A stretch of DNA of 64,000 nt from Raillietiella orientalis. Its lineage: Eukaryota. Below the pieces are notes generated by a model. That model was not told the origin of the DNA and made no database searches. It saw nothing but the letters and a program-made list of their open reading frames with translations. The number at the start of each line of letters is the position of its first letter. The stretch's first letter is position 1. A program made the translations under genes and the position numbers. Location of the stretch: contig JAYWIR010000008.1 in assembly GCA_036172245.1 (NCBI GenBank), forward strand, positions 930,001-994,000, in the 5' to 3' direction. Below are positions 1-64,000 of this stretch, in pieces.

Positions 1-574
1 CACCCTCACCGGGTGCGCCGTTTTGTGTTTCTGGGAACCCTATTTGGTCTCGATGCTCCTCCATCGAAAGTTGGCTTGTGCTCTCGGGGACCGCCGTTGG
101 TGGCCACATGTCAGGGAGAAGGGGGAGGGGAGCAAGATTTTTTTTCTTCCTTAGCTTTCGTCGGCGAGAGAGGGGGGGGGGACTCTAAGAGACGACGACG
201 ACGAGGAGGAGACGACAGTGGCGATACATAACTCTTGCTAGGATTTCCATCTGCAAGAGGGAAAGCGGGTAGGGTGGGGTGCAGTGGCCGCGGTCTGGGC
301 GAAAACAAACGGGATTCATGACGGCGAGTCCTGGCGGGGCGAATCCGCGCACGAAAGCCTCCTGCACGCCGTTGGGAGGGAAAGTCGCACGCGGTTCACG
401 GGAGCAGCCGGCCTGGTGGAGCTTGGCCCCTGCGTGGCGATCCCCGACCGTCCATTGTCCAGCCACGAAGGAAACATTCCAGTCCACGTCAGGGTTCTTT
501 CTCTTTCTCCCTTTTCCTTTTTTTTTTTTTTTTCATCTCCTCTTTTGTTTTTCTTTTCCTTTTCTTCCCTGCAG

Positions 575-610
575 ATGGGACAGTGCATGCTCCTTTCCGC
601 GTCCTTAACG
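575..610 (+). other. Candidate upstream (probably 5' UTR) micro-exon of the CNG gene
   Basis: Very long pyrimidine tract (~495-570) ending in GCAG at 574, then 36 nt, then a G|GTGAGG donor at 611. No homology support. Confidence 0.3.
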
Positions 611-1978
611 GTGAGGAGGCAGCGGCGGGAGGAAGACGATTCCGGAGACTATCCGACATGCGTCGAAACAGAAGCAGCGAAAAAGAGAAGAGGAACGACG
701 GCAGCAGCCACGGCGCAAGGACGGCGCGCGCGCGCACAGGGGGCAGAAGAGGGACCGCGGTCCCCAAGGTGACCGCATCGCGCCGAAGTTTAGTGGACTA
801 AGTTTCCCGCGCTCTCGTTCGTTGGCTCTTTCCCCATGCCGTGTCCTCAGAAGAGTGGCAGCAAGTAGAGACGCATTTTTCCTTTTTTTTTGTTGCTCAA
901 CCCCCGCCCTCGCAGCAGTTCGACGCCAGCGGTCCCTCGACTTCTTCCACGCGAGCATGATCGTGACAAATGACCGCCTAGGCATCTCCTAGGAGCGCGC
1001 CGTTGGTCTCCTGTGGACATCCCCTCCTTCGGTTCCTATGCAGACCGGGATGGACGGAGGGGGATCTCAGTTTTTCTCCTCTCCACGCCAAGCCTGTCAA
1101 CGTAGCGGGTAGCAGCAGGTCAGCGTAACGAGCTACGCGTCCTCGTCTTCCTTCCTGCAACCCCTCCTGCCGCCCCGTGTTCCTTTGCCGCATGATCAGG
1201 GTTCGCGCACGCGCCAATCGTTTCGCTTGGCCTCGGGCTCCGTCCGACCGAAGCAAGGGGCGTCCATCCTCCGACACAAGCGCTATGCTGGTTCGGACGG
1301 ACTGACGGAAGGGAGGAGCGACGGAGGGGAGAAACGACGTGGTGGTAGTGGTGGTGGTGAGGAGGAGGAGCCTCCCGTCTTTTTTTCTCTTTCTCTGCTT
1401 ATCTCTGTTCCTTCTCACCCGCTCCGAACGGATGGTTGCCTAGGCGACGAGGGAAGGAAAGAGTCCGCTCGCAAACCTTACTGCGAAGCGCCACGCTTCG
1501 CCGGTTGCAAAAAGATGCGGCGTTTTTTCCAGACAGAAGAGCGTTCGTGCAAACGCCGTTCCCACCGGATCGGAGACGGGGGGTAGGTCAGGGGGGGGGG
1601 GGGTGCTGTTTCACCGGGCGTTCTGCGAGCCAAAGTGCGCCGCATCGGGCGTATGGCGAGGAAACGGTGGCAACTCTCGACGGTTTATGGCGTTAGCGCG
1701 GTGGTTCGATAGCAGCGTGTCCGCCGATCACTAGCTAGCGGTGGCGGCGGAGGCAGGCAACTGGGTGATGCCAGCGGTCTCGCGAAGGAGTAGGAACCGT
1801 CGATGGAGCTGCTCGTATGCCTCCCCTCTCCCTCCTCCCGGGGGTGAGGGAGATCGCAGACTCGCTCCTCCTCTCTTGCTGATGTTTTCTCTGCCGCAGG
1901 TGAATCGGGTCCAGTCGCAAGGGAACGGCCGCTCCCTCCGAGAGGACGACGACGAGGGCGGCGCAGGAGTGCGTCGCC

Positions 1979-2117
1979 ATGGTGAGATGTTCGTCCTTCT
2001 CGCCGAAGGTGTGCCGGGGCGACGACCTGGAGGAGATCTCGGTTATCTCTCACCGTTCGCCGGCGAGGGATCTGGACAAGCCTTTCGCCATCAACGGTCC
2101 CAAGGCGGCGCTCACCG
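1979..2117 (+). CDS. Probable first coding exon of the CNG channel gene ([23 protein letters not shown]...)
   Basis: Polypyrimidine tract plus CAG acceptor at 1897-1899, in-frame TGA at 1901 upstream of a GCCATGG Kozak start at 1979, and a consensus G|GTGAGT donor at 2118. Its phase 1 matches the acceptor at 7430. Confidence 0.65.
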
Positions 2118-5100
2118 GTGAGTCGCCTCGGAATATACACTCTCGGAGGCGACTGGCCTTCTGTGGGGAAACTGCGGGGGAGCATGGCCCCTTCTTCCCC
2201 TCTGGATGCCCCCCTCCTCCCGGCTCCGGGAAGAGCTCCACGACTTAGCTTCCGGCGCTTCCTTCCTCTCGTTCCGAGGGCGGGGCGTACCGGAACCACC
2301 TTCCTTCCTTCCCTGGAGCGACACTGCTGCTGCGGTCTCCGGGCCGTCGTTCTCTCTCGCTCCTTTGTTCGCAGACTATGACCCACCACTCCGAGCCTGC
2401 TCACGACGCTCTGGTCACGTGGTCATCCGCCTCCTCCAATTCTTTTCCTTCTCTACAGGAGGAAGGCACTTTCCTTCTCTTTTCCTTCTTCTTCTAATTC
2501 TCTTTTTCTTCTACTTCTCTGCCTCTTTTTTTTCCCTTCTCTTGGAGCGCTGCCGTCATTCGACTCTCTAGTGGTGGTGCCTGTGCCACCCATCTGGGAC
2601 GCTGCTCCAGGACAGCGCCGTGCCGAAAAATTGGATTCCTGGAGATGACCGGAGTGTGTTGAGGGTAGTCTTTGCAGAGGCGAGAGGCCCGATTGGGGGA
2701 GAGGAAGGGCGACTCCCAACAGCGTCGCTTCGCCTAAGGTTCATCTCCTAAAATCCAAAGGGTTTGGCCCACTATCTCTCCTTTCCCTTGCTTCCTCTCT
2801 GAAACATCTCCACCCTGCTGTCCGCTTGGTTCGAGGAACTGGGGAGACGGGAGGGAAGCACTGGGATGGTGCCCCTAACAGTCCGCGGATGCAACAGCCT
2901 CTCTGGACTGACTGCTGGAGTTTCTCTCCCTTGCCTGCTACGGCAGCGGACTGCGAGACTGGACCCTGGATCGGTGAGTTTCATGTATGCTCATGTAGCA
3001 CGTGGCAAGAGCACGCGCGGCTGCAAACGAGTGTGTGGCCGCGTGCGTAAGTGCGAAGACAGGTGCACCCCGAGTCTTTCGCGTTCGCTCCCCGCCGCTC
3101 CGCGCTACCGCGCCAGCGGCTGCGCTCCAGTCGGCACAATCTTTGCTCGCAGACGCCGCCGCCACCAATGAAGGAAAGGAAGGGGCCTTCGCTCCGGACG
3201 CGGCAAAACAGCACCTAGTCTCACTAGCAACCAGCACTGCTGCGTTCGATGGGAACCTCCCCTCTTCTGGTTCCAGTCGCGCACATTGAAGCCATGGGAT
3301 CAGACTGCCCTCCCGCGGGTTTCTGTTCCCCTACAAGGGAAAGTCGTCGACGTTGCGCTGTATTTCCATGGTCTGTGCCTTCCTGCCTCTCTTTACCTGC
3401 ATTCTCAGCCCCCTCCATCTTTCTGTTCCAGTGTTGCGTGTCAGGCACCTCTCTGCCCGTTGAACGTACCCCTTCGTCCCCCGTCGTCCTTTTCTCCACC
3501 CTCCACCGCATTTGGATTGCCTAATGTCACTTGAGAGGGACTGCTTCGCCATCGCAGGGGACTGCGGCATGCTCAAGGCGTGTGCCTCGCTCTCAAGTGG
3601 CTGATGGACAGCCGTCGATTTTGCTGTCCCACCGAGTACACGTCGTTGCCTGTGTCATCTTCCCTCCCCTGTCCGTTTCCTGCGATGCGAGCGCGCTCGC
3701 AGCCGGGGGCGAGCCGGAGATGTAGAGGAGGGCGAGGGGAAGGCAGGTTGCGAGGCTGCTTATGCATCCCGAGGCAGAGAAGTGCTGCCGCCTTGAGAAT
3801 CCTCGCTGCCCCGTTACGCTCCTGCAGTTGAAGCGCCTCGCCGATCGCCGCTTCCCCTCTCCCGGCATCCTCGCTTCGCGACGCCGTTCCCGGTTTTCCC
3901 CCGTCCCTTTCCTTCCCCTCCGTCCGTCGTGCGAACGCTCCCAGGCCTCCCGTCTCTCCCCTCCGCCGACTGCCGACTGCACGGGGATAAAATTAGATTT
4001 TCTGCGTCGTCCTTGTTCCGTTCGTAGCGCCATACGCTGATGGTGCTCCGAAGCTCGACGACACGGCTGCTGCTGCTGCTGCTGCTGGCGTCTTCGTCTC
4101 CTGTCGCCCCCGTGTCTGCAGCTGCGAACGACCGCGCACTGTTGCAATTTTTTGCATATGAGAGACAGAAAGTGTGCTGGAGACTAGAAAGAATCCCTTA
4201 AGCCCCATTACGCTATGGAAGGGAAAAGCAGTGTGCGGGTGGGGTGGGGAAAAGGGAAGCAAGTCACCGTTTGCTCGTGTCCTGGGCCGGGTAGGGAAGG
4301 AAGGAAGAAGAGGGGAAGTGAAGCGATCCATTGCCACCAACTCATCAGCCTCATCGAAAAAAGAGATTTCCTGCGATCTTAATCTCCCTCCTGGACTTGA
4401 TGCTCTGCGTCTTGTTCTTCCAAAATTCTCCGTCCGTGTGCGCAGTGGGCTCCTGGAAGCGGATCGGAAACGGTCCCAGGTGGACTGGGGGGATGGGTGA
4501 CCGGTCCACCGCAGGTCAGTAACCACGCCGCACAGGAGAGCACCTACAGTAAGGTGACTCCGAACCACATCCGCATCCGAGGTGTACTGGCATTCGTGCG
4601 AAGCTAGGAGAGATGGTGCGCTTCACGCATTCATGATTTTCATAGCAACAATCTTGCCGCCTCGGGTACCTGCAATCTTGATATCTCCCATAACTTTGCT
4701 ACGGGAGCCTCTTCCTGCACGCCCGCCTGCATCTCCTTGGTAACGCTCCTAGATCACACTCTCACCAGCTCTGCGGATTGTTATAGAGCGCTTCAAAGCA
4801 GCGACATCTTTCTTAATGGACATAGCAGAGCAAGGAAATACGTATTCTTGTTTCAAGTCTTTCTCTATCCGCATTTCCTTCCGAAAGGAAGAGCAAAGGG
4901 GATTCTTCGTGTGGTTAACTGCGGGCTTCTGGATGTGAAAATCGATGAGCTGCATCGGCCTCCAAACTCTTCTGGTTATCTTCGAGACGCAGGGATAGGT
5001 CGACTGCGCTCATGTCCAGTATCAGGACACGAACGAACGACGCATCCATAAAGTTGTTGTATCCACGTCTTGCAGTGAACCGCTTTGAGGCCACTTAAAG

Positions 5101-6468
5101 GTGCGAAATGGAAATCCCAAGCAACTTATCACAATGGTGTCGAAGACAATCAGTTTGTGGCCGCGCTAATCTTGGGTTTCCACGGTACCTTGTCGCCCAC
5201 GGATGTAGCCGCACGTGTTCATGGATTTGTGTTGTGACCAGTTTATGAGAACCATCAACTGAATGCTCATTTTTCGTGTCCAGGAAAACGGTTCCCCCGT
5301 TTTCCTTTTTTTTTTTTTTGGTCCCTCCCCTCTTCCAAATACACAAGCGCGCGCGTGCACGCGCACGCACAAGTCACCTCTTTTTTTCCTTTCCCATTTA
5401 GCCAAGCTTGAATTTCCAATTTCCCTTCGTAATCTAGCTTTAAGAGCAATTTCGTCTTGGTTCCCTTATGCGGTCCCGGCGTTTTCCTTAAACATATTCC
5501 AGAACGCCACTTTCAGTCGGTCTGCCGGGTTTGGGAAGCTTCCTCCCGGTCTCTTTTTTCTCTGCTCACGACAAACCTGAGCGGTGCGGTGGAACAGAGT
5601 CGGAGCCTACAACGGAAAAGGGAATCGCTTGACTGATGGATGAATATGCAATGATTCCACTCTTCACAGGAAGAGTACCGGAATTTATACATTCGATATT
5701 TATCCATTCTATGCTTTCCGACTACTCATGAATATGCACCAACTGTTCGCGTACAGCTCGCACTTTATCGATCCATTTCAACGTGGTAGACATTTGTCAA
5801 CAGTACTGTGTCCACGGCTCTCGATTTATGGGTACGCCGAGCCCACGACGGATGTATACACACACTTGTTAATGGAGTGCCCTCGTTTCCCTGTGATGCG
5901 TGCAAACTTGTGTGCAGATATACTCATCCGATCAGTGAAAGCGTGTATCGCATTCGCATGGCATTGCGTCCACGAGTAGATCTTTTTCACTCCGGCGGAA
6001 TCCTCTGCCGAGGCGCTCCGCTCCGTGTCGATGGAAGACTCCGGAACGCACGTGATCATCGCGCGACTAGAGGCTGGTGGTGGTCGTCTAAGAAAACGGG
6101 AACCGAGGACAAACCGGACGGCGCAGGGGACCGAGACAAGCGGATGGTAGCTTATGCCAGAAAGGAGAGCAGGAAAATCAAGGTATTCCTCTCTCCGGTG
6201 TGCCGACCCTAGTGAAGCAAGGGGGAAAGTAAGAGGAGGAGGAGGAGGAGGGTTCCACAGAAGTTCGGTTCGTTGCATGGGTATAAGAAAACGCAGAAGT
6301 TCAGCATGATTGATGATGGAGCTCTTATAGATGAAGAAGAGTAATCCACGTAACGAATCTGTATTTCATTCCGTATATGGTAAACTACATTAAGTATCCG
6401 TGCTTGAAGACGTGTGTGTGCTCGCTGCGTTTTCAGGAAAAAAGGTGTATATCGGGGAGTGAGGATTT

Positions 6469-6504
<36 letters not shown>

Positions 6505-9500
6505 CGTGTGTGTGTGTGCGTGTGTGTGTTTTGAGGGGGGGAGTAAGAGGATCCAATTGTTACAATAACCTTCCCCCACCCCAACCCCTTCTTGTTCTTC
6601 GTTTTTTTTTTTTTATTTCTGATGTCACTTTTCGAGAGTGTGTATGCTGCTTTGTGATTGGTTCATAACTTTGAAAGAGACATATGTTGACTTCCAAAAC
6701 AAACAGGACGTTTTTTTCTTTTCTTTTTTTGTTCTCTTTTTCTTTCTTTCTTTTCTTTGCTTTCTTTTCCTTTTTTGCACATTCTTATCGCATCTCATGC
6801 ATCTTATGTTTAGTTGAAAGAGACCCCTTGATCTCTGATCTGAAATGCAAAAATTAGCCAAGCATGATGCATTTTTTTTCTTGTATGCACACCACTATCA
6901 ATAAGGATTGTATATATTGCATACTTTAGGGTTATAAACAACCCGTTAAAATCTCTGGTTAGTAGAATTCTGCCTGCACTTCTTGAGCACGGATTTTAGT
7001 AGCTCTCACAGTTTGTGTTCCTACGTTTTGATAGCTCTCTTTGAGATGTTTTCCGGGATTGCTACAGGAAAACCAGAGAATTCCGTCAGACATTGCACTC
7101 GAAGGATTTATGTCATGGATCATGATTGTTTGTATCTAGAAACTCCTTTGCTGATTTTTAAACCTTAAAAGAAAACATCCAGCGCGGGATCCAATGGAGG
7201 GCCGCGGCCCGGGTGAAATTTGTGCTCCTTGTGTTCCATTGGGGTCGTTTTTCTTCGCATCCACACGTTGCCTCTTCTCATTATCGGGTTACGAATCCGT
7301 TGCTCTGTGTTTTTTCGTTCTGGAGAAACTTTTCATCCCATCCATTGAGAACGGAAGAGCCCGTTTTTATTTCTTCTTTTGCAGCGCCGCATTCTAGCGT
7401 TTGCTGCTAAAACATGCTCTTCTATTCTAGAATCGCACGCTACGATTCCTGTCTTTTCTGCTTCAGACATTGGACCAGCTTCCAGGATTTGGGATCAGCA
7501 CGAGAACAATAGTTCCTCGAAGTCAATCTCGTCCCCCACGCTTGTTCCCGGTAGCGGCGACTTTGTTGGGCTGAAGAGCAGCAGCAAATCCCAATCGAGG
7601 CAGAGTCTCCTTGACGTGTTTGGCCAGAAGTTGAACACGAATTCCAGGAAAAGAGTCCCGAATGAGTTGTCCATGCTTGGATTCCTCAACCACTTCTCGT
7701 CAGAACGGGACATCACTCAGAAATTGAGGAACCAGATGAGGAAGGAGATCAAGGAGAAGCTGAAACCGGAAAATCATCTGATCGACAAGTCTCTGTGCAA
7801 CTGGACATTCGTGTTCGATCCCGCGGGACGCCTCTGTTACTACTGGTCCATGATCCTGTCCCTCGCTTTCCTGTACAACTTCTGGGTCCTGGTGTACAGG
7901 TTCGCCTTCCAAGAGATCAACTCGGACACGATAATTTTGTGGTTCTGTCTGGATTACTTCATGGACTTTGTGTACGTCGTCGACATCGCGTTCCACTTCC
8001 GAACGGCTTACCTGGAAGAGGGCGTGCTCCAGACTGACACCACGAAACTGAGACACCACTACATGAACTCTATGACATTCTACGTCGACTGCCTGTGTCT
8101 CCTGCCCCTCGACTTTTTGTACTTGTCCATCGGGTTCAACTCCCTGCTAAGGTGCTTCCGCCTGATCAAAGTGTACAGGTTCTGGGCATTCGTGGATCGC
8201 ACCGAGAGGCACATGAACTATCCCAATGTGTTCCGCTCCCTCAACCTTTTGCACTATCTGCTGGCCATATTCCACTGGAACACCTGCATCATCCACATCA
8301 TTGCGAAGAACAACGGGTTTGGAAACAGCGAGTGGGGCTACCCGAATGTGGCGGGCGGCGAAGACACTCTCCTTCAGTACCTCAGGAGCTACTACTGGTG
8401 CACCCTCATCTTCACCACGGTCGGTGATCTGCCCAGGCCTAGAAGCAAAGGGGAGTACGCCTTCATCGTCGTCGAGCTGCATATCGGTCTGATCTTGTTT
8501 GCCACTGTCCTCGGATACATAGCGAATATTGTGACCAATGTCAGTACCTCCAGGAAGGAGTTCCAAGGTCAGCAACAGTATATCTTGTTCTTTCGATCCA
8601 GCAAACACTTTGCACCAATCTAGCGGCACTCCCAAGATGCTGCTGCCCCCGTCGCCTCTGTCCCCTATCTGTCCTTCTCTATCGTGAAAATTCGCCGACA
8701 TTTGCTGTTTCGTGGTTTCCTTGATTAGGTGTGATCGTTAGCGATCGTTTCCGACTTACATCGTTAGTGGACTGTCGACAATGCGAAAGCGCCGGCGGCG
8801 GTCCACTGGAAACGAAAAAGTGCGTTTCCGAAATTCCGGTGTCCTCCCGTAACTTTATAGAACTCCCGCGATTCGGAATGAACACCGACGCAGCACGGCG
8901 GACTGTCTGATTCGTCTCCACTGTGATCACACGAGTTTGTGTCATCGGGGGTTTCTAAAATCAGGAGAATAAGGTCGAAACGAGGATGGACGTGGAGCAT
9001 CCTCATCTCGAAAAGCTTATTCAAGACCCCCATCCCTTGATCACCGGCAAAGAGATTTCACGCGCGGATTTATCAGAGACGCCGTTCCGTTCGCAATGCT
9101 GCGTGGGTATGCATGGATGAGTAACAGGAGCTCTCGGGAAGGAAGGGATCAGGATAACCGCATGTCCGGTCTGGACCGGAACGTATGATTCTCGGACTTA
9201 AGTATAAGCAACAAGCAGGTTACCGTGCATCTACGTTCCGCGTTCGTTATCTGTGTGCAGCAGGAGTGGATGACGCACATGTTAGCTCCGTGAGAATCAA
9301 CTATGCCACTCTGCTGACACTTCGATTCCATTCGGCTTCACTGCTCTGGGGCATCTAGGTAGTGCACAGAGAATTCCGCAGAATACTTTAAAAACCCGTG
9401 AAAAGATCGAAAAGATAAGGTGGTTGGCAGGGCAATCTCTGTTCGCCTAGATGATGACGGCCAGCGTGTTCGTTTTGGGGAATCAAAGGGGAAGGAAAAC

Positions 9501-12500
9501 TGCTAACAAAAAACGGTTTCTCTTAGACGTTGCTTTTACTTACGCCTATATCAATTACGAGTTGGACGGAATATGGAAGTTTCGACGCGCACTTGTAACT
9601 CGCAGATATCATTCGATTTTTTCTGCGCTTCTTTGGTGCTGATGGCTGCACTTCCGCAAACACTTTTACTAGGTACTTTCAGTAACTTTACCCGCTTAAA
9701 ACTTTGCTTTTGTTTGCGCTTAGAAAACGAATCTACCATGGAATTAAGTTTGTTCCGTGGAAAGAGAGTGATCTGGGAACTAATGCAGATTTGCACGTAA
9801 AGAAAATCGGTGATCGAGATCAATTTTCGTGCGAAAATCGAATGCTAAAATAGACAGTTTTCCAACACAAGAGAAAAATGATTTTCGGATGCCATGGAAG
9901 CGTGGCTGCTCGTTCAGGTCCGTGATTTATCCCTGCAGAATTAGTGAAAGCATCGTGCAAATAAACAAGGAGAATTTCAGAAACGTTCGGTTCATTGCGA
10001 GATCTGGATCGAAATTTGAAAGTTCGCTCGCCACCGTGCGTCTGTTTATTTTGAGGTTGAATTCTCAGTGAGACGAGTTCTCTCCCCTTGGGCGGCGTCC
10101 CGTTCTAGGGAAAAATAAGGATCAAAGCATTCTTATTTCTGTCATCCCTCACGAATGACTATTTACATTTGGCAAAGAATTGTTCGTCGCATTATGAATT
10201 CGGTAAAGCCTCCAGCGTAGTCCGATGTGTTCCTCCCGTTACCCCCATGGTTGGAGATCATAACTTTTCTAGGTGGTTTCGCACAGTGGGTGACAATAAC
10301 AAGTAAAGAAGCAAATGGGCAGAATACTGCTTCGATAGGTTTCAACCATCACTGGTCCAATAAACTGCTGCCATATCACCATTTTCTAGGGGATTTTTCC
10401 AGTCCTTTTCACGAAGAGATCTGCAACTAGATCGATTTTGACTCCTTTCTCTCGCGGAAATGCTCCTTGTAGTTTATTCCGTGCCTTTTTGCAGATGTTC
10501 CACACGAAGCTCTTCCTCTCGGTTGGACACCACAACAAGCAAAGTCAATAAGCAATTAAAAGGCCTGAGGGATGCCTGCATATTCGCTGGCTTAATTTGC
10601 TTTATGCATGCGCATAGGTTCTCGTCAAAGTAATGGTCATAAAACGGTTTCCCAAGAGGTTTGAGATGACAGATGGTGAACAGATGCTGAAAGTGCCTTA
10701 CAAGTTGAGTGTCCCTTTCCACAAAAAAAAATATCAATAATGAATCACCACCTTACTGCCTCACAAATTGCACTCCCTGAAAAAACAAGCGTCGAATGTG
10801 GAAAATCTCTCCCTTATGCATGAACAACATTCGAAAAGCAAATCAGACGCTGCACAGTAAGCATCAGTAAGAGTCCATCAATTTGCCGACAGCTTTTCTC
10901 GTTCCGTATCTTCCTTACTTTCCATCTTAAACACAGCGATTCCATTCATTCGCCATAATTAGATTTCCCGGTTTCCTGTGCAAAATCTCTTTATCTCCCT
11001 TGAGAAATTCTTGTGTTTACTAACACTGAACCGAATTGTGAGGATTAATTGAATACCCGTACGTTTTCTCTGAAATCTCTCCATCGGCTTCTAGAAAAAC
11101 AGTTAATTTTTCTTTCTTTCTCAGCACAGTGCCATTATTGCATTTGGACGGTTTCGGTTCAGCTCTACTTTTCATTATCTTACATCTGGAGATCCCTGCA
11201 TCTTTATATAACAACTTACTTTCTAGAGCATGATCTGTTGTCCTCGGTTGCCGTTTCACCAGTTTTGAGACCGCCTTTTGTTAGCTTAGGTAGCAGTTTT
11301 CATATGTTTATATATATTAACAACAATTTTATATATATATATATATATATATTCTCCTTTTGTCCTGGACAACAGTAATGCTGTTCGTCCAGTCTATCCT
11401 CTCGAGACATGCAGCCAAAACCTTTCTTTAGGAGAGTTCTTTCCAAATCGAAAAAAAAAAAATAAAAATACAGCAATCAAACAGAATCAAACAACTAAAT
11501 TGAACTATCATCATCGGTCTCTTATCACTCTTTTATGAGGGATTTTCCTGGTTCTAAGCCAAATCAGAAGGATTAATAGCCTCCATGGCAATTTTTTGTA
11601 TCCACTCTGCTGCATTCATCAAATGCGCACTGTTTCATTAATCATTTCTTCTTTTTAACTTTCCTTTCATTCTCCTTTTGAGAATAAATTGGATGGAAAT
11701 GCAGTCGTTTTTCTAAAACGAGATTTGTTTATCTGTGTTTTCATTATGCTGTCTGAAGAACATCCTTAAGGGATGAATTTGTAAAATTCCGCAACTGAAA
11801 GAAAGGAAAGGTGTAGTGCTGCCAAAGTGTCACGCTTGAACAAAAAATCGAATCTTTTAGATGTCATCAGAACTAGCTAACGCCAGCGTGCAATCTGTCT
11901 TTTATCACTAACAGCGCATGGATGGAATAGAGATAGCGTAAGAATAGAAGTGGTTCTCTTCTGAAACTACCAGTTTGGAAGAGAACAACCAGTTGATCTT
12001 TTTAAAAAAGTAGTCCACATGTAATGTCCTGCAACCAACTAAGAATATTGGATGCAGTTATGATGAAGGTTGCAGTCGACTGGTCATGGTGTTCAAGTCT
12101 GAGGCTTTGGTGAGGCTGTTAGCATAACTACTCCTTTCTGCCGAAGAACGAGAACAGGCAAGTTAACATATGTTACGTACACGTGTGTAAGTGCACTGAT
12201 TTCGCTTTTTACTTGCTGGGATTTCTTGTTGCTTTCGAAATGCTAGCGCGCATGAGGAAGGGATCCGTGTGGTGTAGCACCCGGTTTTATCTTTGGAGTA
12301 TAGCTTGCCACATCCTTCAAATCTCCCTTTTTTGTCTTCCGCTTACATGATCAATCGACTTTGCTGTAGTTTCGTCTCCATCGAAAGGAATGTGTTTCCG
12401 TGCTTTTGAAACAAAGTATTCCATTTTATGGAAGAGCAAACAACCAGCATTCTGTTTGAAGTAGCTTGCAAGATGCTTCTCTTGAAAAATGCACTTTGAA

Positions 12501-15500
12501 GAAAGCAAATGCAAAAAAAAAAAAAAAAATCCCTTTAGTACAAAGAGATCAGTGGCAGACCAATCGAAACTGGGAACGGAACATTACGGACCCTAAGTGT
12601 TTCCTCCTAAAATGCTTTTTCCTGAAAATTCGCTTTTAGCCCAGTTTTCCTCATTCATCCTTCTCGGATTTCTAAAAACACGCAGAGTAGTCTACCATGT
12701 GTGGGACGAGAAGAAAACAAGCGGAAAGTGGGGGGGTGGGCTGGGGGGGGAGGTAAATTAAAAAGCAAGGAGCAATCATCAGTGTTCTAAAAATGAAAAT
12801 TCGAGATTAGTCTCTTTCGAAGATCAATGTTTTTGTTATTTTTGTGTTCGGGAGTGGCAGAGCGTTGCGGTACACCCAGCGTGCGGTTTAGATCGTTTCT
12901 ATAAATATTCGCGTCAATTTACCAAGGAAGAACTCTTGTTTATCTAGGTAGCGAAGGCCAACATGCGGCACGACACAGTTTGTACATCCATGTCTCCCAA
13001 ATAATAAAATGAAATGATATTAATAGCTAAGGATGCACACTCTTTCCTGTTTTAACTGCTTGGCAGACTTGTGTACACGGGGAAAAGTGTTTCGAATCTG
13101 GCGTGCTTGAAAGGATCTTGGATTTCGGCTCCAGACGAATGTGCTTTTCAATGCGGCCCCATTTTTTCACGTTGAGCTGAGATCCGAGTCCGAGAAACGC
13201 CGTCAGATGACTAAATATCCGAGTACGTGGATTCGTCCTCCACCTTTATGCAGAAAAGTTTCTGCCCTTTCTCGAAGTGTGTATCTGTTCTCATCTGTGT
13301 TGTTTGAGCGTGTCCGTGTGCGTTTTTCTTCCACTTCATGTTTCTCTCTCTTAGACACTCATTCGTTTATATCAGTACAACGGCATAATTCCCCGATTAC
13401 CATCAGCCTGCTTCATTCTGCGGAATTCTGAGAGGCGCTCGTCGTTTCTTTGTTTTGGTTTCTGCCTTCGGTGCGTAAAATTAGAAATCGCTTTCTCCAT
13501 CACGACTGAAAAGAAAATTGAATTTGCCAACTTTTTGATTACAGTCACATTATCCGGTCCATCAGCAGTTTCGTGTAATGAATCTCGTGTACGTCCGGGT
13601 TCCACATTTCCAAAGTCTGGGGAAAAAAAAAAAAAAAAACCGCTGGACATTTTCGCAAGGATTTTTGAGAATCACTTTGTTCCGTGAATCCCTCCGAAGA
13701 GAAGTTGAATGAAAATCTGTATAATGAACTCTTGTTTACACAGAAATGTTTTCTAGGATGCTGTCCAAAACGAATCAGAATGTCTTTTTCAAGGTATGCA
13801 ACTGTAGCATCAAGAAAAAAACCACTCGACGAAATGAGTAATTATGAAGCTGCCATTTATAAATAGCATTCCAGTGACACTTTTGCACCAGATTCTCACA
13901 TTCTGCACCGGGCACTAAATTCATGTTCACTTTAAAGACAACGTCCTGCTTGAGTTGCTGCCAGCAGCAGTAGGGATTAATTTCATTAACCGGGTGTGTA
14001 CAATCGAACCGTTCGTTTGCTCGAAACTGCCTTTCGGTGAGTCTGGTCCGCTGCGCCGTTTCCTGGATGCACACAAAGGATCCTTCACTTCCGCTGAAAC
14101 ATTAGCCGATAATAGACTCCTAATAATCTGAGCCTTCTGTCGATTTATCTGGAGCTCCTTATGCATGCATGCAGAAATTCTTTCCTTTGCGTTCCATAAA
14201 ATCTCCTTTCGTTATTTTCCAGTACCACGTTTCACAACACATAAAACTGGAAGAATGCATGCGACGCAGCCGAACAGCATACGCGTTGATTTCCGGAGTT
14301 GGCCGCCTGAGTAATGCTTCCATTTGAGACACATTATCCAGTTGATTCGATTATCCTTTCGGCATTCCGTTTTTTTTTTTTTTGTAGTCGGCTGCTTCGT
14401 CTTCTGAGCAAATAACTCGCTCGTGGGATCCTCTGCGCGCAACTTCAGTCAAAGCTCTGCCAAAGGCCGCCAAAGAGAGAGCTTTCTTATTCAGCATTCG
14501 TGTTCGGACAAGTGCACATCACTGTACAGAGGAATTCAGGAAAGACGCTTTTGAATCCGCCCTGTTCGAAAGCGAAAGCAGATGGGAAACTAGTTCGTTC
14601 AGAAACGGTCTCGTCTTTTATCCGGAGAACCGTTTTTGTTTTCGCTCGGTTCTTTCCACGTTGTCATACAACGAATCGGATGAACCCTGTACATGCCTCG
14701 AAACGTCTCCCGGAAACGTCTCCAATTGCGTATCCCGAAATATTTGTCACATTCAATGAGTCCTCGTAGGCGGGCTCAATGATCCTTGACTTGCCCCGCA
14801 CCCTAGCGTCATTTGTTGAGTTCTAAAAATGATGTGGATAGACGAATCTCACAAATCAGCTTCTTAATATGGCCGTAATGCATCGGTGCGTTCCGTTTCC
14901 ATAGGTAGCATGCAAGTCGGCGTCCGCAAAGTAGGCGCAGCATTTGTACCGTACACTTACGAAATATCACTTCGGTACGCATGCGCAAGCTTATGTATAC
15001 TCCCTTCCGTATGAGGTGCACGAAAGCTAGCATCAAGAAAGAGTGCACACACACCTAAGTCCGCACGCATGCACACGTTTCTACAGATACGCAAGTGTGC
15101 TATGTTCTGGTTATGATGCATTGTATGCATGAGGGTCTGTGATCATTCGCAGAGGTTGTCTACGCACTAAAACTTACACGAGTACATATGTACATATGCA
15201 TATATGTGTATGCATAAATTTTCTGCGTGTGCGCGTATAGTATGCATGCTTACGTGCATAAGCATTGATACCGTCTTCCTTTAGATGAGTGAGCTCATGC
15301 ACAGTCCGATCCCCATTCGCGTCATCGTTGGTCACGTACGACGGAGAAGCGCATCGGCTAAGCGACCCCTTTTTCGTCCTGGGTCTGGGCTCCCTCTTTT
15401 TGCCTCCTGCGTGCGAAGAGTTCATGAAGAAAGGTAGAAGGGGAAAGGGGGGCATTCCCCTGTGTCGTATATCCCTATGTCGAGTTTCTGCGAGGAAATC

Positions 15501-18500
15501 TTTCCCCCTCCTCTTTTACTCACTGCTTCGTCCCCATCAAGCGGGACGCTTTGGGGGGGACATGCGGGCAGGCGTTCCTTCTTCCGTTCGATTTCCCGGT
15601 TCGTGCTTTCTTCTCTGCCTCCTGTTTTCTCAGCTGTCTGCCTACTCTCGGGGAAAGCGTGAGCGCACAAGTGGGGGGCGGCTCTCTCCCCCCGCGTCAC
15701 TACCGGCCTAATTTTGGTTGTCTTTCCCTAGTTTCGCCGCCAATATTTGCTTTCGCCAGTCAAGGACGCTCCCTAGGAAAGCGAAAAGAAGCGTTCGCTT
15801 TCCTTGTTTTTCTGCTCACCGGCCAGCAGTAGCTGCCCGCCGCTACCTCGCATGAAAGACAGAATGTTCTTCATGCTCGGTTTGTGCTAAAAGGAGGGAG
15901 GGGGGGCGAATAGGTTGAAAAACTGCACTTTCACGGGCTACTCGGGAGAGCCTGGGGAAGAGGGGAACTCGCAATAAGGCGGGGAAATACAGTAGCCTGT
16001 CGGAGAGCTCACACGGGGACAGCAGCGGCTTTCCAAGCAAAGAGTTCCCTTCCTCTAACCTTTTGCCCACCTCGCCCATGGTAAGGAGAGGGAAAATACG
16101 AAAAACCAGCCAGTCCTCCCGCGAACTCTGGACGCGACTCTGACGGTTGAAGAATCCGTCCTTATGCGCCACCGCCGCCCCTTGGCAACCTTCGGGAACG
16201 CTTGCAGGGCTCCTCGAGTCATTCAGCAGCGTGAACGTTCTCTCTGGGTGTTGATCAGGGATTTCCATTGGTCTCCGGATTAGGAGGCGCTTTTTCCAGA
16301 AAGAGCGACTTCGAAGAGCTGAAGCCGGGAGTGCCGAGAGAAGAGCACTTTATCCAAGTGGAGAAGTGCTTTTATTATCTCGTGGTTACGTCGGAACTCG
16401 CGCAAACAGACGCCGAGGAAGACCTCCGATTGGGGGAAGGCAGCAAGAGCACCCAACAGCCTTTGCCCATGTACCATGTACAAGGTTGTCCGGCTGCAAA
16501 CTTGGCTGCTCTTTCGCAAACTAAGGGACACAGAGATCGTCTTGCAGTAGTAGCCCGAGACGGGGAACTGAGAGTCTTACAGGCACCGTTCCGTCTTCCC
16601 CGGAGTCCCCCGTCCAGCATCGGATGCGGGAGCACGATTGACGGCAGGTCGCCCATTCCCGCTGCTAGGAAGGCAGCGACAGACAGCGAAGTCAAAGAGT
16701 TCTTTTCCCTTCGGGTGGTCCAAGAGGTCGGCAAGAATGCGTCATTGGAGGTCGCTGGGAAAATGCCGCCGAGGACTAGGAGGTTCTCTCAGAGGCGAAA
16801 TACAGATCGCGAAAGTGCACGGCGAGACCGAGAGATGGACCCTAAAGAAAGGCGAAAGGGGAGAAGAGAAGGGATGGGCGCAGTGCTATCAGAGCTGCGA
16901 AGGTGCCTTCTTCCCGGAGCATTCCAGGGGGGCAGCCACTGCGAAATTAGCTGAGGGGCGAGAAAGTTGGATAGGTAGCCTTTCAGAGGGAGATCCCGAC
17001 TTGTCGCGATGCGCGCGGGTGGAACCTCCTCCTTAAAGAGGAGGACATCACGATGAGAAACTGTACCAACTTCACCAGAACGGTCCGAGGGGGTTCGCGC
17101 TGCGGGAACGCCAGCGCGAGCCCCTTCCATTCAGACTGGAGGCACCGAGGACAGAGAGGCTCGCGGTGAACGTGCGCTCTCCTTTCTCGTGGGAAACAAC
17201 GAAAGCAGGGGAGCAGGTGACCCTTAAGACGATGACAACGAAGAGGAGGAAGATGGCGACAGGGTATGGGGCAGGGAGCGTGGAGACTGGCTTCGTGCCA
17301 ATCATCCGATCTGCTCCCTTCCTCCTCGTTCGCTTCGAACGGAGGTCCTTCCTTCCTCCCCTCTTTGGTCACCGCAGAGCGGAAGCTCCTCCTCTCTACC
17401 GACAACCCTTGCCGACGAAGGGAGAGGGCGGTTGGCTGGCGTCCACGATGAAGAAGAAGTCGTCCACTCTGCTGACCTATCAAGGCTGTTCGTTCGACCC
17501 CGAAGCCGTCGGGAGCTCACGCCACCTCCACAGGTCTCGCCAGAACGACCGGATACCTCTCCAAATACGTGGAGTCTGGGAAAGGATAAACTTTCCGAGG
17601 ATGATTCCCTCCGGGAGGGGCACGCCCCCCGTCTCTTCCTCTTTCTCTCCCTTTTTGCTGCGCGCGCATCGCTCCTGCAGCGGCGCGCGAGCAGCAGTGC
17701 CTCTCACCGAGCACGAATGTGCGAGAAGTTGCGCCTGGGAGCGAAGGATGCAGGAGGGGGGAGGGAACGGCCACCGCCAACTGCAGCTAATGAAGGGGGC
17801 GAGGTTTCGGGGCGGTCGCGGTAGACAAGGGATCGCAGCCCGCGTGGCATTTCGTTCCCAAGGGCGCGGACACTTTGCTTTGTTTTGGTTCTGGAACCAG
17901 CCACCTCCCTCCTCTTTGCCCTGGCAAAGGGAGGCGAAGGTGGTGGTTTTCCCGGGGATGCAAGGTGAAGGGACTGAGGAGCTCGGACAGCGACCACTGC
18001 GGAGCCTGCTTGCCTCGCGATGTCCTCCTTTCTCTTGACTTCCTCTGGAACTAGGTTCCGGGAGTCACGAAACCCGAAGGGGTAGGTTCAGATTTTCCAT
18101 CTTCTCTCTCCTCGTTCGATCTCCGACTGTTCCTCGACGTCTGGTCCCCGGAGGGGTCAGCCCTGCGGGACGCCACGCTCCTTTTTCTTCCATCCGGGCT
18201 CCCCCGACCGCGCTAGTGGAGTGGATTGCTTCCTCGCGCTTTTCCTTTCGGGTGCGTTCGAGAGTGATGCAAGCCTCCCTTTTCCCCACCCTCCTTTACC
18301 GAGATTGCCGGAAAGCGTTCGGTCCTTCACTCCCTATCCTTCCTTTCGACTTCCCGGCGGAACGCACCGGGAGAAGGTGCGAGGTGCATCTCGCGAAGGA
18401 GGGCAGAGAGTCGAGCGTACGACATAGCTCCGAACGAACGAGGGCGGGCCCACCCCTCGCGTTCGTCAGGCCTCCGCGGGGAAATTCTTATGCGCGTGGA

Positions 18501-21500
18501 TAAGGAGGAGGCGGGAGATGGATCATTAGCAGCTCCCAGTCGATGGGTCTCTCTTGATGACCGGTGCTCACTCCCCCCTCCAGGTGTCCCGCAATTCGTG
18601 TGCAGACACGGATCGCGGGCTGGGATTCGCTCGGAGGGAACACATGGAACATGCAATACGCAGGAGCGCGACTCGGGAGCACGCATAGCCGCCACGGAGG
18701 CACGCACTCTTCCTTTCTTCAGGGAAGAGAGAGGAAGGGGTCGCGTGCATCCTGGGGGGGTGTCCACCATACTAAACTTTCTTGTACCCCTAGCCAAGCT
18801 GGATGGCGTGAAGACCTACATGAGACTGCGGAGGGTGCCTACCCACCTGCAGAACAAGGTGGTCAAATGGTTCGACTTCCTCTGGCTGTCTCAGAAATCT
18901 TCCGACGAGGACAAGGTCGTCAGCTGCCTTCCCGGTAAGCGTTGCTCTTCCCATCCCACCTCTCCGTTCGGCCATTGGACCTTCCTTCCATTGCTTTCCT
19001 GACCTACGTTGCTACCCGGGACGCCGCTGGCGTCCCCTCTGTAAGTCGGACCATCGCGGCACTGCCGGAGGTGACACACGCCACCTTGGTGGCAGAATTC
19101 GGGAGCACCTCGAGACCGATTGGCTGCACAGGGGTACACCATAGGGCGGGCGAGGGCGAGGCTGCATAGCAGTTGGATGAAGAGACCAAAGACGCAAACG
19201 GAAACAGGGTGGGGCTGCAAGCGACGACTGGAGTACCGCCGTTCCGCGACCCTTCCTTCCTGAAACGTCTGGGGCGCGTTCCCCTGCCGCTTCTAGAGTC
19301 CTTTCCTCCCTTCTATCGTACAGCCCCTTACACGGGAGAGCAGAGAGTGCTGCGGAGCTCCTTGAGAGAGAGAAGCAGAGAAGGAGGAAGGCGGCATTCG
19401 GATCACCACCGTTCTCCCCTTTTGCCGGTTCCTGGTCACGCTCTCTCACCATGCCTCTACGAATCCAGCGGTCCCTTACCCAGGCGGACGGGGCTGCTTA
19501 GTGCAATCTAGTGCCTCGGTATCCTGTGCTTTCTGGATGTTCGTCTGGGAGCCGGACGGGACGCCCGTCCTGCTCTTTTCGGGAGCGTCTCGAACAGTCG
19601 TCTCGGGAAAAGAACGTCCCATGATCCCTCCTCCTTATAGGAAAAAGCGCTCTCGACTGAGAAAAAGCACAATTGAAAGAGTTTTTCCAGGGTGCTCAGG
19701 AAGGGCGAGACTGCGGGTTTCTCGGAGGAAAAGAAGGGGGGGGGGGGGAACGGATGAAAGCGAAGGAGGCTCAAGGATACGACAAAGACCTCGAAGAGAG
19801 CATCTGGGGACTACTGACGGACGGGAGTAAGTCACCGCCATTAGCCTGCCGATTAATTGCCGCTGCCGTCGACGCCGGTGCCCCGTACTGCACTGTTGCA
19901 CTTGGCCTGCGACACTCGGCATGGTCATCGCCGATCACTGGGGAACCTCGCGAAAAGGGAGTCAGGTGGCGGCGGTGTGGTAAATGCTTCGGGGTGGGAA
20001 GCAATGGTGCATCTCCTTTCCGCCGCTCCTTTTCCCTCTTCCCCCAAGGAAGCCTTGGGACGCTCATGGGATTGCTTGCTTGGTCAGATAAGCTGAAGGC
20101 AGAGATCGCCATCCATGTGCACCTGGATACGCTGAAGAGGGTCGAGATCTTCCAGAACACCGAAGCCGGATTCCTCTGCGAGCTGGTCCTGAAGCTGCGT
20201 CCAGTGCTCTTCTCTCCTGGAGATTACATTTGCCGCAAAGGTAAGCTTTCCGCAGCCTTCTCAGGTGGTGGTGGTACGGGTCGGTTCGCGATCCTCAGCA
20301 GTAAAGTGTGCCTCCTCATCCCCTCGCCCTCGAAAGCGCGGTGCACCCACTTCTACGCCCCGCCTCCGCATTTCCAATCCGGCAGGCGGAGTTGGTTGGG
20401 CTTGCGGGGGGTAAGCTAACGCACACGAGAACGACGGAAAGGTGACGGCAACTCGCACAGAGGCAACCAGCGCCCTTCTTCTTCCTGCCTTCTTCCTTGC
20501 GCGCTTCCCGTCTCTCCTCTCCGTGGCCGGAAACGGAAGTGTCGGGAGGAGAGAAGAGACACTGCCGGCCTTTTCGCTTGGAATGGGTGGGTAGCGGAGG
20601 AAGGATCAGTTGTCTTCCCGCGAAGGAGCCGGCGGGAGTCGCTTCGGGTTGCGATTCTCGCCGTCTCTTTTCAAAGCGTCCACGTGCCCGAATACAATTG
20701 CGGAATTTAAAAAAAAGGGGTCGGAGAGGCCCGTCCAATCCCACACGAGTCTCCTGCCCGGTGAGACATTGGGAAGAGGTTCGCCCTCCTCTCAGGTGAC
20801 CATCGCAGGCGACCTCCTCGCACCGACAGGGGAGGAGGGAAGGGGGAGATCGCTGTGGCTCCTTCTATCGGCATGCGGGAGATTCCTTCCCTCCCACCGC
20901 CGGAGAAAGCTTCGAACGGGTGCTGCTTCATGTGTCTTTCGCAAGGTGAGGTCGGGAAGGAGATGTACATCGTCAACCGGGGGAGACTACAGGTGGTGGC
21001 CGACGACGGCAAGCTTGTACTGGCAACTCTGAAGCCCGGCTCCTACTTTGGCGAGATAAGCATCCTGAACATGGGAACTGCAGGTCAGAAGCTACTAGAG
21101 GGCGCCTCGGAGGAAGGGGGGAGACGTGGGCGTGCATCGGTCGAACGGGAAGCAGCGGTTGAATGGCGTCGTCCCAAGGCATCGGAGGCGGCCAAATCGG
21201 CATAGCCTTTCTTCCCTTCCGGGCAGCAATCACGAGGGAACCGTGAGGGAAGGGAAGGAAAGAGGGCAATGGGCTTGCCCACTGCCCTCTTCAAGGCGGC
21301 CGGGATTTTTCCACCCTCAGGGGGAACTCTCGGAGGTAAATCCCACTTGTCCTCCCCGGGAAACTCAGGTTCGCTCCCCACCCCTCCTCCCTCCTTGTCC
21401 TCCTCCTTTTTCCTCTTTTCCCCTCGCGCTCCTGGCATGAGCAGACCGTCGAGCGGCTGGAGCCTGCCTCGTCCTGCACAAGCTGAGCATATCCATCTAT

Positions 21501-24500
21501 CGCCTCGACCGCTACCGCCAGCCGGCGACCCCGAATCGGCTCGCCAGCTGCACGCAACCTTCAGTGGGTCACGCCGAAAGCGCTAGCTTGGCTGAGGGTC
21601 AGTGAGCAGTAACCAGAGCGCGTGCACATGATCATGGCGAGTGGACGGTTGTGACTCCGTGCGCGACCAGGAAGCAGCGTTGGCGCCATGGAGAGCTGAG
21701 GGGAGGGACCGCGGCGTGGTTCTCTCAGTGGCCTCCCCTTCCCCCCTCACTTTCCTCAGGAAAACTGGGAGACGCCGCGGGAGTAACGACCATTTCCACA
21801 CTGCTCGAGTTCTCTCCTGGTCAGAGGTTCCCCTTCCAGACGCCCTCCCGGTCTCACACGAAATGACTGGGACCTTGCCTTCAAGACCGACTGGCTCTCG
21901 AGCAGATGCTGTGACCTCATCTCTCGGCTCGTTCTACTTCCCGGGGAACCTCCTGTTCCCACCCCCTCGGAGTCAGGGCCCCAGGTTCAAGGAAGAGGCG
22001 GCGAGGACCGCCGCATGGGCGCGTAGACTCGCGCGGAGGGCCAACACGCACTTCCGGGATGCGCCGGAAGGTAGTTCTCTCCCTTCTCCAGTCTCTGCGG
22101 TCCAGTACTCGGGGACACGACGCTACCATGGCCATCTTGCGAAGAACTTGCGACTCTGGACTGCGACCTCCCAGGTTCTCCGTCCCCCTTCACAGCTTGC
22201 GCGCTGCAAGCGGAGGGCATCCCCCTGCCGTTTTTTCTGCGGAAAGGGGCGGAAGCCGGCGCCCGGGAACCCTCGAGAAAGGTCGCTCCAGCACGGAGTA
22301 ACGGGCTTCCGAAGGTTCGTCGGGTCCTGGAGGAAAGGGGAGAGGCGAAGGAAGCTCCATCTGCAGAGAGATTTTTCCCTCCTTTTTTATCAAGGCGGAC
22401 GCAGAGGGTCCAGGCGGACAGTCCCAAGGCATTCACTGCCTGAGGGAACCGGGAGCTAAACGAGGCAGATCCGGAAGGCCGGCGGTGATCTTCCTAGAGC
22501 GAGTCGCTGACCTCGCCTTTCGAACCTGACTTTTGTCGGACGGCAATGGGTCCCGAGGGGTTTCCTGCACATGTTCTTCTCTCCCTTTCCATCACCAACT
22601 CCTTAAACTCCCGAACATGAAAGAGGGAAATAAGAAGAGGGCATGAGGAAGTCGAAAAGAAGAGAGTGCGGGAGGGTGATGGTCTCCTCTTCGCTGCCTA
22701 CGTCTCTCCAAGATGTCCTTGGCGCAACCTCTGGAGCAGTACTGAGGTTGCCGCGTAAGGTGCCTTCTTGGGGTAGAGCGACGTAGCTGCAGACACGGAA
22801 GGAATCTCACCCTCCCTGACCCTGAGCAGACGCTCCAGTCCATCGTGTTCCTAGGCAGAATCCGCGCATACACATCCGACAGCAGGGTGGCTCTTCGAGT
22901 CCGCCACCCAGCAATGCGAGGGGCGAATCGCGTCTAAGCCGTAAGACCTCCACTCCTGGGGTATTCGTGGACGAAAACCGGTGGTTTCCGCAGCAGGTGC
23001 ACCCGGAGACTCGAAAAGCAAGGACGTAGCAGAAGAATCCTCCAGCAGGAAACCACGATTTCCTCTTGCTTGCCCTGCTTCGTTTCCTTCTCTGCGAGAG
23101 CGAGGTGCATCGTTTCCTCTGCTGCCCCACTCACTCGCTACTTGTGAAGGACTGGTGGCCGGAAGAGGACGGAGAACTTGGACCGTATCCCGTACGCATG
23201 TCCTCGTGCGCACGCCGGCACTCTTGGGGATGAGACACTTGGATGACGACGTCCTCCGAACCCTGGTTCCCTCCTCCGTAGGGAGACGAACTCTCCTTAA
23301 CGGGCTTTCCGTGGTTGGCGGACCGCACGGCCAGACATCCGTCAGCCGAGTCCAAAGCACGTTTTGCCTCTCGCGGCAAGGCGAAACCTTCCTTGGGAGC
23401 GGAAACGTCTCTGGGAGGTAGCATCGACAGGTTTCCTAGAGTATGCACGTCTCCGTCGTGCCTGGTTTTATTTTGAATGTTTGCAAAGATTTTTTTTTTT
23501 TCTTTTGCACTGGAGGGGGAATATGCATTGGGGATGATAACCAATAGATGATTATGAATAGGGAACCGCCGCACTGCATCTGTGCGTTCCGTGGGATACA
23601 GTGATCTGTTCGTGCTGTCGAAAAAAGACATGTGGGATGTTCTCAAGGAATATCCTGCAGCGCGTGTGAGACTGGAAGCCATCGCCATCAAGCGGCTGGA
23701 AAAATATAAAAACACCCCTTCGGAAAGAGGTAAGTGTTGCTGTTCCGCTTTCCTTCTTGTACCACTTTTCGATGGTTTGAGTGCGATGAATGGGCAGCCG
23801 AATTTAAAATGCGAGCAGTAAAAATACAAAGAGGAAAACAAAATGATGGGCTGCTAGTCCAATGTGATTGCAGCTCCAGAAAACTGAATCGAATTCGCCT
23901 CGATAGAAGCGAGTAACGAGAACACCTCGGCGGAGACTTGGGATGTCGATAGGAAAGCGAAAAGATCACATTGCTAAGGTACGAAGAAAGCAGGTTCAGA
24001 TTGTTTCGCTTGCTTAGAAGATCATCTCCACACTCGAGTTTACGGGTCCTGGATTGTACCACGCCAATATGAATACATTCACAAGAGGGGAACGTATACA
24101 ATCGTTAAGGGTTTCCTCGAACAAAATGCGAGTTTTCCCTGCATGCTTGCAGTGCTTCTCTAGCTCAAGCGAGCAAGCTTTCCCTTCGTTTCACACTGGA
24201 AACTTTGCTGATGCCACAAGGCAACCAACTCGAGCAAGAGCGTCGCGCACACAGTCCGCACTGGTGGAAACGTTGACAGCTGCCCGAGCACGTGTTCACG
24301 AGGTTCACGTATTGCAAGGGCAACAGGTACCCATGCAGTCTTCTGGCTCTGTAGGAGAACTCGCTCGGCTTTGGCATCGGGGATTCAAGCGTCTGGAAGC
24401 ACTCTCGAACTCTGGCAACTTGCAAGCAATCAGGCCTCAAATCCATCCATTGCCCTCGAACATTCCTCCTTGGGAACAGACATTTCAGAGTGAGATGAAG

Positions 24501-27500
24501 TTTCTCTGGGCGCAGAGTAGTTTCTAGGCGCCTGTTCGGAAGGGCGAACCTTTTTTTCAAGCTGGAACCTACTCTGTGCTGGATATGGGTTATCTTTTGA
24601 ACATTGCGTGCTTGCCACTGCAACGGTTTCTTTAGGTCGCAATGATCTCGCGTCCCTTCTCATGACTTGAATCCCTTCCTCCTTTCTCATAGAGAAGAGA
24701 TTGAAAAACGTGTTCAAAAATCGGTCTGTCTTTATTACTGGAATGAGTGTCTCTGTGTGAAGTCGAACTGCCTTTAGAGTCTCTTGGGAATCGAGTGATG
24801 AAAGCTCGTCTTTGAATACGGAACGTATCTATACGGGGTCCTTCAGAGACCTCTATCCTTTCAAGAACAGCAGTAGGAAACCTGGGAGTGCTAACATAAA
24901 AAGAGTTAACGGGATCGCTTTGTGCGTGTGTCTCGCTGTTTTCATTTTCAAATAGGCAAGAGCTTTTAGACTTTTCGAGATGAACTCCGAAAGAGGCTGT
25001 GGGCCGCCGTTCGATATTCTCGAACATCAGAGGTGGCAGGAAGTGGTGGAGGAAAAAAGGGAGCGAAGAGCGGGGAGGAGTAACTTTAACCAGTAACCTT
25101 GACGTTTTTTTTCTTTATGTGCATGAAAAAAAGAGGAAGAAAAGAAAAGGGAAGAAAGAAAGGACCGCCGAATGTGCTCTCCTCTTCGTTCCCCACGCTC
25201 GAGAGCGCTGAAATTTGGTCGTTGCCGTGCTAGTTCCGTGGAAACGGCGCTTGGAAACTACGGGAAGATCAGCAGTGGTCGTTGAGAACGGCTTTCAAAC
25301 GGGAAGTGCACGGATGCGAGCACGGGAGGGGTGTGCAGAATGCCAAGATGGCGGCAACTGCCGTCTCGGCAACTCCGACGAAAGAGTTTTTGATGGGAAG
25401 ATCCCATCGAAGAATGGATTGGTTGTCCTCCGAAGCTCTAAGAGCGGTAACTTCCTCGGTTCCGGGTTCCCACTTCGGCATCCAGATTTGGATCGAGGAA
25501 ACAAGGAGGTGAAGGTGGAGTTAGAGAGGTAGGCGCTGTGGAGATGACGCAGCTCTTGAGAGAAGGTGGTCTGCCTACGTCTCCATCGTCTGGAATCATC
25601 TCTGGTCAGTATGTTTCGGTTCCTCCTCTGTGGGCCGGAAAGGCATGGAAGAGACCTCTCGTAAGTGGCTCCGTCTTCCCGTGGGACTCATGGCAAAGGA
25701 AGGGAAGAAAAAGAAGAGGAGTGGGAAACCATCGCTTCGTTCCATTGCCCTGGAGGGACAAGGGACATCGCTTACGGAATTGTGGTTGCCGCCGGGGATC
25801 GGACCGGGAGACGAACGTCGACCCGCAAGTGCGCGGACTCCTGGGCGTGCTGGGTAGCCCCACAGTGGCGTATGGGGAGAACTGACAGCGGAAGTGCTTC
25901 GGTACCCGGGAGGGAACAGGGGGGAGGAATAGGGAGGGGGATTTCGGTCCGTTGCCCCTCGGGACTTCCAGAGACGGGTGCTGCCCTCTTCTGGTGCCCA
26001 AGGGGAAATTCCCTCTTTTTTCCGGTCCTACTCCCCTGCGGCAATCCTGGGAGGGGCAGAGAAAGGAAGATCAAGAGAATCTCTGGGTCTCCCCAGTGGT
26101 GGAGGGACGCGTCCTTGGGAAGGAAAGGAATTGGGCTGAGACCGAAATAGGAACCGCCACCACCACACTCTCGAGTTGGATATCTCCTGCAGGAGTGCTG
26201 TCGGCGGGATGGAGATGTGGTGTGGGGGGGGGGAGGGGGGGACGAATGGAGAAGCCTCTTGGCTGCTTACAACCTTGGAAGCACTCCCCAAAAGAAAACG
26301 CACTGCTGCTGGTTCGCTCTCCTTGAACCTCCCCCCAAGCGAAGGTCCCCTCCGTCAGCGAAGAGAAGGAGAGCGCCTTCTCATCAGGGAACTTCTTGTC
26401 GAAAGGTCAGGAGGCTGTCGCTTCTTTTTCCTTTTCTTCCCAGGGAAGGACTTTTGCATCGCAGGAGAGTAGGGGAAGGGGAATATTTCAGTAGCGCCTT
26501 GTCTCCCGTGATGGAATTCCCAACTACCGTGGCGCAACGGCAAATGGGGGGGGGGGGAGGGGAGGGAAGCGAAAAGAAAAATTGAGGGAACACTTCCCGG
26601 TGCATCGGTCGCTTCCTCCCTTCTGCTGCAAGACGGCGGTTTTCGTGTGAAAGACAGCCAGAAAGATCCTCGAGAGCGTCGTCTCTGGCCCTTTGCATCG
26701 CTTGCAGCCGCGTCGGGGATGCATTAGGAATTACAGCCTCTATGAATAATGCATTCTCTAGATCCGGTATCTGTCAGTCGTCTCGAGGAATTCACAAATT
26801 GGGGCATCTCCGTGCCTGCTGCTCCGTTCGAATAAATAAATAAAAAGTCCGCATCTCGCGCATTTTTCCGTACAGCGCTTCGGCACGCTGATGTGCAAAT
26901 TGGCTTACAATTCGATTACCGGCATTAGTAGAAATTGCTGCACCTCTCCACTCGGGGTGTCGATGTCGCTAAAAACAAAATGCCATGGAAACTGTTGTCG
27001 AGTGGAGGCTCGGGTCGCCACAGTCAGTGCCCAGGGAGGCCAGGAAAAAAAAAGAAAGGAAGAAAGAAAAATAAAAAATAGGCCACAATGCTTTTGGCAT
27101 TCAAAGATTGCATTCTTCCTGAAGAAATCAGATATTTTCATGTGGTGTTAGGAAAGTTGTATTCGATTACTTGACAACTAATAATGTGGATTGTGTGAAT
27201 TGTCTGCGATAAACAGTTGCCGCAGCACTCCCATCGATGCAGCACAGATAAAGGAAAATAGTTCTCGCTTCCATTAGTGGAAGCAGGAACATTTCTGAGA
27301 GACTTGGCCAATAGATACGCTTTGATTTCGTTAGTGCCAGGATGCCGGCGTATACACGAATTGGCAAACAGTATTGCATGTACACGGTGCTCAGCTTATT
27401 AATCAAACCCTGAAAAGGGGGGGGGGGGGCAAACACACACACACACAAACCTTCCATCGGTTTTCGTAAAGATTCTAATATATGCACGGTGGAAAGGAAG

Positions 27501-30500
27501 ACGAACAAGGTCCGTGTTTTCTTTGGAAGATAGTGATCAAGTTGTAGAGGGAGTGGTGATGGCACGAAATGCAACATTGGCGACCTGAACTGGGATTCGA
27601 GCACGTAGTCTTTCGTGGACAAAAGATTTGATGTTGGCATTGGATGCCTCGTGAGGGCGCAACAAGCAACGTCGATTTACACACGCGCATTTTTTATTCC
27701 CACGTGCACTGTCGTGCACCAACGTTCAAATTTGCTCATTAACTACTGATGTTTTCAATTACATACATTAAGATCACTTTATAAACATCGATCTCACCTG
27801 TTTACTTTGAAATTCATGGTTTCTCTTTTTGGGGGTTTTGTTTTTTCATCTTTGGTCAGTCGACGATTACATGAATCTTTTGGTACGAACTCTGGTGTTA
27901 TGAGGGCAGGTTTCTGTTTCTCATCCCACCAGACTCAAGACGAGAGCACGCAGGGGTGTATACGCAGGTAAATTATCGAGAGAGTAAAAAAAAGAGAAAG
28001 ATATTCTTGGATCTTCCAGAAGAAAGGAAGCGCAAGAGATAGCATCGAACGTCCGATAGTGAAACCTCAATCAGGGTAATTTCGGGATGGGTCGCAAAAG
28101 TACATGAATTTGCTGCTGCTAGCTGTCCGGAAAATGTGATATCGCCCAGAAATTGCGTTCGAGGAAACTCGGGACAACTCCTCCCAAGGCAAGGAGAATG
28201 GGAGTCGCAACACGGAACTCGGAGATCCCTGAGCGCAAAGAGTGCGAGCGGCAGCGCCTCCTGCCGTTGAACGGGAAGAGTGGCAACGCACCCGTGGACT
28301 CTTTCTTTCCAAACTGCCAGGGTAGAACTCCGAGGAGCACACCGGGGCGCTGTTGCAGTCGAGCTGGGACGAGAGAAGGCGCAGTGACAAAAAATCTGCG
28401 GTAGAGGGCGTGCGATGTGCACGTTACCTCAGGCAACGAGATCAGGTGACCATTCGGCGGGAACCTCCGAAAAGAAACAAAGCTCGGGACGAGACCGCAG
28501 AATTGGACTCGTGTCTTCGTCTACTCACGGGAGCCCTTTACATTGTGGCCGTCCGATCTTATCAGTTTCCTTGACCCCACGGACGCCGGAGTGCCGGTTC
28601 GTCGTCGCCGCCGTGAGACCTGCCGTGCTCTCTTCCACCGGTCCACGTGATGGAAGAGGAGAGGCTCTTGACGATGACCTCGCCGTCGCGTCACCGGGTG
28701 CAGCCCGTCGGGAAAGGGGAAGAGGGCGGATGGGGTAACGACATGACTCCTGCTGAAGCGACAGCGGACGAGAGGGAGCTAGAAGACCCTCAGAAGAATG
28801 CAGCTATGGTCTGCCGAGCTCACGTGGAAATACCCTCGGGAAACCTCACCTCCGGGGACAGACGGGAAGCGACGAGGCAATTCCAGAATGATCGATAAGG
28901 ACTCTCCCCCCTCCAATCGGTCCTACGAAACCGGAAGGGATTCATCCCGTTGGCAGAGTGGACCGAGGGTGATGGGCCAGCGAAGGGAATTGAGAGGTGG
29001 TTGTCTCCAGGACGGCTCTGAGCGATCACGGGAGAAGGATCTGACGCTTCGCCCCTTTTTGCCCTCCACCGTGACCATCTTTTTCCGTAGCGATCCCTTC
29101 AAGAGCATGGTGGGATTCTGGAGAAGAAAGCACTTGAGTAGGCGGAGCGGATTCTTTTGGGTGGATGCCGCCGCCGGCGGCGGCACTGGATCGTAGACCC
29201 TCCGTTTGCCTCGGGCAAACCACAGCAGCCCCGGGCGCATCCCACACGTCCGCTCCTCCCCCCAGGAGACCCTTAAGGAAGGCGGGGGGGGGGAGAGAGA
29301 GAGAAAAGCAAAGAGTCGTTCGGTCCCCACACACGACACAGGCGACTGGTCGTGCTCCTTCCTGACTTGGGTGTCGCGCACGCAAGGGCATCAACCAGCT
29401 CCGTGTTACCGCGGCACCATCTTCACAACCGGAGGGAACTTTGCAGGAAACCGACTCTCTGATTCCTGGAAGAACCCTGAAAGGTCAACTTCCATAGTTC
29501 CAGCCAGTCAGTCTCGGCCAATCTGGTCAGTTTTCATCAGTGCCGCCCCAGAGTAAGCCACCAGCGTCATCCTACTGGGGGGACTCGAAACTCACGACGC
29601 ACCCGAATTCTCGGTGGGGATTCGAACCCGGAACGCTTGCTACCACACGCGCAGACCGTAGGCATACGGCCATCGACGCGGACTCGGCAGCAGGAAGCTC
29701 AGGCCTCCCGACGGGAACGTCGGTCTGTGCGACGACGCCTATCCGTCGCCAGCTGGATCTACCGGCTGCCGGGCGCTGGCGGGCCGACAGGCAGGAGGGG
29801 AGAGAGAGGAGGGGGAAGGGGGGTTCGGACGATCAACCCTAGTGCTTTCGTCGAGGTGCGCGGGGTCGAGACAGGGGAGACAAGGAATCCTCCACGCCTC
29901 CCCGGGCGCGAGCGACGGGATCCGGAAGAGAAGCCCCGCGAGGCGCTCCCCACTCCACGTGCCTTCTCCTTCCCTTCTCTCTTGCCAGATTCCATGAGCA
30001 GGAGCTTCTCGACCCCCGGCCTGGTGGAATCCAGAGGGATCACCCCCTTGCACACTACCGAGACGCTCAAGCTGAAGAAGAGCGACTACTCGATGACCGC
30101 GGCCAACATCGCCGCCTCCTGTGATACCTACGAAAGGTGAACCTCCTGTTCTTCGCTCGGGCCGTGAGGAGGGGAAAGTCTTGGGATGGGGCACCTTTCC
30201 TGCAGGGCGAAGCGAAGGACAAGACAGGTTGAGCGATTCCTTCCTTCCCCCCTCTCCCCCCGCTTTCCACGTGCGTTGTGCTGCAGCTGCGGACGGAATC
30301 GCGCCAGACTCCGAGCCCTGGGAGATGCCTCCCTCCTCCCCCCTCTTCCACAAAGGAAACAACAGCAGTAGCCACTCGGAGGCTGGTGGTGATGGATGGT
30401 CGTCTCGGAGAGGGCTCGTGACCTCGCAATGGGCCGGTGCCCATGCAAAGGGCACCGGCCCATCGTGTGCATTCTCTTCGATTTTCTCTCCGCCCTCTGC

Positions 30501-33500
30501 AGCACTGTCTACGCTTTGAGACCGCGCTGCCTGTGCACACGGGAACGATCCGTTTCCAGGAGTGAAGGGGACCGCTTGCGCTTCCTCCGCTCCGCGCCGA
30601 AGGAACGGGAGTTTGGATGTGTCTTCGCGTTGCATCTCGGGTCCCATCGATGGGCGTTCGGGTCGCAACAGATCCGTCCATCCCGAGAGTTTCACCGCGG
30701 GTTCGCTTGCGGAATTAGTTGGAGCAGAGGTCCAGAGGAGAAGCCTCACCCGGACATGGAGAACTCGCATTCGTCCTAGCGCCGGCAGCCTCCTGCTGAA
30801 AACGGAGATCTGTTGACGTTGTTGACCGAGGACCCCTCCTGCAACCTCCTCTTTCTCTCTGTCCCCGGGACGGAGGAGAGCAAAAACTCCGTCTTCGACT
30901 TGAGAGGGTGTAAAACGCTGTGGGCGCTGCCTGGTGCATGCGCCAAGGTGGCTGCGGCGTTCCTTCCCCCGAGGGCACACCGCCGTTCCACGCATCTGAA
31001 AGAAGCCAGCAAGGCGGCGCTCGCGCGGGCTGCTCGTTCTCTTCGCAGGGTTTTTCAAGGCAACTTTTCCTGGAATCCTGTTGGAGTCCCAGGAAGAGTT
31101 GCTTCAAGTCTACCGAAGAGAAACAGAAAGCAGTGACGAAAGGAGGGGACGAGGGGAAAGCAACGACGACAGGATCATCCTTCCGATTCCGATGCATAGG
31201 GAGGGAAATGCCGCGCGCCAGCCGCGTGGGGGCGGGTGGTAATGCCCGTGGACGAACCAGTCTTAAGAGGCGGTGCGAGGATTTGGGAGCGAAACGCGTA
31301 GGACGCAAGGAGGGAGGAACCCCGGGAATGGTTTTGCCGCAAGGGAGTGCGCGCGAACTCTCTGAGGAGGTGCATCCATCCACAGCAGCACGGTCGAAGA
31401 AGGTGACGGTGTTCCCTCCGCCGACACTCGGCCGGCACGGCACCGCTACCATTTGTTCGCCCACATCTCGATCCCGCGTTCCCCGTGCTCCCGTTCTCAA
31501 GCGTTCCTCGTTTTTCCCCTCTCCGAGCGGAAGAGGGAAAATACGCTTCCCCGTCAGCGCGCGTGCGACGTGGAACAGCCACAAACCGCGCGCAATCGCC
31601 GTCCTTTTCCGAAACGTGGCAAAAAGCCCGCATCACCGTCGCGATGCCCGGTGAGGACGGTCACGGAAGGAAGCAGCGCGCCTCTTCCCGCGGCGGGCAA
31701 GGAGAAAGCACCCGCGTCCACCAGCGCTTGCGTGAAAAAGCTGGAACTTAGAGGCCGACGACGGGAACGCATCCCGAATCCCCTGTCCCCTTCCTCCTGC
31801 ACCGCCTCGGCTCCTTATCAAGCAGTGTGAGGCGACGCGCGTTTCTCTCGTTGCATTTCCATCGAGACGACCCCTCCTCTTCCCTGCTTTCCGATCTGGA
31901 CGGTCGCCCTCTTTCTGCAATCCTGTTTCCTCGGGAACCGCCGCGGCGCGCGGCGCTCCAAGGCGAACCGGGCGTGAGACCGGTGATGTACACGCGTTTC
32001 TCTCCCCGCGCGTGCATCACCGACCCTCTTGCAGCATCCGGTCGAGCGGTGGAAAGAAGAGGACGAAACGTCCGTATCCATGCGAACGGTTGGTGCCACT
32101 CGGCGTACCCTACGACACGGCCGTTTTCGCCTTGAGGAAACTACTGGGGGGAGGGGGGCATCGGTCCCAAGGACCTCATCGAAATGACCAGCGCCAGCAA
32201 TGATGAGGGATAAAGACGGGGAACTTTGCCTTTGATCTGGCATCTGCCGAATGCGACCGCTGCTGACAGGTCGCCGCAACTGTCGTGCGCGCCGTGCTTG
32301 CGCGCGCGAACTGCACCTCCTAGCAAATTTCAACTTCTGAAAACATAAGGAGGCGAGGAGGAGGAGGAGGGGAGTTTGCACTGCGGGAAGAGTCATCTCG
32401 TCGTAACCTGGTAACCGTGTAGACCCAAATGGATGCACAGCAAACAGGAATCTCAAGACGTGGTCTCTCCTCCCCCCCTCCCTTCGTGCTCAGTCGCCTT
32501 TGCAATTACCTCTGGGGATGTTTCGCAGAACGCCTCCGCAAACAAACGGACTTTTCCGTGTGGCCCATCAGGCGGATTCGCGCGTGCACGAAGTTCCTGC
32601 AACCCTTTTCCCCGAGAGGACCGACCCGCGATTCTGGATTGCAAAGTCTGCTCTCCCTCGATCCTCGCTGCGAAGTCGCCAGGGAGCGTTCTTTCCGCGC
32701 GCGCCCCCCGTCCTTGCCGTTCCTCTGCTAGGCGCGGAGGGTGCTTCCCTCCCGGGAGAGGCGGGAGAAAGGGAAATCTTCCTCGTGCGGCGGCGACATA
32801 TCGATTTTTCATCTTGCTGCGGCACCCAGTGCTGGGGTTATCCATCTGCTTTGCGGACAACCCCCCGCTTCCTGGAAACTCCTCAAGCGGTCGGTGTCAC
32901 CGCACGGGGGTCCCTGCTGCTGAAACTCTTCCTCTCACCCTCTTCTCCTGCGTCGTGTGACTTCCAGGAGGCGGACCGGCCACGGGGGATGTGCGCACGC
33001 GTTTTGCAACGCGGCGAGCCCTCCGGTGCGTCCGCTGTGAATGGTCGCACTGGGCGAGGACTGGCACGGAGTGTTCCATTCCAGTGATCTCGGCGGCGAA
33101 AGGTCAAGGAGGGCTCCGCCGAGCCTTACTCGATCGGAGAGGCGGCGTCTGCAGGGTGCCATCTGGCCCTTCACTCGCCACGTGCCCCCGACGCAAAAAT
33201 GCGCGCACCGAGACTCCTCCGCCGCAACGCTTCCCCATTGACGGAGCTGCTTCTCGCAGTAGGAGCGCCTTCCGCTTGGGTTTACGGGACGGCATCAGAG
33301 GCTCGGTCGGCAGGGAAGGCGGGCAACGGAACCATCGTTTTGTCTTGTTTTCCAGGACTCGAGGCTTTATATGGGAAGAAGGGAGGGACTTTCCGCCCTG
33401 TCTGGTTGTGGTCTCGTTGCGATATCGATTCTCTCTCTTCCCCCCCCCCCCCCTTCTGCAGTTCGCTTCAACAGTGAAGCGAACCCCGCGGTGAGCGCGC

Positions 33501-34776
33501 GCGCGACTTGCAGGTCTGCACGACGGCGGCCACAGCAACACCGTACCCGGCTACTTCGACGTCACCTGCACTCGCCACGTGCGAGGGGACAGGAAGGCCT
33601 GCCGAGACTGCCCATCTTCGCACGATAAGAGGGGGGAGGGGGTAAGAAGTCGGACCCGCCTCGCTTGCACTTGTGTTTGCCAAGGGGTCCGTCCCTCGTC
33701 GTCATGTGAGCCCGTGGGTTCTCGATGCTTGACGGCGGGGAGAAGCGGCGTCGGCGCTGGGGGGGGGGGGGAGCGCAGAGGCTCGCGTGTTTACCTTCCT
33801 TCCCCTCCCCCCCGGCCCTCCTCCTATTTTCGGATGAGTGTCCTCTCCCTCTTTTCTCCTCCACCAGCACCACCTGTCTTCGACGACGTCCTCAAGGCAT
33901 CGTCCTACTGGCGGGAAGGGTAAGAGGTTGCGTGTATTGCGTGTACGACAGAAGCAACCGTTGCCTGCGGGCCAGGGTCGCCTCTATTTTTCCCTCATAG
34001 CGGGAAAGAGCGACCGCGCAGCGTGGTTTCCCGGCGCGCGGAAGCGCTCGGTCGCCCCCCCCCCCCGTCATTGCGTCCCTCTCGTTGCAGACTGCCAAGA
34101 AACGATCGGTTGAAGTCCCACAGCGTCGCCTCATCCTCCACGGCGATCTCGTTCAACTATCCCACGGAGCTAGGCAACAGGGAGGACCTTCCGAGGAAGC
34201 TGGACACTTGCGCAGGTACCTCCGCCGCTCCCGGGACGGGGTCCTCCGTCTCCTCTTCCAGCCTTCCGGAACCTGCCGTCCTACCCGCACGGCGGGAGCA
34301 AGGAGCAGGCGCCCGTCGCGAACCTCAGGCAGCCCCACTTCCCGCAACGCGCCAGCGCCCCCGGCGAGCTGCTGGGAGCTCCCGAGGACGGATCTTCCGG
34401 CGCAGCGGCAGGAGGTCAGGAGGGGCTCTCCCTGACGAGGTGGGGAGCGGAGAGGAGGAAAGGCTCGCCGCCGACCCGCCCCTCCTCCCCCACGGACCAC
34501 GTTCTGCTGTCCGAGATCCGCTGCCTGAAGGAGAAGCTGGCCAGCCTGGAGCTGGAGAGCTCGTCCATCAACATCAAGCTGAGCCAGCAGCAGGAGGAGG
34601 TGGAGAGCCGACTCGCCGAGCTCGAGATGCGCGTGCGCGCCGCGGCGGCGGGCGGCGGCGGTGGCGACGACGACGGCCGGAGCAGCCGAGACGACGACAG
34701 CGACGGCGGCAGCGACGACGACGACGACGGCCGGAGCAGCAGAGATGACGAGCAGAACCAGGAGTCCTTCATCTGA
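1979..34776 (+). CDS. Cyclic nucleotide-gated cation channel alpha-type subunit (resembles the Drosophila CG42260 subfamily), 9 coding exons, about 887 aa
   Basis: Exons 1979-2117, 7431-8567, 18794-18934, 20088-20240, 20946-21083, 23562-23729, 29989-30136, 34091-34215 and 34262-34776. All introns are GT-AG with compatible phases, total 2664 nt. Motifs seen: S1-S6 ([14 protein letters not shown]4 [12 protein letters not shown]), pore [17 protein letters not shown]-linker KLDGVKTYM...[45 protein letters not shown]...YFGEISIL...[21 protein letters not shown], then a C-terminal coiled coil ending ESFI-stop. The N-terminal exon structure is the least certain part. Confidence 0.93.
6469..6528. repeat. 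Compound (TC)n(TG)n microsatellite
   Basis: Directly visible tctctc...tgtgtg run with occasional CG interruptions. Confidence 0.95.
29390..29675 (-). mobile_element. Possible tRNA-derived SINE in CNG intron 6
   Basis: The minus strand has a perfect Pol III B-box GGTTCGAATCCC (plus-strand gggattcgaaccc, 29617-29629). A degenerate A-box-like TGGCCGTATG lies at ~29663-29672 with tRNA-like spacing. No complete cloverleaf found; the 3' boundary is a guess. Confidence 0.35.
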
Positions 34777-36169
34777 GGTTCGCTTCGCCCTTGCCTTCCC
34801 CGGATCCACCCGCCGCCCACCGCAAGAGACGAAAAGAGCGCGGCGCCGCAATCCGGGAAGGCGGACCGACCTTCGCCAGTGGAGCCAGCCACTTCCCTCC
34901 TCTCCCCCCCATCCCCGGAGTCCTTCGCCCTCGCCAAGAAAACTCTGCCTGGGTTCTTCCTTGCGGCTTCTTTTTTCTCCTTTTGGTGCGTGGCTGCACC
35001 CGCGGGGCGGGAGTGGGGGAGGGAACCTTTCCCCGACCCTCTGCCCCTCCTTTTCTCCAAGGGCAGGCTTTCCAAGAGCCGAATGGGGTATGAAAGGGTG
35101 GGGGGTGGCAAACATTTCGTTCGCGCAAGGACCTGGTGGTCTCGGCCCGTCGCGTGCAAGAGCAAGGACGGGCGGCAGGGCCGCGGACTCGCCAGCGGAA
35201 AAGTGGAGTAATGCGGGCGGAGGCGAGGTTGTCGGCCACCTCGCGACGAGAAGCCTCGTCGCGTTAGGGCTCCACCCAAAAGGAGGAAAAGGCGGTGCCC
35301 TCACACGTGCACGGGGTGCGCCGCAACTCGCGCAAGCGGAGGGCGAACGAAGGAAGGAAGCGCCGCCACTGCAGCGGAAAGGAGCGAAAGGAAGACGGCA
35401 GCGGCAGCAACAACGGGGAACGGAAGGCGCACCGCAGTGACCACCGGCTTTCTCAGAGCAACTCCGGCTCCGAAAGCAGGGTGGGGATGGCGATGGGAAA
35501 GGAAGCGAACGCAGCCCTGCACCGGGTCGGAACGGGACCTCGTCACGTCGCGCCCGAGGAGGATGCCTCTTCGGGAAGGGATCGCGCGGCCAGCGGCGGG
35601 AGTGCCGGGAGACAGAGAGGCCAATCTGCACGCAAACGCAGCGGCAGCGGCGCAAGGAAACTGATGACGTCACGCAGGGTGCAGTGGATAGGCCGATTCC
35701 CCCGACCTTTTCCTTCCATCCGGACAGATTCGTCGAAAGGAGCTCCTCCTACTTTCTCAAGAGTACACCGGTCCAAGCTCCATCCGTTTCTCCTACTCCT
35801 TCCCTCCCGTTTCGTCATTTACGAACTTCCCACTTTTCCCCAATTTCCATGCCGAAGAGGCGCACGGAGAGAAAGGAGGATTTCCTGCGGACCCCGGGAG
35901 CCGTCGCCGCAAGCGAAGAGAACAATTCCGTGACAAGACGGACGGACAGACGGAAGCAGCAGCAGTCAACACGCATTCTGGGGAGCTGGAGCGCGGGCGG
36001 AAAAAGGGGAAGGTGGTGAGGAGTGAAGGGAATGCCCTCCCGAGGATGATGGAGGGGAAACTGCGCATGGGTTTCCTTCCCCCGGGGTGAGGTAGCAAGA
36101 AGAGGAGTGCAGGACTTGAGCTGATGGAGCACGCGATGGGGGCGGGAGTGGAGGCAGGGAGTCGTGACA

Positions 36170-36406
36170 AGAGCCGACATGCAGGCGAGACCCCCGCCTG
36201 CGGCAAATCGGTCCCGCACACCTCGCGCCACCGCGAACGGTGGACCCACCAGCTGCCGCGACGGTGGCCAATCGTCGTCTCGGTCTCCGAGCGGACCATT
36301 TTTTAGTTAGGGAGAACCCATCCTGTTCCTACTGCCAGCGAGTGCGCAGGCGGGGTCTGCGGGACCGCTTTGCCGCAGGCGGGGGTCTCGCCTGCCTATC
36401 GGCTCT
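36170..36406. repeat. 53-bp inverted repeat with a 131-bp spacer (possible MITE or dsRNA stem)
   Basis: Left arm 36170-36222 (agagccgacatgcaggcgagacccccgcctgcggcaaatcggtcccgcacacc) matches the reverse complement of 36354-36406 with 4 mismatches. Confidence 0.9.
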
Positions 36407-37924
36407 CGCCAGCGCGCACCAAAGACTGGTTCGACTAAAGGTGGCTCCATAGCTGTCCGAAACTCCTGCGATGTGGATGGGGGAACAAAAGCAGAGGGAA
36501 AACCAAGCTTCCGCTTCCGAAAATTCCGCCATCGGCTTCGCGGCATTCTTCCCGGGAGGCCCGCCGGGAAGCGAGAAATGCCCCTTGGCGCTTCGTTCAA
36601 GCGGGGGACCGGGTGTCGGATGAAACGAGCGAGGTGATGTGTGGCAAGCCTGCTTCGTGACTACGACTGACCGAGGGGCCACGGTTCGCATGCGCCTGCG
36701 AGAGAGAGTGCAGCGGCGGTAGCGCCTGTTGAGCCGGCGCTTTCGCTTCTGGCGACGAAGTCGGCGGTGCGGTCTGGCGATTCCGTGCCCTCGGACAGCT
36801 CGGAAGCTGCGGAGAGCGACCTTACGAACGCGCAGCAGCCACGCGTTCGTAGAATGACTCCACCAGATAAGGGTGCGTGTGGGGAGACCAAGTCAAGTGC
36901 ACAGCGGAGAGAGAGGGGGGAGGGGCACTTACCCCTACACAGAGACGCACGCTTGAGGCGAGGAGAGGATGGGGAACCAAACATGAGAAATCTGCACCTT
37001 GCATCCCAGCTCCTGCCCTTGCTCCTGTTCGTTTTCGTGAAGAGCTCACAATTATGGAACACTCGAAAGGGACTCGGTAAGACCGCAGATGACGAGCGAA
37101 GAGTGTGCCGTTCCTTCCGCGACGCGCTGCAAGTCAGGTCGCCCCCCCCTCCCCCCCACACACACACACTCCCACGGCAAAGGGGAAGACCCGCGACGCC
37201 AACACGCCTAGGTACTGGCGGGTGGGTGAAGATGGGTCGTGGTGCCTGCGATCCACATTCCGGTGGACTCCGTAACGGACCCTGGCAGATTCGCGCGCGA
37301 AGCGCCGCGCACGCCGAAAGCACGCGTCAGGCGACCAGCATCAACACGTGCTCCTAACTAAGCCCGGACCATCCCTTCCGTCCTCCCTCGCACTTCTGAA
37401 ATTCCCAATTTAAAATACAACTCTCTGGTTGTTGTTTTCAGTATTTTTACAACACCATAAAGGAAAGTTTTTTTAAATGTATTCCAGAAATAGTTATTAT
37501 TACAAACCATGAGTGAAGCGAAACCACTTATAAGGCACAAATCTGGAACTCAAGAAGCGCAGGTGCTTTTGACAGCAACCACACGGAACTGTGGGGGTCC
37601 TCCGGCTTCTGGGCAGCACTCCCGGTTCACACAGTTCCACTACGCCCTGAGCCACCAGGGCGCGTTCACGAACAATTTCTTTTTGCAGGACGTGCAAAAG
37701 GGAAACGGTGAGCTGCCACTCCGCAGGAGGATGCGGCATGCAATGGGTTAGAAGGCATTCGGAAAGGACGAGGCAAGTCGGGCGGCGGAGGGGCTCGGCT
37801 GGGGCTCTCTCCCCATCGTGAACCACGCCCCCTCCCACCACCACCACCACCACAACCACAATTTAGGAAATACGCAGCAAGCGAAACCAGTCGGGATGAA
37901 AGGCGTGATCCGCCGCCCGATTGC

Positions 37925-40900
37925 TTAATGGGGCTCGTCCTCAACCGCATGGGCGACTCTCCTGGACTTTCGGCTGCCGGGCATCTTCGGCTTGGCAAAC
38001 AGATGCTTCTCCCGACTTTCCGGCGGATGAATTTCACTCACCAGGGTGGCCTCATTCAACTCTTCTGATGACTCGACTTCCATCTTAAATAGAAGTTATG
38101 GAAGAAAAACAAGAAAACACCCACCAATGAAAACTTTTTTTTTGCTAAATCATTCCCCAATATTTGAACGCAACGTACGCAACCGTGAATGATGTGTATA
38201 CACAGATATACGCCAAAAGGGAAAAGGGCAGAAGGAAGTTCCGAAAATCAACCCTTGGAGTGCTTTTCCCCGCTCGCCGCGGGGCAAGCGAGCGGTTGCC
38301 CGGGGAAAATTTCGCAGCCACACGTCAAGGGCTGCCGGCTGAAACGCAAGAGACGCACAACGTGAGCCGAACTGAAGCTGCGACCGGCATCTCCAGAGCA
38401 GGAGCAGGAGCTGGAATCGGGGCTGTGCGGCTAAGCACGCACCGGGATCGACACGGAGGGGGAGGGTCTTCTGACCGGACCCGTAGGCGGGGCAACGAAG
38501 GACACGAAGAGCGACCTTGGCGAGCACGCGAGACGAACGGCGGCCGCGAAGACACACATACATGCATGAGCGGGGAGAACCCTCTTCACTGCTATGCTGC
38601 CGCCCACGATTCGACTTCTTGCCTCGCTCCCCGCCCATCCCGCCGACAGCAGCCGACTAGGGCGACGCGCCGTGCACGCTTTCTCCTTCCTGAGCGCAAC
38701 TTTGGTTAAAGAAGAAGAAAAAAAAACTCGGGCGGTACTTCCGAGTTCCCTCAAGGCCCGGTCCGCGTATCAAACGAGGAACAAACGACCCGGGGTCAAC
38801 TCGCAAGTCTGCGGTGCGCTGGAAGAGCGGGACGGGCAACGACGGACGAGACCGGTGAACGGAAGGGAATCACGCAATCCGATCGCGTGCGTGCACGCTT
38901 TCCCGCGAGTGCTCCCACGCAATCCGATCGCGTGCGTGCACGCTTTCCCGCGAGTGCTCCCACGCAACGGCGAAAACGCGTGCGCGCAGGAACGAAACCC
39001 AGGAGGCTCCCGAGAAGTTTCCAAGGATGAGCACCCGCTGGGAGGTGTGCAAGCCGTGCACCCCCCACCCACCCCCGCGAGCGAACAAAGATCGGAAGCA
39101 CCTGGCCACAACAGCTGACGCCGACGCGAAGTACGGAAGAGCCACAGTCGAGGGGCGGATCCTCACAAGATAACGTGAGAGGCAAACGTGGTTGATTCTC
39201 CTGGGCCACCCATGAGACACACGACGTGGGGACGGCACAAAAGTCGTGATCGTCCAAACTCTTGCGAAACAGGGAGGGGTTTCCGGATGCCTGGCGAGCA
39301 CCAAACTGAACGGATACAGAACGAGGGCAAGACCAAGCAAGAAAAAGGAGGGGTGGGGGGGAAAAAACAATGATAAAAGTCAAAACAACGGAAACAAAAG
39401 AACAAACCCCCAACCAAAGGGGCGGAAACAGCAAAAACATGGCGATAAAAGAATCAACGCGATAGAAATGCAGATCGCGAGTCGACATCAGCACGACCCC
39501 GCTCGGGTCGGGATCTTCGCTACTCACCAAACTCGAAGGCCATGTACCAAACGTTTCGATTTCGATGACCCCTTACTCCACATCTCAATGCGAAAACCAA
39601 CCCACCATCCGTGCTGCACGCTGCATGATGCACTTCGTAGAGAAGTAGCACAGTTTCCGCGAATCGCAACCTCTCTTGTGGTTTCGATCACCAATTAGGG
39701 TTCGCACGTTTAAGCCATCATCTTGTTTCCTAAGGTGCGTTGCAACCTACGCTGGTACCCTTCCAAGTGCCTGCAGGCGGGGGGGGGCTCCCCTCGTTAG
39801 TGAACTGCAGGGTTTCCAACAGATATCGCAGGACGCAAAGGCCAAGGATGCCCCCGAATGAGCTGCGAGGTCACCACGCAAACTCCCCTTTCACGGTTTA
39901 ATCCGCTAGGGCTCCGGTGGTGAGGAAGCTGTCACAAACACAGCAATTTGTGACACCAACCTGCACTCTGCCTCCAAGTTCTCGAGTTTCCTGTCCGGAG
40001 AACACTCCTGGGTTTATCGAACGCCTGCGGACGTACATGCAAATGCAGCTGCTGAGTGACTAATTGGGATGATCGATTGCTTTAGACCCGGTTTTCTCAT
40101 GTCGAGCTCGTTATAGCAACTGCGCCTATTTTTTTCCCTTCTTCTTCTTCCTGATCCCGTCTTCCTGTTGAGATTCGTATACTTGTGCGCGTAATACCCT
40201 TCGACCGAGAAGTCTACCACGTGCGTGTCTGGAAACAAGAAATGCTCTCTCCCCGTCCGCCCCCGGATTTCTTATTCGTGAATTCAACTTCGTCTCAAGT
40301 GACACGTCCAGGTTGCCTTTCATTCTGATGGAATCCACTCTGATAGAATCCGACCGAATCTCCAGACCCTCCCTCTCACCTTGCTCACCTAGCAACTTCA
40401 TACAAGAAGCAAGCATTTGGCTCACACCACGGATGTGCAAGGACCTGCTCGCAGAGGCCGGCACGAATGCTGCTGCTCCTCTCGTTCGGTTGGAGCTTCC
40501 TCCGAAACCGGAAGTGAACTCGGTTCTTCAAATTTCAGGCACGCCGCGTGGATGCTTTGCTTCCAGCACAGTGTGCATGCGAAAAGAATGGGAAAGGAAA
40601 ACAGGGAAACACATCATCCGTGCCAGTGCATTACGCCTGCCACCACCGTAGTCTACTGTTTCCACTATGCTTACAGATATTAACCTACATTCATTCCAAA
40701 GAAAACATCAATAAATTCGGTTATTGTGCCTGCATCAAGGAGGAAGTTCCCGAACTGGAAAACAAATTAGGCCGCATCGGGAATCAGACGTATGGAAGAA
40801 TTTTTTACAACTTGTCCCCATCAGAAGTCTTAATGCATACCCCCTTCTTGCATGATAGAAACACCACCCATACACTGTTAAAAATTTAATACCTTTTTGG

Positions 40901-43900
40901 CCAAAACTTCTTCCAGGAGTTTTTCGATGGTTGAAATGAATTGATTTTTACAGCTAGAATACAACATTCTTTCTTTCACTGGAGAACTGGAACTCGGAGT
41001 TGTGTAAATAAACACTGACAAGCAAATTCAATTACTGGAACTGGATATTCAGCATACCTATGGCTTCTTTGGGAACATCAAAATGAGTGTACTTAAATCG
41101 GAATAAATGGTATCTGGGTTGGTTTTGAGGTATTATTGAGGGTAAAGAATCTGCATGGACATTCAATGCAGCATCCAGTTCAATCACGGTTTTCACCAAA
41201 TCTTGAAATAACAAATACATAAATTGAAAACGGAAAAAAAAAAAAAAAAGCGTTGAAAACACACTCAAAAACTGGTGAGTCAAAACAAGAACATCTCAAA
41301 CTGTGAAATACCTGACTTTAATCAAGTATTAGTTTTCACGTAAAATAAATATTAAATAAATATAAATCTATAATTTCCATAATCATAGAATGCTGCACAA
41401 AACTTCACAACAAATAACACACTGCTCTTGTATCAAAAAATTTAAGACACATTGCACAGTCACATAATTTCAATCAAAGCATAGATAATGAGAAACACAA
41501 AGTAATTTGCGCTATTTATTATATTTAGAAACTTCATGGATACAAGATCCTTTCCCTTGCTCTGTAACCAAGTTCTCTAAAGAGAATTCTAAAAGTTTTC
41601 TAAAGAGAATTTCCTGAATAAACAATTACCAATCTGTATAAGTTTCCACGCAGCATGAACACATTTCAATCAAGAAACTAATGAAACTTTTGGAAACTCA
41701 TTTTACAACAATCTTTCCTGACTAAAGCAACAGAAAATAAATCAAACCACTAGCAAACAGGCAACATGAGGGTGTGCCACCCTTGAAAGCAGGCTTTTGC
41801 ACAAACAAAACATATAGAATTGAATAAAACCCTTAAAAAAAATCCATATACACTAATCATGCTTAAACTAACTGAAATGAGGAAATGTAAAACAATATTT
41901 TAATAAGAACTCCAAAAGTTCACACAAATAACCTTATATATGACATATGGGTTTTGGAGTGAACGAAATTCTTCTCCTGATTATAAATTATTCCAGTATC
42001 TCAAATGCAAATGCATGAACATACAGGAAAATTAGTATAATCAATTATATTTTCCATCAAAATCACTAGAGTTTGTTACCTACAAATGCATTTAGGAAAT
42101 ACCATGAAGACAAAACGTACTCATTCATTATAAAAAACAGTTTTCAGCTTCAGAGCACTTTTAATTTTAGGTAGCAACAGAAATTTGGAGCACGAATTTC
42201 AAGGAAGGAAGGAAAAGGCATTACGTATTTGTGCAATGTTTACATTTTTTTCTTTTCCCAATGAAACTTTATGAAATCTCCATTTATGAAAACAAAAATT
42301 CAAGACATATGCATTAGTTTACAGCAACATGATGTCAAATCACCACATGCATTCATCCACAGTTTGGTAATGTAAAATGAAATCCAAGAACTCTCTGTCT
42401 TACCAATTTGAAACCTCAAATAATTAAAACAGTAATCTTTGAATTTTAATAATGCATCTGAAACTTGTGGTGTGCAAGGTAAAATAAAGCCACGTAATGC
42501 TTGCTGTTTGGAGTGAACACTGATGTCAGAACACCTTTCCATCTTCTTTAACTCCTCCATTTCTAATTCTGAATTTGTGAGAGGAGCATTACTTATATCT
42601 GGAAGTTTGCCATTCTGATGTAACTGCAAACTAATTTCTTGCTGGAGAGGGGGGGGGAGAATTAGCAAAATTACCATCAACACACTGATCATCACTTACT
42701 TTTGTTGTACCAAATATTTCATGTTTTATCTTAGAACTTCCAAATTCATTTTTAAGTGTTGCTTTGGATGATGCATACAGCATTTTCTGCCTGACTGGTG
42801 ACTCATCAGGTGAATAACTGATGAACAACCACTCATATTCATTATCACACGGACTGTCCAGTCTGGCACAAATTGCAATAGAAAATGTAATTTTTCATAA
42901 CAGACACCTGTAAAAAATATAGCATGGCTGTTTTTCCTTCAACAAATCCAAAATTCCTGGACAAGTATCTTCCATCCATGTTCCTTTAGTTTTTACTAAC
43001 TCATCTATCTCAAACTGCTCTACATGTACAGAAAAAGCACAATATTAAAACTTTTCAATAAAGCCAAACTTTCTCTAATCATACCTTTCAGAAGCTACAT
43101 TGAACTTAGCATCAGTAAATTTATCACAACTCATACAAACTTAAAGATTAACAAATGTGTTCTGATAAATAGTGCACTATATCTGTTTACGACTTCACAA
43201 TGACGTTTCATATTGAAAAGTTACCGAATATGGGATGATGATTTGAAAGAAAGAGGCATTAATTGAATTACAGCATTGCAAGATCGATTATTTTTTTTCT
43301 ATTTTTCTCATCTAAAAACTAAGTAGGAAATCATTTTTAATCACTTTACTCTGATTATTTTCTATTATCTTAACTTGGAATTAGTTGACAATTGAGATTC
43401 TTTACCTCATGTTAATGACTACTCCACAGAGAGAAGTCACACATGTTGAACCTCTTTCTCTTAAACCATTTTAGCATAAAATTTAAGAGACCGATTATTT
43501 AAAAAATCTGAGAAACAAAAGATCCTTCATCATTAATAAAATACACCGGTTTCGATAAAAACTTAAAACTCATCACTAAGAGGAAATTTTGGAAATTTAC
43601 GTGCTGTTTTAGCAATAATTTTAAGTAATGGCAACACCAAACACTGCGGTATCAATCACAAATTAAAACTAATTCATCATCAAGTGATTACACTTGCTGT
43701 TTAATTTTTCGAGGGAACTAACGTACAAAAGCAATCCGATTAAACAACTTTCTGTACTTAATAACAATAAAGGCTTACAGAGATTCTCAAATTTAATCCA
43801 AGACTAGGCACAGAAACTTTATTCATTCGCCCCTCCATCCCCATGGGTTTTCGTGACATTTAGATTTGGGAAGTGTTCGTTTTTCAATACATATGCCAAA

Positions 43901-44304
43901 AACAAACCTCAATTCACTATACTTCTTAACATTTACCATTAATGATCGATATTTTAACTGATCTTGTCTCTTCATTATTTAAGCTCGTAAATACATCCAA
44001 GACTTTTTTACTTGCTAAAAACACAAAAATGGAATAATCAAAAACAGTAATTGAAAAAATCAATAAGAAACAAACCAAAGCAATTCTTACTAAGCAATAT
44101 TTACGCGTCACTAAAGGGAAAATCACAATGAAACGAAACGGTACACTACGCATTTAAAGCATCTGACTCTACTCCAATGCTACAGGAATGTTGTTTTGAG
44201 CATTAGTCTCACTGTTTTACAATTACGAGTAGGCAAATAGCTCGTTGCTAGGAAAGTTCTCCCCACCAAGCGTCCTCACCGGTGATTCCGGATTGATGAA
44301 ACAT
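37925..44304 (-). CDS. TWF: Twinfilin (two ADF-H domains plus C-terminal tail), 8 exons, 346 aa
   Basis: Minus-strand exons 44304-44280, 44014-43937, 43019-42908, 42862-42700, 42641-42404, 41201-41058, 41014-40893 and 38083-37925, total 1041 nt with consistent phases. Twinfilin hallmarks: [80 protein letters not shown]...FAKPK. Confidence 0.96.
38871..38967. repeat. Tandem duplication of a 45-bp unit (2 copies plus 7 nt) in the last twinfilin intron
   Basis: cacgcaatccgatcgcgtgcgtgcacgctttcccgcgagtgctcc occurs identically at 38871-38915 and 38916-38960. Confidence 0.95.
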
Positions 44305-44587
44305 AGATTTACACCCGCAGACGTTCTCCAGTCGAAGGATGGGGAAAACGGGAATGGCAATCCTTCAGGATGCTGCACAAATCAGCGAGCCGCCACCGCC
44401 ACGGCCGAATGCACGCACGAATCGGTCTGAATTTACAGTTAGTCGAGCTGAGCCATCGAACCCGCTCGCAGGAGCGCCACCCGCAATTTTTCCGGGGAGG
44501 GCCGTAAATGGGCACTCCGGGAGTTGTTTCCACCCGGGACCGTTCCCGGAATATTCATCGGGCAAATGTACGCAGTGGCGGAACTGG

Positions 44588-45596
44588 ATGCAACGGCTTA
44601 AGCAAATATGTGACTTGTCAAGCTGCAGAGAATGCATCGTTGTTATAGATGAGGACATGTATAAGAATAGGTTTCTGATTTCCGTTTTGTGTGAAGGTCA
44701 GCACCCTTTTTTTTTTCTCTTTCAGATTCCAGGCAACACAAATAAATTTCAGGATGTTTTTTTTTTTTTTTTCTGAAAACGAAAATCATAGCAGAAGAAC
44801 GGAAAATCATTTTTCGCCATGTATAGATAAAAATCTCCTTCCCCAAAAAACATCATCGAGTGAGAAAAACAGTAACTTCAACTATGGTCGCTGTTTTCCA
44901 ATTACAAATCAGCCAGATGAAGATATTTTTAAATAACATTTTCAATGATTTTTTTCAAACATTCCTTAATTCTACTGTCATAAATGAATATTCGCATCAG
45001 CGAGATTAAAAATCTATCATTTTATTCCTAGATCACATGAAGAGCACGTGAAATAAAATAACTGCATTCAATACATTTTTTGTCATTTTCGTATTTACTA
45101 CTCGATACGATGAAATCTTAAGAAGCAAAATTTTGCTTCCAGGTGGAAATTTCAACAGTTCATCAGAGATTGAGATCAACCGTCCAAATGTAGGTCTCTC
45201 TTCGATGAGACCCTGACGGGAATATTTTGCACACTTAAATTTTCTTGGTATTCAGTTTGCTGGTAATTTTCTTGCTGAAAAGAAATGAACGCCTATAACA
45301 TAAACAGAAATTTGTTTTCATTTAGAAAAAGAGTATCGCGAAGCTTAGAAGGAAAGGCATGAAAACAAAAATATACGTAAGCAAGTAAATTAAGTACCAA
45401 TAGTGTCACATTTTCCCATTGCAGGAGGGAATGAGCAATCACATTTATGGAGTCATTAGACTGAGAATGTAAGTTTTCAAATGAATAGTGATCTATCGAA
45501 GCAATTTGGACTTCAATTTTAGATTTTCATCTCTTTTACAGGAAGTACGTCATGCCCTCAGTATTCTTTGCGTTACTAGTCGATGTTAAACAGTGA
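44588..45596 (+). CDS. Candidate small orphan gene or spliced uORF (5 exons, ~101 aa; 184 aa if started at ATG 44339), no recognisable family
   Basis: Exons 44588-44696, 45143-45189, 45326-45376, 45425-45468 and 45542-45596 join through GT-AG sites (donors GTCAGC, GTAGGT, GTAAGC, GTAAGT; acceptors TTCCAG, TTTAG, TTGCAG, TTACAG) into one uninterrupted frame ending in TGA. Confidence 0.4.
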
Positions 45597-47432
45597 CTCA
45601 TTGAAAAAACCATACAGAGATTTGATCAAGCAGTACTTACCTCTTATTACGAACCAGTACTCATTTTGAAAGCAGCTTGTCAGTAACATGCTTCTATTCT
45701 ATCACAATGAACTCAGATAGCATGCATTTCTGTCAACATTCATATGTGAAATGATGAATGCAACAACCATAATTTGGGTGCAAAATGACATTATTCATAA
45801 CACAATCGTAATCACTAAATTACTGGAATTACTTTAGCGTGTTTCCAAAGACTTCCATTGGAATTGTTTTTCATCCAAGGATTTTTCAGTCGTAACAGGC
45901 AATATTCTATAACGATGACATTGCCAAAAAAAAAAATCCAGATTAAGTGCTCCATATATACATATGTATAAATGGAGCATTTTCTAGATAAAGAAAACTA
46001 TTTCAAAGAATTGAAGGAACCATCATTATTTATTATCAATTTCTAAATTTATATGATAGGTGCACTGTCTTAAAAAGTTCTTTTCGGACTAATGACACCA
46101 TTACATCAAACCTAAATACATAAAGAAATAAACAAAGTATTCAACAGATGAAGAATTGCAATTTGCAAATTATCACGAATTACCAGTATAAAACACAGTA
46201 CCATTTTTATTTAGTAAAGTTCAATTTTCAGTTAAACACTTAAAGGTTTCATGATATTAGGAATTTTCGATAATCTTTGGTAAATACTTACTAAAACGCT
46301 CATCAAAAATCGAATATCTATCTGCATAATTAAAAGACTGTCGTTCGTTATGGATGGAAATTTATAGATAAATTCATCATGGCAATAATCCAAAATTGTA
46401 AAGACGATGAAAACTGTATGAAATGTACACAAAAGCATGGAGAAAAGAATGATAGGAAAAATACGTATTAAACCAAGTATATCGTTTTTTTTTCCCTTTT
46501 ACTTCCTCGAAAAAATAAATGGATCGTCTATTCATTTAAAAATCTGCAGATTTCAAAATTTTTAAATGGGAATATATAATAACAACTTAGTCTTGTTCAC
46601 GTTTCAAACTGAATATAAAAATTGAATATCTTTTTAAGTTTTCTTCATAAGAATTGCTTATTTTATTCAATACTTACTCGAATTTTGTTTTTTTGTTTTT
46701 TGAAATACTGTCAAGTTGTTCATAATCAAAAGATACATAAGTAATTCATAGTGACCTTTAAAAAATACTACTTATTGAGTATTTTGGTAAAGTATGCTTG
46801 CTCTCTTGTATTCGCGAAAGGCAAAGAAGTAGTGAAGCAATTTATGAATGAGATGAGTTGATCGAAATAATACAAACAATATGCATATTTACTGCAACAT
46901 TTAAACACTGATATCTTTCGACTTTCGAAAGTATCGTGCGGAAACTTATAATGCACATTTCCGTTAAAGTTTGTTCACACGAATAATCAATCAATTTACT
47001 ATACTAGGTGCATCTGAAAAATATAAATATGATTTTTCCACATATTTCAGTTATATAGGAATTCCATAATTTTAAGTTACTTTATACGAATATTATTCAT
47101 TTATACTTTACTATATTTAATATCATTTACAGGATTTTTCCACCAAAGCATATTCTATTTGATTCTTAAAAAGCAAGGTTTCAGTAAGAAGTGGACAGCA
47201 TGATTTTTCCCGGTTGTTTTGAATTGTGCTGTTTATGTTTCGTACTTGAGGAGTCATTTAGAGCATTATTACTTAACTGTACTTCTTTAATGTGTTTGCG
47301 TACTCGATGAGCAGACGCGTATGTAATTTTACAAAGATGCTTTATAATTCATTCCCAATAGGGAATTATTAGTATTTTCACTAGTGTCTTCATTTTTGTT
47401 CACATTCAATTCGTGTTTAACAAAAGTAAGTG

Positions 47433-50400
47433 ATGCTGTTGCGAAAAAGTTTCGAAGCCTCATTTAATTTTAATGGAACTCCATCGAAAGTTCTGTTTTC
47501 TCCTAATAAATCCAGACTTTCATGTGCAAGAGCAGATGTAACAAAAGATGATTCCTTTGTAATGACGATAGGCTCTGTAAGTTTTTGGTTTTTCGATCAT
47601 TGTTAAAATAATATGGGTGAAATATTTCCATGATAGAACGATGATGAAAGTGAAAGAAGAGTCCGGGAAAAATTAATCGCACAGCAAGAGAAACGCAACT
47701 CCTTAAGTACTTCATTTATTTCAAATTCATCTAGCAAACAGCCGGTATCCTCTGGCTTAAGCAACACCAAATTGCAGGAATGCTACTCTGAATGCATTCG
47801 TTTGTGTGCTTTAAACGTAAGAAGGTTCAGAATGTATCGAAGTTTCAGTTTTTAAAGGTTTTAACAGAAGATTAATGCAAAAAATGCATTTCAAATGGAG
47901 CTTATTGATTATATGGAAGAAATGCTGAAAAGAAAAGCAGAATTTTGCACTTTTCAGGTATATGGTGAAAGTACATTTTTTACTGAGAAATAGCAAGTAT
48001 TTGTATTGGGAATAAATGTGATGTTTATGTAAACAGTCGTTTAGGTATATGCAAAGATGTTTCAGAAATGTTATTTTAAAACAAATGAGTCCCATAATCG
48101 GAATGCATATTGCTTCTTGAAAGGATGAGTTTTTACATTGTTTATGACTTAATGGTTTGCATAGAATTTGGGAAATTAAACTCACTTTGTGAAGTGGAAG
48201 GACGCAGCTTATGTACCAAAGTTATAGGTTACATATTCATAAAAGGCATATAACAGTATTTTTTCAAAAAAATTGGAAGGCATTTATCTGTAAGGTTGCA
48301 TAATTACAGGCCCTATATTTATGAAATCATGAAATTAAGAAGGAAAATTTTGTGAGGTTGTACAGCAAAATTGATTCCAGCCAATTGTACTTTTTGACCT
48401 ACATTGTTTAAATCAAGGAATATTCCATATTATTTCCTCCTTTACTATTTGCAATGGTACATGTAGATTTTGAGAATGAAAAAATTGATCTTCTAACCTT
48501 CTATGCGTTACTGTGTTTCATTTTTGATTTGTTTTTCCTCTTTTAGTTTTCTGGGAGAAGCAGCTTACATTTATAATTTCTAAAATGTATAAGTAAGTTA
48601 GAAATTTATTGATCAAGGAAAAGTTGTAAGATGTTTTTCTCATCATTTTTGATGTGTTCATATTGAAAAATGGAACACTGTATTTTTTTCATGGAAAGAG
48701 CTAAAATCTTTCAATCTAAAATTGAGCTACAAAAGCTACTCTCCAGGGAGATGATATGATAATCAGTTTATTCTAATATCTTATCTATTAGAAACATGTT
48801 TAAAAATGGAGCATCTTGGGGATTAGTTTTTACATGAATTAAAAAAAATGAAATATGGGGTAACAACAAAATGTATTGCATGATCTTGGAGCACAAGGTT
48901 GAAATAAATATGTTCCATGAATAGCAAGGGAATGATTGATATCACAGTGAACTTAAAATCAAAGAATACCAAAGCAGGGCATTCACAATTAGAATTTTGA
49001 TAAGTTAAGCATCATGATTTTGAACACTTTGTTTAAATAACTTATTTCATTGAGTAATTATTTTTGTTGAATCGTATGCATCATTCTAAAGAATTTCTTT
49101 GTTAGTCTCAATTCTCTCTGCTACCATTAATCGTGTTTGTGTTCATATATTTGAACTATTACTGCATTGTTGAGTTCCTGTTAATCAGAATTTTAAAGAC
49201 AGAGATTCTTATTTGTGATATGTGCACATTAATTTTCCAAACATTTTTCAAATAATTGCATTTTTATTTTCACTGAGAACCTCGTATTTTCTTGCCAGCA
49301 TTAGTCTAGAAATTTTTGATATTTTAGACCACTGCAATGTGTCTTCAATTTAAATTATATACCCATCAATGATATTTAACAAAGCTCATCCAAAAAATTG
49401 AAAAAAGTATGGATTGTTTTCTGCTCATATCAATTACCTTTCTTATTGCAATTTGGCATGATTTTCAACTTCAGTCTGATTTTACATTGCAAATGACGTA
49501 CAGTTACTTATTAATTGCATAAAGTTAAGCAAAAGTGCAATAGTAATTCGTATTCTTGTTTCTTGTGCTCCTAACTGAATGGAAAATTATGTTATGCTTC
49601 TTCTCCATGATTGTATAATTAAAAGAAATCGTGAATTTCTGATTAAAATCAATGCAAGTAGTTGTGTCTGCCATTGCCATTATTTCTAAATGTTAGTTCT
49701 TTTGTATTCTTTGAGTGAGTTCATTCAATAGTATTTATTTTTCTATTTTCGTGAATCATTGAAGTATTCTCAGAAAAGTTGCATGAAAATCAGTGGCATA
49801 AAGCTTGTGATAAGAAGGAATTGCACTTGAAGACAATCTTATAGTTTGAAGTTGTTTATTATTATGGTTGTATCCAGAGTAAGTTGAAGTTACAACTGTT
49901 GATTGTGTTGAGAGTTATGTTTGGGATTAGGATGGTAATCTCAAGACACTTGAGGAATAATAAAACTATAAGTAATAAATATGAATTATATTTGTACTCA
50001 CATCCAGGACCTTTAGGAAGTATTGGCATTCATAGATGCAAATTTTTGACTGGTTTTTAAGGAATTTCTTGTATATTTCGTACATTTATGCAGTCTTATG
50101 TAACAAAATCAATTTTTTTCTTGGAATGCTAACATCTTGGAAGACTCCAAGAAAAAAAGAAAGTTTCATTAATCAAGAAAAGTTAATTATTAATTATTTA
50201 GTGATTCTTAGTGTATCAAATATTTTTATCAGAGAATAAATATGCTCTGCATATTTATTTTTATTGGTTGGTTTAAAATATTTAAGGTGTCATTTCCATG
50301 TTTTAAGCCCAGAAAGTTTAAAATAAATAAATGCTCTGCATTTCCGGTCCTTGTTCTCTAATGTAGTGTTGAATCTTTGGGTTAAACACATCTTATTTTA

Positions 50401-53400
50401 TTTCCAGCATCGTAGCTGTCTGTGTATATGTGTGTGTTTTTTTTCCTGTTGATCCTTCTCTGTTCAGTAATCACTGATAATTGCAAAGCACTATAGAATT
50501 CGTTTGTTATTATCTGTTTATGCCTTTGTTGGTTTGTCTTTGATTTCTTTATTCAGTAGTAATGGATCAATGTTTAAATTTTAGCTGGTAGCAGGCACCC
50601 TTGATGCAAGTGCAAAAATTTATTCATACAGAGTTGATTCTGTGCATAATGATACTCTAAAGATGGCTGGAAATATATCTGGTACTTCCAAAAAGCCAGA
50701 ACAGAAAACAGAAAGTGAGCCCCAAGCAGAAAGCACCAAACAGGTAGAATTTTTTTTTCTTTCCTCCTTTCTTTTTCTAGATATTCATTGCATTGCCATC
50801 AGCTTCATTGAAATATAATACAGTCATCAGTTTAAAAATTTTAGAGTAAGAAAAAATATACAATTGAGACCAATTTATCGAAAATAAACATCAATAAATT
50901 GGATTTGCATACACAAGCAGCTTCTTTATTTTATCGCCTCAGACTTATCTTTGAAGAGAAAGGTTTTGGTAATGGAAGTTTTTTGAGTACTTTTGAACCT
51001 GAGACTGATAGTTTGGAATTAAAAATTGATCTTGATGAGCCATATCTTCAGCATGAAATTCCATCATCAGTGCCACATTATCAACAGCATAACTTATTCA
51101 GTAAAGATATCAATTAGTTTGGTTTATATGCTTTTATCACTGCTTCTTTGCATAGGTGTTTTCCGAAGTGCAGTTTACAAGACTGCATCCATATGTCCAA
51201 AATATAAAGTTTTGTTAAATGATGCAACTGGTGACAAATGTATCACTCAGCAGCATGGCACAATAGATATGGAATCAGCAGATTTGAATGCTCTTGAAAA
51301 TGATGAAGATTTTCCTATTTTTGAGGGTCAGTTTTCTGACTTTAGAATATTCGTATACTTTTAATGATTTTCAGGAGCAGATGCTGGATTAGAAAGTAAT
51401 GTTGAAAGCATGGAATTAGAAAAGCATTCAGATCTACCTTCAAGACAGTTTGGTGCAAAAGAAGGTACCAAGTGCACAGATTCTAGTTTAGTTCCAACAA
51501 CATCACAATTGTTGTCATGCATTACTGCTCATCCTTCAGAGTATTCATATTTTGATCCCAACATGATGTCAGCATGGGTTGGATCACAACATTGGAAATA
51601 TAAAGCTACTTTTAAAGGTATTTCAACTGTATATAGCTTCTAATTTACATTTGTATTTACTGCATATTGAAACTTGAATTCACATTAAATTAAAGTTTGA
51701 GTTGGGTTTTGTAGTAGAAATCTTAAAGACTAATTGGTGGCTAGCTTACTGGCTTAACAGTTTTGTCTAATGAAATCACAATGTTTTTAACCTTTTTTTA
51801 AAAAAAGAAAAGAAAAAAAAGCTAGCAGCAGTAGTCACAGAAGAGCAAAAATTTTTCATTTTAATTAGAATTTTTTTTTGACTATTATGATTGTATTATG
51901 AGAATTAACAAACAAAATTATTACTATATTTGATCATCTATCATAAATTTCTGATAGTTTTTGGTTCTTGATATCACATTCTGTATGTAGTTGGGATAGG
52001 TCAGTATTAATGCCTATGCTCTTAATATCATAAAACTTCAATATCATCTTATTTGTTTGGTATACAATCTTAAGTGGGGTTGAATTATGACATGCTGAGT
52101 ATTTGTGTATCTGCAAACATGAATACTTATGTAATAATTGCACTAATACGGTAATTAGTTTTTTATCTGTGGTAAATATTGAGTTTCGTTTCATATTTAG
52201 TGATTATAGAAAATTCATGCATGTAACAAGTACTAGGTAACAAAATCCTTATTTAGTTACATTTTATAAACATAGCTATCAACAGAAACAAGGAAAACAG
52301 AACTTCTAGAAGCAATGCCAAATATTTTGTTAAATTCGATGACACTTCTCTTGCAAAGGCTGCTGCTTTGTGCAGTTCCAAAAATGCAAGAAATATCAAC
52401 TTAGTACCAAAGACTATGAAAGAATGGAATGAGCGCAAAGTGACATTACCAGCAATCTTCCACTATAAAATAGAAAATTTCTTTAGGTACGTTCACCATT
52501 TTGTAATTTTCGACTTTACAATGCAATTTCTGATGAAGGTTTTCAGGGAAACGGAATTTGCCCGTCAAGCTATCGTGTACTGAAAAATTGAGGGAATGGT
52601 TTGAAGGTGACCAGTGTTATGACTACAACAATCCAAATGACAGCATTAACTTTTGTCCCTCTTCACAGGTTAGCCAAATGGCATTCTCCATGAAAGCGAA
52701 AGTGAACTGTCTAAAAGCATCATTGCAAGGGCAGCCCACTGTTTTTAAAATAATGTTGATTAAAAGAATTTAAAACAATCCTGATTTAAAGAAATCCGTT
52801 AACAGATAATTTTTTCGGTTGGTTGGTTGGTTGGTTTTTAAATTATATCGAAAATTACAGAAAAGTTGAATTCAAATACCATTCAACTGTTTTAGTTTTG
52901 CAAAAACTAAAACACCTGCATAACTTTGTTTTGGTGCCACACTTTGCTTTAGATAGTGGACCTTCTTTTAATAATTCAGTAATGTAATCACTTTGCATTT
53001 TCCCATTGGGCACGATTGTTCTTGAACAATTCTTATCTTCTTGCATTGAAATTAATATCTTCTAGCAAAAAGTCCTGGTAAAAAAAAAAAATATTTCCAA
53101 TTCAAAATCGAGTCAATTAGTAGCATTTTGCATTTGATTGCATATCATGTAAGTGTTATTCAGAATAAAATTAATTAGGAGTAAATCCATTGAACAAAGT
53201 CTGCTTCTTTGTTTTGAATGTAGGCATTTTAATAATTTAAACATCTTTTATCTGAATTTAACGGTTTGCTTTAAAGTTGGTGTAATCAGTCAGTATAATT
53301 ATTTCCGTGATTCATCACCTAGGAATATGCAAGTACATGTTCTTAATTTACCAGATTTGCTTAATTTTCATGCAGCTTGTTTTATGATTGTCTAATTCCC

Positions 53401-54351
53401 CGATTGCTGAGAAACATTTTGTGAGCATGTCCTAAAAAAACTTTTGGTTATAATTACTGGTTGGCTTACCAGGGAGATAAAGTTGGAGATTTACCAGAAG
53501 CTTGCTCCCATGAGATTACACATGAAAACATGGAGGGAGAATTTGAAATGCCTGATCCTTATTCAAGTGAAATTCCAATGAATTGTGAGCTTTCATTAGT
53601 GGATGCTCCAGCTAAGGTGGGTATTTGTGGTCTACTTGTTAACAAGATAGTTTCAGATCCCTCGTTCCGAAATATCGTATGCTCGCCTGCCAAAAATTGT
53701 GAACATGAAGAAACTGAAAGTTACCATGTGGTCTATATTGTCAGGAGTTGACATCACACAGATGGTGAGTTTTGTACTTGTAGTGGTGTAATAGGTTCGC
53801 TTGATTATAAAAGAAATAGATTGCACCTTGTTTAAAACACAATGCAATTTCCGAGTATTTTATGGCTTTGCAAAATATTTGGTTACCTAGAGTGTGTTTA
53901 TGTGATCAATTGGGTCATTATACGCATTAATGCATGTGGTTTGGAAGAGAATTCTTTGTTTTAAGCAATTTTGGTTTTTCCAAGTGTAATCGACGGTAAA
54001 GCTTTTCACTTTGTAAGCAGTATACACAGGTGAATTTTTATTACTCTGGCATGCATGACCACTTAGTATATGCAGTCAAGCACAGCACTGTACATTATTT
54101 AACATTTACTTCTATTCCAGAATACCGGTGACAAGGAAAACATCGAGTCATTTCCAAATACTATAACAAAGAAATTTGACTTTACAGAGGTGCTTCATCA
54201 GCTGCCTCAAAAGATGAATGAGACAGCTGCAGAGAACATAAGTGTAGCGCTTGTTTTTGCTTCTCTGCTTCACCTAGCGAATGAAAAGTGTTTAGAATTA
54301 CAAAACACGGATAACAGTGACGATTTGATCATCACACAATTTTCAAATTGA
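47433..54351 (+). CDS. NCAPH: Condensin complex subunit 2 (CAP-H/Barren kleisin), 12 exons, about 688 aa
   Basis: Exons 47433-47576, 47637-47816, 47868-47957, 50585-50743, 50845-51100, 51156-51326, 51375-51617, 52276-52486, 52539-52668, 53473-53616, 53657-53764 and 54121-54351, total 2067 nt. Cnd2-family motifs: NDDESER, CIRLCALNKINAKNAFQMELIDYM, AGTLDASAKIYSYRVDSVH, EYSYF...WVGSQHWKY, YDYNNPND..NFCP, ISYARLPKIVNMKKLK..MW, ISVALVFASLLHLANEK. The start codon is uncertain. Confidence 0.94.
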
Positions 54352-54965
54352 CTCTGAACTACAAAGTCATATTTTATAGGGACAAATAAGTAATTTTATT
54401 TTATGCATATCCATTGTTGTTGTTGTTGTTTTTTAAAAAAAAATTGCCTTCCTTGTAATTTTTCCTAATTAGTTTTCTCATCAGTCAGAAAGTCGGTTGC
54501 ATATTTTCCCAAAATTATTCTTGAAGGTAAATGGGTTTCATATTCATAGATTCCGGTTGATCACCCGGAAGTGCCACGTGATTGGAACAACAAACAACAA
54601 ACAACGACTGATTTAACGAACAAGTATTTTGTTTTCTTTTTTTTTTTGTTTTCTTTTTTTTTTTTTTTTTACGAAAACTTTAAAATGGGGGTCCACGTAA
54701 ATGCCTTTTCCGCGAGATTATGATATTTCGCAACAAAAATATTTTTTACATCTCAGCAGCTTCAAGTTTCTGGTTTGGCTGCGCTTAGTAGAGGAAAGCT
54801 GTATCCCAGTAAATGAGTCCCATATTTGACAAGACAGTAACTGGATGTTCCGCGCGGTGTGGGGCTGACGTTGTGCATCCGTTTTTTCCCAGCTAAATCC
54901 TTTCGCAAGCTTGAAAAGTACAGCTGATGAAAGTGAAAACGAGATCACAAATATAGGGGGAAGGC

Positions 54966-55298
54966 TTTTTTTTTTCTTTTCTTTGTTTTAAATCGGCGTA
55001 CGTGCGTTGCCGTAATGTGCCCCGGTCGTGCGGGTGTGAATCCACGAAGTCCACTTCACGGATCGTTGCGTCACCTGGCAACGAATCTCGTGTTCTATCT
55101 ACCTTGTCACTGCCTGTGGCACCCTTGTCCCAGCAGGAACTGGCGACCAAAAGAGAGGTTCCGCTGAAAAGACCAGAGCGCTTAGTGACCATGAAGCTGC
55201 GCTTCCTAGAAATGCAGCCGGTAGCTCCCCCAACCTTCAGGGGCGACCAGAACTCTGGAAGTTACACTTTGATCTTAGCCAAAAGGCCGAGAAGCGAT
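54966..55298 (-). mobile_element. U2-headed ~335-nt non-coding element with A-rich tail (candidate U2-derived SINE or non-autonomous Utopia derivative)
   Basis: U2 head, then a ~270-nt GC-richer body with several hairpins (55247-55258, 55193-55220, 55064-55083, 55039-55064), then TTTAAAACAAAGAAAAGAAAAAAAAAA (54992-54966). No target-site duplication found. Confidence 0.4.
55263..55298 (-). pseudogene. U2: U2 snRNA 5' fragment (nt 1-36)
   Basis: The minus strand reads ATCGCTTCTCGGCCTTTTGGCTAAGATCAAAGTGTA, the conserved U2 5' end with stem I. It breaks inside the GUAGUA branch-point recognition sequence; no Sm site or U2 3' half follows. Confidence 0.92.
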
Positions 55299-56710
55299 CT
55301 GTGAGGTTACGTGCAGACATCGTGTGCGAAGAACTGCAATCAGGTTTCCATTGTACCCGGTTTGCTCCTTCAAAATGTAGTCAAGATCCATTTGTCCCTC
55401 TTCCTATTCGATCGTTGGACCTAAGGATATTTATTCATACATTAATGAGACCATAACATTGATGGACAAAATAGCTTGTTTCGTTCGTTGTCTCCTGATT
55501 ATCGTACCAGAAATCCTGCATTCAAATTACATACGTTTAGTTTCGTTCACTTTTTATGTTCCTATAAGGCGATTGATGGCTTCTGGATAATTCGAGATGA
55601 AACGATCCAGCTAACGGTGTAGGTGTTTTCTTGAATGCTGATAATTAGTTTCTGGCGTCTTTGAATTACGTAGCTTTTTCTTACCTCCTTGTCGTCACTC
55701 TCTCCGGGAGTTTTCTCATTTCCTCCGCTGTGAAGCAGTCTAGGAGATGCACTTCCCTGTCGTCTCCGCAGGTTCCTCGCCCAATTTGGTCCATTCAAGG
55801 ATAACGTACTCGGAGTGCATCATCGCGAATGCTGTGGGGGGCGAAAGACCTCCTTATGTCACTGCCGTTGGCGACGGAGTTGTGTGGCTGAGTCCGGCCG
55901 CATCAAAGTCCTCTTCGGGGACATTGGGCAGCTTCCCATGCAGTCTCCAACACTACTTTCAGTTTTGAGTTTCATGTGAAGTCGTTTTTAGAAATCGTCC
56001 AAAGAAAAAAAAGGAAAGCTACGATTATTTCATAAGGGCGACAAGGGTCCAATTTTATTCCAGTTTTTTTTTTACCGCAGTCGAAAGAGCTGTGTCCTCT
56101 TATTCGCTTAGAAAAATTTTTTTTTTTTTAAACAAAAATCCCCGATCTCTGAGCTTTCTTCATTATCTTGGCTTCATCTTGAAGGAGGAGGATAAGGAAC
56201 TCTTATTCGGATTCCTCTCGAAAAGGTTTCGCAATGAAACTGGACTCCCTTGCTCCGGCTCAAAGATCTCTTGAAGGATCAATACCGCCTTTCATCTCCC
56301 TCTTGAGTTGGTTTCGAATGCAAATGAGGCAGTCGTCCCCACAATCCGTAAGCTGCAATTCTCTTGCTAATCAGCTTCGTAGGGTTTCTTCGTTCAAACG
56401 CGCGAACCCTTCGCCCATTTCAAACTCTCGGATACGAAGGGAAGTATTTTCCACTTCAGAGCACTATAAAAGTTTTTCGCCCCCAAAATGCTAGACCGCG
56501 CGATTATTAAATGTCTACATTGAAAACGGAAAATTAGAATGCAAAGAGTAGTTCATCCATAAAGAATCATAATAGCTAAGTTTAAGACCTACGTAACTAT
56601 CAAGAGAAGAAAACTTTTATCGTAGCAGAAAGTATCCTGGGGACTGTTGATCCACTTTGGCCTTAAGGTCAATGGTGAAACATCGACTTTATAGCCTTTA
56701 GTCTAAAGTC

Positions 56711-59401
56711 TTTATTACTTTAAAAGATACAGGGTTCCTCATTTGGAGAGAGCTCGTATACAAAATGGACGGAAAACAAGACTGATTGCCGATTCACGGT
56801 ATCGCAGCATCATTCGCGAGTTGAATGTTCTGGATGCTGGATCTCTTTTGGAGGGACTCATGGTCGTGGAATGTTTTCATCCGTTGATCCTGGGGAGGCA
56901 TACCAGATTTAGCAGTTGACGGCGGAACTGCTACTTCACGGAGGCTCTTCCATTTTCAGAGGCCACGGAAGGCAAACAGGAAGCGGCACGGGTTGTGGAG
57001 GTTCTCACTTTTCGAGGGACTTCACCAGTAGGTGAGGGGTCGAATTCCTCAGGGCGATCGTCACTAGCTGCATCCTCGTACCAGCTAACTTTGTGTTCCA
57101 CGGCCTGTTCCTCGGAGCGTGGTTCAGTGTTGTCGGCACCTCTGCAAGATGTTCTGGAACCTATCGAGGGAACGGGGCTGCGAACCGTATGCACAGGGGG
57201 CACAAGTGGAACACTGAGCGTGGGGTTGGGGTTAGCCGTGGGCTAGCCGGGCGGGAAGGGTCGAGGTTTGTCAGGCAGAGAAACGCATCCAGAGCCTTGG
57301 TGCATGGTTGGTACTTGATGTGTTTCGCGTAGATATCTCTGGATGCTCTTATGACGGCTGCGATCACCCTGTCCCTAAGGGCTTTCGCATGCGGCTCGGG
57401 TGTGCCAAGTCTGGCAAGGACTTCATCGCTCCTTGGCTCCCAGGCTCTCAGTGTGCCGATGGTGAATGCATCAACGCAGACCGTCATGCCGGAGTTGCGG
57501 AAATACTGGGCAAGCTGAGCATGCTTTTTGACTGTCTCTGTCTGCGCAAATCTGGAGGAGTCTCGAAAGTTCTCAAAGGGGGTGGCAACGTCGATGATGG
57601 CAGCCTGGAAGTCGTCATAGACAACAAGGTCGGGTCGGAGGGAGGAGTTTGAATAGCCCGCTTGTTGGCCGGTTTGGAGTCTGAGCCAGTAAGGGCACGA
57701 GGTTTCGGTCAGTTCCTTAAGGACTAAGTTGTGGCGCTCGGTTATGAAACTGCCAAGGTGGTATCGGCAGTGGGCGAGTACGTGGCAGATAGATTCCTTG
57801 GGCCAGGTGCATCTTCTGCATCTCTCAAAAAAGCCGGGGCGCTTCATGTTCCCATTGAGCGGCAGTGAGTTCAGCCGCGCTCGATGGATAAATCTCCAAT
57901 CTGAAAAACAGAGAAACACATCTCAGAAGAAAGCTGTCAGAGGCAGGATGCAGGGAGAGACAGTCCATGATTCGACCCTCAGCAGGATTGCTGAGCAGTG
58001 TAGATGTTCTGCCCATCCGCTGCATCGAGCGAATCGTCCTGGCCACTTGCCAGACGCAGGTAGCAGGTGATCCGTTTGCCAGGAATTGAAATGCCAATGG
58101 AATTATCCTGAACGGATCAGGACAGCGGGAGCCTTCTGGGGGATTCCCGCACTACTGGCCAGGAGCTCTTTGGGTCGCCAGAAGGGGCATTAATGGGAGA
58201 CACCGTCACCATTCAGGAAGCGCGCTATGGTAATGTTCGTTGGGAGAGAGCGGGATTTGCGCCTCAGCACTTCACCCAATGAACTGCGCGCGAGTTCACG
58301 CACCAGGGGAGAACAAAAGCTTGAAAACGGAGTCCATGAACATGATGGAGCTCTCTTGCTGGAGAATGTGACATCCAATGCCTCCAACAGGAGCAGCTAT
58401 GTAGAGGTACTCCGCAGAAGCGGCTTGAGGGAGGGTGAGCATCGAGATTTCAGTGCTTTGTTAATGATGTTCAGCTGCTTATGAAAGGTGAGAGGCTTGA
58501 AGTGCATTCGAAGAAAGCGGGTGAGGGGAGGAAGGGGGAAGACCTTGAGATCATCCAATTTCTGCCAAGGGGTCAGGGCAGAGTCGAAAATCCGTTCCAA
58601 GTTCTGAAGAATTTCCTCTTCTCCAGCATCCTGTCTCAGGGCGTCGGAGTGATTTATAATGTTAGGATTATGGGGTTCGTGAGGTTTCCTTTTTAGAAGG
58701 TTATTATAGAAAAGATTATTTAGTAGAATGAATATGGTTTACCCAGGTACTCTTATGCTTCATTGTTCTGGAGTGCTTCTGCCGTTCCCTAGATGGTCCT
58801 CAAGAACGAAGTTACGTTCAAGAACCCCGTCGAAGGGGAGGAATCCTTTCCGAAGGGGGGCTGATGATTCCATTGCGGAGGGTCCAGTTGCTTAGTCGTC
58901 TGGCTAAACACTTGGCGAAGAGCTTGCATGGTGTTGCCGATCGCAGTCGGTCGGAACTCCTTATTCGTTCTCATCCGCGAGGTTGTGCTTCGGCATAAGA
59001 ATCGAGTAGCTGTCTTTCCAGTCAACTGGGAGTTTTCTATGGGCCAGGAAGATGTTGAACAGTTTTGATAGCAGCACACATTGGGGATCCTCTCGCAGGA
59101 GGTGATCATATGTTATCCTATCGGAGCCAGGAGAGGTGTTTTTACTCGCGGAAAGAGACTCAAGTGTCTCGAGGGGAGAAAACGGGTAGAGGTCCATGGT
59201 GTCATGGGGGGGACAGATCCTCGCAACAGTCCAGGAGGAAGCTGGCATCGAACTCGCGAGGTGCATGGAGGAGAAGTGCTGCTCTGTGGCATCTCAGTTC
59301 ACTTCACATTGTTTTCCGCGTTCACAAAGAATCACAAAGTTCACAAAGATCTCTCGCATCACCTTCCTGCGATTTACGCGGCACAGATTTTGAACTTTGG
59401 A
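56711..59401 (-). mobile_element. Degenerate RLE-type non-LTR retrotransposon, Utopia/NeSL-like; 5'-truncated, with the RT core deleted
   Basis: Minus-strand fragments in order: pre-RT motif SKVQNLCRVNRRKVMREI (~59400-59345), RT 0-2 (PFSPLE, SPGSDRITY, WKDSYSILMPK, FRPTAIGNT, KGFLPFDGVLERNFVL), EYLGKP, thumb DSALTPWQKLDDLKVF, DWRFIHRARLNSLPLNG, CCHC knuckle CRRC...ESICHVLAHC, RHN, and RLE LRPDLVV...IIDVATPFEN. There are frameshifts and stops. The 3' end is placed at AATAAA (56716-56711). Confidence 0.9.
57161..57919 (-). pseudogene. Zinc-knuckle plus restriction-like endonuclease portion of the retrotransposon ORF (open for 252 codons)
   Basis: ORF track 57161..57919 contains CRRC-x8-H-x4-C, RHN, and the PD..D motif (RPDLVVYDDFQAAIIDV). 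Confidence 0.85.
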
Positions 59402-59436
59402 ACACTTTGATCTTAACCAAAAGGCCGAGAAGCGAA
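59402..59436 (-). pseudogene. U2: U2 snRNA 5' fragment (nt ~1-35) fused to the 5' end of the retrotransposon
   Basis: The minus strand reads TTCGCTTCTCGGCCTTTTGGTTAAGATCAAAGTGT, with 2 substitutions relative to the copy at 55263-55298. Retrotransposon coding sequence follows immediately. Confidence 0.9.
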
Positions 59437-59548
59437 GTCCTCGGTATCCGATCTCGATTCACTGATATTTCCAATCAAATTATAGTAAAACTACCAAAAT
59501 AGAAAACCACATGATTATTAGTATGCTGGGTTTCTGAGAAAATATCCA

Positions 59549-59604
59549 TTTTACATAGTTAATAGCTAACTCGAAATATCGAATTAGCTATTAACTATGT
59601 AAAA
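59549..59604. repeat. Perfect 21-bp inverted repeat (hairpin/cruciform)
   Basis: ttttacatagttaatagctaa (59549-59569), spacer c-tcga-aata-tcga-a, ttagctattaactatgtaaaa (59584-59604). Confidence 0.95.
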
Positions 59605-59614
59605 GCCACTGCTA

Positions 59615-61351
59615 TAATGAAGTCCGTATTGACACCTCACTTTGAAACGCTCTTCTTGATGTTATAGAGACTGGTCCTTTTAGTATTTTCATTGATGAAT
59701 CCAATGATATTAGTGCGACTAAAATTCTAGGAATCGCTGTTGTATGCTTCAGTCATCAGTCGGGAAGGGTGGAATCTCCTTTTTTGGCATTGGCTGAACT
59801 TGACGCACTTGTGATGAGGAATCTGTCTGTTGCTGCTACTGTGAAGGAAACACTTGGTAGTAAAGGATTGAACAGTCAAAATATGAAAGCGATTGGTGTC
59901 GATCATGCGAGCGTCGTGACTGGCGTGTGCGCGAAACTGAGAAGTGAATGCCCAGGGCTTACAGTGATCCGTTGCGAGTGTCACTCTCTCCAATTGGTTG
60001 TTTCTGCAGCCTCAGATTGCTCTCCCACTTGACTTTTTTTTTTTTCTTGACTTTTTAGAGAGAGAAGTCTATAACTGGTTTTTCCATTCTGCCTTACGGC
60101 GAGATGGTTACAAGGTTCTATTTGCTGCCATGAATGATGGGGGCAATCCTAGAAATATTGTACAGAAGTGCCAGACTCGTTGGCTGTCGATTGAGACTGC
60201 AATAAACAGAATTCTGGATCATTGGGTAGAAATCAGTGCTATGTTTAGAACTGCGAATACAGCAGAGAAGAGAAAGATTATACAGCATCCCTTTTGAGCA
60301 ATATGCTTTCTGATGAGAAAAACCACGCATTCCTCCTCTTCCTCCTACCAGTATTGACTGACGTGCGTAGGGTAAACAAATCATTTGAGGTCAGTAATGC
60401 CGACTGTACCAAGCTCTTGGATGATCTGGCTGGTTTGATGGAGAACACGGCCAAGAAGTTTGTGTTTCCAACCTGCAGGAAGGACTTCCTTACAAAAAAT
60501 CCTGATTGTGTTCACTGGCGTTCCTATCTGGGCTATGAAGTTGAGGAGAAAATGCATCAAATCAAACTGCCATCAGGAGAAAAAACTGACTTCAGCAAAA
60601 GATGCATTATCTTCCTTATTAGATTAAATAAACAGCTTCAAGAAAGACTGCCTCATAATATCTTTATATTAATGACAGTGACATTAATGACAATGTCAAT
60701 AATTTTCGTGTCCCGTGCTCTTCGTGTTGTCAAAGTCCATTGATACCATTGATACAGCACCTCCAAATTCCATCAGACCAGATTGCAAAAGCAAAAATCC
60801 AGTAAAGAGACAAGTGTAAAGTGAGAGAAAGCTGCCAGAACAATTGAACTCCGGAGTGAAGTAGCTAAAGTCGCATCTGTTGAATCCATTTCACGAGTTG
60901 GTTGAAGTAATGTTCTTCCATGGTCTAACGCTCAAGTAACAAGAATCTTCGGCTTGATGCACATCGTGAAGTCAAAACTACGAAACCAGATGGAAACGGA
61001 ATTGGTCAATGCAATTCTCACAATCAGGGAAGGTCTAGACCTCTTTGAAAAATGCTGCAAGGATTGTCAATTGCATCAGAGGTTTCTAAGGAAAACAGGT
61101 AACATTGGCTGCCTACAGAAATGAAAATGGACAAGCTCCAAGCACTTCACAATCGCGGCACTATTTCTTCGATGAGGATGATCCAGAGAACCTGCAATTT
61201 TGAACGAGTTATATATTAAGATCACTTTTCACTCATCAAATACTCATTGCATTTTATGAATAATAATAATTTCCTAAATATTAGAATCTGGAGCATCGCG
61301 GCTTTTCGAAGGCCATCTAAAGGATTCCATTAACTTCTGTTGGCAATGCTG
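59615..61351 (+). mobile_element. Decayed hAT-superfamily DNA transposon (ZNF862-like transposase pseudogene) with a putative right TIR
   Basis: Frameshifted fragments: FSIFIDESNDIS (first catalytic D), IGVDHASVVTG, IRCECHSLQL (CxxH), CQTRWLSIETAINRIL, and C-terminal dimerisation-type LPWSNAQVTRIFGLMHIVKSKLRNQM. GTTGGCAATGCTG at 61339-61351 resembles a CAG..TTGCCA hAT terminus. No left TIR or BED finger found. Confidence 0.85.
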
Positions 61352-61810
61352 AAAGTAACACTAGACGGGGATTACTTAACTCTAGGGCAGCTAATGGTGC
61401 GATGTCTTGGAGTCCCTCGCGATGATGTGCGTATGAATTCGACGTCCACGGTCCAATGAACGGGAAAAACTAAAAAAGGAACGAATGAAAAATGTGTTAG
61501 AGGGAGGCAAATAATCAGGAAGGACGATTGTAATTTCAGAGTTAGGTGTAGTTCCCAGTTAAAGCTATCCTCTTGATATTGTTCCCAAGACGCGCGGTTG
61601 AAACCTGTACGCGAAACCTAGTACATACAGTCGTGGTAAAATGGTATATTCGGAAGTGAACTGCATCAGTTCCATAGTAAAAATCAATATGTAGACAGGA
61701 ATACGGTTATTTGAGTACGATTCCTGTTTCGTATTCTGTTTACAGAATATTTCGCACTTCACTGAAAGTAACATTAATCGCTTAATTCACTTTCTGCAAC
61801 CTTATTCAGG

Positions 61811-64000
61811 ATGGATTTTACTGAGTGCTATTCAGATACTGTGTCTTCAGTAAGTGCTGCAGCCAGACTTGGTCAGTCTCAGTTGCTCAAAGTCTTGTTG
61901 GGGGAAAAAAAATCTGCAAACAATGAAGATAATCGTGGATGGAAACCAATTCATGAAGCAGCTGCGAATGATCGTTTATCGTGCCTCGAATTATTGCTTG
62001 GTAATATGCCTCTTGTGTTTTTTTTTCTTTTGTATTTGTGGTATGTGCACACAAATTTCAGTTGTGCTCACTTCATCACATTCATTAACCATTTGCATTA
62101 AAATTGGTTCTATAATAAATACTTCTCTTGTTCACGCATTATATGCTGCCCCGTAATGTAACAAGCAAACGCATGTTATATGTTTGGTATGGTTTATTTG
62201 TTTTTGTAAAGTTCATACAAGCACGCATTTTAGGAGTCAGTGATGTTAACTGCCGTACCTTTGAAGGAGAAACCCCACTTTTATTGGCTTGTATGAGTAA
62301 TAGCTCACTAGCAGTTATTGAGTGCCTTATTAATAATGGAGCCGATGTTAATTTAGGCGACAATGAAAATTTGAATCCATTACATGTTTGTAAGTTTTAC
62401 AGTTTGTTTCATTGCAGCATGATTGATTGTAGGTGCAAGTTTGCACAACCATGAAATACTCAAGGTACTTCTTCAAGCAGGAGCAGATGTGAACTGCCAT
62501 GAAGACATGAATGGGCTAACACCGATCTTTTTGGCTGTTTCTAGCAATACACAAATGGTGATTGGATTTTCAAATTAGAATACATCACATGAGTAATACT
62601 AACAGCTAGACTGGAAATCAATTTGAATGAATGAATAACTTAAAGAAAAGGGGTTATATTTCTCTGTAAATCGTTTTTATGCACTGTTTTTGTGTATGCT
62701 GAGAAATGCCGTGATCAAAACTTTTTCAGAAAGAAGATCTAGCTTTAACAGTAAAGTACCTTATAGAAGCTGGTGCACACCTGGTTGAGCAATCTGATGA
62801 AAACTGGTTGCACTCTGTCTTGCTTGCAGCTGTTTTTTATGGCAACACTTTGGCTGTGTCTGTATTAATTCAGAACTTTCAAGAAATGGGGATACTATTT
62901 TCTCTGATAAATCTGGGGTAAAAACATTTGTCTGAATTCAGCTGTTATCACAAGTGTTATCTGATTCTCACCAGACTTGATGATCGTTTCACACCTCTGA
63001 TGATGGCTTGTCAAAAAGGCTCTGTGGAAATTTGTGAGTTATTACTGCAATCAGGTGCTGATCCCAATGCAATGGCAGAGGATGGCACTATGGCTGCAAA
63101 TAGTGCTGTTGTAGCTGGTAACCTAGAGTGAGTGGAAAGTTCTATTGGTTGTAATCCCTTCCAGGAATTTTCAGCGAATTGTCACCCTGACTGATCAGAA
63201 TATCCTCCAAAATCAGGGTTATCGTTTGGAACAGTTATGCACTGAACATCCCGTTTCTCTCACATGTGGTTTAGAAACCATTGATATCCTTAGCCAGACA
63301 AACATTTACTGTAATGTGCTCCGTATTGGCTCCATAGAGATGTTCCGGTGTCTTGTAAAACATGGTGTTTCCCCTGAAAAAACGTGCTTTTCTTTTGCCC
63401 ATGAGGTGGACATTGAGCACAATCTTTCTCAGTGTCTTACTGATTGCTTCTTATTGACACCATTTACTTTATTTCTTCTCTTAGTAAAATCTCAAGAGAA
63501 GGACTTGATCACTGAATGTTTTTCATTGAATTGTGGACATCAGGTAGTTCATGATGACCTTATTCCACCTTTGCTAGCATCTCTTCTACATCCCTCTTCT
63601 GATGTTTATAACTGTACACTACCTATTTGGTCATATAGCTTTGATTCCATGGGAAGCTATGTGGTCTTATCATTGTTGCAAAAAGGAGTTGAAGTCATGG
63701 ATGCTAGGTATTTTGTGATTTCATTTTTGTTAAAATTATGTTTGTTTCCAGACTAATAAACAACTTGCTCCTAGTAGCCTACCTCAATCCTTGTGCTGTT
63801 ATGCTATATTTGAACCAGATATCAGCAAATAAGATGCCTATCATGCATGATCGCCTGAAATTAGCTTATGGTAGTCATACTTTTGGTTGGCCTTTTTATT
63901 TTCAATGTGAAGTATAGGTAATTGTGGGACAGCTTTCAAATGGACTTCCTTCCTCCATACCTGGCAACTGCAACCACTTGAGTCTGTTTGTTTGCATCTC
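61811..64000 (+). CDS. ASB3: Ankyrin repeat and SOCS box protein 3-like, 5' part (3' end outside the window)
   Basis: The N-terminus MDFTECYSDTVSSVSAAARLG...DNRGWKPIHEAA matches my recollection of the ASB3 N-terminus ([21 protein letters not shown]...DNRGWMPIHEAA). Exons 61811-62000, 62234-62389, 62433-62557, 62730-62917, 62975-63127, 63165-63707, 63752-63870(?) and 63918->64000 carry multiple ankyrin repeats (TPLLLA, NPLHV, TPIFLA, TPLMMA). The SOCS box is not visible in the window. Confidence 0.85.

Follow-up and report, generated by a model that had tools for sequence, protein, structure and literature searches.

What is a 333-nt stretch of DNA that begins with the 5' end of U2 snRNA, runs on into some 270 nt of unrelated sequence, ends in an A-rich tail and lies beside a retrotransposon of a type that inserts into U2 genes? 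The question arises in a window of 64 kb (the whole stretch of DNA that was analysed), in which a preliminary description had proposed the unit to be a candidate U2-derived SINE. The unit is probably a by-product of the neighbouring Utopia-type retrotransposon lineage. In its make-up it resembles a chimeric retrocopy with an snRNA head, or a retroposon of the SIDE/SINEU type, but it cannot be classed as a SINE. The presence of two U2-headed copies outside U2 genes fits Utopia RNAs that would begin where U2 transcription does and take the U2 head with them, a point that is not discussed in the available part of the Utopia study (Kojima & Jurka 2015, PMC4640811). The features of the unit and of its surroundings are collected in Table 1.

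Table 1. Features in and around the U2-headed unit, in window coordinates
Feature	Position	Strand	Basis or remark
Whole unit	54966-55298	-	U2 head, body and A-rich tail, 333 nt
U2 snRNA nt 1-36 head	55263-55298	-	sequence; cmscan RF00004; comparison with fly U2
Body, 273 nt, non-U2, non-coding	54990-55262	-	BLAST, Smith-Waterman, Pfam, HMMER, Rfam, GC
A-rich tail AAAACAAAGAAAAG(A)10, 24 nt	54966-54989	-	sequence, TRF
Post-head junction segment TCCAGAGTTC	55249-55258	-	9/10 match to neighbour 59401-59392
GTAACCTCACAG, possible 5' copy of an imperfect TSD	55299-55310	-	10 matches in 12 columns
GTAACTTC-CAG, possible 3' TSD copy	55265-55255	-	starts at head nt 34
Last exon of the condensin subunit 2 (Cnd2/CAP-H) gene	54103-54351	+	Pfam PF05786, E = 2.7e-15, profile 705-764 of 764
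Dead, 5'-truncated Utopia-like (NeSL-clade type) RLE non-LTR retrotransposon	56708-59401	-	tblastn, motifs
Second U2 head, nt 1-35, T at nt 1 and nt 21	59402-59436	-	cmscan, 30.7 bits
Pre-RT/RT N-terminal region of neighbour	59401-58775	-	tblastn with full-length relatives
RT core replaced by AT-rich filler	about 58856-58619	-	tblastn with full-length relatives
CCHC knuckle and RLE of neighbour	57916-57308	-	within 253-aa frame 57922-57161
3' UTR of neighbour, ending GGAACCCTGTATCT...AATAAAGAC	end ~56708	-	GC drop and 3'-end motif

The exact 36-nt U2 5' end that had been claimed for the unit is present on the minus strand as ATCGCTTCTCGGCCTTTTGGCTAAGATCAAAGTGTA, which provides the small-RNA-derived 5' head (U2 nt 1-36) expected of a SINE or SINEU. 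It includes stem-loop I, ends before the GUAGUA branch-point-binding box and is identical to fruit-fly U2 at 35 of 36 positions (S1 Fig, PMC4640811). Infernal scored the head at 34 bits against the U2 model RF00004, whose gathering score is 46, with E-values of 5e-5 in a search of 801 nt and 0.004 in the whole window; the alignment truly covers only model positions 1-35. With 34 rather than 46 bits and only positions 1-35 represented, the unit lacks what defines a functional U2 snRNA gene (the gathering score, a branch-point box and an Sm site), and at the gathering threshold zero Rfam families were found across the 64-kb window. One base in the head, within GATCAAAGTGT, is extra to the Rfam U2 consensus. 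The same extra base is carried by the U2 of both the fruit fly and C. elegans (S1 Fig, PMC4640811), so that the extra A was ruled out as a derived mark common to the two U2 heads of the window; it is the normal fly and worm state. A literature word search for the GATCAAAGTGT motif returned no papers.

The body is likewise as first described, with 273 nt of non-U2 sequence and no recognisable coding content. Pfam returned 0 families for the three ORFs overlapping the unit, and a 122-aa sense ORF had 0 matches among 1.84 billion representative proteins when searched with HMMER. The plus-strand ORF that runs across the head is not protein-like, given an Atlas recognition score of 1148 and a best hit of 0.77. 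The body had no match in Rfam, no HDV-like ribozyme or other Rfam family was detected at E ≤ 10 in positions 54600-55400 or 50000-60000, a custom double-pseudoknot descriptor run without a positive control gave 0 candidates, and 0 tRNA-like heads were found between 50 and 62 kb. The unit had also been called structured. The hairpins named in that claim do exist, but the unit as a whole does not fold beyond chance: its MFE of -109 kcal/mol compares with -103.8 +/- 5.9 for shuffled sequences (z = -0.88), a stability equalled or exceeded by 20 of 100 shuffles. The best 40-nt hairpin was equalled or exceeded in 29 of 100 shuffles, while the sum of the top three hairpins is mildly unusual, being reached in 2 of 60.

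Composition sets the unit apart. The body is foreign to its surroundings, as it has 56.4% GC within a neighbourhood whose mean is 34.8 +/- 6.6% (273-nt windows over 40-64 kb, with both U2-headed units excluded). Windows as GC-rich as the body numbered 14 of 1959, all of them in one patch at 44.2 kb, and the GC-rich block is bounded exactly by the U2 head on one side and by the A-rich tail on the other. At 51.8% GC, the neighbouring element resembles the body rather than the local DNA of about 35%. The A-rich tail noted previously was confirmed, with 20 A in 24 nt. As evidence the tail alone is weak, because it is one of 15 T-rich tracts of at least 20 nt on the plus strand of the window; the chance of one such tract falling within 300 nt is roughly 7%. 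Smith-Waterman comparisons of the body with the neighbour, with the 1.4 kb between the two units and with the DNA beyond the tail gave z-scores of -1.05 to 0.78, and blastn of the unit against the window matched only the neighbour's head, apart from A-rich tracts. Short direct repeats that the body has in common with the DNA following the tail were rejected as chance (not collinear, z = 0.57).

By similarity and anatomy, the neighbour is a dead, 5'-truncated and RT-deleted Utopia-like element. It is most similar to RT proteins (1080-1179 aa) of a Centruroides scorpion, ticks, spiders and Drosophila yakuba, the closest being the 1080-aa Centruroides protein (42% identity, E = 1.5e-39). Ticks, spiders, scorpions and D. 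yakuba are all listed as Utopia hosts (Table 1 of PMC4640811). One relative, P0013, has an RVT_1 domain (E = 7e-34). The second U2 head is fused directly to internal Utopia-like coding sequence encoding SKVQNLCRVNRRKVMRE, which aligns to a conserved (I/V)Q.LYR.NRR motif that lies 230-510 residues into the full-length relatives; in tblastn, the motif VQNLCRVNRRKVMRE aligns to IQRLYRRNRRQAVR of these relatives from base 59395. About 225 residues of the RT core are missing, with some 240 nt of AT-rich DNA (37% GC) in their place; either a deletion with filler DNA or an insertion at a later time could account for this. This AT-rich stretch starts with GTACCTGGG, ends in ...GAGACAG and is intron-like in form. 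Further downstream, an alignment of 8 sequences has invariant residues at C35, C38, H47, C52, R96-P97-D98 and K133, which make up a zinc knuckle and an RPD...D...K endonuclease. The neighbour thus has the knuckle and the PD-(D/E)xK endonuclease of a Utopia element, with its RT present only as a remnant (core deleted in this copy). Its 3' end agrees with that of the Ixodes element Utopia-1_IS (S1 Fig, PMC4640811) at 14 of 15 positions by eye, and the 12-nt core of this motif, AACCCTGTATCT, occurs once in the window. In published Utopia insertions, the element lies directly before TCTGTTC, which is U2 nt 40 in fly numbering (PMC4640811); the neighbour's 3' flank is not U2. About 40 nt past that 3' end, at 56640-56670 on the minus strand, GGCCAAAGTGGATCAA holds GGCC, AAAGTG and GATCAA, which are scrambled pieces of the U2 head and are probably due to chance.

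The proposed link between the unit and this element is supported. As previously noted, the unit lies about 1.4 kb past the 3' end of the Utopia-like element on the same strand (1.41 kb from ~56708 to the head). Its head ends at nt 36, which leaves 3 nt to the site where Utopia is published to insert in U2, and the only other U2 fragment of the window heads the neighbour: the 64 kb contain just two U2 matches with E ≤ 1, 4.1 kb apart and on one strand. The composition of the two is similar, as given above, and they share a junction. In blastn, unit and neighbour align over 48 nt at 87.5% identity; the similarity begins at U2 nt 1/2, the heads agree at 33 of 35 positions and, after a 3-nt offset, TCCAGAGTTC matches TCCAAAGTTC of the neighbour at 9 of 10 bases. 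A match this good was found in 225 of 100000 random window pairs at the same offsets. These 10 post-head bases are Utopia coding sequence in the neighbour, and because they are internal coding, a 5' UTR start shared by the two units was ruled out. Upstream of the heads, the 150-nt flanks agree at 42 of 150 positions, with a best 21-nt block of 12/21. No promoter-like block common to both flanks was found over these 150 nt, and the low agreement implies that the two heads are not preceded by one and the same snRNA promoter. Neither after either unit nor anywhere else in the 64-kb window did Infernal find the U2 3' half.

We tentatively favor, with somewhat less than even confidence, the reading that the unit is a short non-autonomous retro-insert derived from a co-transcript of the U2 promoter and Utopia, or formed via a template jump onto such a co-transcript. 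Utopia copies within U2 genes, at nt 39/40, would be transcribed by the U2 promoter, and their RNAs would start with U2 nt 1 to about 36-39. Reverse transcription up to the RNA 5' end at a non-U2 site would then yield a copy with a U2 head that lacks the U2 3' half and the promoter. Heads that begin at the U2 start, without common promoters or 3' halves, are what would be expected if the head had travelled as RNA. The neighbour would be such a U2-headed copy of a 5'-truncated master. The unit would carry the same head and about 10 first bases of the element, followed by 273 nt of unrelated GC-rich sequence and the A-rich tail. It could be a chimera: the reverse transcriptase would first have copied the 3' end of a different A-tailed RNA and would then have switched templates to the 5' end of a U2-Utopia co-transcript. 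Alternatively, it could have arisen by deletion within a sister family, one with a 3' end that the window does not contain. A simple internal deletion within the neighbour's own family is unsupported, because the body has no similarity to any part of the neighbour. We infer co-transcription from the U2 promoter, with a template jump or a deletion, by analogy with other RLE elements. The RNAs of such elements are co-transcribed with their target, and the R2 RNA of many species retains as much as 36 nt of 28S (PMC3774820). In vivo, template jumps of the R2 reverse transcriptase onto U12 snRNA and tRNAs are documented as well (PMC3414825). The unit itself appears to be inert today.

Comparison with Utopia as described in PMC4640811 cuts both ways. 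The neighbour is alike in its RT remnant, CCHC knuckle, RPD...D...K motif and arthropod relatives, in a U2 5' flank that ends near the target and in a 3' motif resembling that of Utopia-1_IS; the small unit has the neighbour's head and its first 10 bases (9/10). Unlike Utopia, neither unit continues into U2 nt 40 onwards, and the small unit encodes nothing and has no UTR in common with the neighbour. The U2 3' junction is a constant feature of the strictly specific Utopia families (Tables 2 and 4, PMC4640811). The arthropod Utopia 3' ends depicted in S1 Fig of the same study have short A runs after AATAAA-like motifs and no 24-nt A-rich tract; the 24-nt A-rich tail of the unit differs from these, which counts against a Utopia origin. 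Two further findings count against a retro-insert. A TSD around the whole unit scores 3, as high a score being reached by 19364 of 20000 random flanks, and the match shared after the head is just 10 nt long and overlaps a competing TSD-like repeat.

It is less likely, and on present evidence we consider it unlikely, that the unit is one copy of a propagating SINEU-like SINE or SIDE family, driven by U2 or flanking promoters and mobilised by Utopia or another LINE. Its anatomy is that of a SINE or SIDE (a small-RNA head, a body of about 270 nt and an A-rich tail, 333 nt in total), it forms a discrete block of foreign composition and it has a 5' junction in common with the Utopia-like copy. SINEU families do have short U2 5' heads (32 bp in SINEU-3) and polyA tails (PMC4494074), and the SIDEs of R2 are examples of such parasites in an RLE element (PMC3414825). 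Against this reading, blastn found no second copy of the unit within the 64-kb window. Among the 22 listed sequencing runs, none of which covers the source genome, the best share of the unit's words was 0.08, the size of the head, and none reached at least half. A metagenome scan for the head and junction pattern, which likewise does not include the source genome, gave 5 matches; 0 of the 5 have U2 upstream and all are due to chance. The designation as a SINE itself is not supported, and no 3' tail or other stretch is common to the body and the neighbour: Smith-Waterman alignment of the body with the neighbour's 3' region (56500-57320) gave z = 0.32. Compared as a SIDE of Utopia with the neighbour alone, the unit shares 9 of 10 nt at the 5' junction and nothing of the 3' UTR. 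The 24-nt A-rich tail is present; no tail sequence is shared with the neighbour, the only LINE compared. Nor does a TSD flank the whole unit (score 3), the U2 head brings no internal promoter (as stated for U1 and U2 in PMC4494074), and no ribozyme-like element was found in the unit with Rfam or the custom descriptor.

The known snRNA-headed retroposons differ from the unit in several respects. SINEU elements (Kojima 2015, PMC4494074) are alike in their short U2 head, length below 500 bp, polyA-type tail and the lack of an internal promoter in the head. They are unlike it in being multi-copy with shared structures, where a single copy is known here, and in being moved by Tx1-Mar, an APE-type element, with Mariner as the preferred target, whereas the LINE associated with the unit is RLE-type. 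In the available part of that study they are reported only from crocodilians, whereas the host of the unit is arthropod-like. The SIDEs and 5' extensions of R2 (Eickbush & Eickbush 2012, PMC3414825) are alike in deriving, as non-autonomous or as snRNA- or tRNA-headed copies, from an RLE element that is target-specific and co-transcribed, with variable 5' junctions. They differ in consisting of an HDV-like ribozyme joined to the R2 3' UTR, within the 28S site; in the unit neither a ribozyme nor a parental 3' UTR was found, and its site is not the target gene.

It is also rather improbable, slightly more so than the preceding reading, that the unit represents a live or recently live U2-headed arthropod family that arose within U2 genes, is expressed from the U2 promoter as an RNA of the form U2(1-36)-body-A-tail and depends on Utopia for its mobility. 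If such a family were real, the Utopia/NeSL clade would have its first LINE/SINE (or SIDE) pair, and a SINEU-like element would be known for the first time outside crocodilians; searches of the open literature found no SINE with Utopia as its partner. Should more copies of the 273-nt body exist, they would show the birth of an snRNA-headed SINE from a target-specific LINE and would bring invertebrates into the range of SINEU-type elements. If it is a single dead copy, the unit is an ordinary by-product of retrotransposition.

A yet more doubtful alternative is that only U2 nt 1-33/36 was inserted, as a tailless retropseudogene formed by internal priming, next to a body and a T-rich tract that were already there. 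The class has been described by Noll et al. (2015, PMC5322556), whose criteria are a complete 5' end, a 3' truncation of at least 10 nt that falls in a single-stranded region, a length of at least 30 nt and a TSD of 8-35 nt at no less than 70% identity. The unit could pass this published screen: its head begins at U2 nt 1 and is thus 5'-complete at about 33-36 nt, and it is flanked by GTAACCTCACAG and GTAACTTC-CAG, a candidate TSD over the 3' end with 10 of 12 matches whose 5' copy ends exactly at -1. T-rich tracts are, moreover, frequent in the window (15 in 64 kb). This TSD is imperfect despite a near-intact head, and 469 of 20000 random 15-mers score as well. The body has too high a GC content for local DNA (the 14 of 1959 windows given above) and is bounded exactly by head and tail, and chance would have to account for the 9/10 match to the neighbour at the junction (225/100000). 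In the available part of PMC5322556, the class is documented for therian L1 and not for arthropods. The tail, the foreign composition, the shared junction and the neighbour itself would all be left unexplained.

The least probable reading is that of a relic in situ, in which a U2 gene or pseudogene was struck by a 5'-truncated, A-tailed LINE (a second Utopia family or a Keno-like element), of which about 270 nt are left, and the U2 3' half was lost. Extreme 5' truncation is usual among non-LTR elements and fits such a relic. The head ends no more than 3 nt from the target site shared by Utopia and Keno, Utopia 5' junctions are variable, and Nasonia and Phytophthora have more disrupted than intact U2 genes (Table 3, all PMC4640811). 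However, the U2 3' junction is near-universal, 74 + 20 of 94 N. vitripennis 3' junctions being U2 or Utopia (PMC4640811), whereas the 3' flank of the unit is not U2 even though 35 of 36 bases of its head are intact. The same loss of the U2 3' half would be needed at the neighbour too, the upstream flanks of the two units have no promoter-like block in common, and tblastn with 8 full-length relatives gave no match in 54900-55350 at E ≤ 10. The suggestion of a remnant inserted in a second U2 gene, which had been raised previously, is accordingly not upheld, as no U2 3' half lies downstream and the upstream flanks are unrelated.

Several other observations were made in the window. A second T-rich tract, of 44 nt and with a period of 17-22, lies at 54627-54670, 296 nt beyond the tail of the unit and in the same orientation. 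The DNA between the two tracts (54671-54965) therefore also ends in an A-rich tail on the minus strand; neither Rfam nor the tRNA and repeat searches gave a match in it. A block of 24 kb (16000-40000) has 58-64% GC, against 30-39% at 40-56 kb, and holds long ORFs in all six frames; the ORFs submitted from it gave 0 Pfam families. The sole other patch of the AT-rich half that matches the GC content of the body, at 44241-44640, overlaps a 158-aa ORF (44300-44776, plus strand) without a Pfam family. An uninterrupted exon of 424 aa at 7349-8620 on the plus strand encodes a cyclic-nucleotide-gated channel alpha subunit and is 55-75% identical to arthropod proteins. The host appears arthropod-like because the homologues of this exon are arthropod, and its species seems to be unrepresented in the database, as the exon has no near-identical protein there. 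The unit lies 615-950 nt downstream of the last Cnd2 exon, in antisense orientation, and both U2-headed units sit between this exon and ankyrin-repeat exons at 61778-62451 on the plus strand.

Follow-up and report, generated by a model that had tools for sequence, protein, structure and literature searches.

Few retrotransposon lineages are linked to a low-copy essential gene, and Utopia is among them. Its RNA is copied into a nick by target-primed reverse transcription, and insertions outside U2 genes have also been reported. In the published survey of the lineage (Kojima & Jurka 2015, PMC4640811), the insertion point within the U2 snRNA gene is placed between nt 38 and 39 (human numbering), and the hosts named include ticks, D. 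yakuba and parasitoid wasps. Of the 65 families described there, 44 had U2 sequence on the 3' side and just 11 on the 5' side, while 20 were without any U2-flanked copy; the 5' boundaries vary. Disrupted U2 genes were more numerous than intact ones in Nasonia and Phytophthora (PMC4640811).

Several other described systems are relevant to the locus presented here. R2, which is specific to 28S rDNA (structures 9nl3, 9dou and 8gh6), is alike in general architecture and in its use of target-primed reverse transcription, and Keno and the Tx1-type U2-specific elements have the same U2 site at their 3' junction as Utopia (PMC4640811). In the snRNA-LINE chimeras and SINEU elements (Doucet 2015, PMC4476161; Kojima 2015, PMC4494074), a short sense snRNA head is carried on a 5'-truncated retroelement and the snRNA is broken in a single-stranded part; L1- or Tx1-type enzymes are involved, and target-site duplications and poly(A) are usual. 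Breaks at single-stranded segments are described for snRNA retrocopies, and template switching for chimeras of snRNA with 5'-truncated LINEs (PMC4476161). Short U2-derived heads, one of them of 32 bp, were repeatedly added to crocodilian retroposons, and co-transcription with the target has been discussed for both R2 and SINEU (PMC4494074).

The window (the whole 64-kb stretch of DNA analysed) harbours a decayed non-LTR retrotransposon on the minus strand, from 59401 to approximately 56710, which is directly abutted by U2 snRNA nt 1-35 (59436-59402). The features of this unit, and of a second unit downstream of it, are presented in Table 1.

Table 1. Features of the two U2-headed units, with positions in the window
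Feature	Position	Strand	Evidence
U2 snRNA head 1, covering nt 1-35, with differences from L005 U2 at nt 1 and nt 21	59402..59436	-	Infernal, motif search, repeat finder
Utopia-lineage non-LTR body, pre-RT motif to putative 3' end	56710..59401	-	tblastn maps, GC profile
Opening codons of the element, SKVQNLCRVNRRKVMREI, a conserved pre-RT motif, abutting U2 T35	59348..59401	-	Alignments to P0001, P0002, P0017, P0022, P0010
N-terminal RT part, motifs preceding the catalytic core	58775..59293	-	tblastn maps, reading frames
AT-richer 156-nt stretch without homology	58619..58774	-	tblastn map, composition
C-terminal RT/linker part, changing frames	58063..58618	-	tblastn maps
Open 253-codon frame: CCHC zinc knuckle and PD-(D/E)xK restriction-like endonuclease (RLE)	57161..57922	-	Reading frame, alignment
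3' untranslated part (exact end uncertain by tens of bases)	56710..57160	-	Sequence, GC
U2 snRNA head 2, nt 1-36; identical to L005 U2	55263..55298	-	Infernal, motif search
10-mer TCCAGAGTTC, 9/10 shared with the element's first 10 nt after head 1; 4 nt past T35	55250..55259	-	Self-alignment
GC-rich sequence after head 2	54966..55249	-	Open frame of 122 codons, A-rich end

The GC content of the element is 0.5-0.6, and drops to the host level near 56750. With full-length relatives as tblastn queries, residues 230-1079 of the 1080 residues of P0001 mapped to 59410-57308 on the minus strand. The order of RT, CCHC zinc knuckle and PD-(D/E)xK RLE in the window element is also that of Utopia (Kojima & Jurka 2015, PMC4640811). 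The opening codons of the element, SKVQNLCRVNRRK, align with the SRIQRLYRANRSK pre-RT motif of the relatives. As this motif forms the first codons of the element, the copy is therefore without a 5' UTR and without the N-terminal zinc-finger region. Its first residue corresponds to position 230-400 in the relatives, with the N-terminal third gone; the missing zinc-finger region is a truncation of this copy and is not informative on the intact family.

The remainder of the element was also found to be degraded. In the N-terminal RT part, 59294-59296 and 58961-58963 are in-frame stops, and the frame changes near 58960-58860. The AT-richer stretch that follows it replaces approximately 175-200 residues of the relatives, YADD among them: residues 534-734 of P0004 (YADD at 644) and 599-774 of P0017 (YADD at 684) have no equivalent, and the RT catalytic core is deleted from the window copy. 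In the RLE frame, the invariant C35, H47, H64, P97, D98 and others were retained in the alignment with relatives, and the only Pfam match on the element was a weak one to zf-RVT (E=0.028), below the cut-off. The zinc-knuckle plus RLE module had been regarded as interesting for sequence-specific integration, but this copy does not offer a usable integration system; the RLE frame is open and the RT core is gone. The 3' untranslated part contains GGAACCCTGTATCT at 56738-56725, and the terminal ...AGTAATAAAG ends at 56710; by eye, GGAACCCTGTATCT is similar to the 3' terminus of the tick family Utopia-1_IS (S1 Fig of PMC4640811). When the 64-kb window was searched by tblastn with 174 relatives, no further credible copy was found outside 57074-59467 (best other E=0.037). 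The window element is very probably a dead Utopia-lineage relic carrying a U2 head.

The best relatives of the element were from a scorpion, ticks, Drosophila yakuba/teissieri and Trichogramma, with up to 42% identity. Among the 48 metagenome loci encoding relatives, nine had the U2 tail TCTGTTCTTATCAG in the same orientation at a distance of 164-855 nt past the RLE match, and among the loci with 365 nt or more of downstream sequence the tail was present in 8/27; in 18 metagenome loci without the tail motif, no U2 was found. The nearest fetched relatives, which are encoded on metagenome contigs, terminate in "...TAA/TCTGTTCTTATCAG", as published for the 3' junction of Utopia with U2, and all 11 printed junctions consist of the element 3' end followed by TCTGTTCTT[A/G]TCAG. 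Because the closest fetched relatives end at this published junction, the assignment of the element to the RLE-type non-LTR Utopia lineage (NeSL clade) is supported. No paper was found when T26G10.4 was followed as a lead to NeSL, and comparison of the window with the 48 metagenome loci by blastn and tblastx yielded no likeness except the U2 heads and the RLE.

Membership of R2 was rejected. The R2 proteins match the relative P0001 over the RT (E=4e-72), but the window RLE is far closer to the U2-flanked relatives (E down to 1.5e-39) than to the RLE of R2 (E=9e-9), there is no 28S context, and no rRNA match was obtained in the window. Keno/Tx1 membership was rejected as well, as Keno is described with an apurinic-like endonuclease (PMC4640811) and the window element has a C-terminal RLE. 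An RLE tree was constructed from 87 of 196 rows, namely the window, P0001-P0026, all 24 rows from loci and every fourth of the remaining proteins. In this unrooted tree, the window element fell into a group of 10 rows (SH-aLRT 81), which lies beside, and not inside, the group of 77 rows holding all 10 U2-labelled loci. None of the 10 rows shows U2 (L008 and L016 were examined), an observation that sits uneasily with the best explanation put forward below.

Infernal matched the U2 model to two minus-strand stretches, 59436-59266 (score 30.7 bits, E=2.1e-3) and 55298-55207 (score 34 bits, E=3.5e-4). The two scores were under the gathering score of 46, because the true match is limited to model positions 1 to approximately 35; no Rfam match at the gathering threshold was obtained in the whole window. 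A 22-nt U2 motif had exactly two matches in the window, which were the two heads (0 and 1 mismatch), and two matches were seen in none of 100 shuffles. Compared with the intact U2 of metagenome locus L005, head 2 was identical at 36/36 and head 1 at 33/34 positions. The heads are 94-100% intact. The repeat finder recorded them as a co-oriented pair of 34 nt, 97% identical, with a spacing of 4138 nt. The last U2 base is T35 in head 1 and A36 in head 2, a difference of one base within GUGU/AGUA. In the insect-type U2, these ends are located 4 and 3 nt before the start of the canonical Utopia 3' flank; the head of the window element stops no more than 4 nt short of the published site (PMC4640811).

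Much of the original prediction was borne out by these results. The fusion of U2 nt ~1-35 to the element at the pre-RT motif was confirmed by Infernal, tblastn and the alignments to relatives, as was the lack of a 5' UTR and of N-terminal zinc fingers. The two U2 fragments do break within 1-2 nt of each other at the branch-point sequence, and the heads are co-oriented and 4.1 kb apart as stated. The description of an RLE-type, 5'-truncated non-LTR element with a zinc knuckle is supported by the frame at 57922-57161(-) and the tblastn maps, and its Utopia-like character by nearest fetched relatives that are real U2-site elements with the Utopia 3' junction. The loss of the RT core, the in-frame stops and frameshifts, and a 10-mer common to both copies just past the heads are additions to that prediction.

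The remainder of the U2 gene was not recovered. No match to the U2 tail was obtained in the 64-kb window at up to 3 mismatches, and only the two heads were returned at E up to 10. In the window, TCTGTTCTTATCAG (U2 from nt 39) was not found abutting the element 3' end; as 20 of the 65 published families are themselves without a U2-flanked copy, this absence speaks to the insertion event, not to the phylogenetic family. The copy differs from Utopia as published in being U2-flanked on the 5' side only, truncated and internally deleted. The 150-nt upstream flanks of the two heads showed no similarity to each other (score 19, which 252/500 shuffles reached, the shuffle mean being 19.1; 22/80 identical in register). 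RLE elements often produce no target-site duplication. None of at least 7 nt was found here, as the 40 nt preceding each head had no 7-mer in common with the candidate 3' flanks. Around head 2, imperfect direct repeats seen by eye (approximately 8/11) were judged unconvincing. The lack of a duplication at both units is a point against the best explanation given below, as is the restriction of the analysis to one locus. With respect to Group IV of Doucet et al., a 5' part of an snRNA was found in sense on a 5'-truncated retroelement, and a flanking target-site duplication was not; the window chimera further differs from the snRNA-LINE chimeras and SINEU in that its partner is itself U2-targeting.

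The sequence TCCARAGTTC occurs within 4 nt after both heads, which was equalled by 137 of 200,000 random pairs (p ~7e-4, a post hoc statistic). The two copies are alike from U2 nt 1-2 onwards and through this 10-mer, over no more than approximately 48 columns with 87.5% identity; apart from the head pair, self-blastn of the window returned nothing but T-rich runs. Unit 2 has the extra bases AACT at its junction. The 122-codon frame after head 2 had no match in Pfam or in the Atlas. The GC-rich sequence that holds it has an A-rich run at its end (54990-54966), and a second such run lies at 54680-54626. Pfam searches of 30 frames, among them those of the 1.4 kb that separates the units, gave nothing meaningful. 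The possibility that copy 2 is a diverged copy 1 was rejected, as past the 10-mer the local alignment score was 31 against 29.6 ± 2.9 in shuffles. Microhomology-guided 5' joining was also discarded as a simple explanation: the first 21 nt of the element resemble U2 nt 26-46 (14/21), but this likeness is in tandem to the head and not in register.

The absence of a U2 tail, the unrelated upstream flanks, the similarity from U2 nt 1-2 and the shared 10-mer therefore favour an RNA-borne head, and the U2 head was probably brought as RNA and not left in place. The best explanation as a whole, which is put forward tentatively, is that of a Utopia-lineage relic with an RNA-borne U2 head at a locus that would never have been a U2 gene. 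The source would most likely have been a 5'-truncated Utopia copy in sense orientation within a real U2 gene, transcribed from the U2 promoter with its start at U2 +1. The resulting chimeric U2-leader/Utopia transcript may then have been copied into a non-U2 site by a working Utopia protein, and the U2 tail would not have been copied because the enzyme begins reverse transcription at the 3' end of the element itself. The second head, 4.1 kb off and with the same junction, might be a second, further rearranged descendant of the same chimera. As copy 2 has no likeness past the 10-mer and no protein relatives, this shared descent needs an extra rearrangement.

The destroyed tandem U2 locus of the original prediction is not supported, given the lack of a U2 tail in the window and the unrelated 150-nt upstream flanks. 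A broader form of insertion in place, whereby Utopia-type elements hit the canonical site in two clustered U2 genes that subsequently lost their tails and promoters through deletion or rearrangement, is unlikely. It would reflect known behaviour of the lineage, in which 5' boundaries vary and the published nick is only 3-4 nt from the head ends (PMC4640811), but the 3' junction, the precise and most often U2-flanked side, is non-U2 in both units. Tandem and clustered element copies do occur within the U2 arrays of metagenome relatives L005, L014, L030 and L031, disrupted U2 genes exceed intact ones in Nasonia and Phytophthora (PMC4640811), and the two heads are co-oriented and close; yet there is no similarity upstream of two nearly intact heads, a common 10-mer is unexpected from two independent truncation points, and two separate deletions, each taking exactly the U2 tail, would be required. 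Two co-oriented RNA-borne units 4.1 kb apart are a coincidence, which is easier to accommodate in a clustered U2 locus.

Another reading, also improbable, is a template jump of the U6-L1 or SINEU type, in which the enzyme, at a non-U2 site, left the element RNA (or another RNA in unit 2) for free U2 snRNA, entered the single-stranded branch-point region and ran to nt 1. A head starting at U2 nt 1-2 between unrelated upstream flanks, the extra AACT and the A-rich runs that end unit 2 would fit such a jump, as would the single-stranded breaks and template switching of snRNA retrocopies and LINE chimeras (PMC4476161) and the repeated short U2 heads, including that of 32 bp, in crocodilians (PMC4494074). 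It leaves unexplained why U2 is fused to a U2-targeting lineage, of all elements, and why TCCARAGTTC is present at both junctions; moreover, the junction is without in-register microhomology and a flanking target-site duplication was not found. The repeated capture of U2 RNA that had been proposed is a better fit than a destroyed locus, but the shared 10-mer (p ~7e-4) argues against independent captures. If the head was indeed RNA-borne, a co-transcript is the somewhat more probable route than a template jump. Local copying at the DNA level, with the second head and 10-mer as a patch of approximately 48 bp derived from one chimera by gene conversion or a repair event, would account for the restricted likeness (87.5% identity) between co-oriented units 4.1 kb apart, but is very unlikely, as there is no reason for the patch to start exactly at U2 nt 1 and no further duplicated flank was found.

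Except for the missing remainder of the U2 gene, the copy is an ordinary Utopia relic, and a known kind of element. As one decayed relic, its value is that of a lead for a genome-wide junction survey. An RNA-borne U2 leader on a copy outside a U2 gene would bear on Utopia transcription and on the formation of the 5' junction; it hints that the element RNA may begin where U2 itself begins, and that mobilisation of truncated copies away from the target might be possible. It is doubtful, though conceivable, that U2(1-35) and truncated Utopia together represent a non-autonomous family of U2-headed retroposons, with a master copy in a U2 gene, transcription from the promoter of that gene and spread by the Utopia protein to sites elsewhere than in U2 genes. 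If true, such a family would be an invertebrate counterpart of the SINEU or R2-SIDE elements, and direct evidence for Utopia RNA starting at U2 +1.

The fusion of a U2 snRNA head directly to retrotransposon coding sequence, described in the original prediction, was confirmed: on the minus strand, U2 nt 1-35 were followed immediately by codons of the element. The U2 model (Infernal) aligned at 59436-59266 (30.7 bits, E=2.1e-3) and at 55298-55207 (34 bits, E=3.5e-4), both below the gathering score of 46, and the true match was confined to about the first 35 positions of the model; at the gathering threshold, Rfam gave 0 matches in the whole window. A 22-nt U2 motif was present at two sites in the window, the two heads only, and two matches occurred in 0/100 shuffles. 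The head pair was recovered by a repeat finder as 34 nt, 97% identical, with a spacing of 4138 nt. With the intact U2 gene of L005 (a metagenome locus encoding a relative of the element's restriction-like endonuclease, RLE) as reference, head 2 was identical at 36/36 positions and head 1 at 33/34; their last U2 bases were A36 and T35, respectively. Both heads carried GATCAAAGTGT, the U2 form that S1 Fig of PMC4640811 gives for fly and nematode, from which the vertebrate form differs; host U2 is of protostome type.

Features of the U2-headed units and of their surroundings in the window
Feature	Position	Strand	Remark
U2 snRNA head 1, nt 1-35	59436-59402	-	directly abuts retrotransposon coding sequence
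AT-richer replacement for YADD-bearing part	58774-58619	-	156 bases
Open frame, element's last 253 codons	57922-57161	-	CCHC knuckle and RLE
U2 head 2	55298-55263	-	
122-codon open frame	54893-55261	-	GC-rich, directly after U2 head 2
Inverted repeat, 26 nt	59549-59604		96% complementary, 4-nt loop; between U2 head and hAT fragment
hAT-type transposase fragments	59646-60743	+	shifting frames (FIDESNDIS..., ...CQTRWLS...)
CNG-channel alpha-like gene exons	7349-8623 and around 18.3-21.2 kb		E=4.7e-67 to human CNGA3

Full-length protein relatives mapped to 59410-57308 (-), covering residues 230-1079 of the 1080 of P0001, residues 332-534 and 734-1178 of P0004, and residues 399-599, 774-955 and 1015-1211 of P0017. 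Neither a 5' UTR nor the N-terminal third is present in the element, as its first codons past head 1, SKVQNLCRVNRRK, align to the SRIQRLYRANRSK motif of the relatives. The YADD of the relatives (at 644 in P0004 and 684 in P0017) sits in a portion absent from the element. In-frame stops were found at 59294-59296 and 58961-58963, together with several frame changes; the terminal open frame retained C35, H47, H64, P97, D98, F116, G156 and S194, the invariant columns of a 15-sequence alignment. The GC content was 0.5-0.6 from 59300 to about 56800, and by about 56700 it was down to that of the host (about 0.35-0.40), which places the 3' end near 56711, where it was originally predicted. At this putative end, GGAACCCTGTATCT (56738-56725) and ...AGTAATAAAG are reminiscent of how the tick family Utopia-1_IS terminates (...GGAAACCCTGTATCTATGTAATTAGCATCAATAAAAAA; S1 Fig, PMC4640811), a suggestive likeness noted by eye among a few dozen printed ends; ACTTTAGACT... 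follows. The first 21 nt of the element (59381-59401, -, coding SKVQNLC) were identical to U2 nt 26-46 at 14/21 positions, and only 10/2671 21-mers of the element body matched U2 1-70 equally well. Simple microhomology joining was rejected as the cause, as element start and U2 lie in tandem, out of register.

The search with the RLE frame returned 26 longer proteins, the best of them, at 35-42% identity, from a scorpion, followed by Drosophila yakuba/teissieri, ticks, a grasshopper and Trichogramma; an exhaustive profile-free search gave 986 proteins at E<=1e-3, none exceeding 42% identity. Utopia elements are RLE elements of the NeSL clade, with U2 from nt 39 following their 3' end, and their hosts include D. 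yakuba, Ixodes, a spider and parasitoid wasps (PMC4640811). Solved R2 proteins matched the window's RLE at E=9e-9, much farther than the U2-flanked relatives, and P0001 matched their reverse transcriptase at E=4e-72. Metagenome contigs scanned for relatives of the RLE yielded 48 loci. The U2 tail TCTGTTCTTATCAG lay 164-855 nt past the RLE match, on the same strand, in 9/48 (8 exact, 1 with one mismatch), and among the 27 loci with at least 365 nt downstream it did so in 8; it was located elsewhere in 3 further loci (tandem or neighbouring copies) and was absent from 36. At all 11 printed junctions the element end was followed by TCTGTTCTT[A/G]TCAG and then by more U2-like sequence. With Rfam, U2 was not found in 18 loci without the tail motif. 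These U2-tail junctions support the predicted family at the level of Utopia lineage. For an unrooted tree of the RLE, 87/196 rows were taken: the window, the complete set of 24 locus rows, P0001-P0026, and one in four of the remaining proteins. The window fell in a 10-row group (SH-aLRT 81) together with L008, L016 and unnamed ENA/Logan proteins, adjacent to a group of 77 rows in which all 10 loci labelled with U2 were placed; in L008, U2 was not found in the 720 nt downstream. The comparisons show kinship of the element to genuine U2-site elements, as distinct from a placement inside the named Utopia cluster.

In the relatives at L005 (837-900 and 5802), L014 (1639), L030 (reverse strand) and L031 (773), upstream U2 extended to about nt 61. 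The same ~22 nt (TCTGTTCTTATCAGCTTAATAT) were repeated after the element in these loci, indicating that target duplication occurs in these families. The short U2 piece beyond the 3' end gave way directly to non-U2 sequence in L014 and L030, an arrangement that would be compatible with tandem copies having only this piece between them. An inverted U2 head-like 29-mer (about 90%) at L011:5891-5919, ~550 nt past the U2 tail following the element, may represent an adjacent U2 gene of opposite orientation.

The hAT fragment matched Pfam DUF4371 weakly (E=0.069) and lacked its N-terminal half beside the U2 head; no homologue was found in a search with it. The inverted repeat gave only weak, microRNA-like Rfam matches. 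The first ~40 kb of the window (1-40000) is very rich in GC, and each of its six reading frames has long open stretches; the last ~24 kb is AT-rich. Against human CNGA3, a CNG-channel alpha-like exon scored no more than 230 bits across an alignment of about 260 residues (about 0.9 bit/residue).

At the published Utopia site, U2 from TCTGTTC onward remains after the element, and a U2 flank is known on the 3' side of 44/65 families and on the 5' side of only 11 (PMC4640811). The window's element shows the reverse arrangement, with U2 at its 5' side, and no U2 tail was found anywhere in the 64-kb window. The 150-nt stretches that precede the two heads had no mutual similarity (local score 19, reached by 252/500 shuffles; shuffle mean 19.1; 22/80 positions identical in register). 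Since the heads are 94-100% intact, promoters in common would still be recognizable if both had been U2 genes of a single family. The suggestion of a destroyed tandem U2 locus was therefore not supported, given the missing tail and the unrelated flanks. Likeness between unit 1 (head 1 and the element) and unit 2 (head 2 and what follows) began at U2 nt 1-2 and continued beyond the head (TCCAAAGTTC and TCCAGAGTTC, the latter separated from its head by AACT in unit 2). Among 200,000 random pairs drawn from the region, only 137 matched as well as this shared 10-mer within 4 nt (a post hoc comparison). Past it, unit 2 had no likeness to unit 1, no relatives of its 122-codon frame were found (Pfam, Atlas, tblastn), and it terminated in A-rich runs. 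No flanking duplication of at least 7 nt was found.

A head carried in by RNA predicts a boundary that coincides with the start of U2 transcription, upstream DNA without relation and a missing tail, as seen here. These features would be hard to obtain from two insertions into U2 genes followed by two deletions, and such insertion in place appears unlikely, although two units 4.1 kb apart are more natural for a clustered target. Equally doubtful is a jump of the reverse transcriptase onto free U2 snRNA at the single-stranded branch-point region, the way in which snRNA/LINE chimeras and SINEU U2 heads are thought to form in the parts of PMC4476161 and PMC4494074 consulted; in unit 2 it accounts for the additional bases and for the A-rich terminus, though not for the shared 10-mer. 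A local DNA patch as source of the second head is improbable. Co-transcription of the element with U2 was tentatively ranked first for the single locus analysed, as a possible rather than a probable route. A 5'-truncated copy would have inserted in sense orientation within a real U2 gene, the U2 promoter would transcribe this embedded copy, and the Utopia protein would copy the U2-headed transcript into an off-target site. For R2, the part of PMC4494074 consulted discusses transcription together with the target, and off-target Utopia copies have been reported (PMC4640811). Such a co-transcript would explain both the shared junction and its nearness to the canonical site.
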